From positions 3,058,983 to 3,122,982 of the forward strand of contig OZ244617.1 of the NCBI GenBank assembly GCA_965218305.1: a stretch of DNA of 64,000 nt, in the 5' to 3' direction. Under the pieces are notes generated by a model, which was not told the DNA's origin, searched no databases, and saw only the letters and a program-made list of their open reading frames with translations. The position numbers and the translations under genes are program-made. Positions within the stretch are counted from its first letter, which is position 1. The number at the start of each line of letters is the position of its first letter. This document shows positions 1 to 64,000 of this stretch, one piece after another. Source of the stretch: an uncultured Candidatus Binatia bacterium. Its GTDB lineage: Bacteria > Desulfobacterota > Binatia > UBA9968 > JAJDTQ01.

Positions 1-683
1 TGGCGCAATCCTCCATACGGGACGTGGGTTTCGACCTGTCCAAGTTCACCTACCTGGCCAAGATTACCACGGCTCCTCGTTTCCTGTTCGTGAAGGGGGA
101 CTCCCCCATCAAAACGCTCGACGCCCTGATCGCGGAAGGAAAGAAACGCCCCCTGAAGGTCTCCTCGGTGGGTCCGGCCTCGGCCGGCTCCTTCGTGCTG
201 GCCAACATCATCGACAAGACGGGCATCCAGGTGAAGGACGTAACTGGCTACAAGAGCGGGCGTTCGCTGGTGGTGGCGGTAGCCCGCGGCGACGTGGATA
301 CCACCATCAAGACCACCGGCGGCGTGATCACCTTCATCAAGTCCGGCGAGGTCCGGGGACTGGTGCAGCTCTCCTCGGAAAAGGACAAGGATCCGTTCTT
401 CCCTGACGTGCCTTCGGCCGAAGCCCTTGGACGCAAGGACCTCATGGCCGGCGGCATCCTGTACATCCTCGTGGCCGCGCCGCCCAAGGTGCCGCAGGCC
501 GTCGCGGACGTGTTGAGCAACGCCGTGCACCAGGTCATCGCCGAGTCCAAGGCGGAGCTCGAGAGCAAGGCGCAGGTCATCCACTCTCCCGCCACCGGCA
601 AGGTGACGGCCATGCTCGTGAACAACCTGATCAAGGACTACGCGGACCTGATCTCTCTCTACAAAGCGCAGCAGAAGAAATAG
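1..683 (+). CDS. tctC: Tripartite tricarboxylate transporter substrate-binding protein (TctC/Bug family), 5'-truncated by window edge
   Basis: Frame is open from the window start. The C-terminal 219 aa resemble the TctC periplasmic binding fold. A TctA permease gene lies immediately downstream on the same strand. Confidence 0.55.
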   Translation, partial: AQSSIRDVGFDLSKFTYLAKITTAPRFLFVKGDSPIKTLDALIAEGKKRPLKVSSVGPASAGSFVLANIIDKTGIQVKDVTGYKSGRSLVVAVARGDVDTTIKTTGGVITFIKSGEVRGLVQLSSEKDKDPFFPDVPSAEALGRKDLMAGGILYILVAAPPKVPQAVADVLSNAVHQVIAESKAELESKAQVIHSPATGKVTAMLVNNLIKDYADLISLYKAQQKK

Positions 684-823
684 GCTCGAATCAGGCCCAA
701 GGCCTCCCACCGTACGGTTCGGCCCGGATGATTCGCGGAGCCATTTTTCCGCGGGCATCCGGGCCGGCCCAAGGCCCGCGTATTCCATGATAATGCGGGC
801 CGACGCATCAAGAGAGACGATCC

Positions 824-2338
824 GTGATTGAAGCCATCGGTGTAGCGTTCGTCAACGTTTTCGGGTTTCCCAACGTCCTCGTGGTGCTGTTCGGCACCAC
901 GGTGAGCATGCTCTTCGGAGCGCTGCCCGGCCTGGGCGGCATTGTCATCCTGACGCTGTCGCTGCCCATCATCATGGCCCTGGAGCCGGCGCTGGCCATG
1001 ATGGTCTTCGCCGCCTCCATCGGCGGCATCACCTTCGGCGGATCCGTCTCCGCCATCCTTCTCAACGTTCCCGGTACCGTGGCCAACATCGCCACGGTGT
1101 TCGACGGCCACCCGCTGGCGCGGCAGGGACGCGCCGGGTACGCGCTGGCCATCTCCGCCACGGCGTCGGCCCTGGGGTCGGTGTTCGGCTACGTGGTCTT
1201 CCTGTTGCTGCTGCCGGTGGTGCGCTCGGTGGTATTCTCGTTCGGGCCCCCGGAGTTTTTTCTCATGGCGCTGCTGGGGATCAGCCTGATCGCGTCGCTG
1301 ACCCAGAAGGAGCCGATCAAAGGGCTCATCTCCGCGGGGCTGGGATTCCTGGTGGCCTTCATCGGTTACTCTCCCATCACCGGCGACCAGCGGTACACCT
1401 TCGACCTGCTGTACCTCTGGGATGGTGTCCACACCGGCGTCATCGCCATCGGCATCTTCGCCGTCTCCGAGATGTTCTTCCTGGCGGTCAAGGGCGAAGA
1501 GCTGGTGCAGCAGACCGAGGTGGTCCGCTCGACGGCCCGCGACGTGTTCGACGGCATCCGCTTCGTATTCGCCAACTCCTTTCTGCTGCTACGGAGCGCG
1601 GTCATCGGCTGCGTGGTGGGGATCATTCCGGGGGTCGGCGCCAACGTGGCGGCCTTTCTGGCCTACGCCCAGGCCCAGGCCACCTCCCCGAACCGGGCCA
1701 ACTTCGGCCGCGGCGCGCCGGAAGGCGTGCTCGCCCCGGAGGCCGCCAACGACGCCAAGGACGGCGGCGCGCTGCTGCCCACCGTGGCTTTCGGCATCCC
1801 CGGAAGCGCGCCCCACGCCATCCTGCTCGTGGGGCTATTGCTGCTCGGGTTGAACCCGGGCAAGGAGCTCCTCACCACGCACCAGGCCACGGTGTTCACC
1901 CTGGTGCTGGCGTTGATCGCCGCCAACGTGTGGACGTCCATCCTGGGCCTGATCTTTGCCAACCACCTGGTGAAGATCACGCGGATCCGGGTCTCGCTGA
2001 TCATCCCCATCGTCCTGGTCATCAGCTTCGTCGGCGCCTTCGTCCTGCGAAACAATTTGCTGGATGCATTCGCGGTGCTGATATTCGGGTTCATCGGCTA
2101 CGGAATGAAGAAATACAGCTATTCCTTCATCACGTTCATTCTCGCCTACGTGCTCGGAGAGATCGCCGAGGTCTCGCTGTTCCAGACACTGCTCATATCG
2201 GACACGGGTTTCCTGATCTTCGTCACCCGCCCGGTCTCGCTGGTCCTGACCCTGCTCATCGCCGCGGCCCTGGGCCTGCCGCTGGCCGCCCCGCTAAAGC
2301 GGGCGTGGCAGCAGCGTCAACTGCCGGACGTCCCGTAG
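824..2338 (+). CDS. tctA: Tripartite tricarboxylate transporter permease TctA
   Basis: 504-aa highly hydrophobic multi-pass protein. Size and G/A-rich transmembrane segments are typical of TctA. It sits next to the tctC-like gene. Confidence 0.7.
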   Translation: MIEAIGVAFVNVFGFPNVLVVLFGTTVSMLFGALPGLGGIVILTLSLPIIMALEPALAMMVFAASIGGITFGGSVSAILLNVPGTVANIATVFDGHPLARQGRAGYALAISATASALGSVFGYVVFLLLLPVVRSVVFSFGPPEFFLMALLGISLIASLTQKEPIKGLISAGLGFLVAFIGYSPITGDQRYTFDLLYLWDGVHTGVIAIGIFAVSEMFFLAVKGEELVQQTEVVRSTARDVFDGIRFVFANSFLLLRSAVIGCVVGIIPGVGANVAAFLAYAQAQATSPNRANFGRGAPEGVLAPEAANDAKDGGALLPTVAFGIPGSAPHAILLVGLLLLGLNPGKELLTTHQATVFTLVLALIAANVWTSILGLIFANHLVKITRIRVSLIIPIVLVISFVGAFVLRNNLLDAFAVLIFGFIGYGMKKYSYSFITFILAYVLGEIAEVSLFQTLLISDTGFLIFVTRPVSLVLTLLIAAALGLPLAAPLKRAWQQRQLPDVP

Positions 2339-2368
2339 CCGTCCGCCGGCTCGGCCGAAAAAACCGCC

Positions 2369-5300
2369 ATGCCCTTCTACGCGGACCTGCACGTCCACTC
2401 CCGGTTCTCCCGCGCCACCAGCCCGAACTGCGACCTGGAGCACCTGGCCATCTGGGCGCGCAAGAAGGGCATCGGCGTCGTCGGAACCGGTGACTTCACC
2501 CATCCGGCGTGGCGCGCCGAGTTGAAGGAGCAACTCGTGCCGGCCGAACCCGGCCTGTTTCGCCTGCGCCCCGATCTCGAACGGGCTGTCGAGGGGCAGC
2601 TTCCGCCGGCCTGCGCCGGCAGCCTCACCACCGTCCGGTTCATGCTGTCGGTGGAAATCTCGACCATCTACAAAAAGGGCGACAAGACTCGGAAGATCCA
2701 TCACCTGGTCTATGCCCCGGACTTCGACTCCGCGGACCGGCTGGTGGCCAGCCTTACCAGGATCGGCAACCTCCACTCGGACGGGCGGCCCATCCTGGGG
2801 CTGGACTCCCGGCACCTGCTGGAGATGACGCTGGAGTCGGGCCCCGGTTCGTATCTCGTGCCGGCACACGTATGGACCCCGTGGTTCGCCGCGCTGGGCT
2901 CGAAGTCCGGCTTCGACGCCGTGGACGACTGCTACGGGGACCTGGCGCCGCACATCTTCGCCGTGGAGACGGGACTCTCGTCGGACCCGCCGATGAACTG
3001 GCGGGTGTCGTCCCTGGACCGTTTCCGGCTGGTGTCCAACTCCGACGCCCATTCGCCGGAGAAGCTCGGCCGGGAGGTGTGCGTCTTCGACACGGAGATG
3101 GACTACTTCGCCGTGCGCAGGGCGCTGGAAACGGGCGAGGGCTACGGAGGGACCCTGGAGTTCTTTCCGGAAGAAGGCAAATACCACCTGGACGGCCACC
3201 GCAACTGCAACGTCCGCCTGGAGCCGGATGAGACCCGCCGGCGCGACGGCCGCTGCCCGGCGTGCGGCAAGCCCTTGACCGTGGGCGTCATGCACCGCGT
3301 CGAGGATCTGGCGGACCGGGCTCCGGACGCCACGCCACCGGACACCGCGGGCGACACCTGGGGACTGATCCCGCTGCCGGAAATCCTGGGGGAGATCCAC
3401 CGGGTAGGGCCCAAGAGCAAACGCGTGGCGCAGGACTACGAAGGACTCCTGGCCCGGCTGGGACCGGAGCTCCAGCTCCTCAACGCCCTGCCGCTGGAGG
3501 ACATCGGGCCGGTGGCGCCACCCCTGGTGGCCGAGGCGGTGGCGCGCCTGCGAAGACGCGAGGTGATCCGGGATGCCGGCTACGACGGTGTATATGGGAC
3601 GATTCGTCTGTTCCGGGACGCCGAGCTGGAACGGCGCGCACGCGGGGCGTCGCTCTTCGGGGACGAGCCGGCGGCCCCGGTCCAACCAGCGGCGTTTCAG
3701 GCGGCTCCCCCGCAAGCGCCGCCGGAGCCCTCACCCGAGGTGGCCCAGCCGATGACCGCGCCATGGGACCACGGGACGCCGGACCAATTGTCGCTCCCGG
3801 TACAACTGTCGCCCGGCAGCCGGGACCTCCTTGCCGGCCTGGACGGCGATCAACGCCAGGCCGCGGAGGTCGCCGACGGTCCCTTGCTCATCGTCGCCGG
3901 ACCCGGTTCGGGAAAGACCCGGACCCTGATCCACCGCCTCGCCCACCTGATCACGAGCCACGGTGTGCCACCGGGCGGCTGTCTGGCGGTCACCTTCACG
4001 CGCCGGGCGGCCGACGAGATGCGGAGCCGGTTGCGGGCGCTGTTGCCCGACCTATGGGCCGAGGTCCCGTTGCACACGTTCCATTCCCTGGGCCTGACCA
4101 TCCTCCGGGAGCACTGGAACGCCGCCGGACTCCAGCGCGGCTTCCGGGTCGCTTCCGAGGCCGAACGGCTCCAGTTGCTGCGGGACGTGACGGGCCTCTC
4201 CGAGCGTCAGGCCCGTGCCCGCCTGTCGGCCATCTCCCACGCCAGGCGGACGGGCACGCCACCCGCGGACGAGAAGCTCACGCAGGCGGCGGAGACCTAC
4301 CGGAGCGGGATGGAAACGCGGAACTGGTGCGACTTCGACGACCTGGTCCTGCGCGCCGCGGACGCCCTGGAAAGCCATGCCGAGAGCCGTGCGCGGGTGC
4401 GGGAGCGGTATCCTTGGGTCTGCATCGACGAGTACCAGGACGTGGACGAGCAACAGGTCCGGCTCATCAGGCAAATCGTGCCGCCCGACGGCAACATCTG
4501 CGCCATCGGCGACCCCGATCAGGCCATTTACGGCTTCCGGGGCGCGGACCGGCGATTCTTCACGGAGTTCATCGACCACTTCCCCGCCGCCCGAGTGGTG
4601 CGGCTCAGCCGCAACTACCGGTCCGAGCGGAACATCGTTACCCTGTCGTCGCAGGTGATCGCCCCGGCGGCCTCGGCCGGACCATCCGTCCCGGTGCTCG
4701 ACGACGCCCCCAACCGCATCACCCTGCACGAAGCGGCGAGCGACAAGGCCGAGGCGGAATTCGTCGTCCAGTCGCTGGAGCAGACCCTCGGCGGCCACAG
4801 CTTCTTCTCCATCGACAGCGGCCGCTCGACCGAGGCCCAGGGGCACGACTTCTCGTTCTCGGACTTTGCCGTGCTCTACCGCACCGAGGCCCAGGCCGCG
4901 GCCCTGGCGGAGGCGCTGCAACGTTCCGGCATGCCCTTCCAGCAGCGGTCCCACAGCCCCCTTGTCGCTCATCCCGGAGTCGTCGCGCTGATGGACTCCC
5001 TGGACCGCTCGCCCGGCACCGGCACGTTGCGGCAACGGCTCGAAGCGTCCTGCCTCGGCGACGAGCCGCCGGCCGCCGACAGGCTGGAAGCCTTCGAACT
5101 GCTGAAACCTCTGGCCGACGCCTGCGGCGACGACCTGGAACGGTTCCTGTCCGAGCTGTCCCTGGGCACGCAGGTGGACACCTGGGACCCCCGGGCCGAC
5201 CGCATCTCGCTGCTGACCCTCCACGCCGCCAAAGGGCTCGAGTTTCCCGTGGTCTTCATCGTGGGCTGCGAGGACGGCCTGCTGCCCCTGAGCTGGGGAG

Positions 5301-5554
5301 GAGCCGGGCCGGACGACCTGGACGAGGAGCGGCGCCTCTTCTACGTCGGCGTCACCCGCGCCAGAACGAGGCTATACCTCTGCCGCGCCCGCAAGCGGCG
5401 CTGGCGGGGAAAGATCCGCGAGATGGCGCCGTCCCCCTACCTCGCTGACATCGAGGAACGCCTCCTCGAACAGAGCCGGTCGCGGCACCGCGGCCAGCGG
5501 AGCCGGAAGCAGGACAGCCAGTTGGATTTGTTTTCGGAGGGAAAGTTACGGTAG
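2369..5554 (+). CDS. Fusion protein: N-terminal PHP-domain EndoQ-like nuclease (with CPACG zinc finger) + C-terminal UvrD/PcrA/Rep-family superfamily-1 helicase
   Basis: N-terminus YADLHVHSRFSRATS has the PHP-type His/Asp metal motif. Further PHP motifs are VWTPWF, NSDAHSPEKLG and a CPACGKPL zinc ribbon. Downstream are the UvrD helicase motif I (LIVAGPGSGKTRTL), a DEYQD box (CIDEYQDVD) and C-terminal UvrD_C motifs (LLTLHAAKGLEFPVVFIVG, LFYVGVTRAR). Confidence 0.7.
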   Translation: MPFYADLHVHSRFSRATSPNCDLEHLAIWARKKGIGVVGTGDFTHPAWRAELKEQLVPAEPGLFRLRPDLERAVEGQLPPACAGSLTTVRFMLSVEISTIYKKGDKTRKIHHLVYAPDFDSADRLVASLTRIGNLHSDGRPILGLDSRHLLEMTLESGPGSYLVPAHVWTPWFAALGSKSGFDAVDDCYGDLAPHIFAVETGLSSDPPMNWRVSSLDRFRLVSNSDAHSPEKLGREVCVFDTEMDYFAVRRALETGEGYGGTLEFFPEEGKYHLDGHRNCNVRLEPDETRRRDGRCPACGKPLTVGVMHRVEDLADRAPDATPPDTAGDTWGLIPLPEILGEIHRVGPKSKRVAQDYEGLLARLGPELQLLNALPLEDIGPVAPPLVAEAVARLRRREVIRDAGYDGVYGTIRLFRDAELERRARGASLFGDEPAAPVQPAAFQAAPPQAPPEPSPEVAQPMTAPWDHGTPDQLSLPVQLSPGSRDLLAGLDGDQRQAAEVADGPLLIVAGPGSGKTRTLIHRLAHLITSHGVPPGGCLAVTFTRRAADEMRSRLRALLPDLWAEVPLHTFHSLGLTILREHWNAAGLQRGFRVASEAERLQLLRDVTGLSERQARARLSAISHARRTGTPPADEKLTQAAETYRSGMETRNWCDFDDLVLRAADALESHAESRARVRERYPWVCIDEYQDVDEQQVRLIRQIVPPDGNICAIGDPDQAIYGFRGADRRFFTEFIDHFPAARVVRLSRNYRSERNIVTLSSQVIAPAASAGPSVPVLDDAPNRITLHEAASDKAEAEFVVQSLEQTLGGHSFFSIDSGRSTEAQGHDFSFSDFAVLYRTEAQAAALAEALQRSGMPFQQRSHSPLVAHPGVVALMDSLDRSPGTGTLRQRLEASCLGDEPPAADRLEAFELLKPLADACGDDLERFLSELSLGTQVDTWDPRADRISLLTLHAAKGLEFPVVFIVGCEDGLLPLSWGGAGPDDLDEERRLFYVGVTRARTRLYLCRARKRRWRGKIREMAPSPYLADIEERLLEQSRSRHRGQRSRKQDSQLDLFSEGKLR

Positions 5555-6007
5555 CGGATCAAGATCGAACAACCGCACATCTCCCGCTTTAGTAATGCGG
5601 GCAATGAGGGGTGGTTGTGTCTTCGCAACGACGCGCCGGATCTTTGGCAAGGCCTTGACAATAGCCGAGGCCATCTCGTCACCCGACATGTTACCGGAAG
5701 GCAGAATAAACGCTCGGGCCCCGCTTCGCTGGAGTGCGTGGCGCTCGACGGGTCGCCTGCGTATTCGATCGTCCTTTGTAAGGATCAGCCATCCCCGCAG
5801 GCCCACCTCCGGCAGCCATTCTTCGTCTCGGGTATTCGTCGGGAAGTGATCCTTTAGCAATGCTACCGCGATTCCCTGATGACGGAGTGCGGTTGCGATG
5901 ACCTTGTCCCCCAAGCCCTGGTCGAGAAAAAAGGTGAAATCCTCAGGCGGCGTGCCCGTATTGCTCGCAACGGATCGCTTCTTCGATTTCTGACGGCGTT
6001 CGGTCAT
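5546..6007 (-). CDS. DUF5615/Mut7-C-like PIN-fold protein (putative toxin partner of DUF433)
   Basis: FTFFLDQGLGDKVIATALRHQGIAVALL resembles the DUF5615 N-terminal motif (F-L-I-D-E-N-L, then G-h-D-V). It lies immediately downstream of, and overlapping, the DUF433 gene. The start codon is uncertain: the ATG at 6007 gives a 65-nt overlap with the DUF433 gene. Confidence 0.4.
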   Translation of the reverse strand: MTERRQKSKKRSVASNTGTPPEDFTFFLDQGLGDKVIATALRHQGIAVALLKDHFPTNTRDEEWLPEVGLRGWLILTKDDRIRRRPVERHALQRSGARAFILPSGNMSGDEMASAIVKALPKIRRVVAKTQPPLIARITKAGDVRLFDLDPLP

Positions 6008-6716
6008 AGTCGTCCGCCAGTTGTTCTACGGACTCCCCCGCCCCAAAGCGTTGATAGATCACCTCCGTGGGTATGTGTGTGCCCGCCAACACCGGGCGGC
6101 CGAAGGCGACGCGAGGATCCACCACAACTATCCGCGGCGCAACCTCAGAGGTCTCCCATGTGTTTAGTTGCAGGTCCCGGCGGGTGAACAGGTAAAGTCT
6201 CACGGCAAGTCCAGAAAGGTCCCGCTCGATTCTTCGCAGGTGAATCTCCAGAACCTTCCGAATACCAAGCTGCCCCTCCTTCGAGATATTGATCAAACTC
6301 TCGAAGCTCTCGACGAAAAGGTCCAGTCCATCTGTTTCAAGCGTCCGATCGGCCAACGGATGAGGCGATGGATGTTTTCGCTTCAAATAGTCCAGAGCCT
6401 GTCTAACCGTTAATAAAGACACGTGATGTTGTCGGCGAATCGCCGCCAGGACATAGACCTCGATCAGATTTATGAACGACAACAAACAACGGTCGGCGTC
6501 AGCAAGGTCGATCACTGGTTGGAAGAATCGGGGTCCCGTGGAGGTTGGATAACCGCGCCCTCGGACCCATGCCCGCAGGGTAGCAGCCGGAACCTGGAGA
6601 TAGTGAGCCGCCTCCGGGATGCCGTAGGCCGGCAACTCAAGTGGATCCTTGCCGCCGTAAAGATCGATCGCCGTCTTCTCCTTCAAGGGTTTGTTCCTTC
6701 CGCCAAGGCTCCCCAT
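5943..6716 (-). CDS. DUF433 domain protein (antitoxin-like partner of a PIN-like/DUF5615 protein), unusually long N-terminal region
   Basis: The C-terminal segment FGRPVLAGTHIPTEVIYQRFGAGESVEQLADDY matches the DUF433 signature (R-P-x-I-x-G-T-R-I-x-V). It overlaps the downstream PIN-like gene in the manner of toxin-antitoxin pairs. Confidence 0.5.
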   Translation of the reverse strand: MGSLGGRNKPLKEKTAIDLYGGKDPLELPAYGIPEAAHYLQVPAATLRAWVRGRGYPTSTGPRFFQPVIDLADADRCLLSFINLIEVYVLAAIRRQHHVSLLTVRQALDYLKRKHPSPHPLADRTLETDGLDLFVESFESLINISKEGQLGIRKVLEIHLRRIERDLSGLAVRLYLFTRRDLQLNTWETSEVAPRIVVVDPRVAFGRPVLAGTHIPTEVIYQRFGAGESVEQLADDYDRTPSEIEEAIRCEQYGHAA

Positions 6717-6872
6717 GCCACGGGAGGGTCAAAGATCAAGTGTAACACGAAAAAATACCTGTGTGACAACACACTTCCGGCGGCATTCGCGGGACAGTCG
6801 GGCAAGGGCGACCGCCGGTCGCCCTTGCCCGAATAGACAATCGGAGAAATAAAGCCCGGACTCCGCCCCCGC

Positions 6873-7508
6873 TCAGGTGAGCGGGATCATGATGTGCTCC
6901 CGGTAGGGGGCGCGCTCGCACAGGCGCGCGTACCACGCCTCCACGTTGGGCATGGAGGGCCGGTCGATGGGCATGGTGAACCAGCGGTAGGCCCAGATGC
7001 CGACGGGGATGTCGCCGATAGTGAAGGAGTCGCCGGCGAGGTAGCTCTGGCCCTCCAGGTAGCGCTCGACGATCTGCCACTTCGGCACGGCTGCCGCAAC
7101 CGCCTTCTCGATGGCGGCGGGGTCGCGCTCGGCCTCCGGGGTCCGGACGATTCCGAAGAAGATCGGCACCATGAACGTGTTCAAGGTGGTCAACTGCCAG
7201 TCCATCCAGCGGTTGGCGTTGCCCCGTCCTTCGGGAGTACCGGGCACGAGCTTGCCGCCCTGGTACTTGTTGACCAGGTACCGGACGATACTGTTGGACT
7301 CCCACAGGACGAAATCGCCGTCCTCGATGGTGGGGACCACGCCGTTGGGGTTCAGGTCGAGGTAGGGCCGCTCCCTGTTCCCGCCGAACTCTCCGCCGAG
7401 ATCGATGCGCTCGAAGGGAATTTCCAGCTCCCCGCAGCACCACAGGACCTTCTGTACGTTGGACGAAGTCTTCCTTCCCCAGATCTTCAGCACCTGACAC
7501 ACCTCCAT
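6873..7508 (-). CDS. Glutathione S-transferase
   Basis: Thioredoxin-like N-domain (KIWGRKTSSNVQKVLWCC...GVVPTIEDGDFVLWESNSIVRYL) plus a C-terminal alpha domain. Start placed at the internal Met (MEVCQ). The longer ORF extends into the groES promoter region. Confidence 0.7.
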   Translation of the reverse strand: MEVCQVLKIWGRKTSSNVQKVLWCCGELEIPFERIDLGGEFGGNRERPYLDLNPNGVVPTIEDGDFVLWESNSIVRYLVNKYQGGKLVPGTPEGRGNANRWMDWQLTTLNTFMVPIFFGIVRTPEAERDPAAIEKAVAAAVPKWQIVERYLEGQSYLAGDSFTIGDIPVGIWAYRWFTMPIDRPSMPNVEAWYARLCERAPYREHIMIPLT

Positions 7509-7605
7509 GAGAAATTCGGATCCGACGGGGTCGTGTAGAGCGGGCAACCCGTCGGACTCGTGCCGAAATCTACTACGAAAAGGGCAAAAGGGTCCAGACA
7601 CCCCC

Positions 7606-7640
7606 TTGACTGTGGTGAAATCGTGCTTAGATTCGCGCTC
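7606..7640 (+). promoter_or_regulatory. Putative sigma70-type promoter upstream of groES (TTGACT-N17-TAGATT); no convincing CIRCE inverted repeat seen
   Basis: TTGACT at 7606-7611 with a TAgaTT-like -10 element 17 nt downstream. A strong RBS AAGGGAGG lies at 7663-7670, before the ATG at 7676. Confidence 0.2.
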
Positions 7641-7675
7641 AAATCCTATCATCACACTCTTAAAGGGAGGTTCTT

Positions 7676-7966
7676 ATGGCGGCTAAAGTGAAGCCTTTGC
7701 ACGACAGGATCATCGTCAAGAGGCTCGACGAGGAAGAGACGACGGCCGGCGGCATCATCATTCCCGACGCGGCGAAGGAAAAACCGCAGGAGGGCATGGT
7801 GGTGGCGGTGGGCTCGGGCAGGCGCGAAGACGGCAAGGTGGTGGCTCTCGACGTCAAGGCGGGAGACAAGGTCCTGTTCGGGAAGTATTCCGGCACGGAG
7901 ATCGAACTGGACGGCGACGAGCATCTCATCATGAGGGAAGACGATATCCTCGGGATCGTCGAATAG
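7676..7966 (+). CDS. groES: Co-chaperonin GroES
   Basis: 96-aa protein with canonical GroES sequence ([16 protein letters not shown]...GGIIIPD...[14 protein letters not shown]). Immediately upstream of groEL. Confidence 0.95.
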
Positions 7967-9598
<1,632 letters not shown>

Positions 9599-9605
9599 AA
9601 TCGGC

Positions 9606-9670
9606 GAGCCCCGATCGGGGCTGACGACAAACAAAAGGGGGGAGGACGCCTGTCCTCCCCCCTTTTGTTT
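9606..9670 (+). terminator. Rho-independent terminator of groESL (two GC hairpins followed by T-run)
   Basis: Palindrome GCCCCGATCGGGGC (9609-9622), then the stem GGGGGGAGGAC-gcct-GTCCTCCCCCC (9637-9662), followed by TTTTGTTT. Confidence 0.75.
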
Positions 9671-9792
9671 GGATTATATTTTGTTTGGGAACTTATATAC
9701 TTGACTAAAATCCTGCTTCGGGCTGTCCTTCGGTGGCGACATCAATCGCTTGGCCAGTGCGTCAGGCGTGATGTCGTCCTCGGGCCGTCGGG

Positions 9793-10533
9793 TCAACCTC
9801 CCAGCCTACTTGAAACGCTCTCTACGGCGCGCATCGCCAAAGCGACTGCTTCAGACCGCTTCGCGATCGAATCCCGCATTTCGCCATCTATGCGTTTCAC
9901 CAAGGCCACATCATCGTCCGTTTCCGGCAATGGCACAAGGACACCCGCTGCTTGTTCCTCAGTGAGTTCATCGACCACGGCACCGTAAATGGTGGCTGTC
10001 AACTGCAGTTGCCCGAAAATAGACGTCAAGAACGAACACAGGTATCCGCTCGGACACTGATCTTCGTCGGGTACTATCCGCAGGATGTGTTGGGATGCTG
10101 CCCATCCATCCCACTCCTGAGGACAAATGGTCACCCTCCCGATGGTTCCGGAACACGTCACAAGCAACCAACCTGCTTCAACAATCCACCGCTCTAGCCT
10201 CTTATGGGCGGTCTTGGAAAGATACTTCAGATCCGCGGGCCGGAAGTGGACGACGTGGCTCCCTTGTAAAAATGGGATTCCTGAATCGGGCTCGACATAG
10301 ATGCGTTTAAACCGAGGTGGAATGAAGATCCGAGACACTATCGAGCCTAACCGTTTGACTCGCATTCCCGACTTGCTCAATTGTTCGACTGCATGCAGAA
10401 CAGCCGGATTGAAGTAACTAGCATCCAACCGAAGTTCCTGCATCTCCACAATAGTTCCAGAAGAGAGGAGGAAATTCTCTACTCGTGGTTGACCTGTGAC
10501 CCTGATAACGGGGCTTGTACTGGACTTTGCCAT
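9793..10533 (-). CDS. Restriction-modification specificity subunit, HsdS-like with a single target-recognition domain
   Basis: 246 aa. The N-terminal conserved HsdS block (KRLGSIVSRI...GIPFLQGSHV) is followed by one TRD and a C-terminal helical conserved region. It starts 7 nt downstream of the methyltransferase gene on the same strand, within the low-GC island. Confidence 0.55.
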   Translation of the reverse strand: MAKSSTSPVIRVTGQPRVENFLLSSGTIVEMQELRLDASYFNPAVLHAVEQLSKSGMRVKRLGSIVSRIFIPPRFKRIYVEPDSGIPFLQGSHVVHFRPADLKYLSKTAHKRLERWIVEAGWLLVTCSGTIGRVTICPQEWDGWAASQHILRIVPDEDQCPSGYLCSFLTSIFGQLQLTATIYGAVVDELTEEQAAGVLVPLPETDDDVALVKRIDGEMRDSIAKRSEAVALAMRAVESVSSRLGG

Positions 10534-10539
10534 CGGTCA

Positions 10540-12420
10540 CTATCCTTCTGCCCAGTCTTGAAAGGCGGCTGTGACACGCGGCAGATCGTCATCTATCGTG
10601 GGCCGGTTTTCTTCATCGAGAATCGTAAGCCCTTCCGGCGTCCTCATGTACACCGGGTCTCCTCTTTTGGTTATGCCAACTGTCTTCGGGATCGCCATGA
10701 AGATATCATACTTGTCCAATGCCCCCGCCTGAGCCAACTTCGTTTCATTCAGTGTCAACCGCTGGACTATCAGAACGCTTGGATTCGGTACGCCACCACC
10801 TTCCGCGAAGGTTTCTTTTGGTAGATCAATGGATGCAACGATTCTGGCGTTGCGCAACAGCCAAGTTCGGATGAACTTCAAGCCGGGATTGTTCAAAATA
10901 CTGTCGGGGAGAACAATTGCCAGATATCCTCCCCGTTTGGCATACTTCAACGCTCCCTCTACAAATAGTTGTTCCGCCGGCATCATCTGCCGGGACTCCT
11001 TGATGTTTTGCGACGGTAATTCATAGCGCGACAACGTGTGTGGGTCATCTATCTGGGCCTGTCCGCCAAACGGGGGATTAGTCACAACAATGTCGAAGTC
11101 CCCTTGTTTGACCTTCGCCCTCGCAGTTTCGTCATCCCACTCGCTTGGCGACACCAATGAATCTCCCTGGAACACATTGGCGGACCCGTCGCCGTGCATA
11201 ACAAGATTCATTTGCGTAGTACGGACGAGAAACGGGTTGATGTCCATTCCGAAGAGGTTACGTTCAGCGAGTTCCTTGACGCGACCGCCAACGCGAGCCC
11301 GTATTTCGTCCTCCACCCCGCCCCTGGATTGCTCAAGTTCTTCTATTGTCTTGCGCAGCAAATTTAGCGTAGCAACCAGAAAGCCGCCGGTCCCACAACA
11401 GCAATCCAACACTTTGATGGATGTCAGTCGCCTACGAGGAAACAGGGAGAGCGCCATGCTTACGGTCATGTCGCAAACGTTACGTGGCGTGAAGAATTCG
11501 CCACGGTCCCCTCGCAAATTTGCCCCGACAAGTTCTTCATAGGCAGCGCCTTTAACGTCAGTGTTAGTACGAAGGAATGTGTACCGCTGCAATTCTGATA
11601 CGATATAGGCAAGTACGCGTGGGTGTAACTCTATGCCCTCCGTCTGTTTGAAGATGTACGGATATCGGTGCTTGACATCGGTAAAAAGGGGCGCAATTCG
11701 GTCCCGGACCAATGTCGTTTGGCCGGCAATTGACCTTCGTTCCTCGCTGGTCACGAAGAACCTCAGTGCGTCCATTGCCTCGTATTCGTCCAGTACCTTG
11801 CAGAAAATCAGTTTTTGAAGTTCGTGGAACGCTTCGGCCTTCTGTAGCCCTTGGTTTGCATAGATGTAGTTGTGGCAACGTCGAAGCGACGCCTTCAGGT
11901 CTATTGCGGGGGTGAGTTCTTTAAACGTGGGTGCCTTTGGTTGCATGTCGCCGTGGCGCGGTATGTCAGTCGTTTCCTCGATTCTGCCACCCTGCGCCTT
12001 CTCATAGGCTATTTTTTCAGAACCGACCCACAGGCCGTGTCGGCACGACGAGCATACGCTCATGTAACTCTTTAGCTGTTCTACCCCCTCCTTTTTGTCC
12101 TTTGTCGATACGCCCTCGCGCTTTGCTTCGACCACGATAAGGATTGAATCCTGGCGTCGCGGGCCGCCCGGCTTGAATACGACGATATCAGCGCGCTTCC
12201 GCGATGCTCCCATTTTGACCGAGAATTCAACCGCGATATCTGCTACATCGTATTTGTACTCTTCAACGAGACTTCGCGCCCATCTCTGCCGCACGTTTTC
12301 TTCAGGCGTGTCCTTTCTGAGTTGTCCAGTAATGAAACACCTAAGCTTCCCGGCTGGGATAAACGGTATAATTTCACTCATCCACGATGTCCTCGCGCAT
12401 GACGGCAGAGCAATCCCCAA
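10540..12420 (-). CDS. Fused restriction endonuclease/N6-adenine DNA methyltransferase (HsdR_N-type PD-(D/E)xK nuclease domain + gamma-class N6A MTase); Type IIB/IIG-like RM enzyme
   Basis: N-terminal nuclease motif ADIVVF...ILIVVEAKREG (D...E-x-K). SAM-binding motif I VLDCCCGTGGFLV. Catalytic motif IV IVVTNPPFGG. 626 aa in total, encoded in the low-GC island. Confidence 0.7.
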   Translation of the reverse strand: MGIALPSCARTSWMSEIIPFIPAGKLRCFITGQLRKDTPEENVRQRWARSLVEEYKYDVADIAVEFSVKMGASRKRADIVVFKPGGPRRQDSILIVVEAKREGVSTKDKKEGVEQLKSYMSVCSSCRHGLWVGSEKIAYEKAQGGRIEETTDIPRHGDMQPKAPTFKELTPAIDLKASLRRCHNYIYANQGLQKAEAFHELQKLIFCKVLDEYEAMDALRFFVTSEERRSIAGQTTLVRDRIAPLFTDVKHRYPYIFKQTEGIELHPRVLAYIVSELQRYTFLRTNTDVKGAAYEELVGANLRGDRGEFFTPRNVCDMTVSMALSLFPRRRLTSIKVLDCCCGTGGFLVATLNLLRKTIEELEQSRGGVEDEIRARVGGRVKELAERNLFGMDINPFLVRTTQMNLVMHGDGSANVFQGDSLVSPSEWDDETARAKVKQGDFDIVVTNPPFGGQAQIDDPHTLSRYELPSQNIKESRQMMPAEQLFVEGALKYAKRGGYLAIVLPDSILNNPGLKFIRTWLLRNARIVASIDLPKETFAEGGGVPNPSVLIVQRLTLNETKLAQAGALDKYDIFMAIPKTVGITKRGDPVYMRTPEGLTILDEENRPTIDDDLPRVTAAFQDWAEG

Positions 12421-12566
12421 AGATAGAGCCGGCTAGCAGGCATTGCCGTCAGTCGGCTCTTATCCGCCGTCTCTTCGGGCTTGTCGCTCTTCGGCAGCTG
12501 TAGCAGCATCCTCGCCAGTTCTTCCGGCGTGGCATCTATCGGTGGGATGGCGGCGGGCTTGGCCAT
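12378..12566 (-). CDS. Hypothetical small protein (possible regulatory ORF upstream of and overlapping the RM methyltransferase start)
   Basis: ORF MAKPAAIPPIDATPEELARMLLQLPKSDKPEE... within the island. Start codon and reality uncertain; no recognisable domain. Confidence 0.15.
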   Translation of the reverse strand: MAKPAAIPPIDATPEELARMLLQLPKSDKPEETADKSRLTAMPASRLYLWGLLCRHARGHRG

Positions 12567-12763
12567 GATCGTAACCTCGCTACTGGGATGGCTTTTCGGA
12601 TACCCCATGATGGGGAAGTGTGTCAAGAATGTGACACAAGGCTCGGGGGCAGGGCTTGACGGCCGCCGTTCAGTCCAGTATTTCATCCCCCTTTTTTTCC
12701 GGTAAGCTGGCCCGCCGCAGGGCGCCCCCCTTTGAAACCGCTCCCCCGACCATCATCCGTAGC

Positions 12764-13642
12764 CTAGGGCCCGAGGGCGCTGAACATGGCCTCCGTGTCC
12801 GGATCGCAGCCGAACCACGTGCGGAAGGACGCGGCGCCCTGGTGCACCAGCATGCCGATGCCTTCCACGGTCCAGCACCCCTGCCGCTTGGCCTCCTGGA
12901 GCAGTACGGTTTCGCGGGGCTGGTAGACGATGTCGTAAACGACCTGGCGTGGCTCTAGGAGCGCGGGGTCGAGGGGGCATCCCCGGATGTCCGGCGCCAT
13001 GCCCACCGACGTGCAGTTGATGATGAGGTCGGCCTCGCGTCCGAGGGCAGCGAACCCGGCCAGCAGGCCGGACCGGATCGTCGTGCCCCCGGCGCTTCCC
13101 TCCGCGATATCCCGCGCCAGTCTCCCGGCCTTTTCCGGATCCCGGCCCAGTATGGCGAACTCGGGCAGCGTGAACGTCTCCGTGGCCCCGCCCGTGCCCG
13201 CGCAATGGCCCCGGGCCAGCACGAAGGCCAGCGCCCGGGCCGCGCCGCCGGTTCCCAGGATCGTGACCTTCTTGCCGTCGAGCTCGATGCCGGCCTGTCG
13301 GAGGTTCAGCACGGCGCCCGGGGCGTCGGTGGTGGTCCCCATCAGCCGGTCCCCTTCCCAATAGAGGGTGTTCACGCTTCCGGTGAACCGGGACTCTTCA
13401 CTCAGACCGTCGAGATGCTCGATGACCGACTGCTTGTGCGGGATGGTCACGTTGGCGCCGAGAAAACCCATGCCCCGCAGGCCGGCGATGACCTCGCCCA
13501 GGGCCTCGGGCGGACACGGTAAGGGCACGTAGCACGCGTTCAAGCCCGCCGCCTGGATGGCGGCGTTGTGCATCACCGGCGACATGGAATGCTCCACCGG
13601 CCAACCCAGGACCCCCAGCAGTTTGGTGTTGCCGTCGATCAT
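12764..13642 (-). CDS. aroE: Shikimate dehydrogenase
   Basis: LGVLGWPVEHSMSPVMHNAA, the Lys/Asp catalytic region NVTIPHK, and an NADP-binding glycine-rich motif (ILGTGGAARA). Confidence 0.85.
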   Translation of the reverse strand: MIDGNTKLLGVLGWPVEHSMSPVMHNAAIQAAGLNACYVPLPCPPEALGEVIAGLRGMGFLGANVTIPHKQSVIEHLDGLSEESRFTGSVNTLYWEGDRLMGTTTDAPGAVLNLRQAGIELDGKKVTILGTGGAARALAFVLARGHCAGTGGATETFTLPEFAILGRDPEKAGRLARDIAEGSAGGTTIRSGLLAGFAALGREADLIINCTSVGMAPDIRGCPLDPALLEPRQVVYDIVYQPRETVLLQEAKRQGCWTVEGIGMLVHQGAASFRTWFGCDPDTEAMFSALGP

Positions 13643-14484
13643 GACTCCCGCATGGTCTCGCAGGCCGGCAACCGGAACAGCGCTCGGGCGTTGCGGCTGG
13701 CGGCGCCGGCGATTTCGTCAACGCCGACCCCCCGGACGCGGGCCAGGGTCTCGGCCACGAAACGGACGTAGGCGGGCTCGTTGCGCCGCCCCCGCCGGGG
13801 AACGGGCGCCAGGAACGGCGAGTCGGTCTCGATGAGCAGCCGGTCCAGGGGTGCCCAACGGGCGATATCCCTCAATGCTTCGGCGGTCTTGAAGGTGACG
13901 ATGCCCGAGAACGACAGGTAGAAGCCGAGGTCGAGGAACGTGCGCGCGGCCGCGGCGTCGCTGGTGAAGCAGTGGATCACCCCCTCCAGGCTTCCGCCGC
14001 CCCGGTTTCGAATCGTCTCCGCCACCTCGCGGTCCGACTCACGGTTGTGGACCACGATGGGCAACCGGGTCTCCACGGCCAGCGCCGCGAAGCGCTCGAA
14101 CATGTCTCGTTGCACCTGGCGGGGCGAGTGGTCGTAGTGGAAGTCGAGGCCGGTCTCGCCGATGGCGACGACCTTGGGATGCTCGGCGAGGCCGCGCATC
14201 CGGTCCATGGCGTCCGCGCTCACGTCCTTGGCGTCGTGCGGGTGCATTCCCACTGTGGCGTAGAGGTTCGCGTGTTCTTCCGCCAGGCGCACGGCCGCGT
14301 CGTTGGTGGAAAGATTCCCCGCCCCTCCGACGACGATCAGGGTTTCGACGCCCGCCTCCCGGGCCCGTGCCAGCACCTCATCGCGATCCTCGTCGAACTC
14401 CTCGGTCTGGATGTGGCAATGGGTGTCGATGAGGCGTCTGGATTCCCGCTTTCGCGGGAATGACGATGCGGGTGTCGGTGCCAT
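13639..14484 (-). CDS. tatD: TatD-family metal-dependent DNase/hydrolase
   Basis: IDTHCHIQ motif near the N-terminus and a TIM-barrel hydrolase pattern. Start set at MAPTPASS (24 aa before IDTHCH); the longer ORF would overlap metG. Stop/start ATGA overlap with aroE. Confidence 0.75.
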   Translation of the reverse strand: MAPTPASSFPRKRESRRLIDTHCHIQTEEFDEDRDEVLARAREAGVETLIVVGGAGNLSTNDAAVRLAEEHANLYATVGMHPHDAKDVSADAMDRMRGLAEHPKVVAIGETGLDFHYDHSPRQVQRDMFERFAALAVETRLPIVVHNRESDREVAETIRNRGGGSLEGVIHCFTSDAAAARTFLDLGFYLSFSGIVTFKTAEALRDIARWAPLDRLLIETDSPFLAPVPRRGRRNEPAYVRFVAETLARVRGVGVDEIAGAASRNARALFRLPACETMRES

Positions 14485-14504
14485 TCCCGTACCCAAGCGG
14501 GATT

Positions 14505-16058
14505 CTACGACGGGCTCCCGTCGCCGTCGCCTTCCGTGTCCTCGATTCTGGGGAAGAGCATTGCAGGCGGTTGGACCTGGTGTCCCTCGGGGAAGGAGCC
14601 GCCCCACTCGGTTCGGAGCGTGTCGCCGGCGGGGAGTCCCAGGAGGTTCCGGACCGCGGCGCCTGTCTCCGGGAGGAACGGCGCCAGCAGTTCGCCGGTG
14701 AGCCGCACGCCTTCCAGCACATGGTGCAGGATCTCGCCCACCCGGGCCTTCTGGTCCGGGTCCTTGACGAGCGTGAAGGGCGCCGTCTGCACGATGTACT
14801 GGTTCGTTTTATCCAGCGCGACGAAGATCGATTCCAGCGCCCGGTGGAAGGCCATCTCCTCCATGTGCCTTTCCACGTTGGCGGCCGCGGTCTGGAATGC
14901 TTCCTGCAATTCCCGGTCCTCGGTCCGGGCGCCGTCGCCCGCGGGTTGGACCACGCCGCCGAAATACCGTTTCTGCATGGCCAGGACGCGGCTCACCAGG
15001 TTGCCGAAGTTGTTGGCCAGGTCGGCGTTGACCCGGTTCACGAACGCGTCCATGGAGAAGGTCGCGTCCTGGCCGAACACCATCTCCCGCAGCAGGTAGT
15101 AGCGGAACGCGTCCATGCCGTAGCGGTCCTTCATGTCGAGCGGGCGGATGACGTTGCCCAGGCTCTTGGACATCTTGCCGCTGTCCATGATCCAGTAGCC
15201 GTGCACGTTGAGCCGTTGGTAGAGCGGCAGCCCCGCGGCCATGAGCATGGTGGGCCAGAAGATGCCGTGGGGTTTGAGGATGTCCTTGGCGATGAGGTGG
15301 TTGCAGCAGGGCCAATAGGCGTTGAAGAAATCCGCGCCCTTGAGCTCCACCGCGCTCACATAGTTGATCAACGCGTCGAACCACACGTAGGTGACGTAGT
15401 CCCCGTCGAAGGGCAAGGGAATACCCCACTCCAGCCGGCTCTTGGGCCGGGAGATGCACAGGTCTTCCAGCGGCTCGCGCAGGAACGACAGCACCTCCGT
15501 GCGGTACCGTTGCGGCGTGATGAAACCGGGGTCCTCGTTGATGTGCTCGATCAGGCGTTCCTGGTACTTGCTCATGCGGAAGAAGTAGTTCTTCTCCTCG
15601 ATGTACGTGGCCTCCGTCTGGTGGTCCGGGCACTTGCCGTCCTGCAGCTCCTTCTCGGTGTAGAAGCGCTCGCAGCCGTAGCAGTAGTAACCGCCGTACT
15701 CCCCGAAATAGATGTCGCCGGCATCGTAGATGTGTTGCAGGATCCGGCTGACCGTCGCCTTGTGGTAGTCGTCGGTGGTGCGGATGAAGTGGTCGTAGGC
15801 GATGCCGCAGGTGTCCCAGGTGGAGCGGAACAGCGCGCTGATCCGGTCCGCGTACGCCTTGGGCTCGGTGTTGTCCGCGGCCGCCGCCTGGGCGATCTTG
15901 TCACCGTGCTCGTCGGTGCCGGTAAGCAGGTAGACGTCCCTGCCCCGCATCCGGTGATAGCGCTTCAGCGTGTCCGCGATGATGGTGGTGTAGGTGTGCC
16001 CGAGGTGCGGCTGGGCGTTCACATAGTAGAGCGGCGTGGTGAAGTATATGCGGTCCAT
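14505..16058 (-). CDS. metG: Methionine--tRNA ligase (short form lacking the C-terminal tRNA-binding domain)
   Basis: HIGH motif (PLYYVNAQPHLGHTYT), zinc knuckle (CYGCERF...CPDH) and KMSKS motif. 517 aa. Confidence 0.93.
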   Translation of the reverse strand: MDRIYFTTPLYYVNAQPHLGHTYTTIIADTLKRYHRMRGRDVYLLTGTDEHGDKIAQAAAADNTEPKAYADRISALFRSTWDTCGIAYDHFIRTTDDYHKATVSRILQHIYDAGDIYFGEYGGYYCYGCERFYTEKELQDGKCPDHQTEATYIEEKNYFFRMSKYQERLIEHINEDPGFITPQRYRTEVLSFLREPLEDLCISRPKSRLEWGIPLPFDGDYVTYVWFDALINYVSAVELKGADFFNAYWPCCNHLIAKDILKPHGIFWPTMLMAAGLPLYQRLNVHGYWIMDSGKMSKSLGNVIRPLDMKDRYGMDAFRYYLLREMVFGQDATFSMDAFVNRVNADLANNFGNLVSRVLAMQKRYFGGVVQPAGDGARTEDRELQEAFQTAAANVERHMEEMAFHRALESIFVALDKTNQYIVQTAPFTLVKDPDQKARVGEILHHVLEGVRLTGELLAPFLPETGAAVRNLLGLPAGDTLRTEWGGSFPEGHQVQPPAMLFPRIEDTEGDGDGSPS

Positions 16059-16076
16059 GGCGGTCTGCGGGTCCCT

Positions 16077-17060
16077 TCAATTCAACAACATGGGAATAAA
16101 GCCTTCCAGCACCATGCGCCGGTTGTAATTCCGGTGAATGGCCCGGGTCACTCGGTCGATCTCGGCCAGGGCGTCCGTCGACTGCTGCACGCGCCGTTCC
16201 GCGGCCGCGCTCTGGAGCGGCTCCAGGAGGTCCCGGTTGTAGATCGCCGACGGCGCGCCCGTGACCTGAAGCACCATGATATCACGCAGCCATCCCTTGA
16301 CCCATTCCAGGAATCTCAACGCCTTCTCGCGGTCGCTGCCCATCTCCTCGGCCAACGCCGAGATCCCCCGCATGTCGTCGGACGAGAGCCCCGCAAGCCG
16401 GCGAAAGCATTCCTGTCTCTCTTCCAGCATCTCCGTCCCCTCGCCGGCCAGGGCCTTGCCCAGGCTCCCGTAACCCAGCGCCGCCAGCAGCAGCGCCCGG
16501 TCTTCGGGAACGTCCTTGCGCCGGGCCACGACGGCGGCGGCCTGCTCCACCGTCAGCGGGGAGAACCGAAGCCGGAGGCAGCGGGACAACACCGTGGGCA
16601 GAACGCCCCCGGTGCTCTCGGCGACAAGGATCAGCAGGGACTCGCCCGGAGGTTCTTCCAGGGTCTTGAGCAACGCGTTCTGGGCATGGAGGTTCATGAG
16701 GGTCAGGGGGTCGATGATGGCGATTTTCTTCATCCCGCTGAAGCAGTGCAGGACCAACTCCCGCTGCAACTCCCTCACCTGCTCGATGGTGATGTCCCGC
16801 TTGCCCTTGCGCTGCTCCAGCCAGTGCACGTCCGGATGGTTGCGGTTATCGATGCACCGGCAACTCGAACATTCGCCGCAGGCGTCGCCGGCCCCCTCCG
16901 GGCATTGAACCGCGGCCGCCAGGGCGGTGGCTACGGTCCGCTTGCCCGTGCCCTCGGGCCCCACGAAGAGATAGGCGTGATGCAGCCGCTGGCGGTGGAC
17001 GGCCCGCCGCAGCAGCTCGATCTGGCCCTGGTGGCCAACGATGTCCTGGAACCTCAGCAT
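16077..17060 (-). CDS. holB: DNA polymerase III subunit delta'
   Basis: AAA+ P-loop LFVGPEGTGKRT and zinc module CGECSSCRC. Position downstream of tmk is typical. Confidence 0.85.
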   Translation of the reverse strand: MLRFQDIVGHQGQIELLRRAVHRQRLHHAYLFVGPEGTGKRTVATALAAAVQCPEGAGDACGECSSCRCIDNRNHPDVHWLEQRKGKRDITIEQVRELQRELVLHCFSGMKKIAIIDPLTLMNLHAQNALLKTLEEPPGESLLILVAESTGGVLPTVLSRCLRLRFSPLTVEQAAAVVARRKDVPEDRALLLAALGYGSLGKALAGEGTEMLEERQECFRRLAGLSSDDMRGISALAEEMGSDREKALRFLEWVKGWLRDIMVLQVTGAPSAIYNRDLLEPLQSAAAERRVQQSTDALAEIDRVTRAIHRNYNRRMVLEGFIPMLLN

Positions 17061-17073
17061 CCCGCTCCCGGCG

Positions 17074-17724
17074 TCATTCTCCGTTGCCTCCCGCGCCCAG
17101 CCGCTCGGCGACGATCCGCCTGATCCGCTCCTGGGTGTCGGTCACCGGTCCGTCGGAACGGACCACCACGCAACGCGAAGGCTCGGCCTCCGCCAACTCC
17201 AGGAAGCCCTCTCGCACCCGGCGCTGGAACGCCGCGCCCTCGGCCTCGAACCGGTCTTCCCGCACGGCTTGCCGGCCCAGCCGCTCGGCGGCACGGGCCA
17301 GCGCCACGTCCACGGGACAGTCCAGGACGATGGTCAGCTCCGGCATGGTCCCACCCGTTGCCACGAGATTCAACCGGCGCAGCAAGTCCAGGTCCATGCC
17401 GCGCCCATAACCCTGGTACGCCAGCGTCGAGTCGGCGAAACGGTCCGACACCACGAGCCTGCCCTGCTCCAGGGCGGGCCTGACGACCTCGTGCACGTGC
17501 TGGGCCCGGTCCGCCAGGATCAGGAAAAGCTCGGTCTCGTCCGACAGCGATTCCGGCCCGCCCTCGACCAGGAGACGCCGGAGCTCCTTTCCCAACGGAG
17601 TGTCGCCCGGCTCCCGGGTCATCAGACGGGGCACTTCCCGCGAATCCAGATACTCGCCGAGCAACCCGATGTGCCGGCTCTTTCCCGACCCGTCCCCGCC
17701 CTCGATGGTCACGAAACGCAACAT
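17074..17724 (-). CDS. tmk: Thymidylate kinase
   Basis: FVTIEGGDGSGKS P-loop and a DRF-like motif (DRFADSTLAYQG). 216 aa. Confidence 0.9.
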   Translation of the reverse strand: MLRFVTIEGGDGSGKSRHIGLLGEYLDSREVPRLMTREPGDTPLGKELRRLLVEGGPESLSDETELFLILADRAQHVHEVVRPALEQGRLVVSDRFADSTLAYQGYGRGMDLDLLRRLNLVATGGTMPELTIVLDCPVDVALARAAERLGRQAVREDRFEAEGAAFQRRVREGFLELAEAEPSRCVVVRSDGPVTDTQERIRRIVAERLGAGGNGE

Positions 17725-17938
17725 TCCAACCAGCCGTCGCCAACGTCTCCCGCGCCGGATTGACGCGCGCTCCCACGCATGGACAGGATATTACACGAGA
17801 ATGGGACGGCTGCCCAACCGCGCGCGCCGGCCGGGACTCGTATTGCAAAACGGCTCACGGGTCTGGTACGGCTGTTCCCCGGAGCGGCGCACCGGCGACG
17901 CTCCGGATCAAGGGCGTCTTTCAAACGCGGGAGCTTTC

Positions 17939-18841
17939 ATGCGCGGAACCACGCCGAGACGAATGCAGGGGATGGCCGATCCCGTGCTGGCCTCCATGGT
18001 CCATTCCATGGGCATGGACGAGGTGCCTCACTACGCGAGCCGTTCGGAACTGGTGGTCGGATACGTCAACCGATGCACGGAGAACGCCAAGTTCCGCGAC
18101 GGTCCGGTGAACCCGCAACGGGTCGAGGTGACGGACCGTGCCGCCATGACCGCCCGGGTCAAGGCCAAGGCCCGGGAGCTGGGCGCGGACCTGGTGGGCA
18201 TCTGCCGGCTCAGGCCGTCCATGATCGACCTGGGGAAAGAGGTTCCCCACGAGTACGTGATCGCCGCCTGCGTGAGCGAGGATTACCACAAGGTCCTCGA
18301 CGGAGCGGATGCGGTGGAGGAAGAGGCCATGCGGGTGTACGCGGTGGTCTCGGACCTGTCCACCGAGCTCGCGTCCTACATTCGCGAGCTGGGGTACCCC
18401 GCCTGGGCCCATCACAACGGGGTCCGGGAGGTACAGGCCATTCCGGTCTTCTATCAGGTCGGGTTCGGCGAGCTCGGCAGGCACGGGAGCCTCATCAACG
18501 AACAATACGGGGCGGACTTCCGGCCCGGGTTCGTCACCACCGACCTGCCGCTGGACGAAGACCAGCCGCGCGAGTTCGGGGTTCAGGACTTCTGCACGAA
18601 CTGCAACGTGTGCATGCAGAACTGTCCGGGGGACGCGATTCCCCAGGAACACGTCATGACCGACGGCATCAAGCGCTGGTTGATCGATCTCGAGAAGTGC
18701 TACCCGTATTCCCGCCTGCGCGACGAGTACTGCCACCTGTGCGTGGACGTGTGCCCTTACAACGTGCGCAGTCACCGGACCACGTTCAAGACCTTCATGA
18801 AGGAACGCAAGCGCGTGGGGTACAAGACCCCGACGTACTGA
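17939..18841 (+). CDS. QueG/reductive-dehalogenase-superfamily iron-sulfur protein (epoxyqueuosine reductase-like), two 4Fe-4S motifs
   Basis: ELGADLVGICRL N-terminal motif. GFGELGRHGSLIN resembles the QueG GLGWIGKH block. Fe-S motifs are CTNCNVCMQNCP and CHLCVDVCP. Start placed at the first ATG (17939) outside the divergent tmk gene. Confidence 0.5.
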   Translation: MRGTTPRRMQGMADPVLASMVHSMGMDEVPHYASRSELVVGYVNRCTENAKFRDGPVNPQRVEVTDRAAMTARVKAKARELGADLVGICRLRPSMIDLGKEVPHEYVIAACVSEDYHKVLDGADAVEEEAMRVYAVVSDLSTELASYIRELGYPAWAHHNGVREVQAIPVFYQVGFGELGRHGSLINEQYGADFRPGFVTTDLPLDEDQPREFGVQDFCTNCNVCMQNCPGDAIPQEHVMTDGIKRWLIDLEKCYPYSRLRDEYCHLCVDVCPYNVRSHRTTFKTFMKERKRVGYKTPTY

Positions 18842-18846
18842 GAGCC

Positions 18847-19023
18847 GTGGAGAAGTTCTACCTGCACGAGCGCAGGCCCGACGGCGAGGTCAGCACCGTC
18901 GGACTGTACTACTCACGGGAAGAAGCGGAGGGCGTCATCGCGCAGCTCAGGGAATTGCCGGAGAAGCAGGGCTGCGAGTACCTCCTGGTCCAGCCCGACG
19001 ACGACCCGCCGGAACCCCGCTGA
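18847..19023 (+). CDS. Hypothetical small protein (58 aa, GTG start)
   Basis: Non-low-complexity ORF MEKFYLHERRPDGEVSTVGLYYSREEAEGVIAQLRELPEKQGCEYLLVQPDD, immediately after the QueG-like gene. No homology recognised. Confidence 0.3.
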   Translation: MEKFYLHERRPDGEVSTVGLYYSREEAEGVIAQLRELPEKQGCEYLLVQPDDDPPEPR

Positions 19024-19039
19024 CGTCAGGGCCGGCCTT

Positions 19040-19155
19040 TCCCCTTCCCGTCATCCCGGACTTGATCCGGGATCCAGGAGGGGGGTTGGGGGCAAGGCAG
19101 ACCACCCCACGGCCACCCCTGGATCCCGGATCAAGTCCGGGATGACGGAGAGGTG
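19040..19155. repeat. Palindromic intergenic repeat element, copy A (complete): ~31-bp inverted arms GTCATCCCGGACTTGATCCGGGATCCAGGAG / CCTGGATCCCGGATCAAGTCCGGGATGAC separated by ~37 bp
   Basis: Left arm 19050-19080 and right arm 19118-19147 are perfect reverse complements. Further flanking complementarity extends out to 19040 and 19155. Confidence 0.85.
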
Positions 19156-19166
19156 GCGTGCGACTC

Positions 19167-19760
19167 TCAGGGTGCCGCCATCAGGTTGGCGGGTGTTACG
19201 ACAGAGCGTAGCGTATGGGTGCGGTAACCCCCGTTCCGGGGGTAGCGCGGGTCCCGTTTGGCGGTTCGGGTGGTCACGCCGATCCGGAGTTGGCGTATGT
19301 CGGCGCTCACGGTGGTGGCGTTGCCCGAGGCGTCGAGGTACTCCACGGTGAAGCCCTCCACGTCTTCCGCCAGGGGCTGGCCCCCGCCGCCCGTGTCACG
19401 CTTGAGTTGCCGGCGCTCGGGGTCGTGAAAGTAGACGACCCGTTCATTGGCATCGGACACGTCCCCGTCGCCGTTGCGGTCGGCCGCGATGCCCAACCGG
19501 GCGGGATGGTAGGAGAGCCCGGCAATCCCGGCCCGCGCGGGATCGTATCCTGCCGTTCGAGCGTCCCGGATCACCAGGGTCATGGCGGCGCGGGCGTTCT
19601 GTTGCATGGCAGTGAGCTGTTCCTGAAGGTCGTAGGCGGTGATCTGAGCGGTAAAGCTCGTGACCACCGCGGCCAGCAGGATTCCCTGGATCGACAGGAC
19701 CACCAGAAGCTCGATCAGGGTGAAGCCCCGATCGAGGCGCCTGCTCACCGGCAGCGACAT
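19167..19760 (-). CDS. Prepilin-type N-terminal cleavage/methylation domain protein (PilW/GspJ-like minor pseudopilin)
   Basis: GFTLIELLVVLSIQGILLAAV prepilin signal after an internal Met (MSLPVSRRLDRG|FTLIELL). ATGA overlap with the upstream pilV-like gene. Confidence 0.6.
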   Translation of the reverse strand: MSLPVSRRLDRGFTLIELLVVLSIQGILLAAVVTSFTAQITAYDLQEQLTAMQQNARAAMTLVIRDARTAGYDPARAGIAGLSYHPARLGIAADRNGDGDVSDANERVVYFHDPERRQLKRDTGGGGQPLAEDVEGFTVEYLDASGNATTVSADIRQLRIGVTTRTAKRDPRYPRNGGYRTHTLRSVVTPANLMAAP

Positions 19761-20167
19761 CACCGGCCCAGAAGCGTCCGCAGGACCGCCGACCGCGCGT
19801 CCCGATCCCAGTACACCGTGACCGTGACGGTGCTCAAGCCGATCTCGGGGGCATCGAGCCGGACATCGGTGACCCGCTTGTAGAGGAGAAATCCGGGTAT
19901 CGTCCCGTAGTCCTCGGTGGTCGAAATCGCGCTTCCTCCGCCCAGACCCTTGAGGCCTTCGATGCGGTTCTGCGCCAGCAGCGTGGCCACCCCGTGTTGC
20001 CGGCTCGCGCGGTTCCCCTCCATGACCCCGACCGTGAGACGGCCGATGCCCAGCAGACCCGTGGACAGGATCAGCATCGCCACCAGCAGCTCGATCATGG
20101 AAAACCCGCCGCGCGGAAGCGCCCTGGAGCCCGTCCGCGAGGACCGTGTCACGTCGTGCCGCCTCAC
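19760..20167 (-). CDS. Prepilin-type minor pilin/pseudopilin (PilV/GspI-like)
   Basis: Leader then GG|FSMIELLVAMLILSTGLLGI. 135 aa. Translationally coupled to both neighbours. Confidence 0.6.
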   Translation of the reverse strand: MRRHDVTRSSRTGSRALPRGGFSMIELLVAMLILSTGLLGIGRLTVGVMEGNRASRQHGVATLLAQNRIEGLKGLGGGSAISTTEDYGTIPGFLLYKRVTDVRLDAPEIGLSTVTVTVYWDRDARSAVLRTLLGR

Positions 20168-20622
20168 CGTATCCGCACGCGGCCGGCAATGCTGATGCTG
20201 ACCCGCTTCGAGCCGGCGGCGTTGGTCAGCGTGATGGTGGCCAGGCTGCTGGCCGTGCCCCTGGGACTGAAGACCGGATTGTTGTTGGAGCCCATCACCA
20301 CGCCCTCATAGTCCGCCCTCAGGTCCCGGGTGAGGGTCCATTCCCCGGGATCGGCGGCGCCGTCGTTGTCGGCATCGTCGAGGATCCGGTACTCGTGCTC
20401 GCTCAGGAAGAACACCCGGTACCGGTTGTTTCTCTGGATGGCCTTCATGCGCGCCCACATGAGATCCCCCGTGAGTTGGCGGACGGCGCCGTTGAGCCGA
20501 TGCCTCGGCATGACCTTCAGATAACCCGGGACGGCGATGGCAAGCATGATGCCGGCCAGGGTCAGGGTGATCAGTTGACCCAGGAGCGAGAACCCCGCCG
20601 TCCCTTGGAACGCTCGCGGCAT
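20164..20622 (-). CDS. GspH/FimT-family pseudopilin
   Basis: Prepilin-like N-terminus AGFSLLGQLITLTLAGIMLAIAVPGY and a GspH/FimT-type C-domain (RNNRYRVFF). Start placed at MPRAFQGTAGF. Confidence 0.6.
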   Translation of the reverse strand: MPRAFQGTAGFSLLGQLITLTLAGIMLAIAVPGYLKVMPRHRLNGAVRQLTGDLMWARMKAIQRNNRYRVFFLSEHEYRILDDADNDGAADPGEWTLTRDLRADYEGVVMGSNNNPVFSPRGTASSLATITLTNAAGSKRVSISIAGRVRIR

Positions 20623-20635
20623 CCCCTCACTCCTT

Positions 20636-21412
20636 TCAGAAGACCCGGACCAGGGCGGACAGGCACAGGAAGGGCCCGAAGGGCAAGGGCGTCCCAAGCG
20701 AAACATCCCTCCTGACGACCATGAGCCCCATGCCCCAGAAGGATCCCATGAGAGCGCTCAGGAATAGAATGTGCGGCACGTCCTCCCAGCCCACAAAGGA
20801 ACCGATCATCGCCAACAGCTTGACGTCGCCGCCGCCAAGGCCGTCCCGGCCGGTGAAAGCCCGGTAGCCGCAGGCCGTGGCCAGCAGCACACCCCCGCCG
20901 AACAGCGCGCCCAGGAGAGAGCTCAACGGCGACGGCCAGTCCCGGATCGAGAGCGCCGGGGCGCACCACGACAGACCGAATGCCCCGGCCGTGCCGTAGA
21001 CGCTGATGACATCGGGGATGATTCCGGTTTCGAAGTCGATGACGGCTGCCGCCAGCAGCGCGCCGGCAAGGGCAAGCTGTACGATGAGGCGCGGCCCGGG
21101 GCCAAAACGGCGGTACCATGCCAGCGTCATGGCGGCGGCGCACAACTCGACCAGGAAATAGCGCGGGGAGATGCGGACGCCGCAGCGAGCGCACCGCCCG
21201 CGCAACAGGACATAGCTGATCAGCGGGAGCTTGGCCCACACGGGAAGGCCGCATTCGCAGGAGCGGCAATGCGACCCGGGAAACAGGAGCGATTCGCCCG
21301 CGGGGAGCCGCGTGATGCAGACGTTCAGGAAGCTGCCGATACAGGATCCCAGAACGAAGAGCAGAAGCCCCCGCGCCTGTTCGAGTGTTGCGATCGCCGT
21401 TCCTCCGCCCAT
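20636..21412 (-). CDS. pilD: Prepilin peptidase (A24 family, PilD/GspO)
   Basis: N-terminal tetracysteine Zn motif (CRSCECG...CARCG), the catalytic Asp region GGGDVKLLAMIGSFVGW, and a multi-pass membrane topology. Confidence 0.85.
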   Translation of the reverse strand: MGGGTAIATLEQARGLLLFVLGSCIGSFLNVCITRLPAGESLLFPGSHCRSCECGLPVWAKLPLISYVLLRGRCARCGVRISPRYFLVELCAAAMTLAWYRRFGPGPRLIVQLALAGALLAAAVIDFETGIIPDVISVYGTAGAFGLSWCAPALSIRDWPSPLSSLLGALFGGGVLLATACGYRAFTGRDGLGGGDVKLLAMIGSFVGWEDVPHILFLSALMGSFWGMGLMVVRRDVSLGTPLPFGPFLCLSALVRVF

Positions 21413-21447
21413 AAAGGAACAATCGGCAGGAGGCGGGCGATCTTTAG

Positions 21448-21525
21448 CCCCGGATCAAGTCCGGGGTGACGTGGGGCGTCCGGGATGACGTGGGGCGAGC
21501 CCGGAATGACGCAGAGGGCGCTCGA
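21448..21525. repeat. Palindromic intergenic repeat element, copy B (partial: one arm CCCCGGATCAAGTCCGGGGTGAC plus degenerate GATGACGTGGGGCG tandem tail)
   Basis: Matches the right arm of copies A and D. Lies in the pilD-hydrolase intergenic region. Confidence 0.7.
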
Positions 21526-21541
21526 TGACGGCATCCCGGAA

Positions 21542-22687
21542 TCAGCGATTCCTGGATGCCAGCCATCCCCGGATCAGGGGAAAGACCTCGGTCTTGGCTT
21601 TCTTTCCGAGAATCAGGTCGAAGTGGCCGTAGCTGACGTCTTCGTCCGGGTCCGACCAGAAGATCATGAGGTCGCGATCCTCCGAAGACAACTCTTCGTA
21701 GACCTTCCTCAAGGCTGCCGGCGGCGCGATGGGGTCCGCCGCGCCCCCTATCAGGAGAACCGGGACATGGATTTTCGGGAGCCCATCCCGGTAGCTGGAT
21801 GCGCCGTCGGCGGAGACGAACTCGTCCTTGTCCACGGTCGTGACCAGTTGCTCTAAAACACCAGGGTTGACCGGAATCAGCAGCGTCTCCTGCAGTTCCT
21901 GCGCGACCCGCGGCTCCATGTTCCTGGGGTTGTAGAACACCTCTTTGAACCCGGGAACCATGAACAGAAACCGGTTCAGACCGGAGGAGCTCCAATAGAG
22001 AAGGGCGTTCCGCAGGGCCGGCTGGCGGTCCAGTCTGAGCAGGATGTCCAGCCCGTCCTGCTCACGGCTGTCGAAGGACATGGGCGCGGCGACGCTGACG
22101 ATCCCCGCGACGCCGTGATCACCAACCTTGCCGGCATGGGCCAGGGCCAACGCGCCGCCCAGCTCGTAACCCACCACAAAGACTTCGCTACTGCCGGAGG
22201 TCTTCTTGACGTATTCGATGACCGCGGGAAGGTCGTCCCTCAGGATGTCGTCCAGGGTCCAGGGCTTTCTTCCCCAACCCAACGGGTTGAGGCTGCGGCC
22301 GGTGCCTCGCAGCGACAGGTTCCAGACGTCAAAGCCGGCCTCGGCCAGGTACTCCGCCAAGCTCGCTCTGCCGTAGTCGAGGAAGCGGCTGTCCACCAGC
22401 AGGCCGTGGATGAGGATGACGGGTCGCGGGTGCCGTACGTTCTTGCTGAGACGGAACCGCATGGCGGTGAGCTCGAACTTCGTCTCGGTGACGGCCCAGT
22501 GACGCTTGGATTTTACGTACTCGTCGTCCAGCGAGGCTGCCCCCACCGGTCCAGGCAAGAGGCACAACAGGGCCGTTGCCAGGCAGAAGCAGAACACCCG
22601 GTACGTGACACCAAGAGAGTCCTGGTGACCTTCTCCCGAGGTCAGGGTCCGCCAGAACTGAACATCGATGAACCGCATCTCGTTCAC
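21542..22687 (-). CDS. Alpha/beta hydrolase (secreted, lipase/esterase-like)
   Basis: Signal-peptide-like N-terminal region. PVILIHGLL oxyanion region and a nucleophile elbow (VVGYELGG). 381 aa. Confidence 0.6.
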   Translation of the reverse strand: MNEMRFIDVQFWRTLTSGEGHQDSLGVTYRVFCFCLATALLCLLPGPVGAASLDDEYVKSKRHWAVTETKFELTAMRFRLSKNVRHPRPVILIHGLLVDSRFLDYGRASLAEYLAEAGFDVWNLSLRGTGRSLNPLGWGRKPWTLDDILRDDLPAVIEYVKKTSGSSEVFVVGYELGGALALAHAGKVGDHGVAGIVSVAAPMSFDSREQDGLDILLRLDRQPALRNALLYWSSSGLNRFLFMVPGFKEVFYNPRNMEPRVAQELQETLLIPVNPGVLEQLVTTVDKDEFVSADGASSYRDGLPKIHVPVLLIGGAADPIAPPAALRKVYEELSSEDRDLMIFWSDPDEDVSYGHFDLILGKKAKTEVFPLIRGWLASRNR

Positions 22688-22708
22688 CCGTGACTTGGCA
22701 AGAGAGTG

Positions 22709-23341
22709 TTATCCGGGCCGGTAGTGGACCACCCGCAGCGGCTTCAAGTTCCCGGAGTTGCAAGGATTGAGCACCTGGGGACAATTCGACCCGGCCACCA
22801 GGACATCCATGTCGGCCCTGAAGTCGATGTAATCGCCCGCCTTGGATTTCGGTGGTTCGATGGAGAACGTCCCGTCAGCCTGGATGGGGCAATTCATGAA
22901 GACATTCATGTTGTAGGGTATGTCTTTCCATGCAAGCCCCCAGGGTTCGAGAGCGGCGACGAAGTTGTCCCGGCAATTGGCAGCGCCCGGAACCCCGTAG
23001 CGGAATTCGTTGGTGTAGCGGGAGCAGGCCCCCGCGAGCATGTCGTGGGTGCAGCAAGTATCCGCCACAATCGTCATGAGCTTGCCGGCTTTATCCGAGA
23101 GCAGGGTGTAGCCGACCGTCGGATAAATCTGCTTGTTGAGGTTCAGCGTGTTCTCCGGGGAGAGTCTTTCAGCCAAATCATGCAGATTGAAAGCCAGGAA
23201 ATCCATCACCTGCTGCCCCTCGATATCGACGATTCGGAACACCTCTCCTTCCCGGACTTCCCCGGCGTAATGCCCCGCTGGTTCGATGATTTTGTCCGCG
23301 ATGATTTCTCCGGAAATCTTGTCTGCATCGGTGCTCATCAT
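22709..23341 (-). CDS. DUF1989 (urea carboxylase-associated protein-like) family protein
   Basis: FRIVDIEGQQ...D and conserved Cys/His-containing blocks are typical of DUF1989. Start placed at MMSTD, which has a perfect AAGGAGG Shine-Dalgarno 8 nt upstream. Confidence 0.55.
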   Translation of the reverse strand: MMSTDADKISGEIIADKIIEPAGHYAGEVREGEVFRIVDIEGQQVMDFLAFNLHDLAERLSPENTLNLNKQIYPTVGYTLLSDKAGKLMTIVADTCCTHDMLAGACSRYTNEFRYGVPGAANCRDNFVAALEPWGLAWKDIPYNMNVFMNCPIQADGTFSIEPPKSKAGDYIDFRADMDVLVAGSNCPQVLNPCNSGNLKPLRVVHYRPG

Positions 23342-23385
23342 TAGCCCTCCTTGAATCAGGCGGTGATTGCGCCGCCGAAGATACG

Positions 23386-24234
23386 TCACGCCGAATACGG
23401 AGAAACAGGCGTGATGTTCCTGTAGTCCACCGGCAGCGGCTCGACGTGGATGCCGGCATCGATCTCGGCCATGCGTGCTTCGGTCAACGGATAGCCGAAG
23501 GTTTCGTTGCGGAGCCTCAGGTGCGCCGTGGCCTTCTCGGTGATGATATGCCGCGCGGTCTCGAGGTCGTCGTCGTTGCGGATGGCCTGGGCGATGTGGG
23601 GAATGTGGACGGGTCCGTGGCGCATCTCGTCGTGGAAGATGATGCCCATGGCTTCGGCGATGGCCTTTTCGACGGCGCCCCCGGAATAAGAGGTGTAAGG
23701 GAGTTCGAGCAGCCTGTTGCCCATGTAGAAGATGGCTGCTCCGGCGCCCTCGGAAAAGCCCAGGGCCACGTCGGCAAGGTCGCCGTAGGTTTCATCGAGC
23801 CGCCGGGTGACCTCCACCTCGGCGGTCATGGCCGGCAAGTCCGGGTGCCCCTTGCGTTCGTGCTGGCAGCCCGAGAGGGCCAGCAGCTCCCGCGGGTCCG
23901 GTCTCGTCCCCGCAATCTGCTCCATGATGTCCGCCAGGAGCCGGTAGTGCCGCGCCTCTTCGTAGACCGACCGCGTGGAGGCCTCGAAGGACCCGCGGCC
24001 GACCGCCGTCTCGATACGCGCGAGATCGCCGGGCAGGGCCTGGAGCAGCCGTTCCACCGTGCCGAGCTCCCGCGCCGCCTGCAGCTTGAGCCAGTGCAGG
24101 TCGTCCTCCCGGGTCCGAGGGTTGGAGAAGTAGGTGCGGACCACTTCCGCCTCCCCGGCCCACCAGCGCAACGGGGCGGCTTCGAGAGCCGCCGTGCGCT
24201 CATGGAGTTTCGCGTCCGGTTCCATCCCTGACAT
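23386..24234 (-). CDS. Uncharacterised protein, paralogue of 35129..35992; possible ferritin-like diiron fold (two E-x-x-H motifs)
   Basis: Clear paralogy with the second copy (RLRNETFGYPLTEARMAEIDAG vs RMRNEQFSYPIDEARIQEIAAG). Contains EEARH and DEMRH motifs. Start at MSGMEPD, with a GAGGAAG RBS upstream. Confidence 0.5.
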   Translation of the reverse strand: MSGMEPDAKLHERTAALEAAPLRWWAGEAEVVRTYFSNPRTREDDLHWLKLQAARELGTVERLLQALPGDLARIETAVGRGSFEASTRSVYEEARHYRLLADIMEQIAGTRPDPRELLALSGCQHERKGHPDLPAMTAEVEVTRRLDETYGDLADVALGFSEGAGAAIFYMGNRLLELPYTSYSGGAVEKAIAEAMGIIFHDEMRHGPVHIPHIAQAIRNDDDLETARHIITEKATAHLRLRNETFGYPLTEARMAEIDAGIHVEPLPVDYRNITPVSPYSA

Positions 24235-24419
24235 CGCTTCCTCGCTCGAAGGTCGCCGACGGCCTTTCGTTCTCGGACATTGATTGCGGCGGAGGTGATT
24301 GTATATAGACCTGTGCAAAAGGGTCAAGGACGTTCGGGGCAGGCGCCGCCACGACCGCTCCACACCCGGAGCATCGTGTCCAGTACCACCAAACCAACAC
24401 CGACGAGGGGGAACGCACC

Positions 24420-25631
24420 ATGCGGGCGAATACAGAGAGAAAGGTGAAACGCTGGCAGGAGCAACGCTGGATACTGGATCAGGTCATCAAGGTCAGCGGC
24501 CTCGACTTCGATCAGGGGCGCTCGGGCAAGATGCTGCGGAACTGCGGTCCGGCCATCGCCGGGGAGTTGCGGGGCTTCGGGCAGACGGTACAGAAGTTCA
24601 CGGACTTCCCGCGGGAGTTCTCCCACGCCGCCCAAACGCGGGAGCGGCGGGGGCGGGCCGCCGAGGAGTTGGGGCACACGGTGGAGGCGCGCGAGCACTA
24701 CTACGTGGCGGCCACCTACTACACCGCGGCCCAGTGGGGCATCTTCGAGGACGGCAACCCGCAGCGGATGGCCTGGGCGGAGAGCAAGCGGGACTGCTAC
24801 GACCGCTACATCCGGTTCGCCGATCATCCCATCGAACGGGTGGACCTGCCCATGCCGGGCGGGCAGATGATGGCGGCGCTGCTCCACCTGCCGCACAAGC
24901 CGGCGCCGGGGGAGCGGTTCCCGTGCATCCTCTACCAGCCGGGCATGGACGGGGTGAAGGAAGACAATCCGCTCATGGGCGATCCGCTGTTGCAACGAGG
25001 AATGGCGATCCTGTCCATCGACGGCCCGGGGCAAGGCGAGACCCGGGAACGGGGCATCACCGTCACCGCCTCCAACTGCGAGGACGGCGCCAAGGCAGCC
25101 TACGCCTATCTCAAGACCCGTCCCGAGATCGACAGCGACCGGATGGCGATCTACGGGTCCAGCATGGGCTCCTACTGGGGCACGCGCATGGCGGCCGCCG
25201 TACCCGGCTTCAAGGCCTGCGCGGTGGCGGGCGTGTGCATGGAACCCACCCATTACTCCATCTTCAACACCGCCGCGCCGAGCTTCAAGCTCAACTATAT
25301 GTACATGGCCGGCTACGACGACGAGGCGGAGTTCGATGAGTTCTGCAAGACCTTGACCCTCGAAGGGGTGGCGGCCAAGATCCAGTGTCCCATGGTGGCG
25401 GCGGGGGAGGACGACGAGCTCTGTCCCATCGAGTTCGTCTATCAGCTCATGGACGAGGCCACTTGTCCCAAGGTCCTCTACGTCTACGAAGGCGAGCGCC
25501 ACTCCATCCGTAACCCGGCGGCGCGCACCATCATCGTGGACTGGCTCAAGGACTGCCTCGACGGAAAGCCGGTCACGTCGGAGAAGGTTTACGTCGAGAT
25601 GAGCGGCAAGGAGACCCGGACGCGGTTCTGA
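24420..25631 (+). CDS. Alpha/beta hydrolase (dienelactone hydrolase / DHPON-hydrolase-like C-C or ester hydrolase)
   Basis: Nucleophile elbow IYGSSMGSYWG. 403 aa with an N-terminal cap domain. Confidence 0.6.
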   Translation: MRANTERKVKRWQEQRWILDQVIKVSGLDFDQGRSGKMLRNCGPAIAGELRGFGQTVQKFTDFPREFSHAAQTRERRGRAAEELGHTVEAREHYYVAATYYTAAQWGIFEDGNPQRMAWAESKRDCYDRYIRFADHPIERVDLPMPGGQMMAALLHLPHKPAPGERFPCILYQPGMDGVKEDNPLMGDPLLQRGMAILSIDGPGQGETRERGITVTASNCEDGAKAAYAYLKTRPEIDSDRMAIYGSSMGSYWGTRMAAAVPGFKACAVAGVCMEPTHYSIFNTAAPSFKLNYMYMAGYDDEAEFDEFCKTLTLEGVAAKIQCPMVAAGEDDELCPIEFVYQLMDEATCPKVLYVYEGERHSIRNPAARTIIVDWLKDCLDGKPVTSEKVYVEMSGKETRTRF

Positions 25632-25683
25632 CGTGTTCCGAGGCCGCCGCCACGGGAACGCGACGGGAGGATGCGGTCCGGAC

Positions 25684-25992
25684 TCATGCCGGGGCTGGTT
25701 GCAAGGTGCGCTCGCGCAATGTGCCCATCTCTTCCCGCAGGTGGCTTACTTCCCCCCGCAGGTGGCTCACGTCTTGCCGCACCTCGCGCAACTCCCCCCG
25801 TAGTTCGGAAATGCGCTGGTCCACTTCGGTGAACCGCTGGTCCACCTGGTCGAACCGCCGGTCCACCTGGGCAAACCGCAGGTCCATCTCCCGATGCATG
25901 TCCGCCCGCAGGCTCTGTATCATTCTCGCCAACGCGAGACCCACGCCTACGACTGACAAGATGATGGCGATTGCCGAAATATCGACGTTCAT
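25684..25992 (-). CDS. Small N-terminally membrane-anchored coiled-coil protein with heptad repeats (DxRFxQV)x4
   Basis: One TM helix (ISAIAIILSVVGVGLALA), then RFAQVDRRFDQVDQRFTEVDQRISELRGELREVRQDVSHLRGEVSHLREE. Encoded by 21-bp tandem DNA repeats. Confidence 0.4.
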   Translation of the reverse strand: MNVDISAIAIILSVVGVGLALARMIQSLRADMHREMDLRFAQVDRRFDQVDQRFTEVDQRISELRGELREVRQDVSHLRGEVSHLREEMGTLRERTLQPAPA

Positions 25993-26204
25993 TCGAACGA
26001 CTCCTTACCGGACTTTTTGATACACAATTCGTTCGAGCCGGTCAACGGCCTTCCTTGACAGGCCTTTCCTGACATGGTTCATTCTGTCTCAGCCTTCGAC
26101 CGACGAAACTTCGCCGAGACAGACCTTTCACCGGTTCTGACGCAAATTTCCGGCCAAGTCCCGCGGGCTGCAAATTTATACATACACGAGGAGAGTTCGT
26201 CCCC

Positions 26205-27662
26205 ATGCAGATGTTCATTGCTGGCGAGTATACGGATACGGCAAGCGGCGAGACCGTCGCCATACACAACCCTGCCACCGGAGAGTTGGTGGACACCGTT
26301 CCAAAAGGCACGGCGGATGACGTGAAGCGGGCGGTTGCGGCCGCGGAAGAGGCGGCGGTGGAGTGGGGCAAGTTTTCTCCGCCCAAGCGTGGCGCCTGCC
26401 TGACCGAGGCCGCGCGCCTCGTGCTGGAGAACGAGAAAGAGCTGACCCAGTTGCTCACCAGGGAACAGGGCAAGGCGCTGCGCGAGTCGGTGCTGGAGAT
26501 CCGCCGCTTCGCCCACACCCTGGAGCACTATGCCGGCATGGCGAAGACGCTGCGGGGCGGCTACGTGAAGCTGGATGACGGGCGCTACGGGCTGATCATG
26601 AGCAAGCCCATGGGGGTGGTGGGCTCCATCGTGCCGTGGAACTTCCCCGTATCGTTGATGGGCAACAAGGTGGGTCCGGCGCTGCTCGCGGGCAACGCTA
26701 TGGTCATCAAGCCCGCCAGCACCACGCCGCTGACCGCCACCCGGTGCGTCGAGCTGGTGCAGCAGGCGGGGCTTCCCAAGGGCACCATCAACATGGTGAC
26801 CGGACCCGGCGGGGACGTGGGTGAGGAAATCCTCCGCCACCCGGCCATCCGGAAGGTGGGCTTCACCGGCGCCACCGACACCGGCAAGCGGATCATGGAG
26901 GTGGCTTCCCGGGAGGTCAAGCGGGTTACCCTGGAGCTCGGCGGCAGCGACCCCATGATCGTGTGCGACGATGCCAACATCGACCGGGCGGTGAGCGCGG
27001 CCTCCGTGGGCCGTTTCTTCAACTGCGGCCAGGCGTGCCTGGCGGTCAAGCGCCTCTACCTGTACGACGGCATCGCCGACGAATTCATCGAGAAGCTGGT
27101 GGAGAAGGTCCGCAAGCTGCGGGTAGGCAACGGCCTGACGCGGGGCACCATGCTCGGACCGCTGCACACCAAGGCGCAGCGCGAGGAGGTGGAGGAACAG
27201 GTGGCGGACGCGGTGCAGCGCGGCGCCAAGGTGCTGGTGGGCGGCGATCGCCCCACCGGCGACGAGTACGACAAGGGCAACTTTCTGAATCCGTCGGTCG
27301 TGGTGGATGTCGATCCCGCGTCCAAGCTGCTGGCGGACGAGGTGTTCGGACCGGCCCTGCCGGTGGTGCGGGTCAAGAACCTCGAGGAGGGCTTGGCGCT
27401 GGCCAACGATTCCATCTTCGGTCTGGGCTCCTCGATCTGGACCCAGGACATCGACAAGGCCATGTTCGCGGCCGAGAAGCTCGACGCCGGGTACACCTGG
27501 GTCAACTCCGCTCAGATCATCTACGACGAGCTCCCCTTCGGCGGCGTGAAGCAGAGCGGCGTCGGCAAGGAGCACGGCAACGAGGCCGTGGAGCACTACA
27601 GCGAGGTCAAGTCCGTGGTCGTGGCCACGGAGCAAACTTCCGAGATGGTGGGAGGCGAATAG
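26205..27662 (+). CDS. NAD(P)-dependent aldehyde dehydrogenase
   Basis: ALDH family, 485 aa. Catalytic Cys region FFNCGQACLA, Glu motif LELGGSDP, and Rossmann region GSIVPWNFP. Confidence 0.9.
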   Translation: MQMFIAGEYTDTASGETVAIHNPATGELVDTVPKGTADDVKRAVAAAEEAAVEWGKFSPPKRGACLTEAARLVLENEKELTQLLTREQGKALRESVLEIRRFAHTLEHYAGMAKTLRGGYVKLDDGRYGLIMSKPMGVVGSIVPWNFPVSLMGNKVGPALLAGNAMVIKPASTTPLTATRCVELVQQAGLPKGTINMVTGPGGDVGEEILRHPAIRKVGFTGATDTGKRIMEVASREVKRVTLELGGSDPMIVCDDANIDRAVSAASVGRFFNCGQACLAVKRLYLYDGIADEFIEKLVEKVRKLRVGNGLTRGTMLGPLHTKAQREEVEEQVADAVQRGAKVLVGGDRPTGDEYDKGNFLNPSVVVDVDPASKLLADEVFGPALPVVRVKNLEEGLALANDSIFGLGSSIWTQDIDKAMFAAEKLDAGYTWVNSAQIIYDELPFGGVKQSGVGKEHGNEAVEHYSEVKSVVVATEQTSEMVGGE

Positions 27663-27724
27663 GCCGAACCCGCACGGTCGCCGCGGCCCGGCTAGCGGCC
27701 GGGTTCGCGCGACTCGACAAAAGC

Positions 27725-29278
27725 ATGAGCGCTCCGCGACTCGAACTGCCGGACCCCTACAACGCGGCCACCACGTTCGTCGACGACAACGTCACCGCGG
27801 GCCGTGGCGAGCGCACCGCGATCCTGTACGAGGACCAGCGGTTCACCTACCGGCAGGTCCAGGAGGCGGTCAACCGGGCCGGCAACGCGTTCCGCGGCCT
27901 CGGCCTGGACACCGAGCAGCGCGTCCTGCTGGTGCTCCCCGACTGTCCCGAGTTCGCTTCCAGCTTCTTCGGCGCCATCAAGATCGGCGCCGTTCCCATT
28001 CCGGTGAATCCCTGGATGAAGGCCGGGGATTACGAGTATCTCCTCAACGACAGCCGGGCTCGCATCGTCGTGGTGCACGAGTCCGCGCTGCCGGAGATCG
28101 AGGCCATCCGCCAGCGGCCGCGCCACCTGCGGCACGTCGTGGTCGTGGAAACGTCGCGGGGTAGCGCCACGGGTTGGGACGCCCTGCTGGAGGGACAGTC
28201 CGCGGAGCTCGAAGCGGAACCCACCGGACGCGACGATGTCGTCATGTGGAACTACACCTCGGGCAGCACCGGCAACCCCAAGGGCGCGGTCCACCTCCAG
28301 CACGACATGATCACCATCACGGATCTGTTCGTGAAGCCCGTGCTCGGCATGACCGAAGACGACGTCTGCCTCTCCGCCTCCAAATTGTTCTTTTCCTACG
28401 GGCTGGGGAACTCCCTCTACTTCCCCTTCCGTTTCGGCGCCGCCGGCGTGCTGTGGCCCGAACGGCCGGATCCGGAGAAAATCCTCCAAACCATCGAGCG
28501 GTACCGGCCCACCTTCTTCTTCTCGGTGCCGACGCTCTACGCCCGCATGCTGCGGGTGGAAAAGGAATACGACCTCGGCTCCCTCAAGGTCTGCCTGTCC
28601 TCCGGAGAGCCGCTGCCGCCGGCCCTCTTCAATCAGTGGCGGGAGAAAGTCGGCGTGGAGTTGCTGGACGTCGTAGGCTCCACCGAGGCGACCCACGATT
28701 TTCTCGCCAACCGGCCGGGACGGGCCAAGGCGGGAAGCAGCGGCGAGGTGACGCCGGCCTTCGTGGCCAAGGTGGTGGACGACGAGGGGCGGGAGGTGCC
28801 CAACGGCGAGGTGGGCAACCTGTACGTCAGCGGCGACGCCACCGCGCCCTACTACTGGAACAAGCACGAGCAGACCCAGCGCACCATGCTCGGGGAGTGG
28901 CTCAAGACCGGCGACACGTACTACCGGGACGACGACGGCTATTTCTGGTACTGCGGCCGCTCCGACGACATGCTCAAGGTGGGCGGCCTGTGGGTCTCGC
29001 CCATCGAGGTGGAGAACGCGTTGATGGAGCATCCGGTGGTGCTCGAGGCGGCGGTGACCGGAGCGGCGGACGGCGACGGCCTCATCAAGCCCAAGGCCTA
29101 CGTCATCCTCAAGACCGAGCACCGCGGCGCCGATGGGCTGGCCCAGGAGCTGCAGGACTTCGTCAAGGGCAGCCTGGAACCGTACAAATACCCGCGCTGG
29201 GTGGAGTTCGTGGAAGATTTGCCGAAGACCGTGACCGGCAAGATACAGCGGTTCAAGCTCAGAGAAGGGAATGGATGA
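27725..29278 (+). CDS. Benzoate-CoA ligase family aryl-carboxylate--CoA ligase (AMP-binding)
   Basis: AMP-binding motifs YTSGSTGNPKG and YRTGD-like (WLKTGDTYYRDDDGYFWYCGRSDDMLKVGGLWVSP). Start at MSAPRLE; the longer ORF would overlap the ALDH gene. Confidence 0.8.
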   Translation: MSAPRLELPDPYNAATTFVDDNVTAGRGERTAILYEDQRFTYRQVQEAVNRAGNAFRGLGLDTEQRVLLVLPDCPEFASSFFGAIKIGAVPIPVNPWMKAGDYEYLLNDSRARIVVVHESALPEIEAIRQRPRHLRHVVVVETSRGSATGWDALLEGQSAELEAEPTGRDDVVMWNYTSGSTGNPKGAVHLQHDMITITDLFVKPVLGMTEDDVCLSASKLFFSYGLGNSLYFPFRFGAAGVLWPERPDPEKILQTIERYRPTFFFSVPTLYARMLRVEKEYDLGSLKVCLSSGEPLPPALFNQWREKVGVELLDVVGSTEATHDFLANRPGRAKAGSSGEVTPAFVAKVVDDEGREVPNGEVGNLYVSGDATAPYYWNKHEQTQRTMLGEWLKTGDTYYRDDDGYFWYCGRSDDMLKVGGLWVSPIEVENALMEHPVVLEAAVTGAADGDGLIKPKAYVILKTEHRGADGLAQELQDFVKGSLEPYKYPRWVEFVEDLPKTVTGKIQRFKLREGNG

Positions 29279-29308
29279 TCGCCGGATCATAGATCGATCG
29301 GGGGTTTC

Positions 29309-30010
29309 ATGGACGACTTGGTAGCGTTGAGAGACAAAGTGGCGATCTCGTGCAATATCCTGGCCATCGATGGGCACTGGGACAATATCCTGGGGCATGT
29401 ATCGGCCCGGGTGCCGGGCGAGAACGCCATGTTGATGAAGCCCCACAGCTACGGCTTCGAGGAGATCCGCCCGTACCACATCATCAAGGTGGACTTCGAC
29501 GGCAACAAGACAGAAGGCGACTACGAGCGCCACTCCGAGGTCTTCATCCACACGGAGATCTACAAGGCGCGCCCGGATGTGAACTGCGTCATCCACAGCC
29601 ATCCGCCCTACGCCACGGCTTTTGCCTCCCTGAGACAGCCGCTGCGGCCGGTGAGCCACGAGGGCTCCATCTTCCACGATGGGCTCCCCCTCTTCGACTA
29701 CACCACGATCCTGATCCGGACGCCCGAGCTGGGGGTGGAGCTGGCCAAGAAGCTGGCCCAGGCCCGCGCCGTGCTGATGAAGAACCACGGCTCCACCGTG
29801 GTGGCCGAATCGGTGGAGACCGCTACCCTGTACGCGATCTTTCTGGAGAAGGCGTGCCGCATACAGCTCCTTGCCGCCGCTGCCGGAGATCCCACCTGGA
29901 GCAGCGACGAGGAAGCGCGGGAGAAGTACGAGCAGATATATACGCCGCACCGGCTCGGCAGCATGTGGGACTATTTCGTGCGCCGCGCGAAACGGCTCGC
30001 CATCGACTGA
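29309..30010 (+). CDS. Class II aldolase/adducin-family protein
   Basis: HSHPPYATAF zinc-ligand region. 233 aa. Confidence 0.75.
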   Translation: MDDLVALRDKVAISCNILAIDGHWDNILGHVSARVPGENAMLMKPHSYGFEEIRPYHIIKVDFDGNKTEGDYERHSEVFIHTEIYKARPDVNCVIHSHPPYATAFASLRQPLRPVSHEGSIFHDGLPLFDYTTILIRTPELGVELAKKLAQARAVLMKNHGSTVVAESVETATLYAIFLEKACRIQLLAAAAGDPTWSSDEEAREKYEQIYTPHRLGSMWDYFVRRAKRLAID

Positions 30011-30083
30011 CGGCGCATCGTCCCGCTCCCTTGGGAGAGGGTGGCCGAAGGCCGCGTGACGGAAACAGATTCGGAGGTAATCA

Positions 30084-31082
30084 ATGGCCGAGAAACTTCA
30101 TTTGACACTGGCTTGCGGCGACTACGAGAGCATCCGCGCCCTCAAGGAGGGAACCGTGCAGCCGGACGGCATCGAGCTCACCGTGCTGACGGACATGGAC
30201 TCGTCCACGCGGCACTGGCGCGTGTCGCGTTTCCGCGAGTTCGACGTCGCCGAGCAATCGGGCTCATCCTATCTGCTGGCCAAGGACCGGGGCGAGGCGG
30301 ACGACCTCACCGCCATCCCGGTCTTTCTCCACCGCCGGTTCCGCCACGGCTTCATCTTCATCAACGCCAACAAGGGCATCAACGAACCGAAGGATCTCGC
30401 CGGCAAGACGGTGGGGCTCAAGAACTGGCAGGCCACGGCGCTGCTGTGGATCCGGGGCACGCTGGGGGACGAGTACGGCGTTTCGTTCAAGGACATCGAA
30501 TGGCGCGCCGAAAAGGAAGAGGACGTACCCTTCGATCCGCCGGAAGGTCTTCGGATGGAGCGCCTTCCCAAGGGTTCGCACGTGGAGGATATGCTGGCCG
30601 AGGGAGAGCTGGACGCCGTCATCCACCCGGATATCCTCTCGCCGATCCTGGACGGGGACACCCGGGTCAAGCGCATCTTCGACGATCCCAAGAAGGTCGA
30701 GCTCGATTACTTCCAGCGCACCGGCATCTTCCCCATCATGCACACCACGGTCATCAAGCAGGAGATCGTGGACAGACATCCCTGGGTGCCCATGAACATG
30801 ATGGTGGCGTTCGAGAAGTCCAAGCAGGCCGCCTACCGGAGGATGGACAATCCTAGGGTCGTGCCGCTGGCGTTCTTCCGGGACTCCTGGGAGGAGCAGA
30901 TCGAGCTGCTGGGCGAGGATCCGTGGATCTACGGGCTCAACGACACCAACCGCAACAACTTCGGGACCCTGGCGCGCTACTCCCGGGAGCAGGGCATGAT
31001 CAAGAAGGAACCCAACGTGGACGAGCTCTTTCACGAGACCGTTCGCGGCGAGGAGTGGAAGCTGGCGCGCTCCCGCGGTTAG
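30084..31082 (+). CDS. 4,5-dihydroxyphthalate decarboxylase-like (PhtD/NMT1-THI5 fold) protein
   Basis: N-terminus LHLTLACGDYESIRALKEGTVQPDGIELTV...FREFDVAEQSGSSYLLAKDRG matches the PhtD-family pattern. 332 aa. Confidence 0.55.
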   Translation: MAEKLHLTLACGDYESIRALKEGTVQPDGIELTVLTDMDSSTRHWRVSRFREFDVAEQSGSSYLLAKDRGEADDLTAIPVFLHRRFRHGFIFINANKGINEPKDLAGKTVGLKNWQATALLWIRGTLGDEYGVSFKDIEWRAEKEEDVPFDPPEGLRMERLPKGSHVEDMLAEGELDAVIHPDILSPILDGDTRVKRIFDDPKKVELDYFQRTGIFPIMHTTVIKQEIVDRHPWVPMNMMVAFEKSKQAAYRRMDNPRVVPLAFFRDSWEEQIELLGEDPWIYGLNDTNRNNFGTLARYSREQGMIKKEPNVDELFHETVRGEEWKLARSRG

Positions 31083-31097
31083 CGCGCCCCCTTTCGA

Positions 31098-31985
31098 ATG
31101 ATCCCCCCTCCCTTCGAGTACCGGGCGCCGGATTCGATTCCCGAAGCGCTCGCACTGCTCCGCGAGTACGGTGACGAGGCGCGCCTCATGGCGGGAGGGC
31201 AGTCCCTCCTGCCGATGCTGAAGCTGAGGCTGATACGGCCTCGGGTGATCATCGACATTGGCGGACTCCGGGAGTTGGCGGACGTGACCGAGGATGCGGA
31301 TTCCTTGCGGATCGGCGCCCTGGTGACGGAACGGACCCTCGAACGCACGCTTGAGATACGCCAGCCGCTCCTTTCCGAGGCAGCCGCGAGTATCGGCGAC
31401 ATCCACATCCGAAATCTCGGCACCCTCGGCGGCACCCTGAGCCAGGCGGACCCGTCGGGCGACCTCGCCCCCGCGGTGCTGGCGCTGGGGGCGACCCTGA
31501 CGGCCCAATCCGCCGGCGGCAGCCGCACCATCGCCGCCCACGATTTCTTTTCCGGGCCGTTCGACACCTGTCTGTCCGACGACGAAATGGTAACGTCCGT
31601 GGACGTCCCGGTTCCGGCCGGTGTCTGGGGCCACGCCTACGTCAAGCTCACGCGCCGGGCCGGCGACTACGCGGTGGTGGGGGCCGCGGTGGTGGTGAGC
31701 CTGTCGCCGGACGGCACCTGTCAGGACAGCCGCGTCGCCCTGTGCGCGGTGGGTCCCACGGCGTTCGTCTGCGAAGCCACGGGCCGGTCGCTCCGCGGCA
31801 CCAAACTGACGGACGCCGATCTGGCGCAAGCCGCCGCGCTGGCCGGGGAGGCTGCGGACCCGGTAAGCGATGTCCACGCGTCGGCGGAGTACCGGAGGCA
31901 GATGACGCCCGTAGTGGTCACCCGGGCCCTGACGCAGGCTCGGGAGAGGGTCCGGTCGCGGCTGGACGAGCAGTCGGCGCCATGA
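31098..31985 (+). CDS. Molybdenum hydroxylase FAD-binding medium subunit (CoxM/XdhB-like)
   Basis: FAD-binding PCMH domain (EYRAPDSIPEALALL...LMAGGQSLLPMLKLRL). 295 aa. Confidence 0.85.
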   Translation: MIPPPFEYRAPDSIPEALALLREYGDEARLMAGGQSLLPMLKLRLIRPRVIIDIGGLRELADVTEDADSLRIGALVTERTLERTLEIRQPLLSEAAASIGDIHIRNLGTLGGTLSQADPSGDLAPAVLALGATLTAQSAGGSRTIAAHDFFSGPFDTCLSDDEMVTSVDVPVPAGVWGHAYVKLTRRAGDYAVVGAAVVVSLSPDGTCQDSRVALCAVGPTAFVCEATGRSLRGTKLTDADLAQAAALAGEAADPVSDVHASAEYRRQMTPVVVTRALTQARERVRSRLDEQSAP

Positions 31986-32054
31986 ATCAGAGTCGGGGAG
32001 GTCCCGCGCGATGTTGTTGGAATGCGATGATCCTTCGCCGAAACCCTAACGCGC

Positions 32055-32212
32055 CATCCGCAATGCCCCTCCCCGTCATCCCGGGCTTGACCCGGGATCC
32101 AGGAGAGGGGAGGGGCCGTACCGGCAGACACGCCCCGCCACCACCCCTGGATCCCGAGTCAAGCCCGGGATGACGGGGAGGGGGGCCGGGATGTCGGGGA
32201 CTTGACCCGGAA
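32055..32212. repeat. Palindromic intergenic repeat element, copy C (complete variant with compensatory arm substitutions, plus an extra degenerate half-arm)
   Basis: Left arm GTCATCCCGGGCTTGACCCGGGATCCAGGAG (32067-32097). Right arm CCTGGATCCCGAGTCAAGCCCGGGATGAC (32138-32166). A third half-arm GTCGGGGACTTGACCCGGAATCACGG lies at ~32184-32210. The element sits between the coxM-like and coxS-like genes. Confidence 0.85.
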
Positions 32213-32250
32213 TCACGGATTGAACATTAGCGGGTTATTCCCACAGGACC

Positions 32251-32721
32251 ATGCAACGGATCACCGTCCACACTACCATTAACGACAAGGCTTACTCCTT
32301 CGAGGTGGAGCCGCGGCTCCTGCTGGTGGATCTCATCCGCGACAAGGCCGGCCTCAAGGGGACCCACGTGGGTTGCGACACCGGCAACTGCGGCGCCTGC
32401 ACTGTCCTCATGAACGGCCTGACCGTGAAGTCGTGCCAGGTGCTGGCGCCCCGGGCCGAGGGGGCGAAGATCCGCACGGTGGAAGGCCTGGCGCCGAGCG
32501 GAGAGCTGCATCCGATCCAGGAAGCGTTCTGGGAATGCGACGCACTGGAGTGCGGCTTCTGCACACCCGGGATGCTGATGACCACGGTGGCCTTTCTCGA
32601 GGAGAATCCTCACCCGTCCGACCAGGAGATTCGCCGGGCCTACTCCGGCAACCTGTGCCGCTGCACCGGTTATCTGAACATCATCAAGGCGGTCAAGCAG
32701 GCGGCGGAGGGGATGCGCTGA
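32251..32721 (+). CDS. Molybdenum hydroxylase [2Fe-2S] small subunit (CoxS/XdhC-small-like)
   Basis: Two 2Fe-2S motifs: CDTGNCGACTV and CGFCTPGM...CRCTGY. 156 aa. Confidence 0.9.
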   Translation: MQRITVHTTINDKAYSFEVEPRLLLVDLIRDKAGLKGTHVGCDTGNCGACTVLMNGLTVKSCQVLAPRAEGAKIRTVEGLAPSGELHPIQEAFWECDALECGFCTPGMLMTTVAFLEENPHPSDQEIRRAYSGNLCRCTGYLNIIKAVKQAAEGMR

Positions 32722-35132
32722 TGGCGACCTACGTCGGCAAGAGCATCAAACGGAAGGAATCCTTCGACTCCATCCAGGGGCGTAACACCTACGTCAGTGA
32801 TATCGACGTCCCCGGGATGCTCCACGCCTGCATCCACCGAAGCCCCTACGCCCACGCCCGCGTAACGCGGGTGGACCTGTCGGAGGCGCTGGCGCAGCCC
32901 GGCGTGGTGGCGGCCATGAGCGGCGAGGATGTCCGGCGGCTGTCCCGGCCCTTGGCGCCCTTTCCCTTCACCCGGACCAAGCCCTACACCAGCGACTACC
33001 CGCGGGTCCGGTTTGCCGACCACTATTGCCTGGCGGTGGACCGGGTGCGCCACGTGGGCGAGGCCGTGGCGGTGGTGGTGTCGGAAGACCGCTACGCGGC
33101 CGCGGACGCGGCTGAGGCGGTGCAGGTCGAATACGAACCCTTGCCGCCGGTGGTGGACGTGGAGGCGGCGCTGGAGCCGGAGGCCGTGCGGCTCTACGAG
33201 GAGTGGCCCGACAACATCCAGTATGAGTTCCGGTTCAGCGAAGGTCCGGTGGACGAGCTGCTGAACGAGGCTTCCGTAGTGATCCGGGAACGCATCGTGC
33301 AGCACCGCTACACCGGGACGCCGATGGAGACGCGGGGGGTCATCGCCAGCGTCGATCAACACGACAATCTGCTGACGCTGTGGAGCTCGACCCAGGTGCC
33401 CCATGCGCTTCCCAACCTGGTGCTGGACACCCTGGGGCGCACGGATCTCAAGATCCGCGTGATCTCGCCCACCATGGGCGGCGGCTTCGGCATCAAGTGG
33501 GCGTTCTACCCCGAAGAGGTGTTGATGCCGCTGCTGTCGCTCCAACTCAACCGGCCGGTAGCCTGGCGGGAGAGCCGTAGCGAGCACATGGTGGCCTCGC
33601 ACCACTCCCGGGCGCAGGTGGACTATGTCGAGGCGGGCTTCGACCGGTCCGGCCGCATCACCGCTCTCAAGACCAAGGTCATCGTGGACCTCGGGGCCGC
33701 CTATCCCAGCGGCGGCACCTCTCTGGCGTTCGTCACCGCGAACTTCATTCCCGGGCCCTACCGCGTCGACAACTACGCCACCTCCTCCTTCGGCGTGGTC
33801 ACCAACAAGACCGCCGCCGGCCCCCACCGGGCCAACGGCAAGGCCGAGTCCAATTTCATCATGGAGCGGGTGATGGACCGGGCCGCCCTGGAGCTGGGCC
33901 TCGGCAAGGACGAGATCCGGCAGCGGAACCTGATCCAGCCCCACGAGTTTCCCTACACGTGCGTCACCGGGTCCACCTATGACAGCGGCGACTACCCCGC
34001 GTGCCTGCGCAAGGCGCTGGAGGAGGTGGACTACGGCAGCCTGCTGGCGGACCGGGACCGCTGCCGCGGGGAGGGCCGCTACCGGGGCATCGGTCTGGCG
34101 TTCATACTGGAGCCCCTGAGCTCGCTCCGGCCCAACGCCTACAACGCGGGCTACGAAACCGTGACCGTGCGGGTGGACCCGGTGGGCAAGGCCTGGGTGT
34201 TCTCGGGCGACATGAACATGAGCATGAGCCACAAGACCACGCTGTCCCAGGTGGTGGCGGACGGGCTCGGCGTGCGCTTCGAGGACGTGCAGGTGTTCGA
34301 AGGCGACAGCGCCCTGGTGTCGTCGTCCAGCGGCTCCTACGCCAGCCGGTTCTCCACGGTGACGGTTTCGGCCGCCATCAAGGCCTGTCAGGCGGTGCGG
34401 AGGAAGATGCTGGCCATCGCCGCCCACGCGCTGCGAACCCATCCCGCCGCCCTCGAATGCGCCGGCGGCATGGTGTTGAGCCGGGAGAAGCCCGGGGTCG
34501 CGCTCACGGTCAAGGAAGTGGCCAACCTTGCCTACTACTCCATCAACCAGCTCCCTCCGGGCATGGACCCGGGCCTCCACGACACCCACTACTTCATCAA
34601 TCCCAACACCAGCTTCGAGCCCGACGCCAAGGGCCGGACCTCGAACTTCTCGACCTTTCCCTATGCCGTGCACGTGGCCTACGTGGAGGTCGACGTCACC
34701 ACCGGTGAGACAAAGATCCTGAAGTATCTCGGCGTGGACGACTGCGGCAACATGGTGAACCCGATGATCGTTCATACCCAGATCACCGGCGCCATCTCCC
34801 ACGGCGTCGGGGGCGCGTTTCTGGAAGAGCTGGTGTATGACGAGCAGGGACAGCTCCTGTCAGGCACCTTCGCCGACTATCTGATTCCGTCCATGGCGGA
34901 GATGCCGGACCTGGAGCTCCATCACATGGTGACGCCCATGCCTTTCACTCCCGGCGGGTTCAAGGGGGTGGGAGAGATCGGCGCCATCGGCCCGCCGGTG
35001 GTCCTGGCCAGCGCGATAGAGGATGCGCTGGCGCCGCTGGGGGTGAAGATCATGAGGCTGCCGCTCAAGCCGGAGAACATCTGGCGGGCGATACACGAAA
35101 ACGAAAACCAAGGAACAGGAGACGAGCGATGA
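32721..35132 (+). CDS. Molybdopterin-binding hydroxylase large subunit (CoxL/aldehyde oxidase/xanthine dehydrogenase family)
   Basis: 803 aa. Begins MATYVGKSIKRKE, overlapping the coxS-like stop (TGATG). Typical Ald_Xan_dh_C/C2 blocks (GGGFG, GVGE). Confidence 0.85.
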   Translation: MATYVGKSIKRKESFDSIQGRNTYVSDIDVPGMLHACIHRSPYAHARVTRVDLSEALAQPGVVAAMSGEDVRRLSRPLAPFPFTRTKPYTSDYPRVRFADHYCLAVDRVRHVGEAVAVVVSEDRYAAADAAEAVQVEYEPLPPVVDVEAALEPEAVRLYEEWPDNIQYEFRFSEGPVDELLNEASVVIRERIVQHRYTGTPMETRGVIASVDQHDNLLTLWSSTQVPHALPNLVLDTLGRTDLKIRVISPTMGGGFGIKWAFYPEEVLMPLLSLQLNRPVAWRESRSEHMVASHHSRAQVDYVEAGFDRSGRITALKTKVIVDLGAAYPSGGTSLAFVTANFIPGPYRVDNYATSSFGVVTNKTAAGPHRANGKAESNFIMERVMDRAALELGLGKDEIRQRNLIQPHEFPYTCVTGSTYDSGDYPACLRKALEEVDYGSLLADRDRCRGEGRYRGIGLAFILEPLSSLRPNAYNAGYETVTVRVDPVGKAWVFSGDMNMSMSHKTTLSQVVADGLGVRFEDVQVFEGDSALVSSSSGSYASRFSTVTVSAAIKACQAVRRKMLAIAAHALRTHPAALECAGGMVLSREKPGVALTVKEVANLAYYSINQLPPGMDPGLHDTHYFINPNTSFEPDAKGRTSNFSTFPYAVHVAYVEVDVTTGETKILKYLGVDDCGNMVNPMIVHTQITGAISHGVGGAFLEELVYDEQGQLLSGTFADYLIPSMAEMPDLELHHMVTPMPFTPGGFKGVGEIGAIGPPVVLASAIEDALAPLGVKIMRLPLKPENIWRAIHENENQGTGDER

Positions 35133-35992
35133 GCGAGGCAGGGAACGGTTTTACCGAAAGGGCGACCCGGGAGCTGGCGCGGGTGGCGGCGGTCTTTGCC
35201 GCGGGCGAGGCGGAGATCGCCGAGACCTACTTCAACTGGGACCAGCGGGACCGCGACAAGGAAGTCCTCTGGCTCACCAAGCAGGCCGGCCGGGAGATCG
35301 AGAGCACCTTCACGGGCCTCAAGGAGATCGTCGAGAAGGTGGGCGGCGACCTGGGCAAGTCGGACCAGTACTGGGTGGACCAGTGGGGCGGAGACGTGGA
35401 CCGGAACTGGCTCGAGGAGAACCTCTTCCGGACCAAGCAGGAGCTCAACCACGGCAATCGGTGCGTCGATATCATCGAATGGCTCACCGGCGAGCCCCTG
35501 GACATCAAGGAGGTGGTGCGCCGGTACAACCGCTGGAATCCCGACCCGGCGCTGCCCGACATGACGGAATGGGTGCGGCTGGCGGAGGTGTTCAAGGAAC
35601 AGGAGGCACGCCAGGAGTCCTGGGCTCGCCTCATCAACTCCCAGGGATTGCTCGAAGGCGGCAGTTGCGGCCTGTTCTACGCCGCCACCCGGTTGAGCGG
35701 CAGCGAGCTCAACGACCGGTTGGCCGAGGCCTTCACCGTGGTGCTCGACGACGAGCGCGGCCACGGGCCCGCCAACATCTACCGGATCGCCGATGCCTTC
35801 ACCACCCAGGAGGCCGTCAACGGCGCCCGGGGTCTGATGGTGGAGCGGGGCATACAGCGCCTGCGCATGCGCAACGAGCAGTTCAGCTACCCCATCGACG
35901 AGGCCCGCATCCAGGAGATCGCCGCGGGCAACATCGGTCTGGACGTGACCCGCGAGATCTGGGGCGAGACCCTGGCGCGGTTCATCGACTAG
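35129..35992 (+). CDS. Uncharacterised protein, paralogue of 23386..24234 (possible ferritin-like), translationally coupled to the Mo-hydroxylase large subunit
   Basis: ATGA overlap with the coxL-like stop and an AAGGAACAGGAG RBS. Shares blocks with the paralogue (DDERGHGP / DEMRHGP; RMRNEQFSYP / RLRNETFGYP). Confidence 0.55.
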   Translation: MSEAGNGFTERATRELARVAAVFAAGEAEIAETYFNWDQRDRDKEVLWLTKQAGREIESTFTGLKEIVEKVGGDLGKSDQYWVDQWGGDVDRNWLEENLFRTKQELNHGNRCVDIIEWLTGEPLDIKEVVRRYNRWNPDPALPDMTEWVRLAEVFKEQEARQESWARLINSQGLLEGGSCGLFYAATRLSGSELNDRLAEAFTVVLDDERGHGPANIYRIADAFTTQEAVNGARGLMVERGIQRLRMRNEQFSYPIDEARIQEIAAGNIGLDVTREIWGETLARFID

Positions 35993-36001
35993 GCTTTCGG
36001 G

Positions 36002-36799
36002 GTGAGGGAGACCGGCGTGACGTCCTACATTGAGCTCGAAGGCAGGGACGGCATCGCGTTCATCACGCTGAACCGGCCCGACAAGCTCAACGCCATGAAC
36101 GAGGAGATGTGGACGGAGCTGGGACGCGTGTGGGATGCGTTCGCGGCGGACGCGGCGTTGCGCGTGGCCGTGGTGAGCGGCGAGGGCGAGCGGGCGTTCT
36201 CCACGGGCATGGACCTGAAGGAGCGGGCGGTGGCGGGCGACCCGCGGGCGCGGGAGTTCTGGACCTCGGCCCTGGCCCGGGATCCGGGGCGCCGGGAGCC
36301 CGTGTGGAAGCCCATGATCGCCGCGGTGCACGGGTACTGCCTGGCCGGGGGCTTCGAGATCGCCCTTTCCTGCGACATCCGCATCTGCAGCGAGGACGCC
36401 ACCTTCGGCCTGCCGGAGATCAAGCGGGGGTTCTTCCCGGGCAGCTCGGGCACCGTGCGGCTGCCCCGCATCATGCCGTTGGGGATGGCCCTGGAGATGC
36501 TCTACACCGGCGCGTCCATCTCCGCGGCGGAAGCCTTCCGCTGCGGCCTGGTGAACCGAGTGGTGCCGCGGGACGAGTTGATGACCGAGGCCGAGAAGCT
36601 CGCCCGGGCCATCGCCGACGGGCCGCCGTTGGCACTGCAGGCGGTCAAGGAGGTGGTGCTGCGGGGCCTCGACCTCCCGCTGGCCGACGCCATCCGCTTC
36701 GAGGCCGGTTTCCGGGCCATGGTGGGCGGCACCGAGGACGCCGGCGAAGGCCCCCGTGCCTTCAGCGAGAAGCGGAAGCCGAGTTTCAAGGGCCGCTGA
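36002..36799 (+). CDS. Enoyl-CoA hydratase/isomerase (crotonase) family protein
   Basis: Crotonase-fold motifs VVSGEGERAFSTGMDL and AAVHGYCLAGGFEIALSCD. Confidence 0.85.
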   Translation: MRETGVTSYIELEGRDGIAFITLNRPDKLNAMNEEMWTELGRVWDAFAADAALRVAVVSGEGERAFSTGMDLKERAVAGDPRAREFWTSALARDPGRREPVWKPMIAAVHGYCLAGGFEIALSCDIRICSEDATFGLPEIKRGFFPGSSGTVRLPRIMPLGMALEMLYTGASISAAEAFRCGLVNRVVPRDELMTEAEKLARAIADGPPLALQAVKEVVLRGLDLPLADAIRFEAGFRAMVGGTEDAGEGPRAFSEKRKPSFKGR

Positions 36800-36880
36800 G
36801 ATATGGACTACCGGCTCACCGTGTTGCAATAACCGTGTACAGTCCATCTGCAGAGCGTTATTTCAAGGGAGGTGGAGAAT

Positions 36881-37090
36881 ATGAAGATCACATACTCTCG
36901 TGATGCGGATGTGCTCACCATTCAGTTGGGCGAGGGGCGGCCTTCCGACTCTACTGACATGGCTGAAGGGGTCATCGTGCACCTTTCCGAGGAAGGACGG
37001 CCTTTGGAAATCGAAATCCTCGACGCCTCCACGATCATAGACAACAAAAGGGTCGAGGTTTCTTTGGAGGCGCTGTTTCCCGCTGCCTGA
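36881..37090 (+). CDS. DUF2283 domain protein
   Basis: MKITYSRDADVLTIQL...EGVIVHLSEEGRPLEIEILDAS matches the DUF2283 pattern. The ATG has an AAGGGAGGTGG RBS. Confidence 0.6.
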   Translation: MKITYSRDADVLTIQLGEGRPSDSTDMAEGVIVHLSEEGRPLEIEILDASTIIDNKRVEVSLEALFPAA

Positions 37091-37172
37091 CCGGAGTCCT
37101 CGGTATGAGCGGTGGGAAGCAGGACTCTGTAGATCAATGAAGGGCTATTGAGCCGCTGAGAAAAGGTTGCGG

Positions 37173-38801
37173 ATGTACCAGGACCTCAGGGAATACCTCG
37201 AAATCTTGGACCGGCAGGGCCTCCTGCTGCGCGTGGCCGCCCCGGTGGACAAGGACACGGAGCTGCATCCGCTGGTGCGCTGGCAGTTCCTTGGGCTGCC
37301 GGACCACGAACGGAAGGCGTTTCTCTTCGAGAACGTGAGAGACGCCAAGGGCCGGCGTTACGAGACCCCGGTGGTGCTGGGAGCGCTCGCGTCCAACGAG
37401 GCCATCTACGCCCTGGGCATGGGCTGCGAGCCCGGCAAGAGCTTCGAGAAGTGGTCCGCCGCGGTGGCCAGCCCGTTGGCGCCGGAGATGGTGGCTAGCG
37501 GCCCGGTCAAGGAAGAGGTCCACGTCGGCGACGGTCTCCTGGAGCACGGCGGCCTCGACGAGTTCCCGGTGCCCATCTCGACGCCGGGGTTCGACAACGG
37601 GCCCTACTTCACCGCCTGCCACTGGATCACCAAGGACCCGGAGACCGGCATTCGCAACGTCGGCAACTACCGCGGCCAGATCAAGTCCCCCACCAAGACC
37701 GGCGTCTACCTCATCAGCGCCCAGCAGGATCTGGCCATCCACTGGAACAAGGCCAACGCCCTGGGCCAACCGCTGCCCGCGGCCGGCGTCATCGGGGCGG
37801 TGCCCTGCCTCTCCTACGTGGCGGTGCAGAAGATCGCCTACGGGGTGGACGAGCTGGGCGTGGCCGGCGCCATCCTGGGGCGGCCCATGGAGCTCGTCAA
37901 GTGCGAGACCGTGGACCTGGAGGTGCCGGCCAACGCGGAGATCGTCATCGAGGGGTACATCCGCACGGACCTGCTCGAGCCCGAGGGGCCCTTCGGAGAG
38001 TCCCACGGGTACATGGACCCTCGCAGCCTCAGCCCGGTGTTCGAGGTGACCTGCATCACCCACCGGAAGAACCCCCACTACGTGGGCGTGCTGAGCCAGG
38101 TGACGCCGAGCGAGAGCAGCAAGATCAAGCACCGCGGCTGGGAGTCGCTGGTGCTGGACCACCTGCGCAATCACTGCAGTCTGAAGAGCGTGGTCCGGGT
38201 GGGCATGCACGAGCCGCTGGTGAACCTGCGCCAGTTCGTGGTGGTGCAGATGCGCAAGAGCCACAAGCTCGAGCCCTGGCAGGCGATGATGGCGGTGCTG
38301 GGCTTCCGCTACGACCTTGGCAAGGTGGTGATCGCGGTGGACGACGACATCGACCCCGAGAACCTCGCGGCGATCAACTGGGCCATCTGCCACCGCTCGC
38401 AGCCGCACAAGGACGTGCGCATCATCAAAGGCCGCCAGACGGTCCACTCGCCCATCAACCTGGTGCGCATGCACGGCCACGCCGGCGACTACGACAGCGA
38501 GGACTCGTCGCTGCTCATCGACGCCACCAAGAAAGCCGAGTTCCCGCCGGTGTCGTTGCCTACCCGGGAGTACATGGAGCGGGCGCGGAAGCTCTGGGAC
38601 GAACTGGGAATGCCGGAGCTCAAGTACGGCAACCCGTGGCACGGCTATTCGCTGGGGTTGTGGCCGCCGGAGCTCGATGAGGAGGCGGCCCTGGCGGTCA
38701 AGGGCGAGCACCATTCCATCGGCGCCAAGCTGGACCAGCGCGCCGTGCCGGTGGCGCGGGGCGAGCCACTGCAGGACGTGCAGAAGCGATGGAAGCCGTA
38801 A
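37173..38801 (+). CDS. UbiD-family (prFMN-dependent) decarboxylase
   Basis: 542 aa. MYQDLREYLEILDRQG N-terminus and typical UbiD blocks (GPYFTACHWITKDPETGIRNVGNYRGQ, ESHGYMD). No ubiX found in the window. Confidence 0.85.
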   Translation: MYQDLREYLEILDRQGLLLRVAAPVDKDTELHPLVRWQFLGLPDHERKAFLFENVRDAKGRRYETPVVLGALASNEAIYALGMGCEPGKSFEKWSAAVASPLAPEMVASGPVKEEVHVGDGLLEHGGLDEFPVPISTPGFDNGPYFTACHWITKDPETGIRNVGNYRGQIKSPTKTGVYLISAQQDLAIHWNKANALGQPLPAAGVIGAVPCLSYVAVQKIAYGVDELGVAGAILGRPMELVKCETVDLEVPANAEIVIEGYIRTDLLEPEGPFGESHGYMDPRSLSPVFEVTCITHRKNPHYVGVLSQVTPSESSKIKHRGWESLVLDHLRNHCSLKSVVRVGMHEPLVNLRQFVVVQMRKSHKLEPWQAMMAVLGFRYDLGKVVIAVDDDIDPENLAAINWAICHRSQPHKDVRIIKGRQTVHSPINLVRMHGHAGDYDSEDSSLLIDATKKAEFPPVSLPTREYMERARKLWDELGMPELKYGNPWHGYSLGLWPPELDEEAALAVKGEHHSIGAKLDQRAVPVARGEPLQDVQKRWKP

Positions 38802-38816
38802 AAGGCACTCCACGCA

Positions 38817-39566
38817 ATGGAGCTTGACGGCACCCTGGTCCTGGTGGCCGCGGCCATCTTCTTCGCGGGCTTCGTCAAGGGCGCCATCGGCATGGGATTC
38901 CCGCTCATCGCCACCCCCATGCTGACCCTGCTGCTCGACATCCGCATGGCCATCGTCGTGCTGGTGCTCCCCAGCGTGGTGATGGACCTGAGCCAGATCT
39001 TTCGGCACGGTGTCCCCACCGCCACCTTCCGGCGCTTCTCGTCCATGTTCCTGTTCGCCCTGGTGGGCGTGTTCCTCGGCACGTGGGAACTGACCCAGCT
39101 CCCTCTGTGGGTGCTGAACCTCATCCTGGGAACCGTGGTCATTCTCTTCGCGGCGTCGGGACTGTTCTCGTTGACGCTCACCACGTCGCCACGGGCGGAG
39201 CCGCTGATGTCCCCGGTCATGGGATTCGCCGGCGGTTTCTTCCTGGGGTTGACCAACACCATGGGTCCGGTCATGGCGCTCTATCTCCACGGCCTCAGGC
39301 TCGACAAGGCCGGGTTCGTGAAGGCCATCTCCACCGCCTTCATCATGGCCAAGTTCTGGCAGATCGTCGCCATCTCCACCTGGGGGCTGTTCACCGCCGA
39401 GGCCATGAAGCTCTCGCTGTTCGTCACGGCGTTCATTCTCGTGAGCTTCTACCTGGGCCTGAAGGCGCAGGACCGGGTTCGCCAGCAGACGTTCAACCGC
39501 GCCATCCTCGTGCTGCTGATCTGCACCGGGCTGATGCTGGTCTACCGCGCCCTGAACGCGGCGTAG
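38817..39566 (+). CDS. TSUP-family (TauE/SafE) sulfite/anion exporter
   Basis: 249-aa polytopic protein with the two-repeat architecture GFVKGAIGMGFPLIATPML...GFAGGFFLGLTNTMGPV. Confidence 0.8.
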   Translation: MELDGTLVLVAAAIFFAGFVKGAIGMGFPLIATPMLTLLLDIRMAIVVLVLPSVVMDLSQIFRHGVPTATFRRFSSMFLFALVGVFLGTWELTQLPLWVLNLILGTVVILFAASGLFSLTLTTSPRAEPLMSPVMGFAGGFFLGLTNTMGPVMALYLHGLRLDKAGFVKAISTAFIMAKFWQIVAISTWGLFTAEAMKLSLFVTAFILVSFYLGLKAQDRVRQQTFNRAILVLLICTGLMLVYRALNAA

Positions 39567-39716
39567 CGCCCGACCCGTTCGCCGGTTTGCCGTTCTTTTC
39601 CCGCCGGCAAGGCGCCCGCCCGTGACATCTCTGCTCGCTATCTGCTATTGAGATTCCTCGAAGACTGGCGTCCCAATCGATCCGGAGCTGAACAGACTGC
39701 AACGGACACAGGACTC

Positions 39717-41162
39717 ATGCAGGCTTCCGACTACGACGTCATCGTCATCGGCAGTGGGCCCGCGGGCTATACCGCCGCCATTCAGGCGTGCGAGCTCGGC
39801 GCCAGGGTGGCGATCCTGGAGCGGCAGGAAGCCCTCGGCGGGATCACCCTCCTTTCGGGCACCATACCCAGCAAGACCTTGCGCGAGGCCATCCTCTACC
39901 TGCGGGGGGTGCGCCAGCGCCCGTTCTACGGCACCGACTTCACCGAAAGGAAAGACATCACCCTGTCCGATCTGTTCGTCCGGGTGCGGAAGGTGGTGGA
40001 ACGGCGGATCGCGACAATGGAGGACCATCTGCAGGTCTACCGCGACCGGAATCAGATCGACGTCTTTCGCGGCTATCACGCGACCGTGGACGGCCCCAAC
40101 TCCGTGCACGCGTGGGTGCTCAAGAATCCCATGGAATCCGTCACCCTGAAGGCGGAAAAGATCATCATCGCCGCGGGATCGAGGCCCCGCTTCCTACCGG
40201 ACATTCCGGTGGACAACGAGGTCATCTTCGATTCCGACTCCGTGTTCACCCTGGAGCTCAAGCGCGAGGCGTTGCCGGAATCGCTGATCGTCGTCGGCGC
40301 CGGGGTCATCGGCGCGGAGTACGGTTCGGCCTTCGCGGTTCTGGGTTGCAAGGTGTCGCTCATCCAGCGGGACCATACGTTCCTGACCTTCGCCGAGCGT
40401 CCTATCGTCGATATGCTCATCCGGCACATGGAGGACTACGGCGTGGAGTTCGTCTGGGGTACCTGGTACGACAAGATCGAGCGGATCTCCGGGTCGGAGG
40501 AAGACAAGGCGCGGGTCGTTCTCACCGACGGCCGGGTGCTGGAGGCCGACGCGGTGATCGTGGCCAGCGGCCGCGAGGTGGCTTCCAAGGTTCTCGGGCT
40601 GGAGGACGTGGGGGTGGAGGTCACCGAGCACGGCCTGCTCAAGGTCAACGAGCTGTTCCAGACCTCGGTGCCGAGCATCTATGCCGCCGGCGACGTCATC
40701 GGCTTCCCGGCGCTGGCCTCCACCAGCAGCGAGCAGGGCCGCATGGCCGCCAGCTACGCCCTGGGGCGCCGGGCCGGCGGGCGCAGGACGCTGTTCCCCA
40801 TGTGCGTCTACACCATCCCCGAGATCGCCATGGTCGGCTATACGCAGCAGGAGCTGGACGCCAAGGGCATCCCCTACGCCAAGGGCGTGGCCACCTACGA
40901 GGAGGTCACCAAGGCCGGCATCATCGGCGACCCCCACGGCATGCTGACGCTGTTGTTCGAACCCAACGGCTGGCACCTGCTGGGCGTGCACATCATCGGC
41001 GACCAGGCCTGCGAGCTGATCCACATCGGGCAGGCGGTGCTGAGCTACAACGGCACCATCGACTACTTCATCGACAACGTCTTCAATTTCCCCACCATGG
41101 GGGAGGCCTACAAAATCGCGGCCCTCAACGGGGTAAAGCAGCTTGGCGGGACCGGGTCGTGA
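39717..41162 (+). CDS. Pyridine nucleotide-disulfide oxidoreductase, soluble transhydrogenase (SthA)-like flavoprotein
   Basis: FAD motif YDVIVIGSGPAGY, then GGITLLSGTIPSK without the redox CxxxxC pair. NAD motif VVGAGVIGAEYGSAF. C-terminal dimerisation domain. Confidence 0.7.
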   Translation: MQASDYDVIVIGSGPAGYTAAIQACELGARVAILERQEALGGITLLSGTIPSKTLREAILYLRGVRQRPFYGTDFTERKDITLSDLFVRVRKVVERRIATMEDHLQVYRDRNQIDVFRGYHATVDGPNSVHAWVLKNPMESVTLKAEKIIIAAGSRPRFLPDIPVDNEVIFDSDSVFTLELKREALPESLIVVGAGVIGAEYGSAFAVLGCKVSLIQRDHTFLTFAERPIVDMLIRHMEDYGVEFVWGTWYDKIERISGSEEDKARVVLTDGRVLEADAVIVASGREVASKVLGLEDVGVEVTEHGLLKVNELFQTSVPSIYAAGDVIGFPALASTSSEQGRMAASYALGRRAGGRRTLFPMCVYTIPEIAMVGYTQQELDAKGIPYAKGVATYEEVTKAGIIGDPHGMLTLLFEPNGWHLLGVHIIGDQACELIHIGQAVLSYNGTIDYFIDNVFNFPTMGEAYKIAALNGVKQLGGTGS

Positions 41163-41363
41163 CGAGGGGATGGCAGCTACCCTTTCGTACCTTTTGATAC
41201 GGAAAGGCGAAATGGTGCATAGGCATGGGGACAGGCGAACCGCCGAGGCTTGTCACACCGTCAACCAGGCCCTGCTTTCGTGTCCCGCAAGGGGGCTGTT
41301 TTTCTTGCAATAGGGAGTTGTTCTTGGGTAACGTTTGAGTCAACGATTTCAAAGGAGAAAGCC

Positions 41364-42554
41364 ATGAGAAAGCTGATTGTTGGCATCCTGTTTGTCGTCG
41401 TTTCGATGTACGCTGGCGCGGCCTTTGCGGCCGACGTCAAGCTGGGTGTGGTGCTGGGGTACACCGGACCCATCGAGTCGCTGACCCCCGCCATGGCGGC
41501 CGGAGCGGAGCTTGCGATGAAGGAGGTCAGTGACAGCGGCGCGTTGCTTGGCGGCACGAAGGTCGTCTCCGTGCGCGCCGATTCCACCTGCGGTGACGCC
41601 TCAGCCGGATCCGCGGCGACCGAGCGGATCGTGACCTCGGACAAGGTGAACGCCATCGTAGGCGGCGACTGTTCGGGCGTGACCACCGCCATGCTCAAGA
41701 ACGTGGCCAAGCCCAACGGCATCGTGATGATCTCGCCGTCGGCCACATCGCCGTCCCTGTCCATGATCGAGGACAACGGCCTCTTCTTCCGGACCGCGCC
41801 GTCCGACGCCCGCCAGGGCGCGATCGTCGCCGACATCCTGAAGGAGATGGGGGTCAAGGAGGCCGCGCTGACCTACACCAACAACGACTACGGCAAGGGT
41901 CTGGCGGACAGCATTGCCGCGAATGTGAAGAAGAGCGGCGGCAAGATCACGATCTCCACCCCCCATGAGGACGGCAAGGGCGATTACAGCGCCGAGGTGG
42001 CGGCGCTGGCCGCCGCGGGCGGCGATATCCTGATCGTGGCCGGCTATCTCGACCAGGGCGGCAAGGGCATCATACAGGGCGCCCTCGACACCGGCGCCTT
42101 CGACAAGTTCTACCTGCCCGACGGCATGATCGGCGATGCCATTGTGAAAGCCATCGGCAAGGGCCTCGAAGGCGCCATCGGCGCCCATCCCGGGACCGAC
42201 AGTCCCGGGGCGGCCAAGTTCGCGAAGATCGCCGGTGCGGCGAAGGTCAAGGCGGATAGCCCTTTCGTGCCGGAGTCGTATGACGCAGCCGCCTTGATCA
42301 TGCTGGCCATGCAGGCGGCCAAGTCGGCCGAGAGCGGCAAGCTCAAGGACAAGGTCATGGCGGTCGCCAACGCGCCAGGCGAGAAGATCTATCCGGGAGA
42401 GCTCGCCAAGGGGCTCAAGATCCTCGCGGGCGGCGGCGAGGTGGACTATGTCGGAGCTTCGGCGGTGGAGTTGATCGGGCCGGGCGAGAGCGCCGGCAAT
42501 TACCGGGAGATCGTGATCAAGGGCGGCAAGATCGAGACCGTCCGGTACCGGTAG
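41364..42554 (+). CDS. Branched-chain amino acid ABC transporter substrate-binding protein (Peripla_BP_6/LivK family)
   Basis: Signal peptide MRKLIVGILFVVVSMYAGAAFA and an AAAGGAG RBS. Type I periplasmic binding fold. Confidence 0.8.
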   Translation: MRKLIVGILFVVVSMYAGAAFAADVKLGVVLGYTGPIESLTPAMAAGAELAMKEVSDSGALLGGTKVVSVRADSTCGDASAGSAATERIVTSDKVNAIVGGDCSGVTTAMLKNVAKPNGIVMISPSATSPSLSMIEDNGLFFRTAPSDARQGAIVADILKEMGVKEAALTYTNNDYGKGLADSIAANVKKSGGKITISTPHEDGKGDYSAEVAALAAAGGDILIVAGYLDQGGKGIIQGALDTGAFDKFYLPDGMIGDAIVKAIGKGLEGAIGAHPGTDSPGAAKFAKIAGAAKVKADSPFVPESYDAAALIMLAMQAAKSAESGKLKDKVMAVANAPGEKIYPGELAKGLKILAGGGEVDYVGASAVELIGPGESAGNYREIVIKGGKIETVRYR

Positions 42555-42599
42555 CGTTCTCTTTCCCGCCGGGGCCGGGGGCTTGCCGGCGCCGGCGCG

Positions 42600-42650
42600 C
42601 GACGCCGTAGGGGCGACCGGCCGGTCGCCCCTACCCAGGCCTGCCCGCGC
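42600..42650 (+). promoter_or_regulatory. Intercistronic GC-rich stem-loops between binding-protein and ATPase genes (GGGGCGACCGGCCGGTCGCCCC perfect palindrome; GCCTGCCCGCGCAGGC)
   Basis: 22-bp perfect palindrome at ~42605-42630 and a second hairpin ~42638-42653. No T-run follows, so this is probably an mRNA-stabilising or attenuating structure. Confidence 0.35.
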
Positions 42651-42713
42651 AGGCAAATCGCGGCGAGGGGCAGGCACCCGGCAGGCTCCCAGGATAGCGT
42701 TCGGTTCGCGTCG

Positions 42714-43496
42714 ATGATCGCCGTAGAAAACCTGCACATGCACTTCGGCGGCATCCGGGCCGTCGACGGCGCCTCTCTGACCATCGAGCGAGGCGCCATC
42801 ACCGGGCTCATCGGCCCCAACGGCGCCGGCAAAACCACCCTCTTCAACGTCATCACCGGCGTCCACAAGCCAACCTCCGGAAAGGTCTACCTTGACGGCG
42901 AAGACGTCACCGGGCTCACGCCCCACGAGCTCTTCGCCAAGGGAATGCTGCGCACCTTCCAGATCGCTCATGAGTTCTCCACACTGACGGTCCGGGAAAA
43001 CCTCATGACCGTGCCCGCCGGCCAGTCCGGCGAAAGCCTCCTGGACGTGTGGTTCCGGCCCGGGAAGATCCGTGCGCAGGAGGCCGCCATTCGCGCCCGC
43101 GCCGACGAGGTCATCGAGTTCCTGAAGCTCGAGCCGGTGGCGGGGGAGCTGGCCGGGAACCTCTCGGGCGGGCAGAAGAAACTCCTGGAGCTGGGCCGTA
43201 CCATGATGGCGGAGCCTCGGGTGGTGCTGCTCGACGAGGTGGGCGCGGGCGTCAACCGCACCCTGCTCAAGGACATCGCCGGCGCCATCCTGCGCCTCAA
43301 CCTTCACCACGGCTACACCTTCTGCATCATCGAGCACGACATGGAGCTGATCTCGCTCCTGTGCGATCCGGTCATCGTCATGACCAACGGAACTGTGCTG
43401 ACACAGGGGCCTGCGCCCGTGGTGCAATCCGACGAGAGGGTCATCGAGGCCTACCTCGGCCGCGGGCTCGTGACCCGCCAGGAGCGGACGTCGTGA
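42714..43496 (+). CDS. Branched-chain amino acid ABC transporter ATP-binding protein (LivG-like)
   Basis: Walker A GPNGAGKTT, signature LSGGQKK and Walker B VVLLDE. The C-terminal extension is typical of LivG. Confidence 0.85.
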   Translation: MIAVENLHMHFGGIRAVDGASLTIERGAITGLIGPNGAGKTTLFNVITGVHKPTSGKVYLDGEDVTGLTPHELFAKGMLRTFQIAHEFSTLTVRENLMTVPAGQSGESLLDVWFRPGKIRAQEAAIRARADEVIEFLKLEPVAGELAGNLSGGQKKLLELGRTMMAEPRVVLLDEVGAGVNRTLLKDIAGAILRLNLHHGYTFCIIEHDMELISLLCDPVIVMTNGTVLTQGPAPVVQSDERVIEAYLGRGLVTRQERTS

Positions 43497-44197
43497 GCCT
43501 GCTGGTGGGCGAAGATCTGACCGGGGGCTACGGCGGCCCCGATATACTGCAAGGTTGCGCCATCGCCGCGGAGCGCGGGGAGATCACCGTGGTGGTGGGC
43601 CCCAACGGCGCCGGCAAGTCGACGGCCATGCGGGCGCTTTTCGGCATGCTGGCGCTTCGATCGGGCACGGTGCACCTGGACGGCGAGGACATCACTCCTC
43701 TGGCGCCCCAGGCGCGGGCCCACAAGGGCATGGGGTTCGTGCCGCAGACGGACAATGTGTTCCGCTCCATGACAGTCCAGGAAAACCTGGAGATGGGAGC
43801 GTTCGTACGAGACGACGACATCTCGGATACACTGGATGAAGTCTACGGACTGTTTCCGGCGCTCAGGGACAAGCGCCGGCAGCCGGCCGGCGAGCTGTCC
43901 GGCGGCCAGCGCCAGCAGGTGGCCATCGGCCGGGCGCTGATGAACCGGCCCCGGGTGCTCATGCTCGACGAGCCCACGGCCGGGGTGTCGCCCATCGTTA
44001 CCCACGAGTTGTTCGAGCGCATTGTCGACATTGCCCGGAGCGGCGTGGCCGTGCTCATCGTGGAGCAGAACGCGCGGCAGGCCCTGGAGCTGGCGGACAA
44101 GGGCTACGTGCTGGTGCAGGGCCGCAACCGCTTTACCGGGACCGGGGAAGTGCTGCTGGCCAACCCGGAGGTCCGGAAGTCATTTCTCGGAGGTTGA
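43493..44197 (+). CDS. Branched-chain amino acid ABC transporter ATP-binding protein (LivF-like)
   Basis: GTG start overlapping the livG stop (GTGA). Walker A GPNGAGKST and signature LSGGQRQ. Confidence 0.8.
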   Translation: MSLLVGEDLTGGYGGPDILQGCAIAAERGEITVVVGPNGAGKSTAMRALFGMLALRSGTVHLDGEDITPLAPQARAHKGMGFVPQTDNVFRSMTVQENLEMGAFVRDDDISDTLDEVYGLFPALRDKRRQPAGELSGGQRQQVAIGRALMNRPRVLMLDEPTAGVSPIVTHELFERIVDIARSGVAVLIVEQNARQALELADKGYVLVQGRNRFTGTGEVLLANPEVRKSFLGG

Positions 44198-44200
44198 CCG

Positions 44201-45214
44201 TTGGAAGACGTCGTCAACGCGGTGGTGCTCCTCACCAATTTCCTGGTGGTTCCCGCCACCGCCTACGGCTGCCAGCTCGCCCTCGGCGCCCTGGGCGTCA
44301 CGCTGGTGTATGGCGTCCTGCGCTTCTCCAATTTCGCCCACGGCGAGATCATGGCGTTCGGCACCATGGCCGCCGTCCTGTTCACCTGGCTCCTGCAGTC
44401 CTGGGGCGTGGACCTCGGCCCGCTGCCGACGGCGTTGCTGGCGCTGCCCGCGGCGATGGCGGTCACCGCGGGCCTCTGTCTCCTGACGGACCGCTGGGTG
44501 TTCCGGTTCTACCGTAGAACCAAGGCGCCGCCGGTGATCTTTCTGGTGGTGTCCGTCGGAGTCATGTTCGTCATCAACGGGCTCATACGCTTCGTCATCG
44601 GGCCGGCCGACCGGGTCTTCACGGACGGTACCCGCTTCCTGCTCACGGTGCGGGAGTTCAAGGCCTTCACGGGGTTGTCCGAGGGGCTTGCGATCAAGAC
44701 CACCCAGACCCTGAGCTTCGTGGTGGCGGTGGTCCTGGTGGCCGCGCTCTTCTGGTTCCTCGAAAGGACCCGCACGGGCAAGTCCATGCGCGCCTTTTCG
44801 GACAACGAGGACTTGGCCCTGCTGTCCGGAATCAGCCCGGAACGGGTGGTGGCGGTCACCTGGCTGATCGTCGGCTGTCTCGCGGCCGTGGCGGGAACGC
44901 TTTACGGCCTCGACAAGAGCTTCAAACCGTTCACCTATCTGTCCCTGCTCCTGCCCATCTTCGCCGCCGCCATCGTGGGCGGCCTCGGCAATCCACTGGG
45001 GGCCATCGTCGGCGGTTTCGTCATCGCCTTCTCCGAGGTGTTTCTCACGTATCCCTACCGGAAGTTCCTGGCCTATCTGGGACCGGAGGGCTGGCGGCCG
45101 GACGGTCTGGTGCAGTTTCTTTCCACGGACTACAAGTTCGCCGTCTCGTTCTTCATCCTGGTTGTCGTGCTGCTGGTGAAACCCACCGGAGTCTTCAGCG
45201 GGAGATCGTCATGA
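44201..45214 (+). CDS. Branched-chain amino acid ABC transporter permease (LivH-like)
   Basis: 337-aa polytopic protein with the LivH family pattern. Confidence 0.8.
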   Translation: MEDVVNAVVLLTNFLVVPATAYGCQLALGALGVTLVYGVLRFSNFAHGEIMAFGTMAAVLFTWLLQSWGVDLGPLPTALLALPAAMAVTAGLCLLTDRWVFRFYRRTKAPPVIFLVVSVGVMFVINGLIRFVIGPADRVFTDGTRFLLTVREFKAFTGLSEGLAIKTTQTLSFVVAVVLVAALFWFLERTRTGKSMRAFSDNEDLALLSGISPERVVAVTWLIVGCLAAVAGTLYGLDKSFKPFTYLSLLLPIFAAAIVGGLGNPLGAIVGGFVIAFSEVFLTYPYRKFLAYLGPEGWRPDGLVQFLSTDYKFAVSFFILVVVLLVKPTGVFSGRSS

Positions 45215-46563
45215 GCGATGCTCCCGCGCCCTTTGCCGCGCGCATCGGCCAAGTGCTGCGGGCTCCCCGCAAGACTGTGCTGTTGGGCGCCATGGCGGCG
45301 CTCATCTGCCTGGTGGGTATGGCCCAGAGCTGGCCTCTGGCGCTGGCGATCCTCAACCTGTGCCTGATCTCGGCCATCATGACCCTGGGGATCAACATCC
45401 AATGGGGTTACGCCGGCCTTTTCAACGCCGGGGTCATGGGCTTCGCCGCCCTGGGCGGGCTGGCAGGCGTGCTGGTCTCCATGCCTCCGGTGAGCCCGGC
45501 CTGGCAGACGGGTGGCGCGGGCGTGGTGCTGGCCCTGGCGACGGCGGTGATCACCATCGTGGCGGCGGTGCTCGTCCACCGCCGGATCCGCCACCCGGGT
45601 TACCGGAAGCTGGCGGTGGCATTGGTCGTCATCGCCGGTTACTTCGCGGCCCGGGCGCTGTTCGAGCCCGCGGTGCGCGCCATCGAGGCGGTGGAGCCTT
45701 CCAGGACCGGCTACCTCGGCGGCTTCGGTCTTCCCGTGGTCCTTTCCTGGTTCGTGGGCGGTGCGCTGGCCGCGGGCGCTGCCTGGGCCGCCGGCAAGAT
45801 CAGCCTCGGCCTGCGCGCCGACTATCTCGCCATCGCCACCCTGGGCATTTCCGAGATCATCGTCGCTTTCCTCAAGTACGAGGAGTGGCTCGCCCGTGGG
45901 GTCAAGAACGTCACCGGTCTGCCCCGTCCGGTGCCCTACGAGGTGGACCTGCAAAACGCCGTGTGGTTCCGGCAGTGGGCCGAGAGCCTCGGGGTGTCGC
46001 AGGTGGAGCTGTCCTCCATCGTGGTGAAGCTCTGCTACGCGGGTCTTTTCGCCCTCGTGCTCGTGGTCCTGATGTGGCTCTCCGAAACGGCGTTGCGGGC
46101 GCCCTGGGGACGGATGCTACGGGCCATCCGGGACAACGAGACCGCGGCCGAGGCCATGGGCAAGGACGTCACCGCACGGCACCTGCAGGTCTTCGTCCTC
46201 GGCTCGGCGGTGGTCGGCATCGCCGGCGCCATGCTGGTGACCCTGGACGGGCAGTTCACCCCCAACACCTATCATCCGCTGCGTTTCACCTTCCTCATCT
46301 GGGTCATGGTCATCGTCGGCGGCTCCGGCAACAACTGGGGCGCCGTGCTGGGCGGCTTCCTGGTCTGGTACGTCTGGGTGGAAGCCGAGCCCGTGGGCCT
46401 GTGGCTGATGGAGCTCATCACCTCCCCCCTGTCCCCGGACAACCCCGTCAGGAACCACCTCATGGACAGCGCCGCCCACATGCGCCTGGTGGTCATGGGG
46501 ATGGTGCTGTTGCTTGTCCTGCGCTTCGCGCCCCGCGGTTTGATACCGGAAGAACGGCGTTAG
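45211..46563 (+). CDS. Branched-chain amino acid ABC transporter permease (LivM-like)
   Basis: 450-aa polytopic protein. ATGA overlap with the upstream permease gene. Confidence 0.8.
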   Translation: MSDAPAPFAARIGQVLRAPRKTVLLGAMAALICLVGMAQSWPLALAILNLCLISAIMTLGINIQWGYAGLFNAGVMGFAALGGLAGVLVSMPPVSPAWQTGGAGVVLALATAVITIVAAVLVHRRIRHPGYRKLAVALVVIAGYFAARALFEPAVRAIEAVEPSRTGYLGGFGLPVVLSWFVGGALAAGAAWAAGKISLGLRADYLAIATLGISEIIVAFLKYEEWLARGVKNVTGLPRPVPYEVDLQNAVWFRQWAESLGVSQVELSSIVVKLCYAGLFALVLVVLMWLSETALRAPWGRMLRAIRDNETAAEAMGKDVTARHLQVFVLGSAVVGIAGAMLVTLDGQFTPNTYHPLRFTFLIWVMVIVGGSGNNWGAVLGGFLVWYVWVEAEPVGLWLMELITSPLSPDNPVRNHLMDSAAHMRLVVMGMVLLLVLRFAPRGLIPEERR

Positions 46564-46603
46564 CCCGCATATTTCCGAAACCGCGCCTCGGCGCAAAAAA
46601 TTC

Positions 46604-46632
46604 TTGACGCCATGGCCGTGGTGTCGTATACG
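46604..46632 (+). promoter_or_regulatory. Putative sigma70 promoter (TTGACG-N17-TATACG) followed by ~110-nt AT-rich leader
   Basis: TTGACG at 46604-46609 and TATACG at 46627-46632. An unusually AT-rich 5' leader follows, up to the GGAAGGAGG RBS at ~46735. Confidence 0.4.
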
Positions 46633-46747
46633 TTCAGAAATAAAGGAGTATTAGAGTTAGGAACTTAGTTATTCTTAAAAGTTATTGTGCACGTGGCCGA
46701 ACAGTGGTAGGATTTTTTAATCTCAGAACCAGCGGAAGGAGGCAGCC

Positions 46748-47917
46748 ATGAAACACAAGTTTACCCTACTCATCGCGATGGTTTTTGCGGGCCTGTTCGC
46801 CCTGGCGACGAGCATTTCGGCCCAGACCATCAAGATCGGCCTCAACATCCCGCTCACCGGCGATATTCCGAAGGTCGGTGAGGGCTCCAAGTTCGCGGCC
46901 GAGATGTGGCTATCCGACGTCAACGGCGCCGGCGGCCTCGAAGCCGGGAAGAAGAAGCACAAGGTGGAGCTGGTCATCGAGGACAACGAGTCCAAGGCCG
47001 AGTCAGCGGTGAAGGCCGCCACCAAGCTGATCACCGAGGACGAGGTGCTCGTCATCGTCGGCCCGCAGTCCTCCAAGCAGGCGGTGCCCGCGGGCGGCGT
47101 GTCGCAGGACCGCGCGACGCCGATGATCAGTCCGTGGTCCACCAACCCCAACACCACCAAGGACCGTCCGTACGTCTTCCGCGCCCCGTTCCTGGATCCG
47201 TTCCAGGGGCCGGTGCTGGCGAACTTCATCACCAACGAGTTCAAGTTCACCAAGGCGGCGGTTCTCTACGACGTGGCCAGTGACTATCCGAAGGGACTCG
47301 CCGAGTTTTTCAAGATGGCTTGGGAGAAGGTCCATGGCGCCGGCTCCGTAGTGGCCTACGAGAGTTTCACCACCAAGGACACTGATTTCAGCTCCCAGCT
47401 CACCAAGATCCGTGGTTCGGGCGCCCAGGTCCTGTTCACGCCCCAGTACTACAACGAGGTGGCGTTGATCGTGCAGCAGGCGCACCAATTGGGCTGGAAG
47501 GGTCCCATCGTGGGCAGCGACAGTTGGGGCTCGGCGGAGACGGTGGAGCTCTGCGGCAAGGACTGCTTCGGGTCGTTCTTCAGCACCCACTACGCGGCCG
47601 CCGGAGCCACCGGGGCGACCAAGGCGTTCATCGACCGGTACAACAAGGCCCACGGCTACGTGCCCGACGACGTGGCCGCCCTGACCTGGGATTCGCTGCG
47701 CATCGTCGCAACCGCCATCCAGGGCACCGGCGGGCTCACCGGCGACCTCAAGAAGGACCGTGCGAACGTCGCCAAGGCCATGGCCGGGATCAAGGAGTTC
47801 TCCGGCATCACCGGGAACATGACCTTCACCCCGGAGGGCGACCCCATCAAGTGCGCGGTCATCGTCCGCATCAGTGACAAGGGCCAGTTCGAGTTCTACA
47901 AGTCCGTATGCCCGTAG
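46748..47917 (+). CDS. Branched-chain amino acid ABC transporter substrate-binding protein (second paralogue)
   Basis: Signal peptide MKHKFTLLIAMVFAGLFALATSISA and Peripla_BP_6 fold. Confidence 0.8.
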   Translation: MKHKFTLLIAMVFAGLFALATSISAQTIKIGLNIPLTGDIPKVGEGSKFAAEMWLSDVNGAGGLEAGKKKHKVELVIEDNESKAESAVKAATKLITEDEVLVIVGPQSSKQAVPAGGVSQDRATPMISPWSTNPNTTKDRPYVFRAPFLDPFQGPVLANFITNEFKFTKAAVLYDVASDYPKGLAEFFKMAWEKVHGAGSVVAYESFTTKDTDFSSQLTKIRGSGAQVLFTPQYYNEVALIVQQAHQLGWKGPIVGSDSWGSAETVELCGKDCFGSFFSTHYAAAGATGATKAFIDRYNKAHGYVPDDVAALTWDSLRIVATAIQGTGGLTGDLKKDRANVAKAMAGIKEFSGITGNMTFTPEGDPIKCAVIVRISDKGQFEFYKSVCP

Positions 47918-48057
47918 GGTCGGCCCGGGTAACTTACGCGCGCCGGGCCGTACCGCGGTCCGGTAGCGCATAGCTCCCGGATTTCATCCTGGAGAAGGCG
48001 GGCCGGGACGAGAGGCCCGGTTCGCCTTGCTCGATAACCCATCCAAGTCGTAACGCC

Positions 48058-48981
48058 ATGGCGCTGTTTCTCCAGAACCTGGTGAATGCCCTGCAGTGGG
48101 GGAGTTTCTACGCCCTCATCGCCCTGGGTTACTCCATGGTCTACAGCATCCTGATGCTGTTCAACTTTGCCCACGGCGACATCTTCATGGTGGGCGCCTA
48201 TATCGGCTTCGGGGTCGCTGCCTCTCTGATCTATTTCGCCTCGCAAGGCACCCTCGCGCTGCCGCCCTGGTTGATCCTCGTCCTGACCATTCTGTTTGCC
48301 ATGTTGCTGACGTCCTTCGTCGGCATGATCGTCGAGCGGATCGGCTACCGGCCCTTGCGGGCCGCACCGCGCGCCTCCGCGGCCATCACCGGCCTGATGA
48401 TCGGGATCATCCTGGAGACCGGCAACCTGGCCCTGCTCGGCGCCCGGCGGTTCCGCTTCCCGTCCCTGATCGAGACGACCGTCTACGAGTTGGGCGGGGT
48501 CTTCATCACCAACAAGAAGATCATGATCGTGGTGGTGGCGTTGCTGCTCGCCACGGCCATGCACCTGTTCGTGCACAAAACCAAGTGGGGCCTGGCCATG
48601 CGGGCCATGGCGTTCGACTATGTGGCCGTACCATTGATGGGAGTGTCGGTTAACAGCATCGCCGCGCTGACCTTCGCCCTGGGCTCGGGGCTCGCCGCCG
48701 CGGCCGGGGTTCTCTACGCCCTCGCCTATCCCGTTCTCGACCCGTACATGGGCATCGTTTTCGGCTGGAAGGCGTTCGTGGCGGCGATCCTCGGCGGGAG
48801 AGGTTCGGTCATGGGGGCCACGCTGGCGGGCTTCCTGCTGGGATTCATCGAGATTTTCGTGGCCATGATCTTCCCCTCCACGTTACGCGACCTCATCGCC
48901 TACTCCATCGTGCTGGTGATCCTCATCGTCCGGCCGCACGGCTTCTTCGGGGAGCCCTACAGCGCGCGCCTGAGGCTCTGA
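48058..48981 (+). CDS. Branched-chain amino acid ABC transporter permease (LivH-like)
   Basis: 307-aa polytopic protein of the LivH family. Confidence 0.8.
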   Translation: MALFLQNLVNALQWGSFYALIALGYSMVYSILMLFNFAHGDIFMVGAYIGFGVAASLIYFASQGTLALPPWLILVLTILFAMLLTSFVGMIVERIGYRPLRAAPRASAAITGLMIGIILETGNLALLGARRFRFPSLIETTVYELGGVFITNKKIMIVVVALLLATAMHLFVHKTKWGLAMRAMAFDYVAVPLMGVSVNSIAALTFALGSGLAAAAGVLYALAYPVLDPYMGIVFGWKAFVAAILGGRGSVMGATLAGFLLGFIEIFVAMIFPSTLRDLIAYSIVLVILIVRPHGFFGEPYSARLRL

Positions 48982-48991
48982 GCGTCCGGCG

Positions 48992-50290
48992 GTGACCTTT
49001 GCCATGGACGCGGGTCGAACGATAAGCGGGTTTTCACGGGTCCCCCTTCTGGGGTGGCTGGCTGCCGCGTTCACCGCGGTCGTGCTGGAGATTCTGGTGG
49101 GGACGCCCCTCGCTCTCTTGCTGGGCCTCCCCAAGATCCCGGTTCTTTTCGGCGTGATCGCCGGGCTCAAGAAACCCGTACTGCTTCCCGGCGCGGCGGT
49201 ATACGTGTTGTTGATCTACGCCTTGCCCATTGCGGTCATCGCCCGGCTCGGCACCGGCCTTGCCAACCGGGCAGCGGGCCGGCTGCTCGTCTTCCCCCTG
49301 CTGGTCTCCGCGGCCGTCCACCTCGGCCTCTTGTACATCACCCTCGAGCTGTGGTCCGGCCTCAGCGACTATCGGGATCTCGTGCTGCGCTTCACCCTGA
49401 TCGCGATCATGGTCACCTTGAGCCTCAACGTGATCAACGGCTACATGGGGGAGTTCTCGTGCTCCCATCCCGGCTTCATGGCGGTGGGGGCTTATACCGC
49501 GTCGGTCCTGACCATCGACCTGTTCACCAACCACCGGGTGTTCGGCTCGGCGCTCCTGCCGGCCGCCCTGGGCCCGCTGATGTTTCCGGTGATCCTCATC
49601 ATCGGCGGCCTGGTGGCGGCGGTCAGCGCGCTGGTGGTGGCCATTCCCTCGTTCAGGACCCGAGGCGATTATCTCGCCATCATCTCGCTGGCGTTCATGT
49701 TCATCGTCAAGAGCCTGATCGAGAACCTGGAGTTCGTGGGCGGCGCGCGCGGCCTGGGCGGACAGCCGGACTGGGCCGGCCTGCCCACCGTGTTCCTGTG
49801 GACCGTCACCTGCGTGTGGGTCATCAACAATTTCGTGCGCTCGACGCTGGGCAAGGCGCTCAACGCGGTGCGGGACAACGAGATGGCCGCTACGGCCATG
49901 ACCGTGGACACGCGGTACACCAAGATGGTGGGGTTTCTGTTCGCCGCCTTCTGGGCCGGGGTGGCCGGCGGGCTGTTTGCCCATGTGCTCCGATACGTCA
50001 ATCCGGGCACCTTCAGCATACAAAAACTGGCTGAAGTCCTGGCGATGGTCTACTTTGGCGGGTTGAACTCGGTGTACGGCTCCATTGTCGGGGCCGTCGG
50101 CATCAGTCTCCTGGGCGAAGCCTTGCGGCCGCTCGAGATCTTCAAGTGGATCATCATCCCGCTGCTGCTCATCCTGGTGATGATCTATCGGCCCACGGGT
50201 CTGGTGGCCTTCAAGGAGTTCGACCCCGAGGCCATCCTCAAGCCGAAGACGGACCCGGAAAGGGAGCGCGATGCCCTTCCTCAAGGTTGA
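48992..50290 (+). CDS. Branched-chain amino acid ABC transporter permease (LivM-like)
   Basis: 432-aa polytopic protein of the LivM family. Confidence 0.75.
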   Translation: MTFAMDAGRTISGFSRVPLLGWLAAAFTAVVLEILVGTPLALLLGLPKIPVLFGVIAGLKKPVLLPGAAVYVLLIYALPIAVIARLGTGLANRAAGRLLVFPLLVSAAVHLGLLYITLELWSGLSDYRDLVLRFTLIAIMVTLSLNVINGYMGEFSCSHPGFMAVGAYTASVLTIDLFTNHRVFGSALLPAALGPLMFPVILIIGGLVAAVSALVVAIPSFRTRGDYLAIISLAFMFIVKSLIENLEFVGGARGLGGQPDWAGLPTVFLWTVTCVWVINNFVRSTLGKALNAVRDNEMAATAMTVDTRYTKMVGFLFAAFWAGVAGGLFAHVLRYVNPGTFSIQKLAEVLAMVYFGGLNSVYGSIVGAVGISLLGEALRPLEIFKWIIIPLLLILVMIYRPTGLVAFKEFDPEAILKPKTDPERERDALPQG

Positions 50291-51038
50291 CAACATCACC
50301 CACCAGTTTGGCGGCTTGCGGGCGGTGCACGACTACGAGCTGTCCATTGAACCCGGCCAGATCTGTGGGCTCATCGGACCCAACGGGGCCGGCAAGACCA
50401 CGATCTTCAACCTGATCACCGGCATCTACAACCCGACCCACGGACACATCTATCTCGACGGCGAGACGATCAGCGGCCTGCCGCCCCACCGCATCGCCTC
50501 TATGGGCATCGGCAGGACCTTCCAGAACCTGCTGCTGTGGCGGCACATGAACGTCCTGGAACACGTGAAGATGGCCCGTTTCTCGAGGATCGGCTATGGC
50601 CTGCTCGGGGCCTGCCTCGGCACGCCGCGCCGCCACCGGGAAGAGCGGGAGATCGAGGAGCGGGCTCTGGACCTGCTGGAAATGCTGGACATCCGCCACC
50701 TGGCCGATCAGGCCGTGCCCAACCTGCCGTACGGCGCCCAGCGGAGGGTGGAGATGGCCCGGGCGCTGGCCACCGAGCCCAGGCTGCTGTTGCTGGACGA
50801 GCCCACCGCCGGCATGAACCCCGACGAGCTGGGCCAGATCATGGAGATCATCCGGCGGGTGCACCGGGAACTGAACCTGGCGATCTTCCTCATCGAGCAC
50901 CGGATGCGGTTCGTCATGGAATTGTGCGAGAGGATCCAGACGCTGGACTTCGGCGAAGTGATCGCCGAGGGGACGCCGGAGGAGATCCAGAACAATCCCA
51001 GGGTCATCGAGGCCTACCTGGGAGCCACCGAAACGTAA
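50271..51038 (+). CDS. Branched-chain amino acid ABC transporter ATP-binding protein (LivG-like)
   Basis: Walker A GPNGAGKTT, Walker B LLLLDEPTAG. Confidence 0.85.
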   Translation: MPFLKVDNITHQFGGLRAVHDYELSIEPGQICGLIGPNGAGKTTIFNLITGIYNPTHGHIYLDGETISGLPPHRIASMGIGRTFQNLLLWRHMNVLEHVKMARFSRIGYGLLGACLGTPRRHREEREIEERALDLLEMLDIRHLADQAVPNLPYGAQRRVEMARALATEPRLLLLDEPTAGMNPDELGQIMEIIRRVHRELNLAIFLIEHRMRFVMELCERIQTLDFGEVIAEGTPEEIQNNPRVIEAYLGATET

Positions 51039-51043
51039 CGACG

Positions 51044-51754
51044 ATGTTGTTGTCCGTTGAAAACCTGCACGTCTCCTACGACCAGATCCGCGCCCTCCAG
51101 GGGATCGGCTTCGAGATCGACGAGGGCGAGATCGTCTGCATCATCGGCGCCAACGGCGCCGGGAAGAGCACCACGCTGCTGGCCATCTCGCGCATGGTGC
51201 CGGTGGAGGCGGGCTCCCGCATGACCTACATGGACCAGGACCTGCTGCAATACTCCGCCGACAAGGTGGTCAGCCAGCTCGCCATCTCCCACGTGCCGGA
51301 GGGAAGGCGCCTGTTCGACAACCTCACGGTGATGGAAAACCTGAGGCTGGCCTGCTTTGCCAGAAAGGACGACGGCATCAAACGGGATGTCGACCGGGTC
51401 CTGGCCATCTTCCCGAGGCTGGCGGAGCGGGAACACCAGAAGGCCGGAACCCTCAGCGGCGGCGAGCAGCAGATGCTGGCCGTGGGCCGGGCGTTCGTGA
51501 GCGGCCGCAAGCTCATGCTGCTGGACGAGCCCTCCATGGGACTGGCCCCGCTCATGATGAAGACCGTGTTCGATGCCCTCCGGGAGATCAACCAGGAAGG
51601 CACCACCATCCTGCTGGTGGAACAGAACGCGCGGCTGGCGCTCCAGTTCGCCGGCCGGGGCTACGTGCTGGAGAACGGCAACATGGTGCTGGAAGGGAAG
51701 TCCGCGGACCTCCTGGCCGACCCCGCGGTCAAGCAGGCTTATCTGGGCGGCTGA
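51044..51754 (+). CDS. Branched-chain amino acid ABC transporter ATP-binding protein (LivF-like)
   Basis: MLLSVENLHVSYDQIRAL N-terminus. Walker A GANGAGKST and signature LSGGEQQ. Confidence 0.8.
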   Translation: MLLSVENLHVSYDQIRALQGIGFEIDEGEIVCIIGANGAGKSTTLLAISRMVPVEAGSRMTYMDQDLLQYSADKVVSQLAISHVPEGRRLFDNLTVMENLRLACFARKDDGIKRDVDRVLAIFPRLAEREHQKAGTLSGGEQQMLAVGRAFVSGRKLMLLDEPSMGLAPLMMKTVFDALREINQEGTTILLVEQNARLALQFAGRGYVLENGNMVLEGKSADLLADPAVKQAYLGG

Positions 51755-51941
51755 GGGCCGCGCCCGCCGGCGCGGCCTGCGCGACCGCGCAGCCCACTTC
51801 CTTACCTCCTTCGCCGGATATCCGGTCCGGCACCCCCTGTTTCATTCTTTGTGAACATTGGCCAGGTTTTGCTGGAACGTTTGACTGGTATTGGAGCCAA
51901 CGGTTAGGTATGGGCAACAAATTTCTCAAAGGAGGACATCA

Positions 51942-52973
51942 ATGAGAAGTTCGGTACGTTTGATTTCGGTCGGCCTCGCGGCCGTGGTGCTGATGGCGGC
52001 ATCCCTGGCATCGGCGGGAACGCTCGACGACGTGCACAAGCGCGGACATCTGACCTGCGGCATCAATACCGGCCTGGTGGGCTTTGCCGCGCCGGACGAC
52101 AAGGGTGTATGGCGGGGCTTCGACGTGGACGTGTGCCGGGCCGTGGCCGCCGCGGTATTCGGCGACGCCGGCAAGCTCAAATACAAGAACCTCACCGGCA
52201 AGACCCGCTTCACCGCGTTGCGTTCCGGCGAGATCGACATGCTGTCGCGCAACACCACCTGGACCTTCAGCCGGGACGTGGACCTGCAGCTCACCTTCGT
52301 GGGCGTGAACTACTACGACGGACAGGGCTTCATGGCCCCCAAGAAGCTCGGCGTCAAGTCGGCCAGGGACCTCGGCGGCGCGTCGGTCTGCATCCAGACC
52401 GGAACCACCACCGAGCTCAACCTCGCGGACTTCTTCCGCGCCAACGACATGAAGTATGAGCCCGTGCCCATCGAGACCAACACCGAGGCGCGCACCAACT
52501 ATCTGGCCGGCCGTTGCGACGTGTACACGACCGACCGCTCCGGTCTGGCGGCGACCCGGGCCGCCACCGACAACCCGGACGCCCACGTGGTGCTGCCCGA
52601 GATCATCTCCAAGGAGCCGCTGGGGCCGCTCGTACGCCACGGCGACGACCAATGGGCGGACATCGTGCGCTGGAGCCTCAACGCCATGATCGCGGCCGAG
52701 GAAATGGGCGTGAGTTCCAAGAACGTGAAGCAGTTGGCGTCGAAGGAAAACAAGAACAAGGAGGTCAACCGCCTGCTGGGGGTCGAGGAACTGCAGGGCC
52801 GCGAGGCGCTGGGGTTGTCCAAGGACTGGGCGGTGAACGTCATCGCGCAGGTGGGCAACTACGGCGAGTCTTTCGAGGCTCATCTCGGCAAGAACACGCC
52901 CATCGGCCTCGCCCGGGGCCTCAACGCGCAGTGGACGGACGGCGGACTGCTCTACGCCCCGCCCTTCCGGTAA
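51942..52973 (+). CDS. General L-amino acid ABC transporter substrate-binding protein (AapJ/BztA-like)
   Basis: Signal peptide plus a type II periplasmic binding fold. AAAGGAGGA RBS upstream. Confidence 0.8.
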   Translation: MRSSVRLISVGLAAVVLMAASLASAGTLDDVHKRGHLTCGINTGLVGFAAPDDKGVWRGFDVDVCRAVAAAVFGDAGKLKYKNLTGKTRFTALRSGEIDMLSRNTTWTFSRDVDLQLTFVGVNYYDGQGFMAPKKLGVKSARDLGGASVCIQTGTTTELNLADFFRANDMKYEPVPIETNTEARTNYLAGRCDVYTTDRSGLAATRAATDNPDAHVVLPEIISKEPLGPLVRHGDDQWADIVRWSLNAMIAAEEMGVSSKNVKQLASKENKNKEVNRLLGVEELQGREALGLSKDWAVNVIAQVGNYGESFEAHLGKNTPIGLARGLNAQWTDGGLLYAPPFR

Positions 52974-53064
52974 GCCACGTCACATCATCGTGGGCCGTAT
53001 GGATCCGGTGTCCTGACGGGGCACGGCACCGGCGTTCCATACGGCTCATGCCGCAAGGGCGGGT

Positions 53065-54270
53065 GTGGTGAAACTTCCCGACAGACTCGGTGCGGCGTCA
53101 GGCTCCACGTTCAGCGTGGGGAGCCTGTGGTACGACGAGGCCGTACGCGGCGTCGCCATCCAGATCCTGGTCCTGCTCGGCGTCTTCGCGACGTTCGCCT
53201 GGATGATCGGGAATATCGTCGCCAACTTCGCCATCCTCAACAAGACATTCGGGTTTGACTTCCTCTGGCTCCCCGCCAACTACGACATCAATCAGACCCT
53301 GATCGAGTACAGCAACCGGGACACGCACCTGCGCGCGGCCGTCGTGGGCCTGCTCAACACGGGGCTGGTGGCGTTCCTCGGAATCATCCTGGCCACGGTG
53401 CTCGGATTCCTGGTCGGGATACTGCGGCTGTCGGAGAACTGGCTGGTCTCGCGCCTCGCCTACTTCTACGTCGAGTTCACCCGCAACACCCCCGTGTTGC
53501 TGCTGATCCTGCTCTGGCACGGGATCATCATCAACACGCTGCCGCATCCGCGGCAGGCCATGGCCCTCGGCGACGTCGCCTTCCTCACCAACCGGGGCTT
53601 CTATGTTCCCAAACCCCTGATCGAGTCGGGGTTCGAGTGGGTCGCGCTGGCCCTGGCGGCGGCGCTCGTGGGCGCGTTTCTCGTGCACCGCCACGTCCGC
53701 CACGTTCGCGAGACCACCGGCCGCCAGCTTCCCGGGGGCTGGATGTCCGCCGCCCTGATCGTCGCATTGCCGGGGCTGACCTTCGCGGCCGTGGGCGCCG
53801 AGCTGTCCTTCGAGGTCCCGGCGTTCCGGGGCTTCAACTTTCAGGGCGGCCTCTACCTCACCCCCGAGCTGGTGGCGCTGACCTGGGCGCTGGCGTTCTA
53901 TACCTCCGGCTTCATCGCCGAGAACGTTCGCGCCGGCATCCTCGCGGTCGACAAGGGCCAGATCGAGGCGTCGCAGGCCCTGGGGCTTCCGCGCGGACGG
54001 GTCCTGCGCCTGGTGGTCCTGCCCCAGGCGCTGCGGGTGATCATCCCGCCGTTGACCTCCTCGTACCTCGACCTCACCAAGAACTCGTCCCTGGCCATCG
54101 CCATCGGCTACATAGACCTGGTAGCGACCCTGGGCGGGATCACCCTGAATCAAACGGGGCGGGAGATCGAGTGCATGATGCTGGTCTTGCTGGTCTATTT
54201 GGCCATTTCCCTGAGTATCTCGGTGTTGATGAACTGGTACAACCGGCGCGTGCGGTTGGTGGAGCGCTGA
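53065..54270 (+). CDS. General L-amino acid ABC transporter permease (AapQ-like)
   Basis: 401-aa permease with the EAA-type loop (GFIAENVRAGI). Confidence 0.75.
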   Translation: MVKLPDRLGAASGSTFSVGSLWYDEAVRGVAIQILVLLGVFATFAWMIGNIVANFAILNKTFGFDFLWLPANYDINQTLIEYSNRDTHLRAAVVGLLNTGLVAFLGIILATVLGFLVGILRLSENWLVSRLAYFYVEFTRNTPVLLLILLWHGIIINTLPHPRQAMALGDVAFLTNRGFYVPKPLIESGFEWVALALAAALVGAFLVHRHVRHVRETTGRQLPGGWMSAALIVALPGLTFAAVGAELSFEVPAFRGFNFQGGLYLTPELVALTWALAFYTSGFIAENVRAGILAVDKGQIEASQALGLPRGRVLRLVVLPQALRVIIPPLTSSYLDLTKNSSLAIAIGYIDLVATLGGITLNQTGREIECMMLVLLVYLAISLSISVLMNWYNRRVRLVER

Positions 54271-55391
54271 TGTCCGTTCCCGTGACCGCAACCCCGACCT
54301 ATCCGCCCGGACAGCACCCGGACCTGCCGCCGCCGCCGGGCACCGCCGGCGTCATCGGCTGGTTGCGCGCCAACCTGTTCTCGTCGGTGTTCAACACGGC
54401 GCTGACCCTCGTTTCCATCTGGCTGATCTACGAGTTCGTCACCGCCGCCATCGACTGGTTCGTGCTGGACGCGGTGTGGGAAGCCGGCTCCCGCGTGGAT
54501 TGCCGCAAACAAGGCGACGGCGCCTGCTGGGCGGTCATCGCCACCCGCCTGGACCAGTTCGTCTACGGCTTCTATCCCGCGGCCCAACGCTGGCGCCCGG
54601 TGCTGACTTTCATCCTGCTCTTCCCCGCGCTGGCGCCGGTGCTGTTCGACCGTACGCCGTTCCGCCGTCAACTGTTGTGGTTCTCGCTGGCCTATCCCGC
54701 GGTAGGCGCCTGGCTTATCCACGGCGGCCTCGGTCTCCCGGTGGTGGACACGGACGCCTACGGCGGGTTTCTGCTCACCATGATCCTGGGCGTCACCGGC
54801 ATCGTGGCCTCTCTGCCCCTCGGCATCCTCCTCGCTCTGGGGCGGCAGTCGCGCCTGCTCGCCATCCGGGTGCTCAGCACGACCTTCATCGAGGTGCTGC
54901 GGGGCGTGCCGCTGATCACGCTGCTGTTCATCGCCCACACCATGCTCAATTACTTCCTGCACCCGGGGACCACCTTCGACCTCCTGATCCGGGTGCTCAT
55001 CATGGTCACCCTGTTCGCCTCGGCCTACCTCGCCGAGGCCGTCCGCGGCGGTTTACAAGCCATTTCCAAGGGCCAGTACGAGGCCGCCGACTCACTGGGG
55101 CTGTCCTACTGGAAGAAGACCTGGCTGATCACGCTGCCCCAGGCCCTCAAGATCGCCATACCCGGCATCGTCAACGTCTTCATCGGGCTTTACAAGGACA
55201 GCACGCTGGTAGTAATTATCGGGCTCTTGGACCCCTTGGGGGTGGCGCGGGCGGTGCTCGCTGACGCAAAGTGGAACGGTTTGTCCAACGAGACGTATCT
55301 TTTCATCGCGCTCTTCTTCTTCATCAGTTGCTTGGCCATGTCGCGTTACTCCCTTTGGCTTGAAGGACGTCTGAGCGTCGACAACCGGTAA
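54270..55391 (+). CDS. General L-amino acid ABC transporter permease (AapM-like)
   Basis: Start ATG overlaps the aapQ-like stop (TGATG). Pro-rich N-terminus and an EAA loop (YLAEAVRGG). Confidence 0.75.
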   Translation: MSVPVTATPTYPPGQHPDLPPPPGTAGVIGWLRANLFSSVFNTALTLVSIWLIYEFVTAAIDWFVLDAVWEAGSRVDCRKQGDGACWAVIATRLDQFVYGFYPAAQRWRPVLTFILLFPALAPVLFDRTPFRRQLLWFSLAYPAVGAWLIHGGLGLPVVDTDAYGGFLLTMILGVTGIVASLPLGILLALGRQSRLLAIRVLSTTFIEVLRGVPLITLLFIAHTMLNYFLHPGTTFDLLIRVLIMVTLFASAYLAEAVRGGLQAISKGQYEAADSLGLSYWKKTWLITLPQALKIAIPGIVNVFIGLYKDSTLVVIIGLLDPLGVARAVLADAKWNGLSNETYLFIALFFFISCLAMSRYSLWLEGRLSVDNR

Positions 55392-55400
55392 AGCATTTCC

Positions 55401-56189
55401 ATGGCCACCGTCGAAGAAACCACCCAGCGCATCCGATCCACCATCGATTCCTCCAAGGTGATGGTGGAGATCAACGGCATGCACAAATGGTTCGGCACCT
55501 TTCACGTGCTGAAGGACATCAACCTGCGGGTGACGGCCGGGGAACGCATCGTCATCTGCGGACCGTCGGGCTCCGGCAAGTCGACGCTGATTCGCTGCAT
55601 CAACCGGCTCGAGGTCCATCAGCAGGGGACGATCCAGGTGGACGGCACCGAGCTGACGCGCGACGTCAAGAACATCGAGCAGATCCGCTCCGAGGTGGGC
55701 ATGGTGTTCCAGCACTTCAACCTGTTCCCCCACCTCACGGTGCTGGAGAACTGCACCCTCGGCCCCATGTGGGTGCGCAAGCTGCCCAAGGGCGAGGCCG
55801 AAGAGATCGCCGTCCGCTACCTGGAGCGAGTGCAAATTCCCGAGCAGGCCGACAAGTTTCCCGGCCAGCTCTCCGGCGGCCAGCAGCAGCGGGTGGCCAT
55901 CGCGCGCTCGCTGTGCATGCAGCCCAAGATCATGCTGTTCGATGAGCCCACCTCCGCCCTCGACCCCGAGATGATCAAGGAAGTGCTCGACACCATGCTC
56001 GAGCTCGCCGAAACCGGCATGACCATGCTGGTGGTGACCCACGAGATGGGCTTCGCCCGCCGCGCCGCCGACCGGGTGATCTTCATGGACGGCGGCGAGA
56101 TCATCGAGGAGAACGCCCCCGAGCCGTTCTTCAATGACCCCCGGAACGAGCGCACCAAGCTGTTCCTGAGCCAGATCCTGTCCCACTGA
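55401..56189 (+). CDS. Polar amino acid ABC transporter ATP-binding protein (AapP/GlnQ-like)
   Basis: Walker [10 protein letters not shown], signature LSGGQQQRV and Walker [12 protein letters not shown]. Confidence 0.9.
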
Positions 56190-56220
56190 GGCGCGGGCCG
56201 CGCCGTCACCACGGCTCCGA

Positions 56221-56560
56221 TCCCGTCACCTCGGACTGTTCCCGCCACCCCGGACTTGTTCCCGCCACCCCGGACTTGTTCCCGCCACCCCGCAACCCCT
56301 CTCCGTCACCCCGGACTTGATCCGGGGTCCAGGAGCGGAGGGGCAAGAGGGACGACAAGCAACACGCCCCACCACCGCCCTCTGGACCCCGGATCAAGTC
56401 CGGGGTGACGGAGAGGTGGCCCGTGGGTGACGGAGAGGTGGCCCGTGGGTGACGGAGAGGTGGCCGGTGGGTGGCGGAGAGGTGACGCGGGGTGACGGAG
56501 AGGTGACGCGGGGTGACGGAGAGGTAAGACGGGGGTGACGGAGAGGTGGCGCGGGGATGG
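56221..56560. repeat. Composite repeat locus, copy D. Four tandem 20-bp units, then a complete palindromic element, then ~7 tandem 22-bp units (GGTGACGGAGAGGTGGCCCGTG).
   Basis: 20-bp units at 56221-56300. Left arm 56305-56335 and right arm 56382-56409. The 22-bp tandem array runs 56404-56555 and reiterates the element's terminal sequence. It generates spurious repetitive ORFs on the minus strand. Confidence 0.85.
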
Positions 56561-56647
56561 CGGATTCGGCGCGACGACGGTGCCTGAATTTCACGGGCTT
56601 CTGTGTTACGTTCGTTGAATTCTTTGCCGTAAAGGGGCCGCGAGCAC

Positions 56648-57817
56648 ATGTCCACAACGTTAATCAAGAACATCGGGACTCTGGTAACCGGGATGCTCGA
56701 GGATCCCCTCCGCGACGCCGACTCGATTCTCGTGGCCGACGGGGTGATCCGGGAGGTCGGAAACGGGCTGAGCGGCGGCGCCGACCGCACCATCGACGCC
56801 AACGGAACCACGGTGATCCCGGGCCTCATCGACTCGCATTCCCACCCCACCTTCGGCAACTTCACGCCGGCGCAGAACTCCATCGGATGGATCACGCACT
56901 ACATGCACGGCGGGGTCACCTCCATCATTTCCGCGGGGGAGCTGCACGTGCCGGGGCTGCCGCTGCCGCCGGATCCGCTGTGCGCGGTGTCGTTGGCCAT
57001 CGTCGCCAAGCGGTGTTGGGACAACCTCCGGCCCACCGGCGTCCGGGTGCACGGCGGCACGCTGCTGCTGGTGCCGGGCCTGGAAGAGAAGGACTTCGAC
57101 ACCATCGCCGAGGCCGGTATCCGCCTGGTGAAGTTCATCTTCTACGACTACAGCCTGTTGCCCAACGGCGAAGCGGAGCGCTACGTGAAATGGGCCCGGG
57201 CGCGGGACATCAAGGTCAAGATCCACTCGGGCGGCGTTTCCCGTTCGGGAGTCAGCCAGGTGGCGGGCGTGGACATCGTCAAGGCCATCGATCCCGATGT
57301 CATCGGCCACAGCACCGGCGGCCCCATCCCCATGCCGGAGGAGGATCTCCGCCGCATCGTGGCCGAGACCGAGTACTACGTCGAGATCTGCACTTCCGGC
57401 AACCTGCGCATGGGAATGGTGCTGGCCGACGCGGTCAGGCAGGCCGGCGCCGAGGCCCGGGTGCTGGTGGGCACCGACACTCCGGGCGGCACCGGGGTGG
57501 TGCCCCGGGGCATCCTGCGCGAGATCTGCTTCCTCGCATCCCTGGGGGGCTTCGCGCCGGAACACGCCGTGGCCATGGCCACCGGCAACACGGGGCGCGC
57601 CCACGGACTCGACCTCGGCATCGTCGCGGAAGGGAAGCCCGCGGACCTCGTGATCATGGACCGCATCACCGGCTCGGTATCCCGGGATGCGCTGGATTCG
57701 TTCGCCAAGGGCGACCTTCCGGGTATCTCGGTGGTGATGATCGACGGTGAGCTCACCGTCGACGGCCGAAGCCAACAGACGCCGCCGCCCGAGCGGGGCG
57801 TGGTTATCAGCTCATAG
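56648..57817 (+). CDS. Amidohydrolase-family metal-dependent hydrolase
   Basis: N-terminal metal-ligand motif GLIDSHSHP and a composite-domain/TIM-barrel architecture. 389 aa. Confidence 0.7.
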   Translation: MSTTLIKNIGTLVTGMLEDPLRDADSILVADGVIREVGNGLSGGADRTIDANGTTVIPGLIDSHSHPTFGNFTPAQNSIGWITHYMHGGVTSIISAGELHVPGLPLPPDPLCAVSLAIVAKRCWDNLRPTGVRVHGGTLLLVPGLEEKDFDTIAEAGIRLVKFIFYDYSLLPNGEAERYVKWARARDIKVKIHSGGVSRSGVSQVAGVDIVKAIDPDVIGHSTGGPIPMPEEDLRRIVAETEYYVEICTSGNLRMGMVLADAVRQAGAEARVLVGTDTPGGTGVVPRGILREICFLASLGGFAPEHAVAMATGNTGRAHGLDLGIVAEGKPADLVIMDRITGSVSRDALDSFAKGDLPGISVVMIDGELTVDGRSQQTPPPERGVVISS

Positions 57818-57950
57818 GAACGGGTTTTTTGCCAGGCGACAGGGTCAAATCTTGAACTTGGGTAAAACGTCCATAACCCATTATAAACATTGATAAATAG
57901 CTATGACCGGCGGCATGACGCACCTGGCCATGGCGCAAGGAGGTTTCCCG

Positions 57951-58928
57951 GTGAGCTCACTACAATACGGCGTCGGACTCTTCCCCACGGAATCCGTTTC
58001 GCGGATCATCCAGCTCGGCAAGCAGGCGGAAGAACTGGCCTTCAGTCATGTCTGGGTCGGCGACTCGCACCTCATCTGGCGCGAGGCCTTCGTGAACATG
58101 GCCGCGGTGGCGTTGAACACCTCGAAAGTGATCATCGGCACCGGTGTGACCAATCCGGTGACCCGGCACCCTTCGGTGTTGGCCAGCGCCTACGCCACCC
58201 TGGACGAGATGGCGCCGGGCCGGTTCGCCGTGGGCATCGGCCTGGGCGACAGCTCGCTGGAAACCATGGGCCGCAAGCAGGCACGCCTGGCGGACTTCGA
58301 GGAAGCGGTGGCGCAGATGCGCGCGGTCATCGAGGGCGGCGAGGCCGAGCTGGAGAGCGGCAAGATCCGCCTCAACTTCGCGCAGAACCGCAAGATCCCC
58401 TTCTACGCGGCCGCCAGCGGGCCGAAGATGCTGGAGCTGTCCGGCCGGATCGCCGACGGCGTCATCATCCTCGTGGGCGTGGATTCCGGTGCCGTCGAAA
58501 GGGCTGTCGAGCGGGTCGCGGCCGGCGCCGAGTCGGCCGGCCGCAAGCTTTCCGACATCGACCTGGTGCTGTGGGTGCCGTGCGCGGTTTCCGAGGGGCC
58601 CGGGGCCAAGGATGCGGTCAAGGCCCACGTGGCCCGGGTCATCGCCCATCCGCTGCCCTTCACCCTGGACGAGCGCGAGCAGAAGGTCCTGGTCGACATC
58701 CACCAAGCCTACGACTACTACCAGCACATGGACCAGAGGGCCGCCCAGGCGCGCGTGATCCCCGACTGGCTGGTGGACAAGTTCGCGGTCGCCGGCACCC
58801 CGGACGAGTGTCACGCCAAGGTCCAGGAGCTCAAACAGAGCGCCATCAACCAGGTGGCGATCATTCCCTACAACGTGGGCGACGCCGACCGCGGCGAGAC
58901 CCTGCGGCTGTTTGCCGGAGCCGTGTAG
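57951..58928 (+). CDS. LLM-class (luciferase-like) flavin/F420-dependent oxidoreductase
   Basis: YGVGLFPTE...HVWVGDSH...GIGLGDS pattern. GTG start with a perfect AAGGAGG RBS 8 nt upstream. Confidence 0.7.
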   Translation: MSSLQYGVGLFPTESVSRIIQLGKQAEELAFSHVWVGDSHLIWREAFVNMAAVALNTSKVIIGTGVTNPVTRHPSVLASAYATLDEMAPGRFAVGIGLGDSSLETMGRKQARLADFEEAVAQMRAVIEGGEAELESGKIRLNFAQNRKIPFYAAASGPKMLELSGRIADGVIILVGVDSGAVERAVERVAAGAESAGRKLSDIDLVLWVPCAVSEGPGAKDAVKAHVARVIAHPLPFTLDEREQKVLVDIHQAYDYYQHMDQRAAQARVIPDWLVDKFAVAGTPDECHAKVQELKQSAINQVAIIPYNVGDADRGETLRLFAGAV

Positions 58929-58978
58929 CCAGTTCCCTGCCTCACGATCCTCTCTACGAGGCATGACACCAAGGAACG

Positions 58979-59353
58979 GTGCGGACTGTCACCCGCTACT
59001 ACCTGTTTCAGATTCCCGGCTGGGTCCTGACGGCCGCGCTGGTGACGCTGCTGCACGCATGGCTGGCGCTGCCGGTATGGGTGGCGCTGACCGTGCTCGG
59101 CGTGGTGGTGCTGAAGGACGTGGTCTTCTACCCGTTCCTGCGGAGAGCCTACCAGTTGGAAGCCTCCGGCGCCGCCCAGCTCGTGGGCCTGCGCGGCGTC
59201 GCGCGGGACCCCCTGGACCCCACCGGATACGTCTACGTACACGGTGAGCTGTGGCGCGCGCGCACCGAGGCTGGAGCGCCCGCGATACCCGCGGGCGCGG
59301 AAGTTCGGGTGATCCGAGGGGACCGGATGACGTTAACCGTGGCGCGGGACTAG
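58979..59353 (+). CDS. NfeD-like membrane protein (short form, TM hairpin + OB-fold)
   Basis: Two TM helices, then a beta-rich C-terminus (GYVYVHGELWRAR...VRVIRGDRMTLTV). Confidence 0.5.
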   Translation: MRTVTRYYLFQIPGWVLTAALVTLLHAWLALPVWVALTVLGVVVLKDVVFYPFLRRAYQLEASGAAQLVGLRGVARDPLDPTGYVYVHGELWRARTEAGAPAIPAGAEVRVIRGDRMTLTVARD

Positions 59354-59436
59354 TGTCATGCCTGGTTTATTGCAGAGTAGCCGTTCGAGGAGCGAAACGG
59401 CGAGATCGAACGCCTTTATCTTGAGGACTACCACTG

Positions 59437-59742
59437 ATGACGACCAGCGGCATCAAGGTAAGAATGACCCCTTCCCACCCCGGCGCCTTCATCCGGGTTG
59501 AGGTGGTCGAGGAATTGGGCCTGAGCGTGACGGCGGCGGCGCGGATTCTCGGTGTTCGCCGTGCGACGTTTGCGGACCTGCTGAACGGCAGGGCGGCGTT
59601 GTCGCCCGAGATGGCGTTGCGGGTCGAAAAGGCATTCGGTGTCAGCATGGACCTGTTGTTGCGAATGCAGGCATGGCATGATGCTTCGCGAATGCGGGCG
59701 CGAGCGAGTGAGATCGTCGTTCAACGGTATCAGCCGGCATGA
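59437..59742 (+). CDS. higA: HigA-family antitoxin / XRE-type HTH regulator (no cognate toxin adjacent)
   Basis: HPGAFIRVEVVEELGLSVTAAARILGVRRATFADLLNGRAALSPEMALRVEKAFGVSMDLLLRMQ matches the HigA addiction-module antidote family. Confidence 0.7.
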   Translation: MTTSGIKVRMTPSHPGAFIRVEVVEELGLSVTAAARILGVRRATFADLLNGRAALSPEMALRVEKAFGVSMDLLLRMQAWHDASRMRARASEIVVQRYQPA

Positions 59743-59746
59743 CCAC

Positions 59747-60724
59747 CTACAGGAAGCCCTTCTCCTCGTAAAACTTCTTGGCGCCCGGGTGCAACGGGAT
59801 GCCCAGGGGGCCGGCGTCGGTGTCGCGGCAGACCTGCCTGATGTTCAGCCTAGCGGCGTCCACCGGGATGTCGCGGCGGCGGCGGTAGATGGACTCGCAC
59901 AGGGAGTAGGCCATGTCCCTGCTCAGCCACTTGTGGGTGATGACCGGCCAGCCGCTGAAGTCCACGGTGCGGATGTCTTCCTTGAGTCCGGGAAACCTGC
60001 GCCTGGGAATCACCGCGCGCTTGAATCCCAGGGCCTCCATGCCCCGGATCACGTCCTCGTCGAGGTGCAACACCTCGTAGCCGTTGTCCAGCGCGGCTTC
60101 GAGCCACTTTGTGGACAACCCTTCATCGAAAACCGCGTCCACGCGCCTCGCCTTGATCGATTCGATGCGTTTGGGCGAGGAAGGATGGGCGCACTCGTCG
60201 ACCTCGCCGCCCCAGCGCGTGATCTTGCGGAACGTAAGCCCATAGAGCGACATGATGGTGGAGATGGCGTAGTGGGTGGAATTGTCGATGCCCGCGGTCC
60301 GGGTGGAAACCCTGAGCGGTATCCTGTTCCGGACGATGTCCCGGACCGAGCGGACTCCGAGCTCCGCCGATACGACAAAGGCGATGCGGTCCCAGGAGGG
60401 GAAGCAGGCCAGCGCCCGCAGGGGCAGCGCCTCTTTGTAGTATCCCTTGCCGCGGTAGCACATGGTGGCGATGACCGACGGATTCACGTGGGAGACGTCG
60501 ACCCGGCGCTTCCCGACCTCGATGGGGGCCTTCATGCCGCCCAGGAGCTCGCCGTGGACACCGAACCGGAGCGGCGGGAAGATGTGGTCCTCCTCCTTGC
60601 TGGAGCGGATGGACACGTCCAGCGCCACCCCCAGGTCGAGCTTGCGGTCCGCGTAGACTCCGGCCGCCATCTCCAGCATCGTCTTGACTCGCTTCATCCG
60701 TGAATTGGGGCGTTGTTGTGCCAT
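59747..60724 (-). CDS. Hypothetical protein, possible periplasmic-binding-protein-like (NMT1/SsuA-like) fold
   Basis: 325-aa non-low-complexity ORF convergent with higA. No confident family assignment. Confidence 0.35.
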   Translation of the reverse strand: MAQQRPNSRMKRVKTMLEMAAGVYADRKLDLGVALDVSIRSSKEEDHIFPPLRFGVHGELLGGMKAPIEVGKRRVDVSHVNPSVIATMCYRGKGYYKEALPLRALACFPSWDRIAFVVSAELGVRSVRDIVRNRIPLRVSTRTAGIDNSTHYAISTIMSLYGLTFRKITRWGGEVDECAHPSSPKRIESIKARRVDAVFDEGLSTKWLEAALDNGYEVLHLDEDVIRGMEALGFKRAVIPRRRFPGLKEDIRTVDFSGWPVITHKWLSRDMAYSLCESIYRRRRDIPVDAARLNIRQVCRDTDAGPLGIPLHPGAKKFYEEKGFL

Positions 60725-60783
60725 GAGCTCCTCTCTCGATGTCGGCTATCTCTGTACCAGATCCGCCGGTTTGTGGCGACTAC

Positions 60784-60850
60784 GGCCCCGGACTTGATCC
60801 GGGGCCGGGATGACGGGAGAAGGGGTCCCGCGGTGGGCTCCCGCCACCCA
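60784..60850. repeat. Palindromic intergenic repeat element, copy E (partial/degenerate: CCCCGGACTTGATCCGGGG + GGGATGACGGGAGAAGGGG)
   Basis: Shares the arm core with copies A-D. Located in the divergent intergenic region upstream of the M20 peptidase gene. Confidence 0.65.
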
Positions 60851-60878
60851 TTCCTTGCAGTGACACGGGTCGTCGAGT

Positions 60879-62138
60879 ATGAATAGGGGCATGGACGATG
60901 CGGCACAACGGCTCAAGGAAATCATCGACGAGGATCGGCAGGACCTGATCCAGTTGTGCCTGGAGTTGGGCAACATCCCGAGTCCCCACGCCCAGGAACG
61001 GGCGCTTGGTGAAGCGGTGGTGGGGTGGCTGACGCAGAATGGCATCGAGTCCTACCTCCAATGGATTACCGACGAGAGCGTCAACGCCGTGGGGGTGATC
61101 CGCGGCGCCGGCGGCGGCTCGAGTCTCATCCTCAACGCACACATGGACACCGGCCCCGAGCTTCCCGCCGACGCCTCCGAGACGGACCTGCGGATGGAGG
61201 GCGCCTGGGTCGACGGCGACCTGATGTTCGGCAAGGGCCTGATCAACGACAAGGCCCAGCTCTGTGCGTTCATGCTCGCCGCCAGGGCGTTCAAGAAGGC
61301 GGGAATCGTGCTCCGGGGCGATCTCTACGTCACCGGCGTCGCCTTCGAGACCGGAGAACCGTCGGTGGACGACACCCAGGGAGTGAATTTCCCGGGCGAG
61401 GGCTTCGGCGCGAAATGGTTGATCGACCGGGGCGTTACGGCCGACTACTGCCTGGTGGGGGAAACGTCCGGTTTCGGCATCATCATGGGAGAATGCGGCG
61501 CGGTGTGGCTCAAAATCCGCTGCCAGGGACGCGAGCTGTACACGCCGCGCCTGGTTCGAGGTGAGTCTCTGCGCGAGCATCCCAACCCCTACATCAAGAT
61601 GGCTCATGCCGTAACGGCGCTGGAAAACTGGGCCATCGCCTACGAGCACGAGGCGCGCTTCGAATTCCCCGGCGGCACCATGATCCCCAAGGCCCAGGTA
61701 GCCGCGGTTCGCGGCGGACCCGGCTACTGTGACATCTACTACGACGTTCGCATCGTGCCCAAGACCGATCCCCAGGCCATCAAGCGCGAGATCGAGGCCG
61801 TGATGGCGACGCTGGACTTCGAATCCGAGGTTTCGGTGTACCAGTATTCCAGGGGGCACGTGGCGCGGAACGTCGACATGCTCATGGACTCCATCGACCA
61901 GGCGCACCGTGATGTCATGGGCGCCGAGCCCCCTGCGCCTCCCTCGGCAGAGATCAGCATGTGGCGGGACATGAACGTGTTCAACGAAGTGGGGATTCCC
62001 GCCGTGTGTTATGGACCTCCCCGGCAGAGAGAAACCATCAGCCAGGCGCAGAATCGCGCCATGAAGATCGACGATCTCGTTGCCGCGACCAAGGTGTATG
62101 CGCTCACCATCCTGTCGGTGTGCGAGGAATCAAAGTGA
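60879..62138 (+). CDS. M20-family metallopeptidase (ArgE/DapE/acetylornithine deacetylase-like)
   Basis: Metal-ligand blocks LNAHMDTG and GKGLINDKAQ, plus a dimerisation lid domain. 419 aa. Confidence 0.8.
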   Translation: MNRGMDDAAQRLKEIIDEDRQDLIQLCLELGNIPSPHAQERALGEAVVGWLTQNGIESYLQWITDESVNAVGVIRGAGGGSSLILNAHMDTGPELPADASETDLRMEGAWVDGDLMFGKGLINDKAQLCAFMLAARAFKKAGIVLRGDLYVTGVAFETGEPSVDDTQGVNFPGEGFGAKWLIDRGVTADYCLVGETSGFGIIMGECGAVWLKIRCQGRELYTPRLVRGESLREHPNPYIKMAHAVTALENWAIAYEHEARFEFPGGTMIPKAQVAAVRGGPGYCDIYYDVRIVPKTDPQAIKREIEAVMATLDFESEVSVYQYSRGHVARNVDMLMDSIDQAHRDVMGAEPPAPPSAEISMWRDMNVFNEVGIPAVCYGPPRQRETISQAQNRAMKIDDLVAATKVYALTILSVCEESK

Positions 62139-62159
62139 TGATCGGAGAGGGAGGTTGCC

Positions 62160-62549
62160 TTGGGTAGCTCGAATGAGGTGACACGCGGGGTGCGGATCGA
62201 GGTCACGACCGAGTACGACCCGACCCGTTCGTTCCCCGAGCACAACCGCTGGTTCTATCTCTACACCGTGGAGATCAGCAACGAGGGCTCGGAAACCGTG
62301 CAGCTCGTCAGCCGCCACTGGATCATCACCGACGCCACCGGACACGTGGAGGAAGTCAAGGGACCGGGAGTGGTGGGCGAGAGCCCGGTGCTGGAGGAGG
62401 GAGAATCCTTCGAGTACACTTCCGGGTGCCCGTTGACAACGCCCTACGGCTCCATGCACGGCACCTACCAGATGGTCACCGCCGACGGCGACCGCTTCGA
62501 CGCCAAGATCGCCGAGTTCGTGCTCGGCCAGCCGCAGTCGCTGCACTAG
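62160..62549 (+). CDS. apaG: ApaG (DUF525) protein
   Basis: IEVTTEYDPTRS...RHWIITDATGHVEEVKGPGVVGESPVL matches the ApaG family. TTG start with a GGAGAGGGAGG RBS. Confidence 0.8.
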   Translation: MGSSNEVTRGVRIEVTTEYDPTRSFPEHNRWFYLYTVEISNEGSETVQLVSRHWIITDATGHVEEVKGPGVVGESPVLEEGESFEYTSGCPLTTPYGSMHGTYQMVTADGDRFDAKIAEFVLGQPQSLH

Positions 62550-62581
62550 CTGCAGGTTCCCGTTGACGACAATCCTGATCG

Positions 62582-63472
62582 CTAATCGCTTGAAACAAGT
62601 CGGAATAAATTTCCTGACGGACGTCCAATGTGAAGCTTCAATGTCTTGTTCAAGAGACGGAGATTGCCACGGAATTCAACCAGTAGTCGCCATTCTTTTT
62701 CGTTGGAATACTTTTCCGGCTTCCACCAATACTTACGTGCCAGCCCGTCAGCGCCCGGGTCGGCTTCCACTTTGAGCGTCTTTCTGTACTCGACCTTCCT
62801 CCAACTTACCGAGGTGACACCACCTTCCGGCAAAGCAGCCTCGACACGCTTCTTCAGTTTCATGGGATTCCCCACTTTGAGACAGGAGCCTCCGAACTTC
62901 TTGGCCGCGCTCTTTTCGGCACTGAAACACAGCATAAAGGCCGGATAGACGGGAACGTCATCGGTAATATCGTGATTGACTTGCCCATCGGGTAATTTAG
63001 ACGTACCGATACCCTCCGAGGGATCTGCGGCCGGGCCTTCAATATCACGAAAATACGCATGTGCGCGGAACCAAAGTACTCCATCCAAGTGGTTGTACGC
63101 GGCTTGTTGGTCTTTAACTGCTCGAAACAGAGTTGGAGGTTCGACCACTTCCAAGTCTGCCGGCCTACCAGCATCGTCCATGGCGTGGCGATCCTTGAGC
63201 GTCGGCAAGGCTCGTATTCCCTTGCGCAATTTTTGCTCCGCAAACCGCAGTTCGTACAGCTTCTGCAAATTCAGCCAGAACTCCGCGCTCGTGCCAAAGA
63301 AATGAGCCAACCGAAGGGCGGTGTCACCCGTGACTGCGCGCCGCCCGTTGAGGATTTCGGTAATGCGGTTGGTAGGCACCTCAAGGAGTCGCGCAAGCGC
63401 TGCCGCGCTCATGTCGATCTCCTTCAGTTCTTCAGCCAGATGCTCTCCCGGACGGATTGCGCGGATGGTCAT
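62582..63472 (-). CDS. higA: HigA-family antitoxin HTH domain fused to a ~200-aa uncharacterised C-terminal domain
   Basis: The N-terminal ~95 aa (RPGEHLAEELKEIDMSAAALARLLEVPTNRITEILNGRRAVTGDTALRLAHFFGTSAEFWLNLQKLYEL) are HigA-like. The remainder has no recognised motif. The gene lies 10 nt downstream of higB in a low-GC segment. Confidence 0.65.
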   Translation of the reverse strand: MTIRAIRPGEHLAEELKEIDMSAAALARLLEVPTNRITEILNGRRAVTGDTALRLAHFFGTSAEFWLNLQKLYELRFAEQKLRKGIRALPTLKDRHAMDDAGRPADLEVVEPPTLFRAVKDQQAAYNHLDGVLWFRAHAYFRDIEGPAADPSEGIGTSKLPDGQVNHDITDDVPVYPAFMLCFSAEKSAAKKFGGSCLKVGNPMKLKKRVEAALPEGGVTSVSWRKVEYRKTLKVEADPGADGLARKYWWKPEKYSNEKEWRLLVEFRGNLRLLNKTLKLHIGRPSGNLFRLVSSD

Positions 63473-63482
63473 GCTGTCTCCC

Positions 63483-63767
63483 CTAGTGATAATCAACGAT
63501 CTCTACGCCTGCAGGTCCAGGGAAACCCTGCGGCCACTCGAAGCAGACCCGCCATTGGTCATTGATGCGGATGCTGTATTGTCCCCGCCGGTCGCCTCTC
63601 ATGGCTTCAAAATGATTGCCGGGCAGAACCGCGAGGTCGCTAAGCGAATACGCCGCTTCCAACCGGTCAAGCTTCAACCACGCCGCGCGTTCAAAGCCGG
63701 AGAAGGCCCTGACTCGCCTACCCTCCGCAAAGTCCCTGGTACGCTTGTCGCGATAGCTGACAATCAT
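63483..63767 (-). CDS. higB: HigB toxin (RelE/ParE superfamily, 'killer protein')
   Basis: 94 aa. PGNHFEAMRGDRRGQYSIRINDQWRVCFEW closely matches the HigB signature (PGNRFE...G.....SIR.N.QYR..F.W). Toxin-first higBA order. Confidence 0.8.
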   Translation of the reverse strand: MIVSYRDKRTRDFAEGRRVRAFSGFERAAWLKLDRLEAAYSLSDLAVLPGNHFEAMRGDRRGQYSIRINDQWRVCFEWPQGFPGPAGVEIVDYH

Positions 63768-64000
63768 CCGTAACCTATCTGCCTTTATGTGTTACGTCAA
63801 GCATAACTAACCTGCTGTGCAAACTCCTTGGTGAGTAGCTCCCATATTCAAGAATCGGCTGGAATAGCGGATTCTGAAATATGACAAGCCATTTCCATCA
63901 ACTCTTTCCACGAACCGATGCAGACGGACTATGAGTGAAGAGTCCTGATGCGTCGCGCCATGGACGGATCGAGGCTGGACTGGGGAACCGGGTTAACGGA

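What the first reader, a model, noticed from the sequence alone, without database searches (positions are those of the whole stretch)
2369..5554. Single 1061-aa ORF fusing an EndoQ-like PHP/zinc-ribbon nuclease domain to a UvrD-family helicase
The N-terminal ~300 aa carry PHP metal motifs (HVHSRFS, NSDAHSPE) and a CPACG zinc ribbon. These are characteristic of endonuclease Q, which in archaea and Bacillus cuts 5' of deaminated or abasic bases. The C-terminal ~600 aa is a complete SF1 UvrD/PcrA-type helicase (GSGKT, DEYQD, UvrD_C). Physical coupling of a lesion-specific endonuclease with a 3'-5' helicase suggests a self-contained incision-plus-unwinding repair or anti-foreign-DNA module. It stands alone between a transporter operon and a toxin-antitoxin pair.
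Basis: partly seen in the sequence, partly recalled or inferred. Interest (0 to 1): 0.55.

Follow-up and report, generated by a model that had tools for sequence, protein, structure and literature searches.

The report
Clamp-tethered EndoQ nuclease fused to UvrD helicase
This gene encodes one protein that joins a nuclease predicted to nick DNA beside deaminated or missing bases to a UvrD-type unwinding motor and a sliding-clamp docking tag; it is a real, widespread bacterial gene type already listed in the literature but never tested biochemically.

Summary
Window 2369-5554 (+) is one uninterrupted 1061-aa ORF.

- **Nuclease half.** Residues 1-428 are a complete endonuclease Q module (PHP, zinc and C-terminal helical domains). 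phmmer against PfuEndoQ gives E=6e-42. An AlphaFold model (pLDDT 94) matches 5ZB8/7K30 at TM 0.82-0.89, against 0.32 for generic PHP enzymes. Every catalytic, wedge and lesion-pocket side chain is kept.
- **Helicase half.** Residues 488-1030 are a UvrD/PcrA-type SF1 helicase with all motifs intact, but the 2B subdomain is cut to about 72 aa.
The protein ends in QLDLF, the optimal bacterial beta-clamp-binding motif. This tail is conserved in nearly all of 81 orthologues from at least 10 phyla.
- **Distribution.** The fusion is uninterrupted in all 81 loci and present in at least 593 species genomes. The nearest relatives are Candidatus Binatia. It has no conserved neighbour and sits in core chromosome. 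The EndoQ domain is absent from phage and viral collections and nearly absent from plasmids.

The most likely role is clamp-coupled nick-and-unwind repair of deaminated or abasic bases, not defence.

It is not new. Shiraishi et al. 2016 (Suppl. Fig. S1) already tabulated about 1000-aa bacterial EndoQ homologues with this clamp motif. No biochemical study was found. I rate it a new member of a known, uncharacterised kind.

The parts
2369..5554 (+). Whole gene: 1061-aa EndoQ-UvrD fusion protein (stop codon included)
   Evidence: ORF list. The N-terminus MPFYADLHVH matches the orthologue consensus. Full-length orthologues are found in 81/81 loci.
2369..3166 (+). EndoQ PHP catalytic domain (aa 1-266). 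Metal ligands are H8, H10, E96, H111, H167, D226 and H228. Also present: R140, wedge W172, and lesion pocket T170/E200/G202/L203/S204/N224.
   Evidence: Residue-by-residue alignment to PfuEndoQ H8, H10, E76, H84, H139, D193, H195, R114, W144, T142, E167, G169, L170, S171, N191 (roles from PMC5961232, and PMC8307549). Invariant in 51 close relatives and in 46 fusion-clade sequences.
3167..3370 (+). EndoQ zinc-binding domain (aa 267-334): Y272 and ligands H277, C280, C296, C299 (an HCCC site in place of the C4 site)
   Evidence: Aligns to PfuEndoQ Y244, C249, C252, C268, C271. H277 occurs in 46/46 fusion-clade sequences, where the Brevibacillus-type and archaeal enzymes have Cys.
3371..3652 (+). 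EndoQ C-terminal helical domain (aa 335-428)
   Evidence: Aligned to PfuEndoQ 304-384. Modelled at pLDDT above 90 and superposes on 5ZB8.
3653..3829 (+). Pro/Ala-rich, probably disordered linker (aa 429-487)
   Evidence: Only 16% mean identity across orthologues; length varies from 40 to 130 aa. Composition P14, A9, Q6 of 59 residues. No secondary structure and pLDDT below 50 in the full-length model.
3830..5458 (+). SF1A UvrD/PcrA-type helicase core (aa 488-1030). Motifs: Q495, GPGSGKT 511-517, TFT 542-544, DEYQD 687-691, GDPDQAIYGFRGA 714-726, NYRS 749-752, TLHAAKGLEFPVVF 950-963, VGVTRA 993-998.
   Evidence: Pfam UvrD-helicase, UvrD_C and AAA_19. PDB: D. radiodurans UvrD at E=3e-79, and PcrA. 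Motif residues invariant; positions.
4934..5158 (+). Truncated 2B subdomain (about aa 856-930)
   Evidence: The two HMMER stretches leave 72 query residues where DrUvrD has 167 (chain 381-547). The region is 65-120 aa in all 80 orthologues aligned.
5459..5518 (+). Variable basic tail (aa 1031-1050) leading to the clamp motif
   Evidence: 22% mean identity across orthologues. Sequence: LEQSRSRHRGQRSRKQDS.
5519..5533 (+). Beta-sliding-clamp-binding motif QLDLF (aa 1051-1055)
   Evidence: Exact match to the consensus QL[S/D]LF (PMC12309361). Q1051 and F1055 are invariant and L1054 is at least 90% conserved in 51 relatives. A terminal Q-L-x-L-[F/L/I]-type motif is present in nearly all of 81 orthologues. 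The same motif is tabulated for long bacterial EndoQ homologues in PMC4858679 Suppl. Fig. S1.
5540..6867 (-). Not part of the system: a 1.3-kb inserted PIN_10 plus DUF433/HTH_66 toxin-antitoxin-like pair. It abuts the gene's 3' end and appends five residues (EGKLR) after the clamp motif.
   Evidence: Window 5001-5539 matches L001 8639-9177 and window 6868-8200 matches L001 9191-10523; only 13 bp lie between these in L001. Pfam hits. GC is 55-59% here against about 70% in the gene.

Best explanation
The gene encodes a 'long-form' bacterial endonuclease Q, made of four parts. (1) A catalytically intact EndoQ module that, like the archaeal and Bacillus enzymes, should flip a deaminated base (uracil, hypoxanthine, xanthine) or an abasic site into its pocket. 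It should then cut the phosphodiester bond immediately 5' of the lesion, leaving a 3'-OH and a 5'-phosphate that carries the lesion. (2) A flexible 40-130-aa linker. (3) A UvrD/PcrA-type SF1A (3'->5') helicase with a minimal 2B subdomain. (4) A C-terminal QLDLF peptide that docks on the beta sliding clamp.

Proposed sequence of events. The clamp left on newly replicated or repaired DNA concentrates the enzyme there. The EndoQ module nicks 5' of the lesion. The tethered helicase then loads at that nick. The productive geometry would be translocation 3'->5' along the undamaged strand, which peels the lesion-bearing strand off as a 5' flap or gap. This would also pull the nuclease off its product, to which PfuEndoQ otherwise stays bound. 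A clamp-bound polymerase, a 5' nuclease and ligase would finish the repair.

Shown here: domain identities, conservation of the active sites, the clamp motif, distribution and genomic context. Inferred: substrate range, helicase polarity and loading strand, actual clamp binding, and the downstream steps.
For: EndoQ identity. phmmer against PfuEndoQ gives E=6e-42 over the whole enzyme. The AF2 model (pLDDT 94.2, pTM 0.92) hits 5ZB8/7K30 at TM 0.82-0.89, against TM 0.32 for generic PHP enzymes. All metal ligands are conserved, as are R114, W144, G169, L170 and H195, whose mutation cripples PfuEndoQ. At four positions (S14, H112, R140, W172) the fusion clade agrees with archaeal EndoQ, where the Brevibacillus-type relatives of the active B. 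pumilus enzyme differ.

Helicase. Pfam UvrD-helicase and UvrD_C; DrUvrD at E=3e-79; all SF1 motifs invariant.

Clamp motif. QLDLF equals the consensus and was a nanomolar binder in E. coli (PMC12309361). It is conserved at the C-terminus across phyla while the preceding tail is only 22% conserved. Archaeal EndoQ carries a PIP box at the same place, and PCNA stimulates it (PMC4858679; Thermococcales tails).

Purifying selection on the fusion. The ORF is uninterrupted in 81/81 loci. At least 593 species genomes carry it. The top 150 of 3706 50%-identity clusters are almost all about 1000 aa or longer.

Housekeeping context. The gene sits between tctA, a GST gene and groESL, with metG, holB and aroE further along. 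This arrangement is syntenic in Binatia. No neighbour is conserved across phyla. No copies were found in 50,697 phage records or 2.9 M viral contigs, and only one stand-alone copy in 72,556 plasmids.

A need for a release or unwinding factor. PfuEndoQ stays bound to its product, and a helicase step was already drawn into published EndoQ pathway models (PMC5961232; PMC4357722).
Against: There are no biochemical or genetic data for any long-form EndoQ, so every activity is inferred from homology. The TIGR00375 score (142 bits) is far below that model's cutoff of 326.6. Two positions differ consistently from characterised EndoQs (L168->T and zinc ligand C249->H), so specificity could have shifted. 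The helicase scores well below the PcrA/UvrD/Rep equivalog cutoffs and has a truncated 2B, so its behaviour cannot be read directly from UvrD. The strand on which it loads is a guess. The full-length structure prediction failed (pLDDT 53), so there is no information on how the two halves are arranged. No conserved partner gene (flap nuclease, ligase) supports a dedicated pathway.
Confidence: 0.6

Rival explanations
1. Anti-phage or anti-foreign-DNA nuclease-helicase. The EndoQ module recognises uracil-containing or otherwise non-canonical invader DNA, nicks it, and the helicase promotes its destruction.
For: An antiviral side-role has been suggested for Bacillus EndoQ (review PMC8307549). The helicase half hits PADLOC GajB and DRT-helicase models. 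In this window the gene abuts a toxin-antitoxin-like pair.
Against: The PADLOC hits cover only the generic UvrD core (aa 488-870), and no GajA-like partner is present. The toxin-antitoxin pair is a 1.3-kb insertion missing from the closest relative. No neighbour is conserved across phyla and the context is core chromosome. The EndoQ domain is absent from 50,697 phage records and 2.9 M viral contigs, and present on 1 of 72,556 plasmids as a stand-alone form. A conserved beta-clamp motif points to the host replisome. Conservation is very high across phyla (EndoQ domain 56-77% identity), unlike fast-evolving defence genes.
Confidence: 0.08
2. Primarily an accessory, clamp-tethered helicase with a Rep/PcrA/UvrD-like role: clearing proteins, R-loops or stalled complexes at forks. 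The EndoQ module would serve as a DNA-lesion or structure anchor, or process a different substrate (for example embedded ribonucleotides or oxidised pyrimidines) rather than performing classical deaminated-base repair.
For: The helicase is complete in its motor motifs. A truncated 2B would be expected, from Rep-delta-2B work (my own knowledge), to give a more active monomer. The clamp motif places the protein at forks. Two fusion-specific substitutions lie in or near the EndoQ pocket and zinc site. PfuEndoQ's substrate range is already known to extend to oxidised pyrimidines (PMC8307549).
Against: The EndoQ module is the most conserved part of the protein (71% against 49% mean identity), and its catalytic and pocket side chains are invariant. 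That argues the canonical nuclease chemistry and recognition are what selection maintains. EndoQ-only derivatives of this clade also exist (L083).
Confidence: 0.2
3. Assembly or sequencing artefact: two adjacent genes (endoQ and a uvrD-like gene) joined by a frameshift error.
For: Some database entries of this clade are EndoQ-only ORFs. One of them is followed by a separate UvrD fragment (L082).
Against: The ORF is uninterrupted in 81/81 independent genomes, including complete genomes of cultured Sorangium and Actinoplanes. At least 8000 full-length database relatives exist. In L082 the gene is visibly broken next to an IS91 element. Most other short entries lie on short contigs, and the NCBI-named ones are largely labelled 'partial'.
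Confidence: 0.01
4. The N-terminal region is a generic PHP phosphoesterase with no EndoQ function.
For: The local Pfam copy finds no significant PHP or EndoQ domain (only PHP_C at E=0.0096). The TIGR00375 score is below its cutoff.
Against: There is a gap of about 30 orders of magnitude between EndoQ and generic PHP structures in the fold search. The EndoQ-specific zinc and C-terminal helical domains are present. Pocket and wedge residues are conserved. The precomputed Pfam annotation carries PF27218 MJ0043_C.
Confidence: 0.02

Closest known systems
Long (about 950-1250 aa) bacterial EndoQ homologues tabulated by Shiraishi et al. 2016 (Sci Rep, PMC4858679, Suppl. Fig. S1). They are probably one of the two bacterial 'families' defined 'based on the domain organization' in Shiraishi et al. 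2017, as cited in PMC5961232.
   Same: Same protein family. The listed genera (Sorangium, Rhodococcus rhodnii, Saccharopolyspora, Opitutaceae, the Rhodothermus lineage, Inquilinus) overlap my loci. Protein sizes match, and the same QL[D/S]LF-type motif sits at the extreme C-terminus.
   Different: This copy comes from a Candidatus Binatia-like genome that is not in that list. The texts I could read do not state that the extra region is a UvrD helicase, and the 2017 paper is not held. No member has been characterised.
Pyrococcus furiosus / Thermococcus kodakarensis endonuclease Q (PDB 5ZB8, 7K30-7K33)
   Same: Same three-domain fold (TM 0.82-0.89). Same metal ligands, wedge Trp and lesion pocket. 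A C-terminal clamp-docking peptide is present.
   Different: About 29% identity. Stand-alone, about 420 aa. It carries a PIP box for PCNA instead of a beta-clamp motif, has a C4 zinc site instead of HCCC, and has no helicase.
Bacillus pumilus / B. subtilis EndoQ (stand-alone bacterial form; represented here by Brevibacillus 'endonuclease Q family protein')
   Same: A bacterial EndoQ with demonstrated dU/dI/AP 5'-incision activity (PMC5961232). Shares the catalytic core.
   Different: About 31% identity and about 390 aa, with no helicase. The 21 Brevibacillus-type tails examined carry no clamp motif. These sequences differ at S14, H112, R140 and W172, where the fusion clade agrees with the archaeal enzyme.
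UvrD / PcrA / Rep (SF1A helicases; PDB 4C2U, 1PJR, 2IS1)
   Same: All helicase motifs and the 1A/1B/2A architecture; about 270 bits to DrUvrD. UvrD likewise acts at nicks made by a repair endonuclease in NER and MMR (my own knowledge).
   Different: The 2B subdomain is cut to about 72 aa. There is no room for the C-terminal RNA-polymerase-binding domain (only about 36 aa follow the core). A clamp motif is present instead. Scores are far below the equivalog cutoffs.
NucS/EndoMS of Actinobacteria
   Same: A repair endonuclease also found in archaea. The bacterial versions carry a C-terminal beta-clamp motif that is required for low mutation rates, and the clamp stimulates cleavage (PMC6159521). 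This is the same PCNA-versus-beta-clamp pairing seen between archaeal and bacterial forms.
   Different: Unrelated fold (RecB-like nuclease). Mismatch-specific, makes double-strand cuts, and has no helicase.
AddA / RecB helicase-nucleases
   Same: A UvrD-like SF1A motor covalently joined to a nuclease (weak NCBIfam hits).
   Different: The nuclease is a C-terminal PD-(D/E)XK domain that acts on DNA ends, not an N-terminal lesion-specific PHP nuclease. They work in multi-subunit complexes.

Membership tests
Endonuclease Q (EndoQ / TIGR00375 / MJ0043 family) | Similarity across all three EndoQ domains (PHP, zinc-binding, C-terminal helical) to a biochemically proven EndoQ | tested here: met
   phmmer E=6e-42, query 5-416 against PfuEndoQ 5-384. 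Foldseek 5ZB8 E=8e-36, TM 0.82/0.88; 7K30 E=2e-32, using a model with pLDDT 94.2.
Endonuclease Q (EndoQ / TIGR00375 / MJ0043 family) | Catalytic metal ligands H8, H10, E76, H84, H139, D193, plus the essential R114 and H195 | tested here: met
   Query H8, H10, E96, H111, H167, D226, R140, H228. 46/46 in the fusion clade, except H167 at 45/46. Roles from PMC5961232.
Endonuclease Q (EndoQ / TIGR00375 / MJ0043 family) | Lesion pocket (T142, E167, L168, G169, L170, S171, N191) and wedge W144 | tested here: met
   T170, E200, G202, L203, S204, N224 and W172 are conserved. The only change is L168->T201, a position that contributes main-chain atoms.
Endonuclease Q (EndoQ / TIGR00375 / MJ0043 family) | C4 zinc finger (C249, C252, C268, C271) | tested here: inconclusive
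   The query and the whole fusion clade have H277, C280, C296, C299. A His-Cys3 site could still bind zinc, but this was not shown.
Endonuclease Q (EndoQ / TIGR00375 / MJ0043 family) | Score above the curated NCBIfam TIGR00375 cutoff (326.6 bits) | tested here: not met
   142 bits for the domain alone. Archaeal TkoEndoQ scores 434. The Brevibacillus 'endonuclease Q family protein' also falls short at 264, so the cutoff in effect delimits the archaeal type.
Endonuclease Q (EndoQ / TIGR00375 / MJ0043 family) | C-terminal sliding-clamp interaction motif | tested here: met
   QLDLF at aa 1051-1055, conserved across orthologues. It is the bacterial counterpart of the archaeal PIP box. Actual binding was not tested.
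Endonuclease Q (EndoQ / TIGR00375 / MJ0043 family) | Incision immediately 5' of dU, dI, dX or AP sites | not testable with these tools
   Requires an enzyme assay.
UvrD/PcrA/Rep-type SF1A helicase | Helicase motifs Q, I, Ia, II, III, IV, V, VI | tested here: met
   Q495, GPGSGKT, TFT, DEYQD, GDPDQAIYGFRGA, NYRS, TLHAAKGLEFPVVF, VGVTRA. Motif residues invariant in 51 relatives.
UvrD/PcrA/Rep-type SF1A helicase | Pfam UvrD-helicase and UvrD_C above their gathering scores | tested here: met
   213.4 bits against a cutoff of 23, and 122.7 bits against 25.6.
UvrD/PcrA/Rep-type SF1A helicase | Orthology to PcrA, UvrD or Rep (NCBIfam equivalog cutoffs) | tested here: not met
   PcrA 362 against 911; UvrD 294 against 1144; Rep 292 against 951.
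UvrD/PcrA/Rep-type SF1A helicase | Full-size 2B regulatory subdomain (about 170 aa) | tested here: not met
   72 residues lie between the aligned blocks where DrUvrD has 167. The region is 65-120 aa in all orthologues.
UvrD/PcrA/Rep-type SF1A helicase | 3'->5' translocation and unwinding | not testable with these tools
   Inferred from family membership only.
Gabija GajB (defence helicase) | UvrD-like helicase encoded next to a GajA OLD-family nuclease | tested here: not met
   PADLOC GajB models hit only the generic helicase core. The neighbours are TctA and a PIN_10/DUF433 pair, with no GajA. No partner is conserved in 80 loci.

The most novel reading that the evidence does not exclude
The long-form EndoQ would be a self-sufficient, glycosylase-independent 'nick-and-peel' excision machine that rides the beta clamp. 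Its 2B-truncated helicase would act as a constitutively active monomer that both releases the product-bound nuclease and strips the lesion-bearing strand. On this reading it would be a major, so far unstudied anti-deamination pathway in many phyla (Actinomycetota, Myxococcota, Planctomycetota, Binatia and others), and the bacterial counterpart of the archaeal EndoQ-PCNA route.
Probability: 0.35. Interest if true: 0.55.

Novelty: new member of a known kind. Interest (0 to 1): 0.3.

Why it matters
EndoQ is usually presented as an archaeal enzyme found in only 'a few bacteria' (PMC4858679; similar wording in PMC4357722 and PMC5961232). The searches here show the opposite for the helicase-fused form. 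At least 593 species-level genomes in at least 10 phyla carry it, it forms several thousand sequence clusters, and its nuclease domain is 56-77% identical across phyla. Nobody has reported what the covalently attached UvrD-type motor does. If the fusion really carries out clamp-coupled incision plus unwinding, it is a widespread bacterial route for removing uracil, hypoxanthine and abasic sites without a glycosylase. It would be experimentally tractable, because cultured Micromonospora, Streptomyces, Sorangium, Rhodococcus rhodnii and Zymomonas carry it. For this particular window, however, the gene is simply one more ordinary member of that catalogued family.

Tried and rejected
- **Full-length AlphaFold2 model.** Run with a shallow alignment of 72-98%-identical relatives, it gave mean pLDDT 53 and pTM 0.37. 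It is unusable and was not used for any domain-arrangement claim.
- **Gene-neighbourhood clustering.** I clustered the flanks of 80 loci. After removing shadow ORFs that overlap the gene, no neighbour was conserved across phyla. The only synteny is within Binatia and within Micromonosporaceae.
- **PADLOC.** Only generic GajB/DRT helicase-core hits. Rejected as evidence for defence.
- **Phage, plasmid and IMG/VR searches with the EndoQ domain.** Nothing relevant was found.
- **Pfam on the N-terminal half.** No significant hit, because the local copy lacks PF27218.
- **Literature.** No held paper describes the helicase fusion explicitly. One search was a badly framed search and gave nothing useful. 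Shiraishi 2017 (BBB), Shi 2021 (PNAS) and Shiraishi & Iwai 2020 are not held.
- **Promoter/terminator scan, tRNA scan and Rfam scan.** Nothing informative.
- **A second clamp-like motif in the linker (QLSLPV).** The exact hexapeptide occurs in only 2 of 80 aligned sequences (this window and L027), with QLSLPA in L001. It is therefore not a family feature.

Full report
**Observation.** Window 2369-5554 (+) is a single ATG-initiated ORF of 1061 codons. Pfam finds UvrD-helicase (aa 493-739, 213 bits), UvrD_C, AAA_19 and UvrD_C_2. NCBIfam finds PcrA, UvrD and Rep at 290-360 bits, well below their equivalog cutoffs, and TIGR00375 at E=1e-39. The flanking genes are as described: a TctA transporter subunit ending 30 nt upstream, and a convergent PIN_10 plus DUF433/HTH_66 pair downstream.

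**N-terminal module: EndoQ, not a generic PHP enzyme.**
- phmmer of aa 1-470 against all PDB sequences returns only P. furiosus EndoQ (5ZB8, 7K30-33). E=6e-42, with query 5-416 aligned to chain 5-384, which covers the PHP, zinc-binding and C-terminal helical domains.
- Read against the structural and mutational literature (PMC5961232; PMC8307549), the alignment conserves every key residue:
  - metal ligands: H8, H10, E96, H111, H167, D226;
  - essential residues R140 (R114 in Pfu) and H228 (H195);
  - wedge W172 (W144);
  - pocket residues T170, E200, G202, L203, S204, N224;
  - Y272 (Y244).
- There are two systematic differences: L168->T201, and the first zinc ligand C249->H277.
- A census over 46 fusion-clade, 21 Brevibacillus-type and 21 Thermococcales sequences shows these features are fixed. 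At S14, H112, R140 and W172 the fusion clade agrees with the archaeal enzyme rather than with the Brevibacillus type.
- An AlphaFold2 model of aa 1-430, built on an 88-sequence alignment that spans the three clades, has pLDDT 94.2 and pTM 0.92.
- Foldseek against the PDB gives 5ZB8 at E=8e-36 (TM 0.82/0.88) and the DNA complex 7K30 at E=2e-32. The next hits, generic PHP phosphoesterases (2ANU, 3O0F), are at E about 3e-4 and TM about 0.32.
- One caveat: the TIGR00375 score (142 bits) is below that model's cutoff of 326.6. A Brevibacillus 'endonuclease Q family protein' also falls short at 264, whereas TkoEndoQ scores 434.

**C-terminal module.**
- aa 488-1030 align to D. radiodurans UvrD (E=3e-79), PcrA, M. 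tuberculosis UvrD1, E. coli UvrD and Rep.
- Motifs Q, I, Ia, II, III, IV, V and VI are present, and their residues are invariant in 51 relatives.
- The alignment falls into two blocks. They leave 72 query residues where DrUvrD has 167, so the 2B subdomain is cut to less than half. It measures 65-120 aa in all 80 orthologues aligned.
- Only about 36 residues follow the helicase core, so there is no room for the C-terminal domain of canonical UvrD/PcrA.

- The protein ends ...RKQDSQLDLFSEGKLR. QLDLF (aa 1051-1055, nt 5519-5533) is the consensus beta-clamp-binding pentapeptide QL[S/D]LF, and it bound the E. coli clamp with nanomolar affinity (PMC12309361).
- Q1051 and F1055 are invariant in 51 close relatives.
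- In 81 orthologues from at least 10 phyla the extreme C-terminus is Q-L-x-L-[F/L/I] or a QxxLF variant. The one clear exception is a sequence cut by a contig end.
- The 20 residues before the motif are only 22% conserved, and the inter-domain linker only 16%. This is the classic signature of a functional short linear motif.
- Thermococcales EndoQs carry a PIP box at the same place, and PCNA stimulates them through it (PMC4858679). The Brevibacillus-type stand-alone enzymes end without any such motif.

**Distribution, and whether the fusion is real.**
- The full-length query saturates the 5.8-billion-protein search. All 8000 scored candidates passed E<=1e-10, and nearly all of the top 120 are full-length (about 1050-1335 aa) fusions.
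- The EndoQ domain alone finds 3706 50%-identity clusters, 1117 of them at E<=1e-30. The top 150 are almost all about 1000 aa or longer.
The best matches are Candidatus Binatia MAGs at 83-88% identity, so the window very probably comes from that lineage.
- The others span Alpha- and Gammaproteobacteria, Planctomycetota, Myxococcota (Sorangium), many Actinomycetota (Micromonospora, Streptomyces, Saccharopolyspora, Rhodococcus rhodnii, Salinispora, Actinoplanes), Verrucomicrobiota, Gemmatimonas, Thermoanaerobaculia, Gastranaerophilales and Rhodothermaceae.
- The ORF is uninterrupted in all 81 loci (936-1418 aa). This rejects a frameshift artefact.
- Across phyla the EndoQ domain is 56-77% identical to the query and is the most conserved part of the protein: 71% mean identity against 49% for helicase domains 1A/1B.
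- Rare degenerate or split forms exist. In L082 an EndoQ ORF is followed by a 314-aa UvrD fragment and an IS91 element. L083 is an EndoQ-only gene.

**Genomic context.**
- No neighbouring gene is conserved across phyla.
- In the two closest Binatia genomes tctA lies directly upstream with the same spacing. In L001 a GST gene follows 19 bp downstream, then groES-groEL.
- BLASTN shows that window 5540-6867 (the PIN_10/DUF433 pair) replaces 13 bp of L001. It is therefore a 1.3-kb insertion, which also appends EGKLR after the clamp motif.
- The rest of the window is core chromosome: groESL, aroE-like, metG, holB, a prepilin peptidase and an aldehyde dehydrogenase.
- The EndoQ domain has no match in 50,697 phage records or 2.9 M IMG/VR contigs. 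It has a single stand-alone match on 72,556 plasmids, on a Brevibacillus megaplasmid.
- PADLOC returns only generic GajB/DRT helicase-core hits, with no GajA partner.

**Mechanism.**
- Shown: an intact EndoQ active site and lesion pocket, an intact SF1A motor with a minimal 2B, a flexible linker, a conserved clamp-binding peptide, and housekeeping context.
- Inferred: the clamp concentrates the enzyme on recently replicated or repaired DNA. The EndoQ module nicks 5' of dU, dI, dX or AP sites, as the archaeal and Bacillus enzymes do (PMC4357722, PMC5961232). The tethered helicase then loads at the nick.
- For the lesion to be removed, the 3'->5' motor should track the undamaged strand and peel off the strand whose 5' end carries the lesion. 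That is the geometry generally assumed for UvrD after the 5' incision in NER (my own knowledge).
- Because PfuEndoQ stays bound to its product (PMC5961232), the motor may also provide turnover.
- A helicase step was already drawn in the original EndoQ pathway model (PMC4357722).
- I put about 0.6 on this overall mechanism and at least 0.95 on the domain assignments.
- The defence reading gets about 0.08, and a 'mainly a fork helicase or altered substrate' reading about 0.2.

**Comparison with what is known, and novelty.**
- Shiraishi et al. 2016 state that beta-clamp motifs occur at the C-termini of bacterial EndoQ homologues.
- Their Supplementary Fig. S1 lists about 35 homologues of 945-1244 aa with QL[D/S]LF-type termini (Desulfobacter, Sorangium, Rhodococcus rhodnii, Saccharopolyspora, Opitutaceae, Rhodothermus, Zymomonas, Geobacter metallireducens and others), plus about 10 short ones.
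- Miyazono et al. 2018 cite a 2017 classification of EndoQs into three families 'based on the domain organization', two of them bacterial. That paper is not held, so I could not verify that it names the helicase domain.
- NCBI annotates full-length members as 'UvrD-helicase domain-containing protein' and N-terminal fragments as 'endonuclease Q family protein'. The precomputed Pfam domain is PF27218, MJ0043_C.
- I found no biochemical or genetic study of any long-form member.
- The gene is therefore a new member, from Binatia, of a catalogued but uncharacterised kind. The literature's remark that 'a few bacteria' carry EndoQ understates how common this form is.

**Verdict.** The repair reading is favoured over the defence reading. 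Interest is modest (0.3). Nothing about this copy is unusual apart from the toxin-antitoxin cassette inserted at its 3' end. What remains open is the unstudied role of the fused motor and of clamp coupling in this very widespread family.

Noticed in passing
window 5540-6867: A PIN_10 (5546-6007, -) plus DUF433/HTH_66 (5943-6716, -) toxin-antitoxin-like pair forms a 1.3-kb, lower-GC (55-59%) insertion. In the closest relative, L001, only 13 bp occupy this site. The insertion begins inside the last codons of the fusion gene, so the protein gains five residues (EGKLR) after its clamp motif. The convergent PIN gene overlaps the fusion's stop codon by 9 nt.
   Followed up: partly
window 3785-3802 (aa 473-478): The linker contains QLSLPV, which resembles the hexapeptide type of clamp-binding motif (QLSLPL). 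It occurs only in this window and L027, with QLSLPA in L001. It is therefore either a feature specific to this Binatia subclade (a possible second clamp contact) or chance.
   Followed up: partly
L082 5001-9335; L083 5001-6574: Degenerate relatives of the fusion. In L082 an EndoQ-only ORF (498 aa) is followed by a 314-aa UvrD fragment and an IS91-family transposase, so the gene is visibly disrupted next to the IS element. In L083 a 434-aa EndoQ-only gene of the same clade is followed by a PhdYeFM antitoxin gene, with no helicase.
   Followed up: partly
protein P0464: UniRef labels a stand-alone 421-aa Thermococcus barophilus EndoQ as 'DNA helicase II'. JGI labels several N-terminal EndoQ-only fragments 'DNA helicase II / PcrA'. 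This looks like annotation transferred from the helicase-fused bacterial homologues.
   Followed up: no
aa 277 of the protein (window 3197-3199) and all fusion-clade sequences: The first zinc-finger cysteine of EndoQ (C249 in P. furiosus) is histidine in 46/46 fusion-clade sequences and cysteine in all 42 stand-alone sequences examined. L168 is likewise always threonine in the fusion clade. Both are clean clade markers of unknown consequence.
   Followed up: partly
window 9600-12380: About 2.8 kb after groEL has no long ORF with the high third-position GC typical of this genome. GC drops to about 0.58 at 9500-10000. No tRNA or Rfam family was found there.
   Followed up: no
window 27692-29950 (-): A 752-aa ORF has a noticeably lower third-position GC (0.64) than its neighbours (0.85-0.95). 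It may be horizontally acquired. It was not annotated.
   Followed up: no

Follow-up and report, generated by a model that had tools for sequence, protein, structure and literature searches.

A short tract of low GC content lies between groEL and aroE in the 64-kb stretch of DNA analyzed here (the window), and its genes resemble parts of a restriction-modification (RM) system. This raises the questions of where the tract came from, where it ends, and what kind of enzyme it encodes. An earlier examination made without database searches (the sequence-only reading) had proposed a horizontally acquired BcgI-like or Type IIG system. We have compared the locus with related genomes, homologous loci, profile libraries and solved structures, and the pair of genes is probably a self-contained, ATP-independent BcgI-like (Type IIB / IIC) restriction-modification enzyme with predicted cleavage activity. 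Coordinates of the features are compiled in Table 1.

Table 1. Features of the island and its edges, in positions of the 64-kb window
Feature	Coordinates	Strand	Remarks
Bidirectional terminator hairpin	9628-9671		20-bp perfect stem, 4-nt loop; host sequence
groEL-side direct repeat	9656-9670		TCCCCCCTTTTGTTT; 3' arm of the hairpin
Horizontally acquired island	9671-12685		3,015 bp, GC 0.533; boundaries from empty-site alignment
S gene	9793-10533	-	246-aa half-size specificity subunit, one TRD and one conserved C-terminal helix
RM gene	10540-12381	-	613-aa nuclease-methyltransferase fusion
Gamma-class N6-adenine methyltransferase domain	10762-11562	-	Pfam N6_Mtase E = 2.4e-27, Eco57I E = 9e-17
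Motif IV NPPF	11068-11079	-	Residues 435-438
Motif I DCCCGTGGF	11380-11406	-	Residues 326-334
PD-(D/E)xK (HSDR_N_2) domain, N-terminal	11959-12306	-	Pfam E = 1.3e-19; residues 39-154 of the 626-aa reading
Putative catalytic residues E52, D65, E85, K87	12187-12189 (D65), 12127-12129 (E85), 12121-12123 (K87)	-	
Possible leader ORF, 62 aa	12378-12566	-	GAGG 8 nt upstream
Inverted repeat GTGTCA-AGAATG-TGACAC	12620-12637		Upstream of the operon; TTGACA on the minus strand
aroE-side direct repeat	12686-12698		TCCCCCTTTTTTT

Boundaries and origin of the island

The sharp fall in base composition noticed after the groEL terminator was borne out: GC content is 0.533 in the island against 0.652 +/- 0.017 in 550 segments of the same size elsewhere in the window (minimum 0.593; z = -7.1). 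GC at third codon positions (GC3) is 0.56-0.59 in the island genes and 0.82-0.92 in the flanking genes. The neighbors of the island are groES/EL, GST, PIN/DUF433, aroE, tatD, metG and holB, and the island itself holds the RM gene, the S gene and one ORF of 62 aa.

Comparison of the groEL-aroE junction in related genomes, which the sequence-only reading had put forward as a check, was carried out with relatives found through aroE. Relatives whose aroE is 84-88% identical have either an empty junction or other cargo. The junction is empty in L086 and L089, where 83-88 bp with a single terminator separate the two genes; in L084, L085 and L090-L092 it is occupied by other cargo, and the kinds of cargo found in these relatives are ParDE, a Gabija-like pair and an unknown three-gene insert. 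The island is thus of foreign origin and its boundaries are exact: an island of about 3 kb had rightly been recognized, while its limits move from 9665-12760 to 9671-12685. Because different relatives carry different cargo at this junction, it is a hot spot, which in these genomes repeatedly takes up defense and toxin-antitoxin cargo.

The island lies within the groEL terminator hairpin, in its aroE-side arm; this hairpin is common to groEL (plus strand) and the island operon (minus strand) and also occurs at the empty L086 and L089 junctions. The near-identical C/T-rich repeats reported at the two edges are present as imperfect direct repeats of 13-15 nt, and the closest relatives, with an empty site, have a single copy of the repeat sequence, so that the suspected duplication of the terminator tail was confirmed against the empty sites. 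The core pattern TCCCCCYTTTT occurs three times in 64 kb, with 0.04 occurrences expected, and, of the three, two form the hairpin arms. Insertion had been placed after the groESL terminator; the adjacency holds, whereas the groEL-side repeat lies within the hairpin and not downstream of it. The module inserted into the A/G-run of the aroE-side arm, duplicating about 13 nt. No integrase or transposase is present among the island genes. Integration targeted to a tRNA gene was ruled out, since the 64-kb window has no tRNA.

The RM and S genes and their products

The large ORF covers 10540-12420 (626 aa) when read from TTG, as had been assumed. Translation almost certainly begins at position 12381 with an ATG, which gives 613 aa; this start is preferred because a GAGGA Shine-Dalgarno sequence lies 8 nt upstream of it and because an identical 613-aa protein (P0001) is present in the database. 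All motifs listed for the protein (ADIVVF...IVVEAKR, DCCCGTGGF and NPPF) were recovered, and both Pfam matches, together with the conserved catalytic residues, uphold its description as a nuclease-methyltransferase fusion, including the nuclease similarity of the N-terminal domain in a profile search. In the 613-aa chain the methyltransferase domain is distal to the cleavage domain. No helicase domain was found in the protein with Pfam, NCBIfam or PADLOC.

Conservation was examined in 41 family members with identities of 33-77%. All 41 have NPPF and motif I without change; D65, E85 and K87 are each kept in 40 and E52 in 38. Over three tiers of divergence, identity is 71, 54 and 36% in the nuclease domain versus 74, 56 and 33% in the methyltransferase domain; judged by identity, the former is as conserved as the latter. 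The AF2 model of the protein has an R-H-M layout, in which a helical connector joins the domains, and a lone C-terminal helix. Its N-terminal domain has the topology alpha-beta-beta-beta-alpha-beta with pLDDT 80-90; modeled in isolation with AlphaFold, the domain reached pLDDT 49 and was left out of the fold search. A profile of this domain found no significant relative among PDB sequences.

The S gene begins 6 nt past the RM stop codon, and its product matches Pfam Methylase_S and is identical to a database protein (P0121). The view of this product as an HsdS-like, half-size subunit with a single TRD was sustained: most homologues have 245-295 aa, and the match to the MAD5 profile (461 positions) extends only over 11-223, i.e. 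its first half. In the family alignment most members have the half-size form of S, which is not a truncation. For a specificity subunit the TRD is unusually conserved, with 50-70% identity across bacterial phyla, and at least one archaeal member (Nitrososphaera) belongs to the S family.

The possible leader ORF ends in a TGA that shares bases with the RM start codon (ATGA). Neither Pfam nor NCBIfam gave a match to this small ORF (102 or 62 aa), and it was rejected as a core component of the system because tblastn found no counterpart in 83 related loci. The inverted repeat upstream of the operon is a possible promoter or operator; a sigma-70 scan gave no promoter on the coding strand and did not report this repeat.

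Class of the enzyme and competing readings

The characteristics by which Type IIB / IIC enzymes are recognized were found together at this locus. An N-terminal PD-(D/E)xK domain and a gamma-class methyltransferase share one polypeptide; ATP-dependent translocases and helicases are absent, both as domains and as genes, and by gene content there is no accompanying separate methyltransferase or nuclease; a Type I-like S (TRD and conserved helix), with one TRD, is adjacent or, in relatives, fused; and there is homology to a characterized Type IIB enzyme. That enzyme is BsaXI (PDB 8w0p), the top solved relative of the RM protein by both sequence and fold, though with only about 21% identity and a phmmer match that excludes the nuclease domain; DrdV, MmeI and BpuSI rank well below it. 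Of the two classes first suggested, BcgI-like Type IIB was therefore retained, and single-chain Type IIG/IIL (MmeI, Eco57I, DrdV) was dropped: S is a separate gene, PADLOC REase_MTase_IIG models score at most 80 bits, and the fused relatives carry a Type I-like TRD. On this assignment, the system is an ordinary further example of the known BcgI-like Type IIB type, and nothing in it is surprising to a specialist.

In BsaXI, as in the island system, one chain combines an N-terminal PD-(D/E)xK domain with a multi-helical connector and a gamma-class N6A methyltransferase; S is a separate subunit encoded alongside, and there is no translocase. The RM protein of BsaXI has 916 aa with "knob" and "paddle" insertions, whereas that of the island has 613 aa, lacks both, and ends in a short C-terminal helix; the S of BsaXI has 476 aa and two different TRDs, forming (RM)2S on an asymmetric site, while that of the island has 246 aa and one TRD. 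An R-H-M layout with a lone C-terminal helix is that of the "RM + S" group of Type IIB enzymes, BcgI included (PMC11997821). BcgI (A2B), likened here by description, shares this layout and the two-gene organization, although its S has two TRDs and the island S one. Two other enzymes, BplI and HaeIV, can be cited as precedents, the comparison again being by description. BplI, likewise of two-gene RM + S organization, consists of two chains at 1:1 and has a palindromic bipartite site, GAG N5 CTC (PMC1892151), which is what an RM protein with a half-size S predicts. HaeIV is a single R-M-S chain with one TRD that presumably works as a homodimer, has the symmetric site GAY N5 RTC and cuts on both sides (PMC4081073, PMC3874165); it resembles the island system in having one TRD per RM unit and, presumably, in dimerization, and differs in that RM and S are separate polypeptides here.

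A BplI/HaeIV-like (RM)2S2 enzyme with a symmetric bipartite site is the most likely form of the system, and we infer its stoichiometry, target symmetry, cleavage activity and cleavage geometry. The RM subunit would cleave with its N-terminal PD-(D/E)xK domain (E52, D65, E85-x-K87) and protect with its gamma-class N6-adenine methyltransferase (NPPF). Its C-terminal helix would dock on the S subunit, and two copies of S would pair through their long conserved helix to give (RM)2S2, which would read a symmetric interrupted sequence. On host DNA one adenine would be methylated in each half-site, and in unmethylated incoming DNA the cuts would fall a fixed short distance away from the site, outside it and probably on each side.

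An unlikely alternative is an orphan modification enzyme, in which M2S2 would serve an epigenetic or anti-restriction role by methylating a symmetric bipartite site and the PD-(D/E)xK domain would not cleave, being a DNA-binding or regulatory module or an inactive relic. There is no separate nuclease gene and we only infer cleavage; homologues appear in annotation pipelines as "type I restriction enzyme M protein" or "N-6 DNA methylase"; among PADLOC models methyltransferase classes rank best, close relatives being labeled "MTase_II" or "MTase_I" and not REase-MTase fusions; and the pair occurs on a prophage and a plasmid, where orphan methylases are common. This reading is, however, difficult to reconcile with a canonical catalytic triad kept in nearly every family member compared, over their whole range of identity, and with a nuclease domain that evolves no faster than the methyltransferase domain. 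An inactive relic is expected to decay or be lost, while close family members retain the domain, and the architecture matches Type IIB/IIC RM proteins exactly. In AhdI-type (Type IIH) systems and others with a half-size HsdS, the S subunit dimerizes and the resulting M2S2 complex acts on a symmetric bipartite site; all these have a separate nuclease gene and an M without a nuclease domain, whereas the island M carries one.

Since the best curated (NCBIfam) matches are MAD2 for M (530.7 bits, nearly full length at positions 3-617 of 654) and MAD5 for S (178.2 bits), the pair might also belong, as methylation and specificity module, to a larger MADS-like or other multi-gene defense system, marking self DNA or left as a remnant after the effectors were lost or placed elsewhere. 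The sequence-only reading had not taken this closest curated family into account. In MADS of P. aeruginosa SMC4386, MAD2 methylates the bipartite sequence TCAG N4 TCC, defense needs mad3, mad4 and mad6-8 even with MAD2 and MAD5 intact, and MAD6, MAD7 and MAD8 are mandatory in the detection model of its authors (bioRxiv 10.1101/2023.03.30.534895). Because MADS needs these further genes, a MAD2-like M with an S is not automatically a complete restriction system, and some relatives do have extra genes beside the pair (L001, L052). We nevertheless consider this reading quite improbable. Both scores fall below the equivalog cut-offs (720 and 400); the mandatory MAD6-8 are absent among the neighbors of the island in the 64 kb inspected; the island holds the pair and a small ORF, with no third gene recurring in 37 related loci except an IS1595-type transposase; the half-size S is the majority form; and M-S fusions favor a two-component unit. 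Further, mad3 and mad4 separate M and S in MADS, whereas M and S are adjacent here, and MAD5 is twice the length of the island S. Membership in MADS was thus rejected on the scores and the missing MAD6-8, and the distant clade of L052 and L050, which had been suspected to be true MADS, is also without MAD6-8.

A degenerate Type I system, in which HsdM and HsdS would work with an HsdR translocase encoded elsewhere, is highly improbable despite a Type I-like S subunit and M core, for the score with the hsdM equivalog (TIGR00497) is 49.6 where the cut-off is 242.75, Type I M subunits are not known to have a PD-(D/E)xK domain at the N-terminus, and, in keeping with the original judgment that this is not classical Type I, no HsdR-like gene is present in the island or its flanks in the window and no helicase or translocase recurs in the 37 related loci.

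The M-S family and the landing site

The M-S pair is the sole conserved unit across the 37 related loci, in which S is half-size and lies downstream or upstream of M, is full-size and has two TRDs, or is fused to M. In P0030, M (73% identity) and then S (61% identity) are in one chain of 893 aa; other fused relatives are L007 (874 aa) and L008 (926 aa), and the chain layout of these proteins is that of HaeIV. In L001 the half unit has been duplicated in tandem to form the full-size S, whose two halves share 62% identity. The M-S partnership is shown to be obligate, natural fusions included. Bare M+S pairs are also found on one plasmid and one prophage, while other loci are more elaborate: L001 has HNH_2 with an AAA_15/21 ATPase and HNH beside the pair, and L052 has a Clp-like protease and an unknown gene between M and S. 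No separate nuclease or MADS effector gene is present in the island or recurs in the 37 loci. Two candidate partners were rejected: the upstream neighbor recurring in 9 of the 37 loci, considered as a partner nuclease, is the IS1595-type transposase, and a neighbor cluster of four loci is enoyl-CoA hydratase, which is host background. We found no biochemically characterized member of this specific M+S family, which is large, compact (613 + 246 aa) and uncharacterized.

A wider reading, which we regard as rather unlikely, is that the RM and half-size S pair is the autonomous ancestral core of the eight-gene MADS and of elaborated systems such as L052 (M-protease-X-S) and L001 (HNH/ATPase-linked), and that the conserved TRD may mean one palindromic specificity across a very widely transferred family. 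One shared specificity, if true, would set the family apart from Type I and other Type IIB systems, whose TRDs are hypervariable. The closeness of the pair to MAD2 and MAD5 may help to explain the nuclease-like domain of MAD2 in MADS. Since half-size, duplicated and fused S forms occur in one lineage, the family is a convenient series for studying shifts from symmetric to asymmetric targets in Type IIB enzymes. For the source genome, the island documents a clean, recent gene transfer with base-pair boundaries, and it shows that in this lineage defense and addiction modules land recurrently between groEL and aroE.

Low-GC island between groEL and aroE

GC content along the window falls from 0.63-0.70 to about 0.52 at the segment carrying the nuclease-methyltransferase fusion gene (M) and the adjoining specificity-subunit gene (S). 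The 3,015-bp island has a GC content of 0.533 against 0.652 +/- 0.017 (z = -7.1) for 550 equally long segments from the rest of the 64 kb, the lowest of which is 0.593, and GC3 is 0.56-0.59 in M and S against 0.82-0.92 in groES/EL, aroE, tatD, metG and holB. The low-GC island of about 3 kb proposed in the sequence-only reading was therefore borne out. Its limits have been set by alignment to empty sites of relatives. Read on the aroE strand, the window tracks the empty site through AAAAAAAGGGGGA and then departs from it, and past the island it matches again from AAACAAAAGGGGGGAGGAC, the left arm of the terminator hairpin; the corresponding position in the closest relative (L089) holds one AAAAAAGGGGGA only. 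The insertion was thus retained and its limits corrected from 9665-12760 to those in the table. Repeats are indeed present at both edges; the groEL-side copy belongs to the terminator hairpin and does not lie past it. Their core pattern occurs three times in the window against 0.04 expected, and the pair would fit either duplication of the target site or a recombination event between short repeats.

Coordinates of features in and around the island
Feature	Position	Strand	Remark
PIN_10 and DUF433/HTH_66 genes	5546-6716	-	153 and 257 aa
groEL	7982-9598	+	
Terminator hairpin	9628-9671		bidirectional, for groEL and island operon
Direct repeat, groEL side	9656-9670		imperfect; flanks island
Island	9671-12685		from alignment to empty sites
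S	9793-10533	-	246 aa
M	10540-12420	-	read from TTG; between groEL and aroE
Small ORF	12378-12566	-	62 aa; TGA overlaps ATG of M (ATGA)
Inverted repeat	12620-12637		perfect 6-6-6, GTGTCA-AGAATG-TGACAC; upstream of island operon
Direct repeat, aroE side	12686-12698		imperfect; flanks island
aroE	12764-13642	-	
aroE 3' end	12764-12790	-	substitution and 1-nt deletion

The two ORFs are tightly packed, S starting 6 nt past the stop codon of M. The small ORF before M, possibly a leader, had no family match in domain searches and no counterpart among 83 related loci. TTGACA lies within the inverted repeat when the coding strand is read, and the repeat might serve the RM operon as promoter or operator. 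Beside the island junction, the substitution and the 1-nt deletion end aroE four codons early at a TAG (ccc tag gct acg; L089 has cct tac ggc tac ggg tga), giving 292 aa versus 296 aa in all relatives at 80-88% identity.

Relatives were reached through aroE (84-88% identity) and their loci were then fetched. The aroE-groEL junction is empty, with a single terminator hairpin, in L089 (88 bp, hairpin bidirectional), which shares the GST-DUF433-helicase synteny of the window, and in L086 (83 bp). Elsewhere it holds a 606-bp low-GC spacer read as a remnant (L085), ParE/ParD (L091, L092), or ParDE with a DDE transposase, a UvrD helicase and an OLD-type ATPase (L090), a cargo which, by its gene content, looks like Gabija. 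In L084 it holds a 4.6-kb low-GC insert of three genes (710, 213 and 515 aa), none with a Pfam match and one with a weak match to the PADLOC candidate family PDC-S05. Since relatives show empty sites or other cargo, the junction, which corresponds to 9628-9671 and 12686-12763 of the window, is in this lineage a hot spot with varying foreign cargo and M and S are not native there, as the earlier proposal of horizontal acquisition had it. The island contains neither integrase nor transposase. In 9 of the 37 related loci (L005, L010, L015, L017, L021, L031, L032, L038, L075) the gene immediately upstream of M encodes an IS1595-type transposase of about 320 aa (zinc ribbon and DDE), mostly on the strand of M, which hints that such an element may be one vehicle, with the RM pair as passenger cargo.

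A second variable slot lies beside groESL. In the window, the PIN_10 and DUF433/HTH_66 genes, likely a toxin-antitoxin-type pair, sit at a lowered GC of 0.51-0.60 between a 1061-aa UvrD/PcrA-like helicase and GST-groES. The slot past GST in relatives holds Fic (L085, L086), HigB/HTH_3 (L084) or a nitrilase/HicB pair (L091).

Nuclease and methyltransferase domains of M

The start of M is most likely the ATG at 12381, because GAGGA stands at the proper distance before it and the database protein P0001 (613 aa) is identical to the product; P0001 and P0121 (246 aa, identical to S) are both from a 4.2-Mb contig. The fusion described previously therefore stands, with 613 rather than 626 aa. In 626-aa numbering, Pfam places HSDR_N_2 (PD-(D/E)xK clan) at residues 39-154 (E = 1.3e-19), agreeing with the nuclease similarity claimed for the N-terminal domain, and N6_Mtase (E = 2.4e-27) and Eco57I (E = 9e-17) at 287-553; a helical region joins the two domains and a tail of about 60 residues follows.

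Conservation and the AlphaFold model are numbered on the 613-aa protein. Of 41 family members at 33-77% identity, all keep NPPF and, in motif I, D326 and G330; D65, E85 and K87 are kept in 40 each, and E52 in 38. Identity at three divergence levels is 71, 54 and 36% for the nuclease domain versus 74, 56 and 33% for the methyltransferase domain, so the former is equally conserved at every level and is not patterned like a decaying relic. The conserved catalytic triad and this even constraint argue against an orphan M2S2 methylase, the main alternative, which we consider unlikely while granting it some weight.

The model (mean pLDDT 71; N-terminal domain 80-90; connector weak) predicts an alpha(26-40)-beta-beta-beta-alpha(93-109)-beta domain with D65 on strand 2 and E85/K87 on strand 3, followed by helices, a Rossmann-type methyltransferase and a terminal helix at 600-612. 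Among solved structures, M is best matched by BsaXI, a Type IIB enzyme (phmmer E = 7e-27 over residues 164-548; Foldseek E = 6e-23 over 647 columns), whose knob and paddle insertions are missing from M.

The S subunit and its partnership with M

S has a weak Methylase_S match in Pfam and a strong match to positions 11-223 only of the 461-position MAD5 profile, and therefore consists of one TRD followed by about 40 C-terminal residues that form a single helix-prone segment. Because most homologues have 245-295 aa, the half-size form recognized earlier is the normal one and not a truncation. In the alignment of S homologues (A4), TRD identity across Deltaproteobacteria, Anaerolineae, Streptosporangiaceae and Nitrososphaera is 50-70%, and long blocks, among them GAVVDE and SGT.GR, are invariant; such conservation is unusual for a specificity subunit and suggests that specificity has diversified little in this clade.

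Across the 37 loci whose M is at least 49% identical, M and S are the sole recurrent genes. Half-size S lies downstream of M (e.g., L004, L009, L012, L013, L034) or, in most loci at 50-58% identity, upstream; full-size S with two TRDs occurs in L001, L006, L025, L027 and L028, and S is fused to M in L007 (874 aa), L008 (926 aa) and L037 (1129 aa). The database protein P0030 (893 aa) matches M end to end at residues 4-615 (73% identity) and, five residues later, S at 621-848 (61%). The two halves of full-size S are 62% identical in L001, where it is a tandem duplicate, and only 30-33% identical in L025, L027 and L028, which makes a natural series from a half-S, presumably homodimeric, to diverged two-TRD S. 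A Skermanella plasmid and a Mycobacterium prophage likewise carry bare pairs.

Among M homologues with long context, that of L001 is the closest (76% identity); at 526-7184, L001 carries HNH_2 (360 aa), two unknowns (538 and 562 aa), an AAA_15/AAA_21 ATPase (412 aa) and HNH (219 aa), with DndB downstream; the region looks like a defence island holding the RM pair. Distant MAD2-like M proteins (33-34% identity) have another gene organization: L052 (9953-15142) has M, an SDH-family Clp-fold serine protease, a 244-aa unknown and full-size S, and in L050 (9956-15182) the S-like protein is fused to a spore-photoproduct-lyase-like radical-SAM domain (802 aa). Both lack MAD6-8 and are possibly undescribed variants of methylation-linked systems.

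NCBIfam matches prompted the reading of M and S as a remnant or module of a methylation-associated defence system (MADS), but they score under the cut-offs, MAD6-8, mandatory for MADS, are absent, the island's neighbours are housekeeping genes, and MAD6-8 are missing even from the distant clade in which other genes separate M and S (L052); we regard this reading as improbable. Since MADS defence needs all of mad3, mad4 and mad6-8 (bioRxiv 10.1101/2023.03.30.534895), a MAD2-like M and S may not suffice for restriction. A Type I system with a remote HsdR is very improbable, as domain content and family scores mismatch; no helicase, translocase or partner nuclease is conserved around M and S in the 37 related loci, in keeping with the earlier exclusion of a classical Type I system.

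Classification and proposed action

Type IIB and IIC RM proteins have an N-terminal PD-(D/E)xK and a distal gamma-class NPPF/Y/W adenine methyltransferase, are self-sufficient without translocase or companion methyltransferase, and read a bipartite site by Type I-like TRDs at an RM unit:TRD ratio of 1:1 (PMC4081073, PMC3874165). The layout of M is that described for the 'RM + S' Type IIB group (BcgI, BveI and others), with a REase domain, a helical connector and a Type I-like methyltransferase whose lone C-terminal helix joins the S coiled coil (PMC11997821). Because each S chain has one TRD, an (RM)2S2 assembly on a symmetric bipartite site would be expected, for which BplI, whose two chains combine at 1:1 and whose site is palindromic (PMC1892151), and HaeIV, a presumed homodimer with one TRD and a symmetric site (PMC4081073, PMC3874165), are two precedents. 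It would methylate one adenine per half-site and would cleave DNA lacking this methylation outside the site, at fixed distances from it. The domain architecture, its conservation and the pairing of M with S are observations; stoichiometry, symmetry of the target and cleavage are predictions.

With small corrections, both the observation and the interpretation of the sequence-only reading stand. The system is most likely a new, uncharacterised member of the BcgI-like Type IIB/IIC enzymes with half-size S, its small island lies at a hot spot of repeated insertion, and it is well documented yet ordinary.

Follow-up and report, generated by a model that had tools for sequence, protein, structure and literature searches.

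The window, by which we mean the whole 64-kb stretch of DNA analysed here, carries a family of short palindromic repeats dispersed between its genes, with neighbours that include metG, tatD, a pseudopilin operon and a prepilin peptidase gene. The 17-nt core of these repeats, CCCGGRCTTGAYCCGGG, occurs eight times (19055+, 19125-, 21449-, 32080+, 32153-, 56310+, 56388-, 60787+) against 0.19 expected, and the 31-nt arm pattern gave five matches with up to three mismatches in the window versus 0.00 in 100 shuffles. Together they form three inverted doublets of ~115 bp (A, C and D), a single unit (B) and a collapsed remnant (E). All five copies are intergenic, with Pfam support for the flanking ORFs at each locus (5/5). 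The original prediction of a dispersed palindromic intergenic repeat family at five loci was therefore borne out, and its view of the family as non-autonomous was upheld. Two of its details needed revision: B, taken for a partial copy, is one complete unit followed by an array of half-units, and only E is a collapsed remnant; and the list of five loci, all of them real, overlooked a sixth member of a different subtype at 14438-14465.

The inverted doublets were picked up by a repeat finder, with arms that are 86% complementary in A (19043-19091/19105-19153), 87% complementary in C (32066-32119/32130-32183) and 100% complementary over 35 nt in D (56298-56332/56382-56416). The three are mutually homologous across arms and spacer, at 72-88% identity. 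Their folding energies as ssDNA range from -51 to -59 kcal/mol (z-scores between -10 and -13). Each arm is in itself an oriented unit of ~28 nt, 5'-(C)GTC-AYCCCGGR-CTTGA-YCCGGGRT-CCA-3', in which an 8-bp stem closes a loop of 5 nt and the flanks are asymmetric.

The exact arm strings and their peptide read-throughs returned no papers in a full-text literature search, and the link to a described family came through a search on related strings, those of the Neisseria Transformation Sequence (NTS) and dRS3. The NTS, CGTCATTCCCGCGMAVGCGGGAATCYRG, contains the older dRS3 repeat and has been generalised, by means of a degenerate search string, to the widely distributed "Ssn-related motifs" or SRM (Chenal et al., 2025, Nat Commun; PMC11893778). 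The published string, HGTCWYN(0-2)YYVSBRHN(0-5)WNVSBRGN(0-2)RNCYNB, matches the window seven times, six of these being genuine units, versus 0.98 +/- 0.99 matches in 100 dinucleotide shuffles. By sequence, the arms are members of the SRM family, and the repeats represent a new example within a family of hairpin repeats described in 2025, not a new class. The features assigned to the family in the window are given in Table 1.

Table 1. Units, doublets and half-unit arrays of the repeat family in the 64-kb window.
Feature	Coordinates	Strand	Sequence, context and basis
Single SRM unit, canonical NTS type	14438..14465	-	GTCATTCCCGCGAAAGCGGGAATCCAG / CGTCATTCCCGCGAAAGCGGGAATCCAG; GAAA loop; includes the dRS3 core ATTCCC-N8-GGGAAT exactly; DNA fold -11.9 kcal/mol, z -4.9; between metG and tatD, genes of one operon (relatives' gene calls); hairpin scan, sequence, published SRM string
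Doublet A	19041..19153	.	SRM arms 19049-19077 (+) and 19119-19147 (-); CCA ends directed inwards, with a G-rich/C-rich, partly self-complementary spacer between them; flanked by a small ORF (ends 19023) and the pseudopilin operon (ends 19167), whose 3' ends converge here
Single SRM unit B	21444..21471	-	CGTCACCCCGGACTTGATCCGGGGC; 3' tail not TCCA; flanked by the prepilin peptidase gene and a hydrolase gene
Half-unit array at B	21472..21530	-	~3 5' half-units, period 19-23; half-unit GTCAYCCCGGA... without the 3' stem half; immediately upstream of B in motif orientation
Doublet C	32066..32183	.	Arms 32074-32102 (+) and 32147-32175 (-); inner stem pair G-C, not A-T, in both arms; right arm with one G.T pair
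Degenerate extra units by doublet C	32184..32220	.	ccgggatgtcggggacttgacccggaatcacgg
5' half-unit array	56221..56292	+	TCCCGCCACCCCGGACTTGT; upstream of the left arm of D
Doublet D	56298..56416	.	Arms 56304-56332 (+) and 56382-56410 (-); outer stem pair C-G in both
5' half-unit array with CT-rich upstream flank	56403..56564	-	CCACCTCTCCGTCACCC...; upstream of the right arm of D
Remnant E	60784..60825	+	In a divergent promoter region; hairpin 60784-60806, GGCCCCGGA-CTTGA-TCCGGGGCC, without the GTCA head, fused to 60807-60825, a terminal fragment of a second arm, GGGATGACGGGAGAAGGGG

The window repeats share with the SRM/NTS-SsnA system a ~28-nt oriented hairpin that fits the published string, with head (C)GTCA(Y) and tail (R)TCC(A), as well as an intergenic, multi-copy occurrence in many phyla and GIY-YIG genes that are flanked by the motif in other genomes. 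One window unit is moreover of the canonical NTS sequence type. They differ in that the main window subtype has a CTTGA pentaloop and a CCCGGR stem, in that units are organised as ~115-bp head-to-head doublets and preceded by 5' half-unit arrays of period 19-22, and in that no Ssn gene lies within the 64-kb window. Neither the doublets nor the tandem half-unit arrays are mentioned by Chenal et al. (2025). The CTTGA-type arm is present in Rhizorhabdus wittichii, one of the example species of that study, and related subtypes keep the GTC...CCA frame with other stems and loops (ATTGCGGG-CTTGA, ATGCCGGA-CTTGA, ATTCCCGC-GAAA, ATCCTGAC-GAAA).

The core of the NTS, dRS3 (ATTCCC-N8-GGGAAT), is known from the dRS3 repeats and NIMEs of Neisseria (Parkhill, 2000; Bentley, 2007; PMC1797815). 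The unit at 14438-14465 fits it exactly, and in both cases variable regions are marked by repeats grouped around genes. Unlike dRS3, the CTTGA-type arms read ATCCCGG or ACCCCGG and do not fit ATTCCC-N8-GGGAAT, and here we see neither RS elements between the units nor phage integration. The 14438-14465 unit, on the minus strand, sits just upstream of the LIDTHCH region conserved at the start of tatD; a long ORF call would turn it into an N-terminal extension (...SSFPRKRESR...), which may be spurious.

The original prediction also held that copy C carries compensatory changes mirrored between its two arms, preserving one long hairpin. The covariation proved to be real, and the pairing lies within the stem of each arm rather than across arms. 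Among the window copies, the positions that vary pair inside one arm (T..A in A, C..G in D); in C, where GGGCTTGACCC is present in both arms, the inner A-T pair has become G-C with both partners in the stem of the same arm, and one additional change in the right arm (CTCGGG) produces a G.T pair. We then scanned the genome collection with a pattern that left the four variable stem positions free. Among the 149 matches listed, the outer pair was T.A in 73, C.G in 75 and another combination in one, and the inner pair was A.T in 94, G.C in 53 and another in two (Fisher p ~1e-42 and ~1e-38, for copies that are not independent and come from very diverse taxa). Selection on the flanks only (GTCAY...RTCCA) gave 64 distinct sequences, chance matches among them, in which 91% of stem cells were paired, compared with 17-44% in slid controls, and 103 double-sided changes were counted versus 27 in shuffles. 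None of 500 shuffles reached the observed covariation, so that the base-pair covariation checked for lies beyond chance. The GTC and CCA flanks are conserved and the stem varies by covariation.

The same comparison shows which hairpin is kept. Among 105 adjacent unit pairs in other genomes, 86 are head-to-head with their CCA ends facing, and in 73 of these 86 doublets the arms have different stems, each self-complementary; over their stem positions the two arms are only 75% identical. Conservation therefore does not extend to the long hairpin, whose preservation as a selected structure, as first proposed, is contradicted by these heterologous arms. The conserved and recognised unit is the small hairpin of each arm, and the mirrored changes of copy C mean that its two arms are of the same subtype. 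Concordance of the arms within doublets (3/3 in the window) had been considered as evidence of templated copying, and was dropped as a general feature since contigs with the same repeat style, L127 and L194, have heterologous arms. In energy terms the window doublets nevertheless favour one long hairpin (-51 to -59 kcal/mol) over two small ones (-9 to -12 kcal/mol). We counted this preference of ~40 kcal/mol against an explanation involving Ssn, because a doublet folded in this way would bury the single-stranded flanks that Ssn requires.

With a 23-nt pattern we found more than 119 stretches in a collection of species-representative genomes, plus 76 metagenome loci. Sphingomonadales dominate among the genome matches listed, together with Burkholderiales, Actinomycetota, Firmicutes, Bacteroidota, a Binatia MAG, Zixibacteria, Omnitrophota, Cloacimonadota and low-GC genomes of the candidate phyla radiation, where the DNA around the GC-rich unit is 38-41% GC. 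The arm is also present in sphingomonad plasmids, with no annotation beneath the matches in a plasmid database search. With both many additional copies and genuine covariation found, the family originally proposed stands. As to the identity of the organism, the metagenome loci gave no nucleotide match, and protein identities did not exceed 42% for any locus. The repeat style of the window is closest to that of the Binatia MAG L079 and of the LXNJ01 contigs, a likeness that is not a taxonomic assignment. In four loci of 34-41% GC from MAGs of the candidate phyla radiation and of Rickettsiales (L026, L081, L118, L020), the GC-rich CTTGA unit occurs unchanged, usually with a partner of a different subtype, which suggests either horizontal spread or a very tight constraint on its sequence.

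Several units are preceded by tandem arrays. Tandem Repeats Finder (TRF) reported arrays at 56221-56292 (period 20, 3.7 copies), 56403-56564 (period 22, 7.5 copies), 21459-21511 (period 19) and 32164-32218 (period 21). What is repeated in every array is the 5' portion of the unit, in some cases together with the CT-rich upstream flank, and the copies are stacked upstream of a complete unit and share its strand. A half-unit lies 17-25 nt upstream of 39 of the 491 units from all sources, most of them in the window, the LXNJ01 metagenome contigs and the Binatia MAG L079, and orphan heads in the 70-nt flanks are found sense-upstream in 26 cases versus eight sense-downstream. Next to the variable array at B, all four strains compared share a conserved imperfect hairpin at 21533-21568, GGCATCCCGGAATCAGCGATTCCTGGATGCC, that may be a decayed unit. 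Two period-21 tandem repeats at 25730-25886 (2.5 and 3.5 copies; TRF) are unrelated to the hairpin family.

Comparison with metagenome contigs that are 96-99% identical to the window (L120-L123) revealed how variable these repeats are among strains. Doublet A is absent from L120, where the site keeps a degenerate arm-like stretch, CCCGCGTCAAGCCTCACGG; as this site is not clean, exact element boundaries or a target site cannot be defined from it, and between the filled site and this L120 site, itself not cleanly empty, no target-site duplication is visible. One additional 21-nt half-unit is present at A in L121. The array at B ranges from none to ~3 units across the four strains. In L123, both arrays at D differ in unit number, the one at 56221-56292 having one unit fewer, and remnant E is absent. 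Turnover of doublets and half-unit arrays between near-identical strains is recent, and their gain and loss are probably quick.

Other segments of the window vary among strains as well. A 3-kb segment between groEL and aroE (9667-12741), absent from three strains 96-99% identical, encodes a fused N6-methylase/HSDR_N protein of 626 aa and a second protein of 246 aa with a weak specificity-domain match below the Pfam cut-off; it looks like a strain-specific restriction-modification insertion. Between the UvrD-like helicase and GST genes, 5555-6868 is also strain-variable, with a DUF433/HTH gene in the window, L120 and L122, and an HTH_3 gene in L121. Finally, the pseudopilin operon with a unit on either side is reminiscent of the motif-gene-motif order that has been discussed for surface genes of Neisseria (Chenal et al., 2025), and we give this no weight because it is a single case and A is absent in one strain.

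A protein partner of SRMs is described in Neisseria, namely SsnA, of 94 aa, with GIY-YIG as its single domain (cd10448). In ssDNA the motif folds into a small hairpin; SsnA binds it in this form only, and on one strand only, reading the stem sequence and the non-palindromic flanks, and cleaves a few nucleotides 5' of the motif; strand-specific ssDNA binding and upstream cleavage are described for four homologues (Chenal et al., 2025). In Neisseria, SsnA reduces the integration of incoming motif-bearing ssDNA, with transformation lowered about five-fold. SRMs lie near 71% of ssnA homologues, and such a homologue is present in 81% of the genomes that exceed 200 SRMs (Chenal et al., 2025).

Profile searches found no GIY-YIG or Ssn gene in the 64-kb window. 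In motif-containing loci fetched from other genomes, they raised the yield of small GIY-YIG ORFs to eight, from two in a regular-expression scan. These ORFs, of 95-157 aa as open frames, were called on Pfam PF01541 (confirmed where tested), size and single-domain architecture. Six of the eight lie within 110 nt of a CTTGA-type unit (L046 twice, L065, L184, and L134/L198, one element read on both strands): in L046 (Sphingopyxis witflariensis) two tandem copies are bracketed by units, and in L065 there are units on both sides. Gene-family enrichment within 2.5 kb of the motif at 119 loci gave no recurrent neighbour, the largest cluster comprising eight loci, and ORFs sandwiched between units are either ordinary genes or GIY-YIG. 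In the fetched loci, the single-domain GIY-YIG nuclease is the only small recurrent gene that directly adjoins the motif.

Two of these loci have further peculiarities. In L046, an IS of ~1 kb (1660-2740, with a 331-aa ORF on the minus strand) is inserted in the right stem of an SRM hairpin between the two tandem ssn-like genes, a situation reminiscent of mobile elements whose targets are REP or dRS3 hairpins. The ssn-like gene of L134 (8590-9170; L198 on the reverse strand) is flanked first by a longer-stem SRM subtype (GTCATCCTCGGCCTCCGAGCCGAGGATCCA, GTCATCCTAGGACCCCGACCCTAGGATCCA), with CTTGA-type units only farther out, and the presence of two subtypes makes the match between subtype and nuclease ambiguous.

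From these results, we think it quite probable that the SRM arms are acted on by a cognate Ssn encoded outside the window, with REPIN-like doublets and arrays in quick turnover. A unit would fold into its small hairpin whenever the DNA becomes single-stranded, and the cognate nuclease, whose presence elsewhere in the genome we infer, would then act on it during replication, repair or DNA uptake. The units would be organised as REPIN-like head-to-head doublets of ~115 bp. As to how doublets and arrays come and go, one may imagine slippage, or stalling followed by re-priming, either at the hairpin or at a protein bound to it, though this is speculation. Half-unit arrays lie on the side where SsnA cuts, and it is plausible that they arise from polymerase stalling and re-priming at the hairpin or the bound protein.

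Other origins can be considered for such elements. REPs are described as lineage-specific, and the protein associated with REPs and REPINs is a Y1 HUH transposase (RAYT); REPINs are non-autonomous and presumably rely on a domesticated nuclease, present in single copy, whose substrates are hairpins in ssDNA. The window family has much in common with REPs, BIMEs and REPINs, namely short palindromic units, a conserved non-palindromic head and an inverted pair as the evolving unit, and mobilisation by an IS200/IS605-like RAYT, suspected originally, could account for the two inverted units with a short spacer, for the head-to-head orientation of 86 of 105 adjacent pairs, and for dispersed intergenic copies that are present or absent depending on the strain. 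A folded hairpin recognised on one strand and cut a short distance from its foot would likewise be common to these repeats and the subterminal hairpins of IS200/IS605. Yet the conserved head of all units is GTCA(Y), whereas REPs are reportedly defined by the tetranucleotide GT[AG]G at the 5' foot of the palindrome, and the units match the SRM string. The family also differs from lineage-specific REPs by spanning many phyla with near-identical units, and from IS200/IS605 by having no transposase gene between hairpins and no left-end/right-end asymmetry. The window genes checked include no transposase, and the only small recurrent motif-flanked gene encodes a GIY-YIG nuclease instead of a Y1 HUH transposase. 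A RAYT as partner thus finds no support, and we hold this origin to be very unlikely. Movement in trans of a MITE by a DDE transposase is the least credible origin of all: the ~115-bp length, inverted ends, non-coding content and insertion polymorphism between strains would suit a MITE, but a target-site duplication is not visible at A, the two "terminal repeats" are usually unlike and each self-complementary (73/86 doublets), and single units and half-units occur too.

The repeats could also be relic or selfish hairpins with no dedicated protein partner, changing through slippage, gene conversion and palindrome recombination. This would agree with the lack of an Ssn gene in the window, with the degenerate remnants (E, the units beside C, the L120 site), with the variation in array copy number, as slippage predicts, and with the absence of ssnA from 19% of SRM-rich genomes (Chenal et al., 2025). 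What speaks against it is that stem pairs and oriented flanks are near-perfectly kept in six window units and across phyla, which implies continuing sequence-specific constraint or recent copying, and we judge it unlikely. A role in RNA, as bidirectional terminators or as mRNA-stabilising hairpins of the kind known for some REPs, might be read from the very stable predicted hairpins and from the position of A between convergent genes and of C and D between co-directional genes. The hairpins are, however, followed by GGAGAGG or CCAGG and not by a T-run, E lies in a divergent promoter region and the 14438 unit between genes of one operon, and the asymmetric GTC...CCA flanks and heterologous arms would be left unexplained. 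A search for RNA families gave no Rfam family at the gathering threshold, and at a permissive threshold only generic miRNA-precursor hairpins, which are uninformative; no tRNA or tmRNA genes were found in the window. Since SsnA moreover does not bind RNA (Chenal et al., 2025), we consider an RNA-level function highly improbable as the basis of the family, and a side effect of the elements on transcripts possible.

Action of a cognate Ssn nuclease on the SRM arms therefore remains our preferred reading. A bolder and rather doubtful proposal is that an Ssn-type GIY-YIG nuclease drives active copying, of which doublets, directional arrays and turnover would be the footprints. Were this true, SRM/Ssn would be a second, independently evolved system like REPIN/RAYT with a domesticated ssDNA nuclease, and the half-unit arrays would mark repeated events of cutting and recopying just upstream of the hairpin.

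Our analysis assigns an unannotated repeat from an uncultured high-GC bacterium to a family whose protein partner and biochemical activity are known; annotators currently leave these units blank or translate them as spurious N-terminal extensions. The covariation observed across phyla provides natural evidence that the small hairpin, and not the doublet, is the recognised unit. New with respect to the work of Chenal et al. (2025) are the organisation into doublets, the arrays of half-units and the turnover between strains in this lineage, all of which bear on the open question raised there of whether Ssn spreads its own repeats. Finally, the CTTGA subtype and the nucleases that adjoin it are candidates for new ssDNA-cutting specificities.
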